Positions 1 to 24,000 of a stretch of 24,000 nucleotides of DNA are shown one piece after another. The DNA is taken from positions 383,438 through 407,437 of the forward strand of contig NZ_CP128988.1 of the NCBI RefSeq assembly GCF_030406045.1. The letters are read 5' to 3'. This DNA comes from Thiohalobacter sp. IOR34. Lineage in GTDB: Bacteria > Pseudomonadota > Gammaproteobacteria > Thiohalobacterales > Thiohalobacteraceae. The translations under genes and the position numbers were made by a program. Under the pieces are notes generated by a model. The model had not been told where the DNA came from. It saw nothing but the letters and a program-made list of their open reading frames with translations, and made no database searches. Each line of letters begins with the position of its first letter. The stretch's first letter is position 1.

Positions 1-28
1 GCCTGGTGAAAAAATTTCCCGGAGGGTG

Positions 29-57
29 TTGACAAGCAAAGCGTAATATTAGACAAT
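29..57 (+). promoter_or_regulatory. Candidate sigma70-type promoter upstream of the rplM leader
   Basis: TTGACA at 29-34, a 17-bp spacer, then GACAAT at 52-57. An A/T tract (aaaaaattt, 9-17) lies just upstream, in an UP-element-like position. Sequence pattern only. Confidence 0.45.
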
Positions 58-63
58 GCTTAC

Positions 64-167
64 ATACTGAATTGTCGGATCCCCCCTCGATATACCGGCA
101 GTTCAGTACTCCTCCATCCTCCTTTGGTGGTTATTAGCGCGGCGCCCTCTTGCCGCGCTTTTTTTTT
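64..167 (+). ncRNA. Candidate ~100-nt structured leader RNA or small RNA (5' hairpin, CU-rich tract, intrinsic terminator) preceding rplM
   Basis: The predicted TSS (~64) follows the 29-57 promoter. A 14-bp hairpin spans 65-108: arms TACTGAATTGTCGG / CCGGCAGTTCAGTA with two G-U pairs and a 16-nt loop. A CU-rich stretch CTCCTCCATCCTCCTTT lies at ~109-125. A terminator hairpin sits at 137-167. No ORF is supported in this stretch. Confidence 0.3.
137..167 (+). terminator. Rho-independent terminator-like hairpin inside the rplM upstream region (possible attenuator)
   Basis: Stem GCGCGGC (137-143) / GCCGCGC (152-158) with an 8-nt loop, followed directly by nine T (159-167). It lies between the candidate promoter and the rplM ATG at 268. 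Confidence 0.6.
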
Positions 168-267
168 GCCCGCGATCCGGGGCGGTGGATTCTGGTGCTT
201 GTATCTTCAATCCGCTTTATGTACCATTCCGCCTCTTTCTAACGATGGTCTGTGGAGCAAGTCTCGA

Positions 268-696
268 ATGAAGACGTTTAGTGCCAAGCCGGAAACGGTC
301 AAGCGTGACTGGTACGTCATTGATGCAACGGGAAAGCATCTGGGTCGCCTGGCCACCGAAGTGGCGCGTCGCCTGCGTGGCAAGCACAAGCCGGAATACA
401 CGCCGCACGTCGATACCGGTGACTACATCATCGTCGTCAATGCGGAGAAGGTCGCCGTGACCGGCCGCAAGGAAAGCGACAAGATGTACTATCATCACAC
501 CGGTTACATCGGCAACATGAAGTCCATCAGCCTGGGCAAGCTGCGCGAGAAGGCGCCGGAGCGGATCATCGAGACTGCCGTCAAGGGCATGCTGCCGAAG
601 AACACCCTGGGCCGCGCCATGTACCGCAAGCTGAAGGTCTATGCCGGGCCCGAGCATCAGCATGCCGCGCAGCAGCCGCAGACGCTGGATATCTAA
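268..696 (+). CDS. rplM: 50S ribosomal protein L13
   Basis: 142 aa starting [47 protein letters not shown], full-length L13 similarity. The track ORF starts at 124, but its first 48 aa are a non-homologous extension. The ATG at 268 gives the canonical length. Confidence 0.97.
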
Positions 697-722
697 CCTA
701 ATATATAGCTACTGGAATCGCC

Positions 723-1115
723 ATGTCGCAGGATCAGATCTACGCAACCGGCCGCCGCAAGACCTCGACGGCCCGTGTCTTTCTCCGCAAGGGCAGCGGT
801 AACATCGTCGTCAACTCGCGCCCGCTGGACGAGTACTTCGGCCGCGAGACGGCACGCATGGTGGTGCGTCAGCCGCTCGATACCACCGAGCTGAACGACC
901 AGTTCGATTTCTACGTCACCGTCTCCGGTGGCGGGATGACCGGCCAGGCCGGTGCCATCCGTCACGGCATCACCCGCGCCCTGATCAAGCACGACGAGAC
1001 GCTGCGCGCTCCGCTGCGCAAGGCCGGTTTCGTGACCCGCGACGCACGTCAGGTCGAGCGCAAGAAGGTTGGTCTGCGCAAGGCACGCCGCGCCACCCAG
1101 TTCAGCAAGCGCTGA
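723..1115 (+). CDS. rpsI: 30S ribosomal protein S9
   Basis: 130 aa with [14 protein letters not shown] and the C-terminal [12 protein letters not shown], typical of S9. Canonical rplM-rpsI pairing with a 26-bp gap. Confidence 0.97.
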
Positions 1116-1143
1116 TCCGGGAGCGGTTGCCCGATCGTTTCAT

Positions 1144-1217
1144 TGGGGGATCGTCTAGCGGCAGGACTACGGACTCTGACTCCGTCAACCTAGGTTCGAA
1201 TCCTAGTCCCCCAGCCA
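1144..1217 (+). tRNA. tRNA-Gln (anticodon CUG), CCA encoded
   Basis: Manual cloverleaf. Acceptor TGGGGGA / TCCCCCA, D-arm GTCT-AGCGGCA-GGAC, anticodon stem ACGGA / TCCGT with loop CTCTGAC (anticodon CTG). T-arm CTAGG-TTCGAAT-CCTAG, discriminator G, then CCA. The ends resemble E. coli tRNA-Gln (UGGGG...CCCCAGCCA). Confidence 0.92.
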
Positions 1218-1259
1218 ATAAAAAACCCCGCCCTCGTGGCGGGGTTTTTTATTGGCTGG
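1212..1259 (+). terminator. Strong (potentially bidirectional) intrinsic terminator after tRNA-Gln
   Basis: Core stem CCCCGCC (1226-1232) / GGCGGGG (1238-1244) with loop CTCGT, an A6 run before and a T6 run (1245-1250) after. The palindrome extends perfectly to CCAGCCAATAAAAAA...TTTTTTATTGGCTGG. Its left arm overlaps the tRNA 3' end and CCA. Confidence 0.85.
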
Positions 1260-1272
1260 GGGTCGATGGGTG

Positions 1273-1335
1273 AGAAGCTAGAAGCTAGAAGCTAGAAGCT
1301 AGAAGCTAGAAGCTAGAAGCTAGAAGCTAGAAGCT
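1273..1335. repeat. Tandem heptamer array (AGAAGCT) x9
   Basis: Nine perfect head-to-tail copies counted directly. Each junction creates a CTAG site. Confidence 0.98.
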
Positions 1336-1383
1336 AGAGTAGGAGCGGCCTCCAGGCCGCGATGCGGCGCAAAACGTTGCTAT
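1336..1383. repeat. Conserved core module shared with 17726-17774 (GC hairpin plus TGnTATAGAAT)
   Basis: GTAGGAGCGGCCTCCAGGCCGCGATGCGG is identical (29 nt) at 1339-1367 and 17731-17759. The following segment is near-identical: CGCAAAACGTTGCTATAGAATCC versus GCAAAACGCTGCTATAGAATCC. Hairpin GCGGCC-TCCA-GGCCGC at 1345-1360. Confidence 0.95.
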
Positions 1384-1488
<105 letters not shown>

Positions 1489-1629
1489 CCTGGGTTTGTA
1501 TTGCTGCGGGCCATGTCCGCCCTGCTTCTTGTTTTGGCTGGGTTGGCGGCGGAAATTGGTGGCTGGCAGTGGTTCCTGCCCATCCGGTGTTGCGTTTTTT
1601 ACTTGGATTCCTGGGGGTTGCGTGGGAGA

Positions 1630-1658
1630 TTGCCTGGCGCCGCGAGGCCTGTTAAGAT
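1630..1658 (+). promoter_or_regulatory. Weak candidate promoter for the downstream secreted-protein gene
   Basis: TTGCCT (1630-1635), 17 bp, TAAGAT (1653-1658). Each hexamer matches consensus at 4/6. Pattern only. Confidence 0.25.
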
Positions 1659-1738
1659 GGGGCAACGCGGTTGGGAAGAATCTAAAATGAAGCCGCCGCG
1701 GCGAATAATTAAAGAACGGCAGAACGGAGGAGTTCATC

Positions 1739-2554
1739 ATGGTCGATACCCTGTCGCGGCGTCTCGCCGCTCTGGCTGCCCTTGCGGCTGTCGCCGGTTT
1801 CTCGCTGCAGGCGCAGGCCGCCTCGGTGTATGCCGTCTCCCTGAACGAGATCACGAATTTCTCGATGTCCGTCGATTCCGGCAGCGTGTCGTTCTCGAGC
1901 TTCACCTTTTCCAACGACAGCGCTTCGATGAGCAGCCTGGGCACGGCCAGCAGCGATCCGCTCGATGCCCCGGCGGCCTGCATCGGCGCCCCATGCGCGG
2001 GCTATGACAACGACTTCGTGGTGCATGGCGCGGTCGGCGGCGACTACACCTACGCGGATGCGCAGATCATCAATACCGATGTGCTCAACGGCAACGGCGC
2101 GGCATCGGCCATCGCCGAGAGCCATGTCAGCTCGGGTACAGGCTTCGCCCAGGCCTCGAACACCCTGATCTCCACCGCGTTCTCCGTCGGCAGCGGCGGC
2201 GCCACCGTCAGCTTCTCCTTCGACGCGGCGCCCTACCTGCAGACCCTGGTGTCCGGTGGCAGCGCCGCCTCGAATCTCAGCCTGAGCATCTTTCTCACCA
2301 AGTACGGTGACAGCGCGCCGAGCTATGCCGCCACGCCGTTCAGCATAGGCATCGCCTCCAACGAGGAATACAATCCCGCGACGCCGATCACGGTCAGCGA
2401 CAGCGCGGCGCTCGCGGCCGGCGATTACGCGCTCAACATCACCATGAGCCAGATGGTCAATGTCTCGGCCGTGCCGGTTCCCGCCGCCGTCTGGTTGTTC
2501 GCGTCCGGTCTGGTGGGTCTGGTGGGAGTGGCGCGCCGCCGCGTCCGCGGCTGA
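1739..2554 (+). CDS. Secreted protein with a VPLPA/PEP-CTERM-type C-terminal sorting signal (putative exosortase substrate)
   Basis: 271 aa. GGAGGAG RBS 6 nt upstream of the ATG. N-terminal signal peptide ...AAVAGFSLQAQA/AS. Ser/Ala/Gly-rich body. C-terminus VPVPAAVWLFASGLVGLVGVARRRVRG = motif + TM helix + Arg cluster, the PEP-CTERM-family layout (VPLPA variant, from memory). Confidence 0.8.
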   Translation: MVDTLSRRLAALAALAAVAGFSLQAQAASVYAVSLNEITNFSMSVDSGSVSFSSFTFSNDSASMSSLGTASSDPLDAPAACIGAPCAGYDNDFVVHGAVGGDYTYADAQIINTDVLNGNGAASAIAESHVSSGTGFAQASNTLISTAFSVGSGGATVSFSFDAAPYLQTLVSGGSAASNLSLSIFLTKYGDSAPSYAATPFSIGIASNEEYNPATPITVSDSAALAAGDYALNITMSQMVNVSAVPVPAAVWLFASGLVGLVGVARRRVRG

Positions 2555-2577
2555 GCGTTCCTGCGATCCGTACCCGA

Positions 2578-2608
2578 ACGACGGCGGCTTCGGCCGCCGT
2601 CGTCGTTT
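2578..2608 (+). terminator. Possible intrinsic terminator after the CTERM-sorting protein gene
   Basis: Stem ACGACGGCGGC (2578-2588) / GCCGCCGTCGT (2593-2603) with a TTCG tetraloop. The trailing T run is short (CGTTTGG), so efficiency is uncertain. Confidence 0.45.
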
Positions 2609-2979
2609 GGCGGCGGGGCGAGCCCCCATCAGCCTGCCGTGGCTTGCTTGGGCGACCGCTCCCATCTGCGCCCGCGGTGGCGGGTCGACGCCGCGATTCG
2701 GCGGCATGTATGAGCGGCGCAACGGACGGCAACCGATGCCGTCGGAATCATGGCGGATTTGATGTGCCAATAGATTATTTTTATCTGTAAATCCTCAATA
2801 TTTTGCAGGGGTTGCCGAAGCAGGGCGGACATGGCACAGCATGTTGTGTTGTGCATAAGCAACACAAAATGACCCTTGTGGTTTTTTTGAGAAAAAGTGT
2901 TGCATCAGGGTTGAAGCTGGAGTACGGTAGCTCCGGTTCTGAAAAACCAGACCTTTCTATTTGGATAAGGGGAAACACA

Positions 2980-4038
2980 ATGGACAAGAAGATTCTTTCT
3001 GCAGCCGTCGCCGGCGTACTGGCCGGTTCCATGGCCTTTGCCGCCAATGCCGATGTCACCGTGTTCGGCAAGCTGAACATGAGCATCGATTCTGTCGACG
3101 TCGACGGTGGTTCCGACGACATCAACATGAACTGCACCACCTGCTCCGTGGGCTTCAAGGGCTCCGAGGACCTGGGCAACGGTCTGAAGGCCGTGTTCCT
3201 GATCGACTTCCAGTATGATGGCAGCGAGCGCAACGCTAATGGCGCGCTTACCGATCGTGACCAGTGGGTCGGCCTGGCCGGCGAGGGCTGGGGTTCCGTC
3301 AAGTTCGGCACCATCAGCACCGGTTACAAGAGCACCGGCGCCATGATCGATCCGCTGTACCGCACCTCCGCACAGGCTCGTGGCCTGGGCTTCCAGTCTT
3401 CCCTGCATCTGGGCGCTGGCGAGAACGGCCAGGGCCGCATGACCAACCACGTCCGCTATGACTCCCCGAGCATGAGTGGCTTCAAGGTCATCGTCGACTA
3501 CAGCTTCGACTCCGAAGACGTGACCACCCGTGACGACGACGCCTGGGGTCTGACCGGCGTGTACAAGAATGGCCCGATCCTCGGTTTCGTGTCCTACCTG
3601 ACCAACGACCATGGTGGCGAGGATGACGCCTGGAAGATCGGCGGCAGCTACCAGATCAACGACGAGGCCAAGGTCTTCGCTCAGTACGAGAACGACGGCG
3701 GCCTGATCTCCAGCACCACTGAGCTGGCTGCTGGCGCTGCCTCCAACACCACCAAGGATGCTGACGTCTGGCACATCGGTGCCACCTACACCATGGGCAG
3801 CAACATGCTGTATGCCGCTTATGGTCAGGGTGACGACAACAACACCTCCGGCGCCACCAACACGGCCGAGTACGATACCTGGACCATTGCCGTTGCGCAC
3901 ATGTTCAGCAAGCGTACCTTCGTCTACGGTGGTTACAACAACATCGATTGTGACGGCACCACCGGTAACGTCTGCGGCAGCCGTACCCGCGCAGGCGAGC
4001 AGGATGTCATCACCATCGGTCTGCAGCACAACTTCTGA
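2980..4038 (+). CDS. Outer-membrane general porin (Gram-negative porin family)
   Basis: 352 aa from the ATG at 2980, with an AAGGGGA RBS. Signal peptide MDKKILSAAVAGVLAGSMAFA/ANA. Alternating beta-strand pattern, Gly/Asp/Asn-rich loops, and a C-terminal ...ITIGLQHNF ending in Phe, typical of beta-barrel OMPs. The track ORF start at 2803 is an unsupported extension. Confidence 0.88.
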   Translation: MDKKILSAAVAGVLAGSMAFAANADVTVFGKLNMSIDSVDVDGGSDDINMNCTTCSVGFKGSEDLGNGLKAVFLIDFQYDGSERNANGALTDRDQWVGLAGEGWGSVKFGTISTGYKSTGAMIDPLYRTSAQARGLGFQSSLHLGAGENGQGRMTNHVRYDSPSMSGFKVIVDYSFDSEDVTTRDDDAWGLTGVYKNGPILGFVSYLTNDHGGEDDAWKIGGSYQINDEAKVFAQYENDGGLISSTTELAAGAASNTTKDADVWHIGATYTMGSNMLYAAYGQGDDNNTSGATNTAEYDTWTIAVAHMFSKRTFVYGGYNNIDCDGTTGNVCGSRTRAGEQDVITIGLQHNF

Positions 4039-4065
4039 TCTCGACTCGCTTCGAGTATGAAGTGG

Positions 4066-4094
4066 AACGGGGCCTTCGGGCCCCGTTTTCTTTT
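4066..4094 (+). terminator. Intrinsic terminator after the porin gene
   Basis: AACGGGGCC (4066-4074), TTCG loop, GGCCCCGTT (4079-4087), followed by TTCTTTT. Confidence 0.78.
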
Positions 4095-4154
4095 GGTTCA
4101 TCGTGGATCTCCGGGGAAGGCGGCGCGGATTTTCGGGAAGAAGTGCCCGGTATC

Positions 4155-4408
4155 CCGGAAGCATACCTGTAGCTAGGGTTCAAGGGCGATCGGCCAGGAT
4201 GCGCAGCCAGATGCGTCCTGACAAAATCGCCGGGAGCGATTTTGAACAGCCGCAAGGCTGGCCCGAAGGGCGGAGGGCAGGATGCCCGGAGTCAATCGAA
4301 TAGGCGCAAAGCGTACCCCGCCACGAGGGCCTATTTGCGAGCCTCCTGGCCTTGTATACCAGCCTGCACTCCGATCATGCGGGCCGCCTTGGTGCAATAT
4401 GCGGGCTA
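4155..4408. repeat. Degenerate, one-ended copy of the 251-bp dispersed element at 21999-22249, in inverted orientation relative to it
   Basis: GTGCAATATGCGGGCTA at 4392-4408 equals the terminal repeat of the other copy. Hand alignment of the reverse complement shows blocks shared with 21999-22190: TAGCCCGCATATTGCAC, GCCTATTCGA, GATCG/CCCTTGAACC, ATGCTTC. This copy carries a ~70-nt insertion and has no second terminal repeat. Confidence 0.7.
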
Positions 4409-4443
4409 GAGACTTGAACTCGTCCTTGAGTACATGGACCGGC

Positions 4444-5616
4444 TCAGGTCTGGTAGTCGATGCTGATCCGGTTTCCGGCGACGGGACGGAAACGCTGGTT
4501 GGCGAAGGCGACGTGCGCCGGGTGTTCCCGGTAACTGTCGATGACCCGCGGGTGGCAGAAGCGCACCAGCCAGGTGTAGCGGTAGCTCGCGTCCGTCTGC
4601 ACCGCTTCCCCGGTGATCACTTCGCGCACGCCCGGAATGGCGGACAGCACCCGGCGGCCTTCTTCCATCATCGCCTGCACGTCCACCATGTCCGGCTTGT
4701 CCACGTTGTAGATGATCAGGTGTTCCACCGGCGTCCACGCGCGGCAGCGGGCCAGCACTTCCGCCGCCCGGCCCGCGGCGCCCCACAGGCGCATGCAGCG
4801 TTCCACTTCCTCTGCGATCGCCTCCCGCACCCCGTTCACCGCGCCGGGCCAGGAGCCCTTCTTTTGCCGGGCGAGATTCTGCCGGAGCCGGTTCGCCGCG
4901 GCGTCGGCCAGTGCGGAATAGCAGTTGATCTTGGTGATGCCGTTGGCAATCAGCCGCCGGTACTGGTCGTCGGACAGGCCGGAACCGCCGTGAATGACCA
5001 GCGGAACGTCCAGCGCATCCCGGATCTGCTTGAGCCGGGCATAGTCCAGCCGCGGCTTGCCCTTCATCCTTCCATGCACGGTACCGATGGAGACGGCGAG
5101 GAAATCGATCCCGGTGCGTTCCACGTAGGCCTTCGCTTCCGCCAGCGAGGTATGGGACAGTTCTCCGGGAAAGGTTTCCGCTCCTTCCCCCTCGACGCCG
5201 GGAACGTAGCCCAGTTCCCCTTCCACGGCCACGCCGCAGGCGTGCGCGGTCTCCACCACTTCCCGGGTTCTGCGGGTGTTCTCGGAGAAGTCCAGGTGCG
5301 AGAGATCCACCAGCACCCCGTTGCAGCCGCGGTTGATCCCCCGGATTGCGGACTCGACACTCGTGCCGTGATCGAAATGAATCGCCACCGGCACCTGCGC
5401 GCGCATGGCGGCCTCCTCGACCGCGGGCATCAGCAGATCGAAATCGAAATACGGGAAATGCGTCTCCGCCAGGCTCAGGATCAGCGGCGCCCTCGCCCGC
5501 TCCGCAGCCTGTACGATGCCTTCCAGAAAATCCAGGCTCACCACCTCGAAGGCACCCACGGCATAGCCGTGTTCCCGGGCGTGTCCGAGCATGTCTTTCA
5601 TGTCAACGATCGGCAT
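4444..5616 (-). CDS. Class II fructose/ketose-bisphosphate aldolase fused to a C-terminal Dabb (stress-responsive alpha/beta-barrel) domain
   Basis: 390 aa with an AAGGA RBS. Residues 1-~285 are FbaA/GatY-like: MPIVDMKDMLGHAREHGYAVGAFEV, HFDHG, GTVHG, VIHGGSG. Residues ~297-390 are VEHLIIYNV...AIPGV...YREHPAHVAF...ISIDYQ, which matches the Dabb domain pattern. Last gene of the cbb operon. Confidence 0.9.
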   Translation of the reverse strand: MPIVDMKDMLGHAREHGYAVGAFEVVSLDFLEGIVQAAERARAPLILSLAETHFPYFDFDLLMPAVEEAAMRAQVPVAIHFDHGTSVESAIRGINRGCNGVLVDLSHLDFSENTRRTREVVETAHACGVAVEGELGYVPGVEGEGAETFPGELSHTSLAEAKAYVERTGIDFLAVSIGTVHGRMKGKPRLDYARLKQIRDALDVPLVIHGGSGLSDDQYRRLIANGITKINCYSALADAAANRLRQNLARQKKGSWPGAVNGVREAIAEEVERCMRLWGAAGRAAEVLARCRAWTPVEHLIIYNVDKPDMVDVQAMMEEGRRVLSAIPGVREVITGEAVQTDASYRYTWLVRFCHPRVIDSYREHPAHVAFANQRFRPVAGNRISIDYQT

Positions 5617-5642
5617 GGTTCCTTACCCTTTTACAACAGACA

Positions 5643-5996
5643 TCAGCCAAGCCGGGCTTCCAGTTCGTCCCGAATCATGGCCAGCATCCTTTCCCGCAGG
5701 CTGCTGGCCATGTAATGATAGTAATTCAGGGTACAGCCCACCGGCGTGTGCAGGCTGCTTCGCCCCGCATCCTCGAAATCCGTCCAGGCCAGCAGCGGCA
5801 GATCGTACTGGTTCTGATCCACCACCACCCAGTCGTCCTCCTCGACGATCAGTACGATCTGGCTGCGCCCCGGATATGCGACGCGCAGCGGAAGCAGCCT
5901 GTGCAGGCGCGCCCGCCGCCACAGGTTGTAGAGCGTGGCATCCACTTCCTCCCTGCGCGTCGCGTAGACCGGCATGTCTCCGATGCGCGTGCCCAT
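5643..5996 (-). CDS. Hypothetical protein (117 aa) between cbbO and the aldolase gene
   Basis: The ATG lies 3 nt after the cbbO stop, and the aldolase gene follows 26 nt downstream. Codon usage (GC3-rich) matches neighbouring genes. I recognise no domain. The alternative-frame ORFs here are Arg/Pro/Ala junk. Confidence 0.6.
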   Translation of the reverse strand: MGTRIGDMPVYATRREEVDATLYNLWRRARLHRLLPLRVAYPGRSQIVLIVEEDDWVVVDQNQYDLPLLAWTDFEDAGRSSLHTPVGCTLNYYHYMASSLRERMLAMIRDELEARLG

Positions 5997-5999
5997 GCG

Positions 6000-8345
6000 T
6001 CATGCGGTCAGGCTGGCGAACAGCAGCGGCAACTGTTCCGGCAGGCGCTCCACGTGATCGATGATCGTGTACTGGTTCTCGCCGAATATGCGCTTGACGT
6101 AGCTGTCCGCCATGGGATCCAGCGTCAGGCAATAGGACAGCACCCCGTTGGCATACAGTTCCTCGACTGCTTTTTTCGTGTCGTGGCGCAGGTGCTGCGG
6201 ATCCTGCTCGTCGATGTCCGCCGGCTCGCCGTCGGTTACCAGCAGGATCAGCTTGCGCCTTTCCTGCTGCCGCAGCAGGTGCTGTCCCGCATGGCGCAGC
6301 GCCGCTCCCATGCGGGTGGACAGTCCGCCCTTCATGCCCGCGAGCCTTGCCTTGGCCTCGTCATCGAAATGCTGGCTGAAATCCTTGAAGCGGTAGTATT
6401 GCACATCGTGACGGCCGTCCGATGCGAAGCCGTGCAGGGCGAAGGGATCGCCGATGCCCTCGATCGCCGTAGCCACCAGCGTGGCCGCCTCGCGGGTCAG
6501 TTCCAGCACGGTCTTGTCGCTGTCGCCGACGCGCTCGTTGGTGGACTCGGACAGATCCAGCAGCACCACCACGGCCAGGTCCCGGGTCTTGAGCACGTTG
6601 CGCATGGTGATGCGGGGGCTGGGCTGCTCGCCCATGCGCAGGGCGACCATGGCGTCCACGGCCGCGTTGATGTCGATCTCGTCTCCGTCCTCCAGGCCCC
6701 GCTGGCGCTGCACGCCCGCCGGCGCCAGCAGATCGATGATCTGCCGGATGCGGTGGGCGACGGGCTTGTACAGGGTGAGGATGCGATCGATCTCCTCCGC
6801 ATCGCCCCGTGGCTGGCGCCGTTCATAGACGGTGACCCAGTCGGGACGGTGGAGCTGAATCTGGTAGTCCCACTCGTGGTAGTGATAGGGATCCGAGACC
6901 GGCTCCTTGCCCCACATCTCGTTGAAGGTTTTCGTGTTGTCGGTCAGGTCGTCCTCGTAGGGGCGCATCGCCGTCGAACAGATCCAGACTTCCTGCGCGT
7001 CGTCGCCGGCCAGTTCGCAATCGACCTCGTTGGCCATCTCGATGACACTCACGTGCTTGCGCACCTGACGCTGGCTCGCGGCGACATACTCGACGCCGCG
7101 GTTCCAGTCGATTTCCTCGAAGCGCCAGATCATGCGATTGTCGTCCCGGTAGGGGATGCGATAGCGCTCCAGGATGCGCAGGCTGGGCACTGCGCGGCGT
7201 CCGGCGAAGATGTTGTAGAGTTCGATGCCCATCATCCAGGAAAAGTGGTTGTCGTCCTGATTGGCATCGATGTTCTCGTGGAACCTGTCGACGAAAGCAT
7301 CGATCTGCTCGTCTCCGCTGCGGACGCTGCCGTCGAGAAGCTGCAGAGCCAGTTTCTCCAGCACCGGCACCGTCTCGTGTTCCACCGGCTCGTCGTATTC
7401 CGCCTGCATCAGGGAGAGCCAGAGCCGCTTCAGTCCGGGGAAGCTGCTGACCGCCTTGTATTCTATGCGCGCATCCTCCAGCAGGCCGACGAAGAACATC
7501 TGTGCCGGGCTGAGCTGTTCCGCCGAGACCGGGCTGCGGGTATACATCATGTGCGCGGCCATGTGCGCGGCCGTGGCCCGGTAGATCTCCAGCCCGGGAA
7601 TGTCGCCGAGATCGTCCAGCGCATCGGGGACATGGATGATCCGGTCCTCGATGTAGGGACGGAAGTCCGTGTAGTCGGCACCGGTGGGGCGCAGGAAGAA
7701 GTCGCGGCCCCACAGGGCGCGCAGGTAGAAATTGATCTTGCGCTGGATCCTCACGAACAGCACGCCCCGGCGTTCCTTTTCCAGCATCGCGCGGCTGTCG
7801 GCGGACTGCAGGTTGAAATAGGAGGTCAGGTTGTCGAAGTCGCGGCGGTAGGCCTGGGCGCCGAAATTGGCCCAGCGGCGCAGCCCGCTCAGGGTCAGCT
7901 TGGAGAGCAGCTCATCGATGTGGTTGAGCATGGGCCGCAGGCCACGGGCCGCGGTCGAGGCGAGCTGGTGGATCAGCGTCAGGTAGCCGCGCACCAGTTG
8001 CGCGTCTCCCAGGTGACGGGACACGGACGGCAGGCTGGCGAACAGCAGGGTGATGACCTCGCCCGAGGTCATCGAGGAGACCTTCATCGCCGCCGTAATG
8101 ACATCCGGGATGATGTCTTCCCCGCATTCCCTTGCGACCAGCGGCATCTCCTCGAGATAGGTGGTGACCAGGTCGTGTCCGCGCCGCAGGTTGATCAGCG
8201 CACGGGCGCCGTCCAGGTAGTCCCCCAGCCCGGCCGGGGACATGATGCGGGCGGCTTCGTGGAACGTGCTCTCCAGCACCTCGCGGATCTCGGGAACGGC
8301 TTCTTCCAGGAACTCCGCGTAATCTTCAAGTTTTACGGATGACAT
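6000..8345 (-). CDS. cbbO: RuBisCO activase adaptor subunit CbbO (von Willebrand factor A domain)
   Basis: 781 aa, the usual CbbO/NorD length. C-terminal VWA domain with a MIDAS-like DLSES motif (AVVVLLDLSESTNE). Located directly downstream of cbbQ. Confidence 0.92.
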   Translation of the reverse strand: MSSVKLEDYAEFLEEAVPEIREVLESTFHEAARIMSPAGLGDYLDGARALINLRRGHDLVTTYLEEMPLVARECGEDIIPDVITAAMKVSSMTSGEVITLLFASLPSVSRHLGDAQLVRGYLTLIHQLASTAARGLRPMLNHIDELLSKLTLSGLRRWANFGAQAYRRDFDNLTSYFNLQSADSRAMLEKERRGVLFVRIQRKINFYLRALWGRDFFLRPTGADYTDFRPYIEDRIIHVPDALDDLGDIPGLEIYRATAAHMAAHMMYTRSPVSAEQLSPAQMFFVGLLEDARIEYKAVSSFPGLKRLWLSLMQAEYDEPVEHETVPVLEKLALQLLDGSVRSGDEQIDAFVDRFHENIDANQDDNHFSWMMGIELYNIFAGRRAVPSLRILERYRIPYRDDNRMIWRFEEIDWNRGVEYVAASQRQVRKHVSVIEMANEVDCELAGDDAQEVWICSTAMRPYEDDLTDNTKTFNEMWGKEPVSDPYHYHEWDYQIQLHRPDWVTVYERRQPRGDAEEIDRILTLYKPVAHRIRQIIDLLAPAGVQRQRGLEDGDEIDINAAVDAMVALRMGEQPSPRITMRNVLKTRDLAVVVLLDLSESTNERVGDSDKTVLELTREAATLVATAIEGIGDPFALHGFASDGRHDVQYYRFKDFSQHFDDEAKARLAGMKGGLSTRMGAALRHAGQHLLRQQERRKLILLVTDGEPADIDEQDPQHLRHDTKKAVEELYANGVLSYCLTLDPMADSYVKRIFGENQYTIIDHVERLPEQLPLLFASLTA

Positions 8346-8428
8346 CGGCGCACACCATTACAGGAAAACGGATCGGGAACCCCGCTGTCCGGCACCGGAT
8401 TTTCCGGCCCCGCGGGGGGATTCGGAAG

Positions 8429-9244
8429 CTATCCCAGGAAGGTCTGCACCGCGGCATTCAGGGTGTCCTGCATGTCCGGGTCGTCGGTCAGCGGTGTGAC
8501 CATGGTGATGGTGCAGGCCGCTTCCGGGTCCACGCCCTTGCTGATGAGCTGGCCGGCATAGACCAGCAGACGGGTGGAAATGCCCTCGTCCAGGCCGTGC
8601 CCCTTGAGGTTGCGTGCGCGGTGGGCGATCTGCACCAGTTTTTCCGCGATGGCCTCGTCCACCCCGGACTCCTTCGCGACGATGGCCACTTCGAGTGCGG
8701 TCTCGGGATAATCGAAGCTCAGTCCGCCGAAGCGCTGCTTGGTGGACTGCTTGAGATCCTTCATCAGGCTCTGGTAGCCGGGGTTGTAGGAAATCACGAG
8801 CTGGAAGTCCGGGTGGGCCTCGATGAGCTCGCCCTTCTTGTCCAGGGGCAGAACCCGGCGGTGATCGGTGAGGGGATGGATGACGACCGTGGTGTCCTGC
8901 CGTGCCTCGACCACTTCGTCGAGATAGCAGATGGCGCCGATGCGCGCGGCCGTGGTCAGCGGCCCGTCCTGCCACCGGGTGCCGTCCTTGTCGAGCAGGA
9001 AGCGGCCGACCAGGTCGGATGCGGTCATGTCCTCGTTACAGGCCACGGTGATCAGCGGCTTGCCGAGTTTCCAGGCCATGTATTCGACGAAGCGCGACTT
9101 GCCGCAGCCGGTCGGCCCCTTGAGCATCATGGGCATGCGGGCCTGGTATGCCGCCTCGTAGTATTCGATTTCCTTGCCGACGGGTTGGTAAAAGGGTTCA
9201 TCGCTGATGATGTACTGTTTCGGATCTGTGTTTGTATCGGACAT
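8429..9244 (-). CDS. cbbQ: RuBisCO activase AAA+ (MoxR-type) ATPase CbbQ
   Basis: Strong CbbQ/NorQ similarity: [66 protein letters not shown], with Walker A GPTGCGKS. The start was chosen at the third in-frame ATG (9244, 271 aa) because GGGGA lies 5 nt upstream. ATGs at 9250 and 9256 are possible. Confidence 0.93.
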
Positions 9245-9274
9245 GCTCATCCCCATTCATACGGGTTCGGTGTT

Positions 9275-9586
9275 TCAGTCTTCGTGTGCGGTTTCATGCT
9301 CTCCGGACCAGCCTGCTGCCCTGGCCCTTTCCAGCGCACGGCCGTGGATGTCCCGGTGACGCGCCGCCAGCGGTTCGGGCAGGTTGCTGACCAGGCAGCC
9401 ATGCCTGTCCCACTCCGCATTCACTTTCTGCATCAGGGCGTCGATCATGGGAAGGCTCCAGCCTTCACAGGTCTCGCTTTCATCGAGAATGCCGAACACC
9501 CAGGCATCACGGATGATCTTGCCGATGCTGGTCATGCCACCGTTGATATCCCGATCGATGCCGACGTATTTGTCCGGTCTGCTCAT
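9275..9586 (-). CDS. Hypothetical protein (103 aa) inserted between cbbS and cbbQ
   Basis: ATG at 9586 preceded by AGGAGAC with 6-nt spacing. Host-like codon usage. The stop lies 18-30 nt before cbbQ. Sequence MSRPDKYVGIDRDINGGMTSIGKIIRDAWVFGILDESETCEGWSLPMIDALMQKVNAEWDRHG... contains no domain I recognise. The track ORF start at 9655 lacks an RBS. Confidence 0.65.
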   Translation of the reverse strand: MSRPDKYVGIDRDINGGMTSIGKIIRDAWVFGILDESETCEGWSLPMIDALMQKVNAEWDRHGCLVSNLPEPLAARHRDIHGRALERARAAGWSGEHETAHED

Positions 9587-9615
9587 GGAAATGTCTCCTG
9601 CACGGTTAGGGTATT

Positions 9616-9652
9616 CCGTTTCCGGCCACGCCTGTGCGCGACCGGAAACGGA
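9616..9652 (-). promoter_or_regulatory. Intercistronic stem-loop just downstream of cbbS
   Basis: 11-bp perfect stem TCCGTTTCCGG (9616-9625 region) / CCGGAAACGGA (9642-9652) with a 16-nt loop. There is no U run after it on the mRNA strand, so it is more likely a stabiliser or partial terminator than a full terminator. Confidence 0.4.
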
Positions 9653-9658
9653 CATTCC

Positions 9659-10006
9659 TCAGACCACCTTGCCCCGGTAGATCACCATGGCGGCACCGGC
9701 AGACTGCGCAAAGTTGTCGAAGCCGAGCAGACGCACGTGGTTGTTCGGGTGCGCTGCATGGCAGGCTTCCACTTCCTTGAGAATGGCGTCCACGTCGGTT
9801 TCACCGAACATGGGCAGCTTCCACATGTACCAGTAGTGGCCGCCGGCATTCTCCGGTTCGGTATGTTCGATACCCGGGTTCCAGCCCTTGCTGACGATGT
9901 ACTCGATCTGGGTGCGGATCTGCTCCGGGGTCATCTCCGGAAGGTAGGAAAAGGTTTCGAACTTGCGGCTCGAGGGATCACTCAAGCTTGACTGATAATC
10001 TTGCAT
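9659..10006 (-). CDS. cbbS: RuBisCO small subunit (form IA)
   Basis: 115 aa. [37 protein letters not shown]...[14 protein letters not shown] is typical of CbbS/RbcS. Located 72 bp downstream of cbbL. Confidence 0.96.
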
Positions 10007-10043
10007 GTTGTTACTCCTGAATCGATATAAAAATTTCCGGTTC

Positions 10044-10067
10044 CCGCCGTGCCGGCCGGCACGGCGG
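10044..10067 (-). promoter_or_regulatory. Perfect 24-bp GC palindrome in the cbbL-cbbS spacer
   Basis: CCGCCGTGCCGG|CCGGCACGGCGG counted directly. It would form a 10-12-bp hairpin in the mRNA between the two RuBisCO cistrons. Confidence 0.4.
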
Positions 10068-10078
10068 AATCCTTGCGC

Positions 10079-11497
10079 TTACTTGTGGGAAACGTCCAGC
10101 TTGTCGACGGTGTCGAACTCGAACTTGATTTCCTTCCAGGTTTCCATTGCCGCGGCCAGCTCGGGGCTGTGCTTGGCGGCAGCGGTAAGGATGTCCTTGC
10201 CTTCCTTCTCGAGTTCGCGACCCTCGTTGCGGGCCTGCACGCAGGCTTCCACGGCAACGCGGTTGGCAGCGGCACCGGCAGCGTTGCCCCAGGGGTGGCC
10301 CAGGGTGCCGCCACCGAACTGCAGCACGGAATCGTCGCCGAAGATGCTGACCAGGGCCGGCATGTGCCAGACGTGGATGCCACCGGAGGCAACCGGAAGC
10401 ACGCCGGGCATGGCGCCCCAGTCCTGATCGAAGAAGATGCCACGTGAACGGTCTTCCTTGATATAGGAGTCGCGCATGATGTCGATCCAGCCCAGGGTCG
10501 CGTCGCGGTCGCCTTCCAGCTTGCCGACCACGGTGCCGGAGTGCAGGTGATCACCGCCGGACAGACGCAGGATCTTGGTCAGCACGCGGAAGTGGATGCC
10601 GTGGTGCGGGTTGCGATCCAGCACGGCGTGCATGGCGCGGTGAATGTGCAGCAGCATGCCGTTGTCGCGGCACCACTGGGCCAGCTGGGTGTTGGCGGCC
10701 CAGCCACCGGTGAGGTAGTCGTGCATGATGATCGGTGCGCCGATTTCCTTGGCATATTCGGCACGCTTCATCATTTCATCGGCGGTCGGTGCAGTCACGT
10801 TCAGGTAGTGCCCCTTGCGCTCGCCGGTCTCGGCCTCGGCCTTCTGGATGGCTTCCATGACGAAATCGAAACGGTGCTTCCAGCGCATGAAAGGCTGGGA
10901 GTTGACGTTCTCGTCGTCCTTGGTGAAGTCCAGACCGCCACGCAGACCCTCGTAGCAGGCGCGGCCGTAGTTCTTGGCGGACAGGCCCAGCTTCGGCTTG
11001 ATGGTGCAGCCCAGCAGCGGACGGCCATACTTGTTCAGCATGTCGCGCTCGACCTGGATGCCCTGGGGCGGTCCGTTGCAGGTCATCACATAGGCCAGCG
11101 GGAAACGCACGTCTTCAAGGCGCAGGGCGCGCAGAGCCTTGAAACCGAACACGTTGCCGACCAGCGAGGTCATGACGTTGACCACCGAACCTTCCTCGAA
11201 CAGATCGATGGGGTAAGCAACGAAAGCGTAGAAGCAGGTGTCGTCGCCCGGCACGTCCTCAATGGCATACGCGCGGCCCTTGTAGTAGTCCAGATCGGTC
11301 AGCAGATCGGTCCAGACGGTGGTCCAGGTACCGGTCGAAGACTCGGCGGCCACGGCCGCGGCCACTTCTTCACGGGGCACGCCGTCCTGGGGGGTGACCT
11401 TGAAACAGGCCAGAATGTCCGTGTCCTTGGGGGTATAGTTGGGGTCCCAGTATGTTTCGCGGTACTCTTTCACGCCCGCGTCGTAGGTTTTAGCCAT
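10079..11497 (-). CDS. cbbL: RuBisCO large subunit (form I, green-type/IA)
   Basis: 472 aa from the ATG at 11497, with a GGAGAG RBS. Begins [34 protein letters not shown] and includes [10 protein letters not shown] (carbamylated Lys region) and [12 protein letters not shown]. Full-length similarity. The track ORF start at 11578 adds 27 unsupported residues. Confidence 0.98.
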
Positions 11498-11616
11498 TTT
11501 GCTCTCCAGTGTTCGTCCAACGTTATGCCGCGGCCACGCCGCGTGGTGGACATAGTGCCCAAACCCGGGTATAAGCAAAAATCAATAGTTTCTATTTTTG
11601 ATATAGATGTTCAGCT
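11498..11616. promoter_or_regulatory. Divergent cbbR/cbbL control region with an AT-rich imperfect dyad (candidate CbbR operator)
   Basis: 119-bp intergenic region. The AT-rich segment 11570-11610 contains ATCAA-N12-TTGAT (11581-11602) and CAAAAATAG/CTATT..TTTTTG dyad symmetry. LysR regulators typically bind such dyads between divergent genes. Promoter hexamers are not confidently identifiable. Confidence 0.4.
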
Positions 11617-12579
11617 ATGGCCTACTCCACCGCCGACAAGCTCATCCGCCATCTCACCCTGCGCCAGTTGCAAATCTTCGAGGCCGTCGTCCGGCTCGGC
11701 GGCTATACCCGTGCGGCCGGGGAGCTGCATCTCACCCAGCCGACGATTTCCATGCAAATCAGGAAGTTGTCGGAAACGCTCGGCCAGCTCCTGCTGGAGC
11801 AGGTGGGCCGCCACATCCAGCCCACCCAGGCCGGCCGCGAGGTCTACGCCGCGGCCCGGGACATCCTCGACCGCATGGTCTCCCTGGAGGAAACCACCAA
11901 CGAGCTGGAACGAATCGTCAAGGGACCGCTGCGCATCGCGGTCATCACCACGGCGAAATACTTCATGCCCCACCTGCTCGGGGCATTCATCGATCGATAT
12001 CCGCAGGTCGAGCCGCACCTGGTCGTCACCAACCGCTCCAAGGTGCTGACGCGCCTGAAGTCCAACGAGGACGATCTGCTGATCATGGGCCAGGTCCCCG
12101 AATACATGGATGTGGAAGCCCACCCCTTCGTGGACAACGAGCTGGTCGTCGTGGCCCATGCCCGCCATCCCCTGGCCCGGCGCAAAAAGCCCCTGACCCT
12201 CGCGCAACTGTGCAAGGAACGCTTCCTGGTGCGCGAACCCGGTTCCGGTACCCGCCTGGCGGTGGACCGGCTGTTCGCCGGGCAGGGTCTGAAGATCAAT
12301 CCCTACATGGAGCTGGGCAGCAGCGAGGCCATCAAGCAGGCGGTCATGGCCGGGCTGGGGCTGTCGGTCCTGTCCCGCCACAACCTGCGCCTGGAACTGG
12401 AATGCGGGCACATCGCCGTGCTCAAGGTGGAAGGTTTTCCCCTGATCCGGAGCTGGTACGCGGTGCACCTCAGGGGCAAGAAACTGCCACTGGTACCGCG
12501 CACCTTTCTCGAATTCCTGCTGCGGCAGGGCAAGGACATGATGGCGCACCAGCCTGCCGCAGGACAGGCAAACGCCTAG
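11617..12579 (+). CDS. cbbR: LysR-family transcriptional regulator of the cbb operon
   Basis: 320 aa. N-terminal wHTH LRQLQIFEAVVRLGGYTRAAGELHLTQPTISMQIRKLSE, plus a LysR substrate-binding domain. Divergent from cbbL, the classic CbbR arrangement. Confidence 0.9.
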   Translation: MAYSTADKLIRHLTLRQLQIFEAVVRLGGYTRAAGELHLTQPTISMQIRKLSETLGQLLLEQVGRHIQPTQAGREVYAAARDILDRMVSLEETTNELERIVKGPLRIAVITTAKYFMPHLLGAFIDRYPQVEPHLVVTNRSKVLTRLKSNEDDLLIMGQVPEYMDVEAHPFVDNELVVVAHARHPLARRKKPLTLAQLCKERFLVREPGSGTRLAVDRLFAGQGLKINPYMELGSSEAIKQAVMAGLGLSVLSRHNLRLELECGHIAVLKVEGFPLIRSWYAVHLRGKKLPLVPRTFLEFLLRQGKDMMAHQPAAGQANA

Positions 12580-12644
12580 CCGCATGCTGCTCACCAGCCT
12601 GTTGGCGCGCTGTTCTGCTTTTGCGGGCCCCGGCGGCTTGATGG

Positions 12645-12819
12645 CCACGGGAAACACGGAAGGCACAGAGGTGAGCTTTTGCAATGGCCACGAAATCCAC
12701 GAACGATCTACCAAGCAAGCGGCATGTGGCGGACCTTCATGCATGCCTTGTACGGGTTTTCGTGGGTTTAGTGGGTTTCGTGGCTATGGCTTTTTCCGTG
12801 CCTTCCGTGTTTCCCGTGG
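12645..12819. repeat. 175-bp imperfect palindromic (REP/MITE-like) element built from CACGRAA sub-repeats
   Basis: Perfect 22-bp inverted arms CCACGGGAAACACGGAAGGCAC (12645-12666) / GTGCCTTCCGTGTTTCCCGTGG (12798-12819). Inner arms are partly complementary: GCCACGAAATCCACGAAC versus GTGGGTTTCGTGGC. It lies between the cbbR stop and the next gene. Confidence 0.85.
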
Positions 12820-12930
12820 TCATGGTTCGTTGTTCCGCGGCCAGCCGGGAAAGGGAATTCCGCGCTCATTCCGGCGCCGGAATCGGCTAGAATAGCCGCC
12901 ACACATTCAATTCACCTAAGGGTCGTCCGC

Positions 12931-15900
12931 ATGCCCTCGCGCATCCGCGAAATCCCCTACAACTACACCTCTTTCTCCGATCGCGAGATCGTCATCCGCT
13001 ATCTCGGCGAGGAGATGTGGGAGGTGCTCAACGCCCTGCGCGGCGAGCGCCGCACCGGCCGCTCGGCGCGCATGCTGTTCGAGGTGATGGGTGACATGTG
13101 GGTGGTCAATCGCAACCCCTACATCCAGGACGACCTGCTGGAGAATGCCAGTCGCCTCGACTCCCTGATCCATGCCCTGCATCACCGGCTGGACCAGATC
13201 GTGGCGCGCGCCGAGGGCAACGAGAAGGCCCTGTTGCTGGCGGGCCGGGCGCGCGAGGCGGTGCAGGCCTTCGAGGCCTGGTTCCCTCGCGCCCGGACCC
13301 TGCGGGCCCACATCCGCCGTCGCCTGGCGCGGGTCACGCGGCGAGACAACATCGATTTTGGCGGTCTGGCCCGCGTCGCCCACGCCACCGATGCCACCGA
13401 CTGGCGCGTGGAGATGCCCTTCGTGGTGATCACGCCGGACAGTGAGACCGAGGTGCGGGGGGTGGTCGAGGCCTGCATCGAACTCGGCCTCGGCATCATC
13501 GCCCGGGGCGGCGGCACCGGCTACACCGGCAGCGGGGTGCCGCTGTCCGCCGAGACGGCGGTGATCAACCTGGAGAAACTGGAGGAACTGGGGCCGGTGG
13601 AACAGCGCCGGCTGGAGGGCGTCGAGGGCGAGGTGGCCACCATCCGCGCCGGTGCCGGGGTGGTGACGCGCCGTGTCTCGGAGCGTGCCGAGGCGGCTGG
13701 CCATGTGTTCGCCGTCGATCCCACCTCGCAGGACGCCTCTACCATCGGCGGCAACGTGGCGATGAACGCCGGCGGCAAGAAGGCGGTGATGTGGGGCACC
13801 ACCCTGGACAACCTGGTTTCCTGGCGCATGGTCACGCCCGAGGCCGAGTGGCTGGAGGTCGAGCGCCTCAATCACAACCTGGGCAAGATCCATGAACAGG
13901 AATGGGTCGAGTTCCGCATCAGCCGGCTGGCGGCCGATGGTCGCACGCCGCTCGGCGAGCCCGAGATCCTGCGCCTGCCGGGACGAGCCCTGCGCAAGGA
14001 AGGGCTGGGCAAGGACGTCACCGACAAGTTCCTCGGTGGCCTGCCCGGTGTGCAGAAGGAGGGCTGCGACGGCCTCATCACCTCGGCGCGCTTCGTGCTG
14101 CACCGCATGCCGCGCTTCACCCGCACCGTCTGCCTGGAGTTCTTCGGCAGCGATCTGCGCCGTGCCGTGCCGGCCATCGTCGAGACCAAGGATTACCTGG
14201 ACGCCCATCCCCAGGTGATGCTCTCCGGCCTGGAACACCTCGACGAGCGCTACGTGAAGGCGGTCAGCTACAGCACCAAGGCGCCACGCCGCGAGCTGCC
14301 GAAGATGGTGCTGCTGGCGGATGTCTCCGGCGACGACGAGGACCAGGTCGCGGAGGCGGCCTCGCAGGTGGTGCGCATGGCCAATGCGCGTGGTGCCGAG
14401 GGCTTCATTGCCGTCAGTCCCGAGGCGCGGCAGCGCTTCTGGCTCGACCGGGCGCGTACCGCTGCCATTGCCGCCCACACCAACGCCTTCAAGATCAACG
14501 AGGACGTGGTTATTCCCCTGGAGCGCCTGGCGGAGTACGCCGAGGGCATCGAGCGCATCAACATCGAGTACTCGACCCGCAACAAGCTGGACATGATCGA
14601 CGCCGTGCTCGACTGCCTGGCTGGCGGCGCGGCACAGGTGCCGGTCGCCGAGGGGGAGGCCAGCGAGGAGGGGCGGGCCATCGACCAGGCCAAGCTCGAT
14701 GCGGCGCGCGAGCATCTGCTGGCGGTGCGGGAACGCTGGCTGGCGCTCCTCGAGCAGCTCGAAGCGCCGGCCGTGCGGCATCCGGAGCTGACCGGCGGTC
14801 TGGCGCACGAGGTGCTGCGCCAGGGTGACACCCTGCTCGACCTGCTGCTGCGCCGCGAGCTGCGCATCTCCTACCGGCGCGAGGTGGAGCGCCCGCTGAA
14901 GGACATCTTCGCCGGCCGCGAATGGCAGGCGCTGGTCGAACGGCTGGATGCCATCCACGCCGAGATCCGCTCCAGCCGGCTGTTCGTCGCCACCCATATG
15001 CACGCCGGCGACGGCAATGTGCACACCAACATCCCGGTCAATTCCAACGACTACCGCATGCTGCACGAGGCGGAGCGCATCGTCGACCGGGTGATGGCCC
15101 TGGCACGCTCGCTGGACGGGGTGATCTCCGGCGAACACGGCATCGGCCTGACCAAGATCCAGTACCTGGAGCCCGAGGCCATCGCCGCCTTCGAACGCTA
15201 CAAGCAGCAGGTCGATCCCGAGGACCGCTTCAACCCCGGCAAGCTGCGCGCCGGCGCGGGGCTGGACAATGCCTACACCCCCTCGCTGCGCCTGGTGCAG
15301 CAGGAGGCCTTGCTGCTGGAGGAGAGCGAGCTGGGCGCGCTCAACGATGACATCCGCAACTGCCTGCGCTGTGGCAAGTGCAAGCCGGTGTGCAATACCC
15401 ACATCCCGCGCGCCAACCTGCTCTATGCGCCGCGCAACAAGATCCTCGCCACCGGCCTGATCATCGAGGCCTTCCTCTACGAGGAGCAGACCCGGCGCGG
15501 GGTGTCGATCCGCCATTTCGATGAAATGAACGATGTCGGCGACCATTGCACGGTATGTCACAAATGTCTGGCCCCCTGTCCGGTGAACATCGACTTCGGC
15601 GACGTCACGGTGCGCATGCGCAACATCCTGCGCAACCGTGGCCAGAAGCGCAGCAACCCCCTGACCTGGGCGGCGATGGCCTTCCTCAACGTCACCGATC
15701 CGCGCAGCATCCATCTGCTGCGCAAGGCGATGATCGAATGGGGCTACCGCGGGCAGCGCCTGGCCTGGTCACTGGCACGACGGCTGCCGCTGCCGGGTCG
15801 CGGCCGGCCGCCGGCCGCCACCAGCGGCGCCATGTCACTGAAGAGTCAGGTGATCAATTTCGTCGCCAAGCCGATGCCGGCCGGGTTGCCGGCACAGACC

Positions 15901-16770
15901 CTGCGTGCCCAGCTTGGCCTGGAGGACAGCAAGCAGGTGCCGATCCTGCGCGATCCCCAACGGGTCGGCGAGGATTCGGATGCCGTGTTCTATTTCCCCG
16001 GCTGCGGTTCGGAACGGTTGTTCAGCCAGGTCGGGCTGGCCACCCTGGCCATGCTGCATCATGTCGGCGCGCAGACCGTGCTGCCGCCGGGTTACCTGTG
16101 CTGTGGCTACCCGCAGACCGCGGCCGGCGATGCCGAGCGTGGGCGGCGCATCAGCACCGACAACCGGGTGCTGTTCCACCGCGTGGCCAACACCCTCAAC
16201 TACCTGGACATCCGGACGGTGATCGTCTCCTGCGGCACCTGCATGGACCAGCTCATGGAGTACGAATTCGAGCAGATCTTTCCCGGTTGCCGGCTGCTCG
16301 ACATCCATGAATACCTGATGGAGAAGGGCGTCTCGCTGGAGGGACTGGACGGCATGCGCTATCTCTATCACGATCCCTGCCACACGCCGATGAAGACCCA
16401 TGCGCCGCTCGCGGTGGCCGGCCGCCTGCTTGGCCGCGAGGTGCAGCTCTCCGACCGCTGCTGCGGCGAGGCCGGCACCCTGGCCGTCTCCCGGCCCGAC
16501 ATCGCCACCCAGATCCGCTTCCGCAAGCAGCAGGAGCTGACCGAGGGCATCGCCAGCCTGGGTGGCGCGGAGGCTGTCGGTGTGGACGGCATCCGGCTGC
16601 TCACCGCCTGCCCGGCCTGCCAGCAGGGCCTGTCCCGCTATGCCGCGGACACCGGCCTGGAGGCGCGCTATATCGTCGAGGAGCTGGCCGAGCGGCTGCT
16701 GGGTGAGGACTGGCAGCGGCAGTTCATCGCTGCCGTGCGCGAGGGTGGGGTGGAGCGGGTGTTGCTCTGA
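12931..16770 (+). CDS. Fused FAD-linked oxidase / 4Fe-4S / CCG-domain oxidoreductase with a DUF3683-like N-terminus (GlcD+GlcF-like, YdiJ-like)
   Basis: 1279 aa. N-terminal [21 protein letters not shown] (DUF3683-type, from memory). FAD-binding PCMH region [15 protein letters not shown] (~13500). Two ferredoxin motifs, [11 protein letters not shown] (~15361) and [12 protein letters not shown] (~15550). Two CCG-type Cys motifs, FPGCGSE...CCGYP (~15990-16110) and HDPCH...CCGEAG (~16370-16470). Confidence 0.9.
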
Positions 16771-16777
16771 GGCGGCT

Positions 16778-16978
16778 TCAGCGCCGCAGCAGCCAGAACA
16801 GCAGGCTCAGCACCAGACTGACCAAGATGGAGCTGGTCAGCGGCAGGTAGAAGCGGAAGCCGTCGCGTTCGATGAGGATGTCGCCGGGCAAGCGGCCCAG
16901 GCCAAGCCGGCCGAGCCAGGGCCAGAGGATGCCGAGGAGCAGCAGCAGGGCGCCGAGAATGATCAGGCTGCGCTGCAT
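16778..16978 (-). CDS. Small membrane protein, DUF2905 family
   Basis: 66 aa with two hydrophobic helices flanking GRLPGDILIERDGFRFYLPLTSSI, which matches the DUF2905 signature as I remember it. Located 10 nt downstream of rpiA. Confidence 0.75.
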   Translation of the reverse strand: MQRSLIILGALLLLLGILWPWLGRLGLGRLPGDILIERDGFRFYLPLTSSILVSLVLSLLFWLLRR

Positions 16979-16988
16979 GGCGCGCTGT

Positions 16989-17654
16989 TCAGCCCTTGCC
17001 GGTCAGGGTCCTCACCCCTTCCTGGGTACCGAGCAGCAGCACGTCAGCGGGGCGCAGGGCGAAGATGCCAACGGTGACGACGCCGGGGATGTTGTTCAGC
17101 TCGTCTTCCAGCCTGGCCGGTTCCATGATCTGCAGATCGTGAACGTCGAGGATGATGTTGCCGTTGTCGGTGGTAAAACCCTCGCGCAGTACCGGGCGCC
17201 CGCCGTGCTTGACCAGTTCGCGGGCGACGAAGCTGCGGGCCATGGGGATCACCTCGATAGGCAGCGGGAAGGCGCCGAGCACATCGACCAGCTTGGACTC
17301 GTCGGCGATGCAGACGAACTTCTCCGCGGCGCCGGCAACGATCTTCTCGCGGGTCAGCGCGCCGCCGCCACCCTTGATCAGGTGCAGATAGCGGTTGGAC
17401 TCGTCGGCGCCGTCGATGTACACCGAGAGGCCATCCACCGAGTTGAGATCGAAGACCGGGATGCCGTGACTCTTGAGCCGCTCGGCGCTGGCCACTGAAC
17501 TGGCCACGGTGCCCTCGATGCGGCCCTTGATGCCGGCCAGGGCATCGATGAACATGTTGGCGGTGGAGCCGGTGCCGACACCGATCACGGTGCCGGGCAC
17601 CACGTATTCCAGGGCCGCCTCGGCGACCTGGCGCTTGAGTTCATCCTGGTTCAT
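16989..17654 (-). CDS. rpiA: Ribose-5-phosphate isomerase A
   Basis: 221 aa from the ATG at 17654, with GGAGA 8 nt upstream. [40 protein letters not shown] parallels E. coli RpiA (MTQDELKK...GVGTGST). Confidence 0.95.
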
Positions 17655-17704
17655 CTGCCTGTCTCCATGCAATGCAAGTCGTTGCGGGAATGATACAGGA
17701 AGAC

Positions 17705-17774
17705 GGAAGTCAGGGGCCAGGAGAGAGAGGGTAGGAGCGGCCTCCAGGCCGCGATGCGGGCAAAACGCTGCTAT
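17705..17774. repeat. Degenerate heptamers plus the conserved core module (second copy)
   Basis: In-phase degenerate units GGAAGTC, AGGGGCC, AGGAGAG and AGAGGGT (17705-17732) run into the core GTAGGAGCGGCCTCCAGGCCGCGATGCGGGCAAAACGCTGCTAT (17731-17774). Hairpin at 17737-17752. TGcTATAGAAT at 17769-17779. Confidence 0.95.
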
Positions 17775-17935
17775 AGAATCCAGAATCCAGAAGCCAGAAG
17801 CCAGAAGCCAGAAGCCAGAAGCCAGAAGCCAGGAGCCAGGAGCCAGGAGCCAGGAGCCAGGAGCCAGGAGCCAGGAGCCAGGAGCCAGGAGCCAGGAGCC
17901 AGGAGCCAGGAGCCAGGAGCCAGGAGCCAGGAGCC
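17775..17935. repeat. Tandem heptamer array: (AGAATCC) x2, (AGAAGCC) x6, (AGGAGCC) x15
   Basis: 23 perfect in-phase 7-bp units (161 bp) counted directly. The blocks are ordered so that neighbouring blocks differ by one substitution. Confidence 0.98.
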
Positions 17936-17936
17936 A

Positions 17937-17973
17937 GATGCGGCATAAAATGCCGCCATAGAATCCAGGAGGC
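17937..17973 (+). promoter_or_regulatory. Third, partial copy of the core 3' half, giving a candidate -10 (TAGAAT) for ilvA
   Basis: GATGCGGCATAAAATGCCGCCATAGAATCCAGGAGG parallels GATGCGGGCAAAACGCTGCTATAGAATCCAG (17753-17783). Hairpin GCGGCA-TAAAA-TGCCGC. TAGAAT at 17959-17964 lies ~30-50 nt upstream of the possible ilvA starts. Confidence 0.4.
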
Positions 17974-18012
17974 GCAAGTTTCCGGGCTCTGGTGCCGTGC
18001 TATCATCGCTGC

Positions 18013-19545
18013 ATGCCTGATCGTTACCTGAAGATGATCCTCAACGCCCGTGTCTATGACGTCGCGCGGGAGACGCCGCTGGAGTATGCGCAGCGGCTCA
18101 GCGAGCGTTGCGGCAACCGGGTGTGGATCAAGCGCGAGGATCTGCAGCCGGTCTTCTCCTTCAAGCTGCGCGGTGCCTACAACAAGATCGCCCACCTCTC
18201 CGATGCGGAGTGCGCGCGCGGCGTGATCGCCGCCTCGGCCGGCAATCATGCCCAGGGGGTGGCGCTGGGTGCGCAGCGGCGCGGCATCAAGGCGCTGATC
18301 GTCATGCCGCGGACCACGCCACAGATCAAGACCGCCTCGGTGCGGTCCCTGGGGGCGCGCATCGTGTTGCACGGCGACAGCTACGACGAGGCCCATGCTC
18401 ATGCCCGGCAGCTGGCCGAGGAACGTGGCCTGGTGTTCATCCATCCCTTCGACGACCCGCTGGTGATCGCCGGCCAGGGGACGGTGGGCATGGAGATCCT
18501 GCGTCAGCACAGCGGTTCGCCGGAGGTGATCTTCGTGCCGGTCGGGGGTGGCGGGCTGATCGCCGGCATCGCCGCCTACGTCAAGGCGCTGCGCCCGGAG
18601 ATCCGCATCGTCGGCGTGGAACCGGACGATGCGCCCAGCCTGCACACGTCTCTGGCCCGCCGCCGGCGGGTCGAGCTGAAGCAGGTCGGCATCTTCGCCG
18701 ATGGGGCGGCGGTGCGGCTGGTCGGCAAGGAGCCCTTCAGCCTGGCGCGCCGCTTCGTCGACGAGGTGATCCTGGTCAGCACCGACGAGATCTGTGCGGC
18801 GATCAAGGACATCTATGACGATACCCGCTCCATTGTCGAGCCGGCCGGGGCGCTGTCGCTGGCCGGGATGAAGAAATACGTCGCCGCCAGCGGCCTGCGC
18901 GATGCCGAGCTGGTGACCATCAACAGTGGCGCCAACATCAACTTCGACCGCCTGCGGCATGTCGCCGAACGGGCCGAGCTGGGCGAACGGCGTGAGGCGT
19001 TGCTGGCGGTGACCATCCCCGAGCGTCCGGGCAGCTTCCGGCGCTTCTGCAAGGCGCTGGGCCAACGCAGCATCACCGAGTTCAACTACCGCTATTCCCA
19101 TGCCAGCCAGGCCCGGGTGTTCGCCGGCGTCGAGCTAAGCAGTGGCGAGGAGGAACGGCTGCGCATCATCGAGCGCCTGGAGAAGGAGGGCTATCCGGTG
19201 CTCGACATGACCGACAACGAGATGGCCAAGCTTCATGTGCGGCACATGGTCGGCGGGCATGCGCAGGGCGTGGAACACGAGATTCTCTACCGCTTCGAGT
19301 TCCCGGAGCGGCCGGGGGCGTTGCTGCGCTTTCTGACCGCCATCGGCCAGAAATGGAACATCAGCCTGTTCCACTACCGCAACCACGGCGCCGCCTACGG
19401 CCGGGTGCTGGTCGGTATCCAGGTGCCGCCCGCCGACCGCGCGCGCTTCCGCAGTTTCCTCGACAGCGTCGGCTATCGCTGCTGGGAGGAGACCGGCAAC
19501 CCCGCCTACGATCTGTTCCTCGCGCCCCGCAGCCCGTCCGGCTGA
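18013..19545 (+). CDS. ilvA: Biosynthetic threonine dehydratase (threonine ammonia-lyase)
   Basis: ~510 aa. PLP-enzyme core REDLQPVFSFKLRGAYNKIAHL (Lys in FKLRGA) and two C-terminal ACT-like regulatory repeats, collinear with E. coli IlvA. The start is uncertain: ATG 18013 (chosen) or GTG 17992. Divergent rpiA/ilvA pairing as in pseudomonads. Confidence 0.93.
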   Translation: MPDRYLKMILNARVYDVARETPLEYAQRLSERCGNRVWIKREDLQPVFSFKLRGAYNKIAHLSDAECARGVIAASAGNHAQGVALGAQRRGIKALIVMPRTTPQIKTASVRSLGARIVLHGDSYDEAHAHARQLAEERGLVFIHPFDDPLVIAGQGTVGMEILRQHSGSPEVIFVPVGGGGLIAGIAAYVKALRPEIRIVGVEPDDAPSLHTSLARRRRVELKQVGIFADGAAVRLVGKEPFSLARRFVDEVILVSTDEICAAIKDIYDDTRSIVEPAGALSLAGMKKYVAASGLRDAELVTINSGANINFDRLRHVAERAELGERREALLAVTIPERPGSFRRFCKALGQRSITEFNYRYSHASQARVFAGVELSSGEEERLRIIERLEKEGYPVLDMTDNEMAKLHVRHMVGGHAQGVEHEILYRFEFPERPGALLRFLTAIGQKWNISLFHYRNHGAAYGRVLVGIQVPPADRARFRSFLDSVGYRCWEETGNPAYDLFLAPRSPSG

Positions 19546-19561
19546 TCGCGGCTGGCGCAGC

Positions 19562-21988
19562 TCAGAGGTTCTGGTAGCGGTTCAGGTCGAACAGTCCCGA
19601 CCTGCGCGGATGGGTTCTGGCGTAGCGTTCCTGAAACCAGTCGGCGAGTTCCCAGAAGGCGGGGTCGGTGCGCCGCACGCCATAGCGGTCGACGAACCGC
19701 TGGTAGTCCTGTCTGTTGCGGATGGCGGCGCAGCGCCGGGTGAAGTCGTCGATCTCCGACAGCGCCACCGAGAAAAAGAAGTTCGGGTATGAGCTCTCCA
19801 GCCACTTGACCACGCTCATGGTGTCACGCTCGATATCGGCGCGGTTGCGCTCGCTTTCGTCGGCGAGAAAGGAGGTGACGTTCTGGTATGCCTTGTTGCG
19901 GATCAGCGTATAGGCCAGATCCTCTTTCGCCTTCTCCATCCTGACCCGGACAAAGGCAATGTCCGGAAAGGCGTGCAGCTTTGCTCCGCGCAAACGGGCG
20001 ATGGCCGCCATGGCCCGGTCCGCCTGGGCCTCTTCGCTGTCCGTGGCCTGAGTCAGACAGCCTGTGCCGCCGCAGCGGTTCATGGCCCGGGCAGGTTGTT
20101 CGATGCCGGCCAGGCGCTGCCTTAGCCGCTGATACAGTTCGTGCTGCGGGTCGTCGCTCCGGTAGCCGCGTACCGCGTCGACGCGCAGCCAGTCCTGGGG
20201 TCCGGAGAACAGCTTCTCGATGCCGCTGCGCTGGCCGACGTACCAGCTGTCCCGTATTGCCTTGCGCCGTTCGGCGGGCAGGAATGCCAGAAAGTTGTCC
20301 TCGCCCTCCATGCGCAGGAAGTCCATGTAGATCCGGGTGTTCAGCTGGTGGACGAGATTGCCATACACGTCGTAACCGCCGACCAGCAGGTAGTGGATGC
20401 GCTCGAACAGCGGATAGTCGATGATCCAGGCCGTCTCCGGCTCGCTTCCCACCAGGCCATAGGCCACCGAGCCGCTGTCGAAGTGGCGGAAGACGGTCAG
20501 GGCGGCGTTCGGATTCTGTCCCTCGCCATCCCAGATATAGCCCACGGCATGGTCGAGATCGTGCGTGCCGAGGTTCTCGAACCAGGCCTGTTTGCTGGCC
20601 ATGTAGCGGCGCTGGCGTTGCCAGTAGTCGGTCCAGATGCCGAGCAGGTCCAGATCACCGACCTTGCCGGCGGGTGTCTCCAGTTCGTCCGCCAGGGTGC
20701 CGACGAAGCGGGTGCTGTTGGTGAGCAGGGGCCGGTCCGGATCGAAGAACAACACCCAGAACTGATCCTCGATGACGCTCAGGGCGATCTGGCCCCGGCA
20801 CACAGGGCCCTTGACGAAGCCCTCGATGAAGAAGTGGGCGTCGTCGAGCAGGAAGCGGTAGCGGGATTCGGCGGGAATCTCGGCAAATATCTTGAACGGG
20901 TTCGAGGTGAGCTGCGGTTCGTAGCTCAGGGGACGCTCGACCCGGTAGTCCGGGGCCAGGAAGAGCTGGCGGTAGCGCGCCATGCGCTGTCCGGAAAGCT
21001 CGTAGACGGCATGGTTCTTGGCAACGATGCTTGGCGGGTAGCGGCGCAGCCGGTAGTAGAAGGCCGCCTGCCCGGGATCGTCGAAGGGGCGTGCCGTGGC
21101 GATTTCGACAATCGGCTCGCCCGGCGGCGTGGTGGACCGTACCAGGCGATAGAATTCCCGCGCCGGCGTGCCGGCAAAGTGGATGTGGGCGTGAAACAGG
21201 TGTTCGTACAGATAGCGGCTGACCAGCCGCTGTTTGCGGGACGGCTGGTTGAGGAAGGTCTCCCAGCTGCGGATCTGGGGCCGTGCCGCGGCCGACGGTG
21301 CGGCGGGGGGCGGCGCGGGCGCGCCCTGGGCCAGCCAGGCAACCAGGGTCCGATACTCCTGGTCGGTGAGATTCGGCATGGCGTAGGGCATCCCCCACAT
21401 CGGGTGGCGGCGGGCGAAGTCGTCCACCGTCTCCAGCGTCGGGCAGCTCTGTTCGCGGTCCAGGCCGAGGGTGAAGCTGTCGGGCAGGCGCCCGGTGCGC
21501 GGCTGCGGATGCTGCTGCTTCAGTTGCAGCAGCCGGTACAGCAGTGAGTTTCCCAGGTTGTCCTCCGCCGTTGCCGGTCCTTCGTTGAGTACCGGGAAGA
21601 AACCACGCCGGCGCCATTCCTCGGTGGTTTGAGCGTCGACGAACAGGCGGCTGGGCGGTGCCGGACGGAGGCGGGTGGCGTCGTAGACGCGGGCCTTGCT
21701 GGCGCCGCGTCGCAGGCCCTCGATGGAGGAGAGCTTCAGCTGGCAGGGGGCGTCGTAACAGCCGTGGCAGACCACGCAGCGCTTCTCCAGGATCGGTCTG
21801 ACCCGGGTCTCGAAGTCCACCGGGGTGTCGGCCAGGTCCGGCAGGGGGGGCGAGGCAAGCGGCGTTGCCGTGCCCATGGTGAGCGAGGGGCCGGACAGGT
21901 TGTGGAACAGGAGGAGCGAGAGCAGCAGCAGGGCCAGGAGGGTGGCTGTCCGTTTCTTCCGGCGCAGGAATGGGGGCGGCTTAGTCAC
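19562..21988 (-). CDS. cti: Periplasmic fatty acid cis/trans isomerase (heme c-containing, Cti family)
   Basis: 808 aa. N-terminal signal peptide (RRKKRTATLLALLLLSLLLF). CXXCH heme-binding site within RCVVCHGCYDAPCQLKLSS, which matches the conserved Cti N-terminal motif. Size fits Cti. GTG start at 21988 (the upstream in-frame region hits a stop). Confidence 0.85.
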   Translation of the reverse strand: MTKPPPFLRRKKRTATLLALLLLSLLLFHNLSGPSLTMGTATPLASPPLPDLADTPVDFETRVRPILEKRCVVCHGCYDAPCQLKLSSIEGLRRGASKARVYDATRLRPAPPSRLFVDAQTTEEWRRRGFFPVLNEGPATAEDNLGNSLLYRLLQLKQQHPQPRTGRLPDSFTLGLDREQSCPTLETVDDFARRHPMWGMPYAMPNLTDQEYRTLVAWLAQGAPAPPPAAPSAAARPQIRSWETFLNQPSRKQRLVSRYLYEHLFHAHIHFAGTPAREFYRLVRSTTPPGEPIVEIATARPFDDPGQAAFYYRLRRYPPSIVAKNHAVYELSGQRMARYRQLFLAPDYRVERPLSYEPQLTSNPFKIFAEIPAESRYRFLLDDAHFFIEGFVKGPVCRGQIALSVIEDQFWVLFFDPDRPLLTNSTRFVGTLADELETPAGKVGDLDLLGIWTDYWQRQRRYMASKQAWFENLGTHDLDHAVGYIWDGEGQNPNAALTVFRHFDSGSVAYGLVGSEPETAWIIDYPLFERIHYLLVGGYDVYGNLVHQLNTRIYMDFLRMEGEDNFLAFLPAERRKAIRDSWYVGQRSGIEKLFSGPQDWLRVDAVRGYRSDDPQHELYQRLRQRLAGIEQPARAMNRCGGTGCLTQATDSEEAQADRAMAAIARLRGAKLHAFPDIAFVRVRMEKAKEDLAYTLIRNKAYQNVTSFLADESERNRADIERDTMSVVKWLESSYPNFFFSVALSEIDDFTRRCAAIRNRQDYQRFVDRYGVRRTDPAFWELADWFQERYARTHPRRSGLFDLNRYQNL

Positions 21989-21998
21989 GGCCCCATGT

Positions 21999-22249
21999 TA
22001 GCCCGCATATTGCACGAAGTCGGCCTTGCATGGGTAATTTTTCCGGTATTTATCAAGGCAGTGATTCCCTATGCGGGCAATTGTGCCCTGTTACGGTTTG
22101 TGCCTATTCGAGTTCAGACCAAATCTGGCGTCGCATTTCGCCCGATCCCCCTTGAACCATAGCGACGGCTATGCTTCGGCGGGCGATCGAACAAACTGCT
22201 TGGCCAGATTCGCCCTGAAACTCGAATCCTTCGTGCAATATGCGGGCTA
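21999..22249. mobile_element. 251-bp MITE-like non-coding element with 21-bp perfect terminal inverted repeats
   Basis: TAGCCCGCATATTGCACGAAG (21999-22019) and its exact reverse complement CTTCGTGCAATATGCGGGCTA (22229-22249). A related copy lies at 4155-4408. No transposase ORF and no obvious target-site duplication. Confidence 0.7.
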
Positions 22250-22309
22250 GCAGAACGGCGGCGGCTTGATCCCTGCCGCCTGCCGGGCATCCGGCCTTGC
22301 CGTCGCTTG

Positions 22310-22768
22310 CTATTCCAGACTGAGGATGAAGTCCCACTGCGCCTTGGTCACCGGCATGATCGATAGCCGGTTGCCCTTGCGGACCAGGGGCATTTCCGCC
22401 AGTTCCGGGCAGGCCTTGAGTTCGGCCAGCGGGATGTTGCGTTTCAGCTTGCGCACGAACTTCACGTCCACCATGTACCAGCGCGGCTTGTCGGGATCGC
22501 TCTTGGGGTCGTAGTACTTTTCTTCCGGGTCGAAGGCAGTCGGGTCCGGATAACCCTCACGGACCACCTTCATGATGCCGACGATGCCGGGTTCGGCGCA
22601 GTTGGAATGGTAGAAGAACACCAGGTCGCCCTTCTTCATCTGGTCGCGCATCATGTTGCGTGCCTGGTAGTTGCGCACGCCGTCCCAGTGGTCGGTCCCG
22701 CCGGGCGCCTGCTGCAGATCGTCGATGCCGAACACGTCCGGTTCGGACTTCATCAACCAATGGTTCAT
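22310..22768 (-). CDS. EVE (PUA-like) domain protein
   Basis: 152 aa. MNHWLMKSEPDVFGIDDL...WDGVRNYQARNMMRDQMKKGDLVFFYHS...GIVGIMKVVREGYPD is the typical EVE/THYN1-like pattern. Its ATG overlaps the upstream gene's stop (ATGA). The 379-aa track ORF is a spurious extension. Confidence 0.9.
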   Translation of the reverse strand: MNHWLMKSEPDVFGIDDLQQAPGGTDHWDGVRNYQARNMMRDQMKKGDLVFFYHSNCAEPGIVGIMKVVREGYPDPTAFDPEEKYYDPKSDPDKPRWYMVDVKFVRKLKRNIPLAELKACPELAEMPLVRKGNRLSIMPVTKAQWDFILSLE

Positions 22769-23367
22769 CGGACAGTTTCCTGGGGTAGATAGAGTCGTTG
22801 CTCGGTGGCGACGGCGCTCAGCGGCACGTCCCAGTCCGCCGCCGGCAGGGCCGGCCGGCGCTGGAAGTCGTAGGCCAGGCCGACCAGATGCGGCCGCAGC
22901 CAGTGCCGGTGACGCCGGAGATAGGCGAAGCTGCGGTCGTAGAAGCCGCCGCCCATGCCCAGCCGGTGACCCTGTTCGTCGAAGGCCACCAGGGGGGTGA
23001 GCACCAGGTCCAGGCGCTGCGGCGGGATGCGCTGGCGAGCGGCGCGCAGTGGTTCCGGGATGCCGAAGCGGTTGGGGGTCAGCGGATCGCCTGGCTGGTA
23101 GGGGGCGAACCACAGGCGGTTGCCGCCGACCGGGATCAGCACCGGCAGATAGACCTGCTTGCCCATCTCCCAGGCGCGCAGCATCAGCGGCAGGGGGTCC
23201 ATCTCGCCATCCACGGCAAGGTAGGCGGCGAGGTGCCGGGCGTTGCGGAACAGGCGCTGGCGGCCGAGTTCGTCGGCCAGGGCCCAGGCGGCCGCCTCGC
23301 GCTCGCGGGGTGAAAGGGCGCGGCGCTGCTCGCGAACCTGCTGGCGGATCTGGCTGCGGGAAGTCAT
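22765..23367 (-). CDS. ygfA: 5-formyltetrahydrofolate cyclo-ligase
   Basis: 200 aa. Family pattern: RQQVREQRRAL, LAAYLAVDGEMD, GIPEP, LDLVLTPLVAFDEQGHRLGMGGGFYDR. Located immediately downstream of the 6S RNA gene, as in E. coli. Confidence 0.9.
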   Translation of the reverse strand: MTSRSQIRQQVREQRRALSPREREAAAWALADELGRQRLFRNARHLAAYLAVDGEMDPLPLMLRAWEMGKQVYLPVLIPVGGNRLWFAPYQPGDPLTPNRFGIPEPLRAARQRIPPQRLDLVLTPLVAFDEQGHRLGMGGGFYDRSFAYLRRHRHWLRPHLVGLAYDFQRRPALPAADWDVPLSAVATEQRLYLPQETVR

Positions 23368-23392
23368 GGTCGGTGTGGGAGCGGATTCCTGA

Positions 23393-23590
23393 AAGAGGCG
23401 ACACCCTCCGCCCTGCCGTCGCGGCCGTCGACCTGAACCGGAAGTTCAAGTGGGGACAACGTCACCGTCTTCAGGCTTACCGTCATCGCGGTCATGCACA
23501 CCGATCGGTGCCAGCCATGTCCCCGGGGTCGATGATTGTCGGCTCAGGAATTAAAAGTCCGCTAACGCACAACGCAGGGGGTGTCTGCCG
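23393..23590 (-). ncRNA. ssrS: 6S RNA
   Basis: The minus-strand sequence shares blocks with E. coli 6S RNA: CCUGAGCCGA, AAGCCUGAAGACGGUGAC (E. coli AAGCCUUAAAACUGCGAC), CUUGAAC...GGUUCAGG. The 5' end GGCAGACACCCCCUGCG pairs with the 3' end CGGCAGGGCGGAGGGUGUCGCC, closing a long rod. Syntenic zapA-ssrS-ygfA position. Ends are accurate to about +/-10 nt. Confidence 0.85.
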
Positions 23591-23625
23591 GGCGAGTATA
23601 CCAGAGCAGGCGCGCTGGTGGGGTG

Positions 23626-23946
23626 TCAGAATTCGAGCTGGTTGCCCTGATTGAGCGCTACCTCGATCTTTTCCTGCAGGCTGCGGATGCGAGCGCTCAT
23701 CGTCTGGTGGTAGTCGTTCTTGCGGTTCTGCTGCAGCAGCAGTTCATGGGCCAGGTTGAGGGCGGCCATCACGGCGATGCGGTCAATGCCGATGACCTTG
23801 CCGCTGTCGCGGATCTCGCGCATCTTGCCATTGAGGTATTCGGCGGAGGCAATCAGCGCGTCGCGCTCGTCCTCGCCGCAGGCGACCATGTATTCCTTGT
23901 CGAGGATGCGCACCGAGACGCCCCTGGGCGCGCCCTTGGCGTTCAT
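23626..23946 (-). CDS. zapA: Cell division protein ZapA
   Basis: 106 aa. VRILDKEYMVACGEDERDALIASAEYLNGKMREIRDSGKVIGIDRIAVMAALNLAHELL is collinear with ZapA (E. coli ...[24 protein letters not shown]...). Confidence 0.9.
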   Translation of the reverse strand: MNAKGAPRGVSVRILDKEYMVACGEDERDALIASAEYLNGKMREIRDSGKVIGIDRIAVMAALNLAHELLLQQNRKNDYHQTMSARIRSLQEKIEVALNQGNQLEF

Positions 23947-24000
23947 GATGCCCCCTGCTCCATGGCCTTGAGCCGGTTGATCATGGCCTCGACCCGGCTG
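23943..24000 (-). CDS. 3' end of an upstream small coiled-coil protein gene (ZapB-like/TIGR02449-type, from memory), truncated by the window edge
   Basis: The frame ends ...SRVEAMINRLKAMEQGAS-stop, with its TGA overlapping the zapA ATG (ATGA). Only 18 codons are visible, so the family assignment rests on my recollection of similar C-termini upstream of zapA in pseudomonads. Confidence 0.4.
   Translation of the reverse strand, partial: SRVEAMINRLKAMEQGAS

Follow-up and report, generated by a model that had tools for sequence, protein, structure and literature searches.

A three-block heptanucleotide array adjoining an inserted REP-type element between rpiA and ilvA in Thiohalobacter sp. IOR34

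The divergent promoter region shared by rpiA and ilvA in Thiohalobacter sp. IOR34 holds a palindromic element of the REP type next to a long array of perfect 7-bp units, and comparison with close relatives shows that this REP-plus-array block is an insertion. A second locus with the same combination lies in the 24-kb window, by which we mean the whole stretch of DNA analysed here. We consider it reasonably probable that the focal array is a tolerated by-product of REP insertion followed by slippage, with at most an incidental uncoupling of the two promoters, and the array presumably serves no selected function. The contact between REP heads and 7-bp arrays is recurrent, being found in Thiohalobacter, Thiohalophilus and several metagenome contigs, and this physical coupling seems to be undescribed.

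The two genes, rpiA (ribose-5-phosphate isomerase A, 16989–17654, minus strand; NCBIfam NF001924, 5e-90) and ilvA (biosynthetic threonine ammonia-lyase, 18013–19545, plus strand; TIGR01124, 2e-243), are separated by 358 bp. The encoded IlvA has 100% identity to the protein of Thiohalobacter sp. IOR34 (Gammaproteobacteria, Thiohalobacterales). Within this spacer, a regular-expression search on the plus strand delimits an uninterrupted run of 161 bp (17775–17935) made of AGAATCC x2 (17775–17788), AGAAGCC x6 (17789–17830) and AGGAGCC x15 (17831–17935). These are exactly the 23 perfect in-phase units, in three blocks, that a preliminary description of this DNA had listed. Tandem Repeats Finder (TRF) places the array at 17787–17937, with period 7, 21.6 copies and 99% matches. 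On the displayed strand only 2 of the 161 nt are T. Adjacent blocks do differ by one substitution, as had been stated, the middle unit AGAAGCC being one step away from the unit of each neighbouring block. On the rpiA side, the positions 17698–17732 read in the array register as five purine-rich degenerate heptamers (GGAAGAC GGAAGTC AGGGGCC AGGAGAG AGAGGGT), and their reported phase with the array was found again (offset 77 nt, or 11 x 7). Up to the REP head that they adjoin (17698–17730, plus strand, the last one cut to AGAGG), these heptamers align loosely with ACGGGTGAGGAGTGAGGAGG of the relatives and are probably diverged native sequence.

The core, GTAGGAGCGGCCTCCAGGCCGCGATG-CGGGCAAAACGCTGCTATAG, separates these heptamers from the array. 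Its first part combines a GTAG head with a GC stem of 6 bp and a loop of 4 nt. This module, REPa (17731–17756, plus strand), consists of the head, the hairpin GCGGCC-TCCA-GGCCGC that follows it directly and is present in the centroid fold, and GATG. The head motif GTAGGAGCG occurs at 17731 and 1339 and supplies the 5' tetranucleotide (GTAG/GTGG) that REPs of the GTAG type conserve at the foot of the palindrome. The adjoining REPb (17757–17776, minus strand; CGGGCAAAACGCTGC plus TATAG) is read from a three-copy alignment, and by comparison with doublets such as that of L081, as a decayed inverted partner of REPa: a hairpin ending in TATAG/CATAG, with TATAG replacing CCTAC. On the far side of the array, a third and partial copy of the core's 3' half is found. 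This second REPb module, REPb' (17936–17966, minus strand; AGATGCGGCATAAAATGCCGCCATAGAATCC), is delimited by the same alignment and includes a perfect hairpin with a 7-bp stem at 17940–17956. When its 31 nt are taken out, AGGAGCC runs directly into AGGAGGC (17967–17973, plus strand) and then into native flank; this terminal degenerate unit is probably native, the relatives having GAGGAGG at this place.

A 26-mer of the core occurs twice in the window (1342 and 17734) against 0 occurrences in 100 shuffles, in agreement with the conserved core that had been noted next to the array, and both core copies in the 24 kb are intergenic. All three REPb copies of the window terminate in ATAGAATCC, so that the array starts with a unit, AGAATCC, that belongs to the element as its terminal heptamer, the outer end of REPb being its source.

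By its sequence, the core can be assigned to a catalogued class of REPs, the GTAGGAGCG...CGCGA frame being tabulated for RAYT-associated REPs of Pseudomonas putida W619, Xanthomonas axonopodis and X. campestris (Nunvar 2010, Table 1, PMC2817692). A scan of metagenome contigs with GTAGGAGCGGCCNNNNGGCCGCGATG returned the same head and stem at no fewer than 133 sites, on at least 120 contigs, and most of the sites listed have the REPIN layout of an inverted doublet (...GATG-spacer-ATCGCGGCC....GGCCGCTCCTAC). In L130, two such doublets, sharing the head and stem of the core, flank an ORF (12269–12727) that matches Pfam PF01797 (Y1_Tnp, IS200-like, 9e-11) and bears RAYT-type motifs. The core has in common with REP/REPIN systems (PMC2817692; Bertels and Rainey 2011, PMC3116915; Di Nocera 2013, PMC3733652) its GTAG head, short GC palindrome and GTAGGAGCG...CGCGA frame; at the level of the family, the inverted doublets and the Y1 transposase neighbour in L130 are further shared features. 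The window differs from typical systems of this kind by the apparent decay of the inverted partner and by heads that are extended with 7-bp tandem arrays. A search for RAYT motifs in the 24-kb window found none. An exact search of the GTDB genome collection with a 23-mer of the core gave no match. The 3' half of the core (CTATAGAATCC) is absent from all other loci compared, and this version of the core is therefore so far specific to IOR34. For the array-to-head distances given below, heads were located with family-specific patterns in place of a generic GTAG-plus-hairpin detector, which proved too strict for 5-bp stems and too permissive within genes. The preliminary description had conceded that the element would be common rather than novel if it turned out to be widespread and a known REP family: half of this applies, the core being of a catalogued REP class and the heptamer arrays themselves not being REPs.

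The spacers of related genomes identify what is native at this locus. In the nearest relative compared, Thiohalobacter sp. GCA_027000115.1 (L201; IlvA 85% identical, syntenic from rplM to ilvA), the spacer measures 92 bp, is devoid of any REP and contains GTGAGGA x2.1 as its sole repeat; L202 has the same 92 bp with GTGAGGA x2.1, and L001 has 120 bp without element or array. Other spacers hold different material: a distinct REPIN (GTAGGTCGGATTAGGCCC...) in L204, a GTAG-headed palindrome enclosed by inverted degenerate heptamers (GGGGCGA GGGGCTT GGGACTA GGGGTTA) in L002, and in L203 a (CTCACTC) array of about four copies adjoining CCTAC, with a DUF4160/DUF2442 gene pair in the place of rpiA. 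The focal array is absent from all relatives compared. The edges of the spacer are conserved: GCGGNANATGATAC (TATCAT in reverse complement) is found some 36 nt from the rpiA start, and TG(C/T)TATCAT precedes the ilvA ATG by 6–7 nt. In the window, the rpiA-side ATGATA is found at 17690–17695 (minus strand) and is shared with L201, L202, L204 and partly L002; the ilvA-side TGCTATCAT is found at 17998–18006 (plus strand), 6 nt ahead of the ATG, and is shared with L201–L204. Both motifs, ATGATAC and TGYTATCAT, lie outside the block.

Array-free spacers of 92–120 bp in the relatives, together with the position of these conserved motifs outside the block, show that the block is an insertion relative to close relatives and not a native regulatory region, contrary to the earlier idea that the array fills the regulatory space of the two genes. 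We infer from their conservation that the edge motifs are the two -10 boxes (of the extended type on the ilvA side); a consensus sigma-70 promoter and terminator scan of 17500–18200 returned no sites and thus called neither. The position of the ilvA box suggests a leaderless or near-leaderless mRNA. The putative boxes stand about 39 bp apart without the block and 305 bp apart with it. Lying upstream of both inferred promoters, the array should not be transcribed from either of them. The locus illustrates how much foreign and expandable DNA a back-to-back housekeeping promoter region of 92 bp can take up as long as the putative -10 boxes on its two sides stay intact.

The sister locus (1273–1488, plus strand), situated just 3' of a tRNA-Gln gene and its terminator, gives the clearest view of how such arrays arise. 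On the head side of its core, AGAAGCT x9.4 (1273–1338; TRF and alignment with L201) abuts the GTAG head; the core copy, with REPa and a decayed REPb, follows at 1339–1385 (three-copy alignment), and AGAATCC x8 and then AGGAGTC x7 occupy the other side (1384–1488; TRF and regular expression). The two flanking arrays are 6 nt out of phase with each other, and phasing across the core is therefore not a conserved property. L201 and the window align cleanly through the tRNA, the terminator and GGTCGA(G/T)GGGTGAGAAGCTAG, after which the alignment breaks. A single native AGAAGCTAG stands in L201 at the place of the window's AGAAGCT x9.4: L201 GTGAGAAGCTAGCC corresponds to GTG(AGAAGCT)x9.4 of the window and contains one AGAAGCT(AG), or 1.3 copies. 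This difference shows that the sister left array grew in place from a native single copy, and the block expansion proposed in the preliminary description is borne out at this locus as growth by tandem duplication. The units are ordered alike in both window loci, with AGAATCC close to the core and AGGAG[C/T]C further out. AGGAGTC is without native seed at the sister locus and resembles the native motif of the focal locus, which hints that arrays can travel with the element or exchange between loci and do not always have a local origin.

Perfect runs in the window (periods 4–12, at least three copies) are all of period 7 and form five blocks. With the same criteria, the IlvA loci of the relatives (1.4 Mb) yielded six blocks in L055 and a single run elsewhere. 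The density of period-7 arrays is about 167 per Mb in the window, one genic TRF hit included, versus about 5 per Mb in the relatives' loci except L055. The period-7 runs of the window are far beyond chance, and a specificity for period 7 is seen in this lineage. With units beyond chance, a mainly intergenic position and several loci (two in 24 kb, both intergenic), the window has the characteristics of heptanucleotide long simple sequence repeats (SSRs). Related genomes differ in copy number, with AGAAGCT x1.3 in L201 versus x9.4 in the window, and GTGAGGA x2.1 in L201 and L202 versus about x4, inverted, in L203. The excess of heptanucleotide repeats in bacteria has been attributed to slippage by Mrazek 2007, as that work is cited in PMC4679880 and PMC4692102.

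We propose that a REP-type palindromic element, composed of a GTAG hairpin and a decayed inverted partner ending in ATAGAATCC, inserted in the presumably dispensable middle of the very short rpiA/ilvA divergent promoter region. A 7-bp microsatellite would then have grown beside it by replication slippage (slipped-strand mispairing), seeded by the terminal heptamer of the element, AGAATCC, and by AGGAGNN, a purine-rich motif of the native sequence. Amplification would have turned single substitutions, or a hybrid unit AGAAGCC formed at the junction, each into a pure block. The distal unit AGGAGCC resembles native AGGAGTG/AGGAGGA, and the purity of the blocks fits tandem duplication by slipped-strand mispairing, which we take as the likely process. 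The graded blocks had been presented as a record of stepwise mutation in time. AGAAGCC is accounted for equally well as a hybrid formed where two arrays of independent origin met, the one seeded with AGAATCC by the REP end and the other with AGGAGNN by the native sequence, and need not be a temporal intermediate. Slippage as proposed here gives no reason for the prevalence of period 7 alone.

Arrays and REP heads are in close contact at several places. In the window, the distance from array to GTAG head is 1 nt at the sister locus and 0 at REPb. Thiohalophilus thiocyanatoxydans DSM 16326 (L055, 21.5 kb) has 13 period-7 arrays according to TRF. A GTAG head is no more than 25 bp away from eight of them and no more than 81 bp away from ten, against about 13% of random positions that fall within 150 bp of a head. 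All eight of the nearest arrays are on the head side. The REPINs of L055 carry paired arrays that are inverted, such as (AGTTGGC)n ... (ACTGCCA)n, and the same unit families occur at several of its loci, usually within 25 bp of a GTAG head, which pure local slippage does not predict. Comparable layouts are (ACCAGGC)x8 - REPIN - (GCCTGAC)x11.6 in L112 and (CGGTTTC) - REP x4 - (AAACCGG) in L188. Over all loci compared, 8/31 period-7 arrays lie within 100 bp of an GTAGGAGC head, versus 1/53, 0/13 and 0/31 for periods 6, 8 and 9, an association inflated because REPs and arrays are both confined to permissive intergenic DNA. Most REP sites of the metagenome contigs are without array, with six perfect 7-mer arrays in 737 kb. 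Heptamers are unmentioned in the REP surveys searched ("heptam" appears 0 times in PMC3733652 and PMC2817692), we found no mention of repeats of this kind in the literature on Thiohalobacter genomes, and Rehm et al. reported no association of Xanthomonas heptamer arrays with mobile elements (PMC4692102). If the contact holds genome-wide, it would tie together two poorly understood classes of bacterial repeats and suggest a testable enzymatic origin for the long-noted heptamer excess.

Such an origin would make the arrays an integral, enzyme-linked part of the REP/RAYT system, produced, expanded or contracted by Y1 transposase nicking beside the GTAG head and out-of-register rejoining, or carried as arms of a mobile unit. 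We regard this as unlikely, even though it would account for the contact of arrays with heads, for the array-REP(IN)-array layouts, for the bias towards period 7 near GTAGGAGC and for the unit families shared between L055 loci. In a more specific form, rather unlikely in our judgement, the transposase would make or resize the arrays by nicking at the CT of a unit beside the GTAG head and joining the end to the CT of a different unit, so that the REP or REPIN would have the arrays as extensible arms. The Escherichia coli enzyme TnpA(REP) cuts at CT dinucleotides that flank the REP on both sides and is capable of strand transfer (PMC3479197), and every unit type of the window has CT on the strand of the adjacent head; however, some arrays of L055 (AGTTGGC / ACTGCCA) lack CT on the head strand. 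The arrays also flank an insert that is not a REP, a PF05635 gene, in L201 and L091, AGAAGCT grew from native sequence and not from imported DNA, and the window contains no RAYT gene that we could find. The array-free majority of metagenome REP sites and the common restriction of REPs and SSRs to permissive intergenic DNA further weaken the enzymatic reading. Were it true, it would supply a mechanistic reason for the dominance of 7-nt units among long SSRs in Xanthomonas, cyanobacteria and sulfur oxidisers, a dominance reported in 2007 and, as far as it is relayed in PMC4679880 and PMC4692102, still ascribed only to the polymerase-slippage hypothesis.

Regulatory readings of the array fare less well. 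A tunable spacer, in which gain or loss of 7-bp units would alter the distance and helical phase of the rpiA and ilvA promoter elements and thereby modulate expression, is suggested by the location between divergent genes, by the differing copy number of related arrays among relatives and by the promoter SSRs that regulate genes in other bacteria (reviewed in PMC4679880). We hold it decidedly unlikely: the -10-like boxes are outside the block, the array does not stand between a -35 and a -10, the relatives function with 92 bp, and rpiA and ilvA are housekeeping rather than contingency genes. The preliminary description had expected copy-number change to displace upstream elements, but we found no conserved upstream operator or other regulatory site for the array to displace. 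The sister array follows a tRNA terminator, without comparable promoter geometry, and heptamer arrays in Xanthomonas are under-represented between divergent genes and give no regulatory signal (PMC4692102). Very improbable, in our view, is an action through sequence-specific binding, either of DNA by a nucleoid or regulatory protein or of an AGGAG-rich transcript by proteins of the cold-shock type. The units do contain the Shine-Dalgarno-like AGGAG, the core ends in a TAGAAT hexamer facing the array, and MacGregor 2015 speculated that cold-shock proteins bind heptamer repeats (PMC4679880). Against this, the hexamer has no -35 partner and no promoter is called, neither a structure nor an Rfam family was detected, the units differ wholly between species, and the AGGAGG at 17967 is not followed by a start codon. 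Finally, mis-assembly might have produced the array or set its length, since the length of perfect short tandem repeats is easily misjudged in assemblies; this is extremely improbable for an architecture with clean block boundaries that is present at two separate loci of a 2.96-Mb contig and has REP-adjacent counterparts in independent assemblies (Thiohalophilus DSM 16326 and the metagenome contigs L112 and L188).

By itself, the array of the preferred reading, a by-product of insertion and slippage, adds another example to the heptanucleotide microsatellites of bacteria and offers a good marker for strain typing. The preliminary description knew of no equivalent described in proteobacteria. 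Heptamer arrays are, however, documented there in Xanthomonas (GGGAATC, with 186 arrays of 2–26 units and 70 inverted pairs; Rehm et al. 2015, PMC4692102), in Beggiatoaceae and Thiocystis (TAACTGA, also known from cyanobacteria and Bacteroidetes; MacGregor 2015, PMC4679880), in Geobacter (GGGACCG x4; PMC2700814) and in Burkholderia (PMC6749651, which also covers Chloroflexus), and the argument for novelty therefore fails. The Xanthomonas repeats are close to those of the window in being gammaproteobacterial, intergenic, perfect or heterogeneous 7-nt arrays, with many loci per genome, lengths that vary between close relatives and a frequent pairing around a centre. Xanthomonas also has REPs of the GTAGGAGCG type (PMC2817692), and the units of both share GAATC. 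In contrast, Xanthomonas units have G3 tracts capable of forming G-quadruplexes, occur preferentially in fours, and are under-represented between divergent genes and reported as not associated with mobile elements; the window has no GGG, its blocks count 2, 6 and 15 units (9, 8 and 7 at the sister locus), and its focal array is located between divergent genes and fused to a REP. The G3–G4 tract per unit that characterises the G-quadruplex heptamers of Xanthomonas and Nostoc is absent from the window units.

The TAACTGA repeats are likewise intergenic heptamers of sulfur-oxidising Gammaproteobacteria, sometimes with mixed units, and the unit TAACTGC of Thiohalophilus (L055) is near-identical to them. 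They mostly occur as 2–6 copies of one dominant unit immediately 5' of start codons, and a role in translation has been proposed for them, whereas the window has a long array of different units, upstream of both inferred promoters and adjoining a REP. The cyanobacterial STRR heptanucleotide repeats (Mazel 1990, cited in PMC4692102 for Calothrix PCC7601) are comparable as intergenic tandem 7-nt units with several unit types per genome. The host of the window, Thiohalobacter, is a gammaproteobacterium and thus of another phylum, and its arrays, with unrelated unit sequences, fall outside the STRR family. STRR units are CCCCAGT, TTGGTCA and CAACAGT, and we know of no linkage of these repeats to REPs. 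The phase-variable promoter SSRs of host-adapted pathogens, such as the AGAT repeat of Moraxella uspA2 (cited in PMC4679880), are similar as tandem repeats near a promoter whose copy number can change. Those repeats have units of 1–5 nt and belong to surface or contingency genes, in whose promoter or 5' UTR they lie, whereas the window array is outside the conserved putative promoter boxes of two housekeeping genes. With the inferred boxes at the edges of the block, the array would be in neither a core promoter, a 5' UTR nor an ORF.

Several properties of the array sequence itself were also considered. A G-quadruplex was rejected, since AGAATCC, AGAAGCC and AGGAGCC contain at most GG and no G3 tract. 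Two ORFs cross the array (17754–17948, plus strand, and 17771–17977, minus strand); a coding role was rejected as the 7-nt period cycles through the three frames, and the ORFs have no ribosome-binding site and overlap real genes. On geometric grounds, a 7-bp period corresponds to three orientations 240 degrees apart, so that no net planar bend is expected. With Rfam at gathering thresholds, the window contains tRNA-Gln and 6S RNA only, and nothing in the spacer. Folding of the array is within the range of shuffles (z = +1.15 for DNA and -1.14 for RNA), only the two small REP hairpins persisting, and a long-hairpin, MITE-like focal element was rejected for this reason. Such a long-hairpin organisation does suit the arrays of Thiohalophilus, L112 and L002, which are inverted.

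A second composite element of the same family as that of the rpiA-ilvA spacer lies at window positions 1273-1488, directly 3' of the tRNA-Gln gene (1144-1217) and its terminator. It runs from 9.4 copies of AGAAGCT through the REP core to eight copies of AGAATCC and seven of AGGAGTC, and by sequence comparison its left array is derived from one native AGAAGCTAG that is still kept by L201 (Thiohalobacter sp. GCA_027000115.1), the nearest relative compared. At the comparison locus L130 (12040-12960), a RAYT-type Y1_Tnp gene encoding 152 aa has REP doublets on either side, the head and stem of which are identical to those of REPa, the GTAG-headed hairpin of the core at both window loci.

Arrays also accompany other inserts and follow other periods. 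A PF05635 gene (23S rRNA IVP, four-helix-bundle) that the window lacks has been inserted between rpsI and tRNA-Gln at two comparison loci, truncated in L201 (1466-1818) and full-length in L091 (630-1055). Degenerate heptamer mini-arrays stand in inverted orientation on either side of the gene (ATACAAG AGACAAG ATACAAG ... CTTGTAT CTTGCAT CCTGAAT CTTGTAT), and a non-REP insert is therefore also bordered by heptamer arrays. In the gammaproteobacterial MAG L012, hexamer arrays in multiple blocks at 3612-3723 and 17000-17149, such as (TCGAAA)5(TCGGGG)4...(CGATAC)6 and (TCGTTG)6(TATCGG)6...(CGATTT)n, share the block architecture of the window's 7-bp arrays but with a period of 6, which suggests that the preferred array period is lineage-specific.

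Longer units, of about 9 nt, form inverted arrays (CCACGGGAAACACGGAAGGCAC ... GTGCCTTCCGTGTTTCCCGTGG) at window positions 12641-12823, upstream of a DUF3683/FAD-oxidase gene of 1279 aa. The orthologous region of L201 (4416-4771) has TTCCGTGGN units in common with the window, but there they make up inverted arms of 37 nt that enclose a GTAGGATGGGCAAAGG REPIN, and on the metagenome contig L104 a REP (19-44) has TCCTCCGTG x3 alongside. Taken together, these arrays look like a sequence-specific family kept across species.

The site upstream of ilvA looks like a hot spot for insertions. In a Thiohalobacter-like strain (L203, 75-605), a DUF4160/DUF2442 gene pair lies directly upstream of ilvA, at the expected place of rpiA, and a second strain of the same metagenome (L202) retains rpiA. 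The motif TG(C/T)TATCAT is kept 6-7 nt upstream of the ilvA ATG in the window (17998-18015) and in L201-L204, and no Shine-Dalgarno sequence is present; both features suggest that the ilvA mRNA of this clade may be leaderless or near-leaderless. Within the focal array, every AGGAGCC|AGGAGCC junction forms CCAGG (CCWGG, a potential Dcm-type site), with about 15 such sites in tandem across 17831-17935.

Elsewhere in the window, some 9 kb between the porin and DUF3683 genes (4282-12900) are without counterpart in the syntenic L201. This segment includes a RuBisCO large-subunit gene on the minus strand (10079-11578), and three ORFs tested at 4282-9991 (477, 998 and 550 aa) gave no Pfam match, the 477- and 998-aa ORFs overlapping at 5346-5715. 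The 6S RNA gene ssrS (23401-23583, minus strand; Rfam RF00013, 84.6 bits) adjoins a 5-formyltetrahydrofolate cyclo-ligase gene, which is its usual arrangement.
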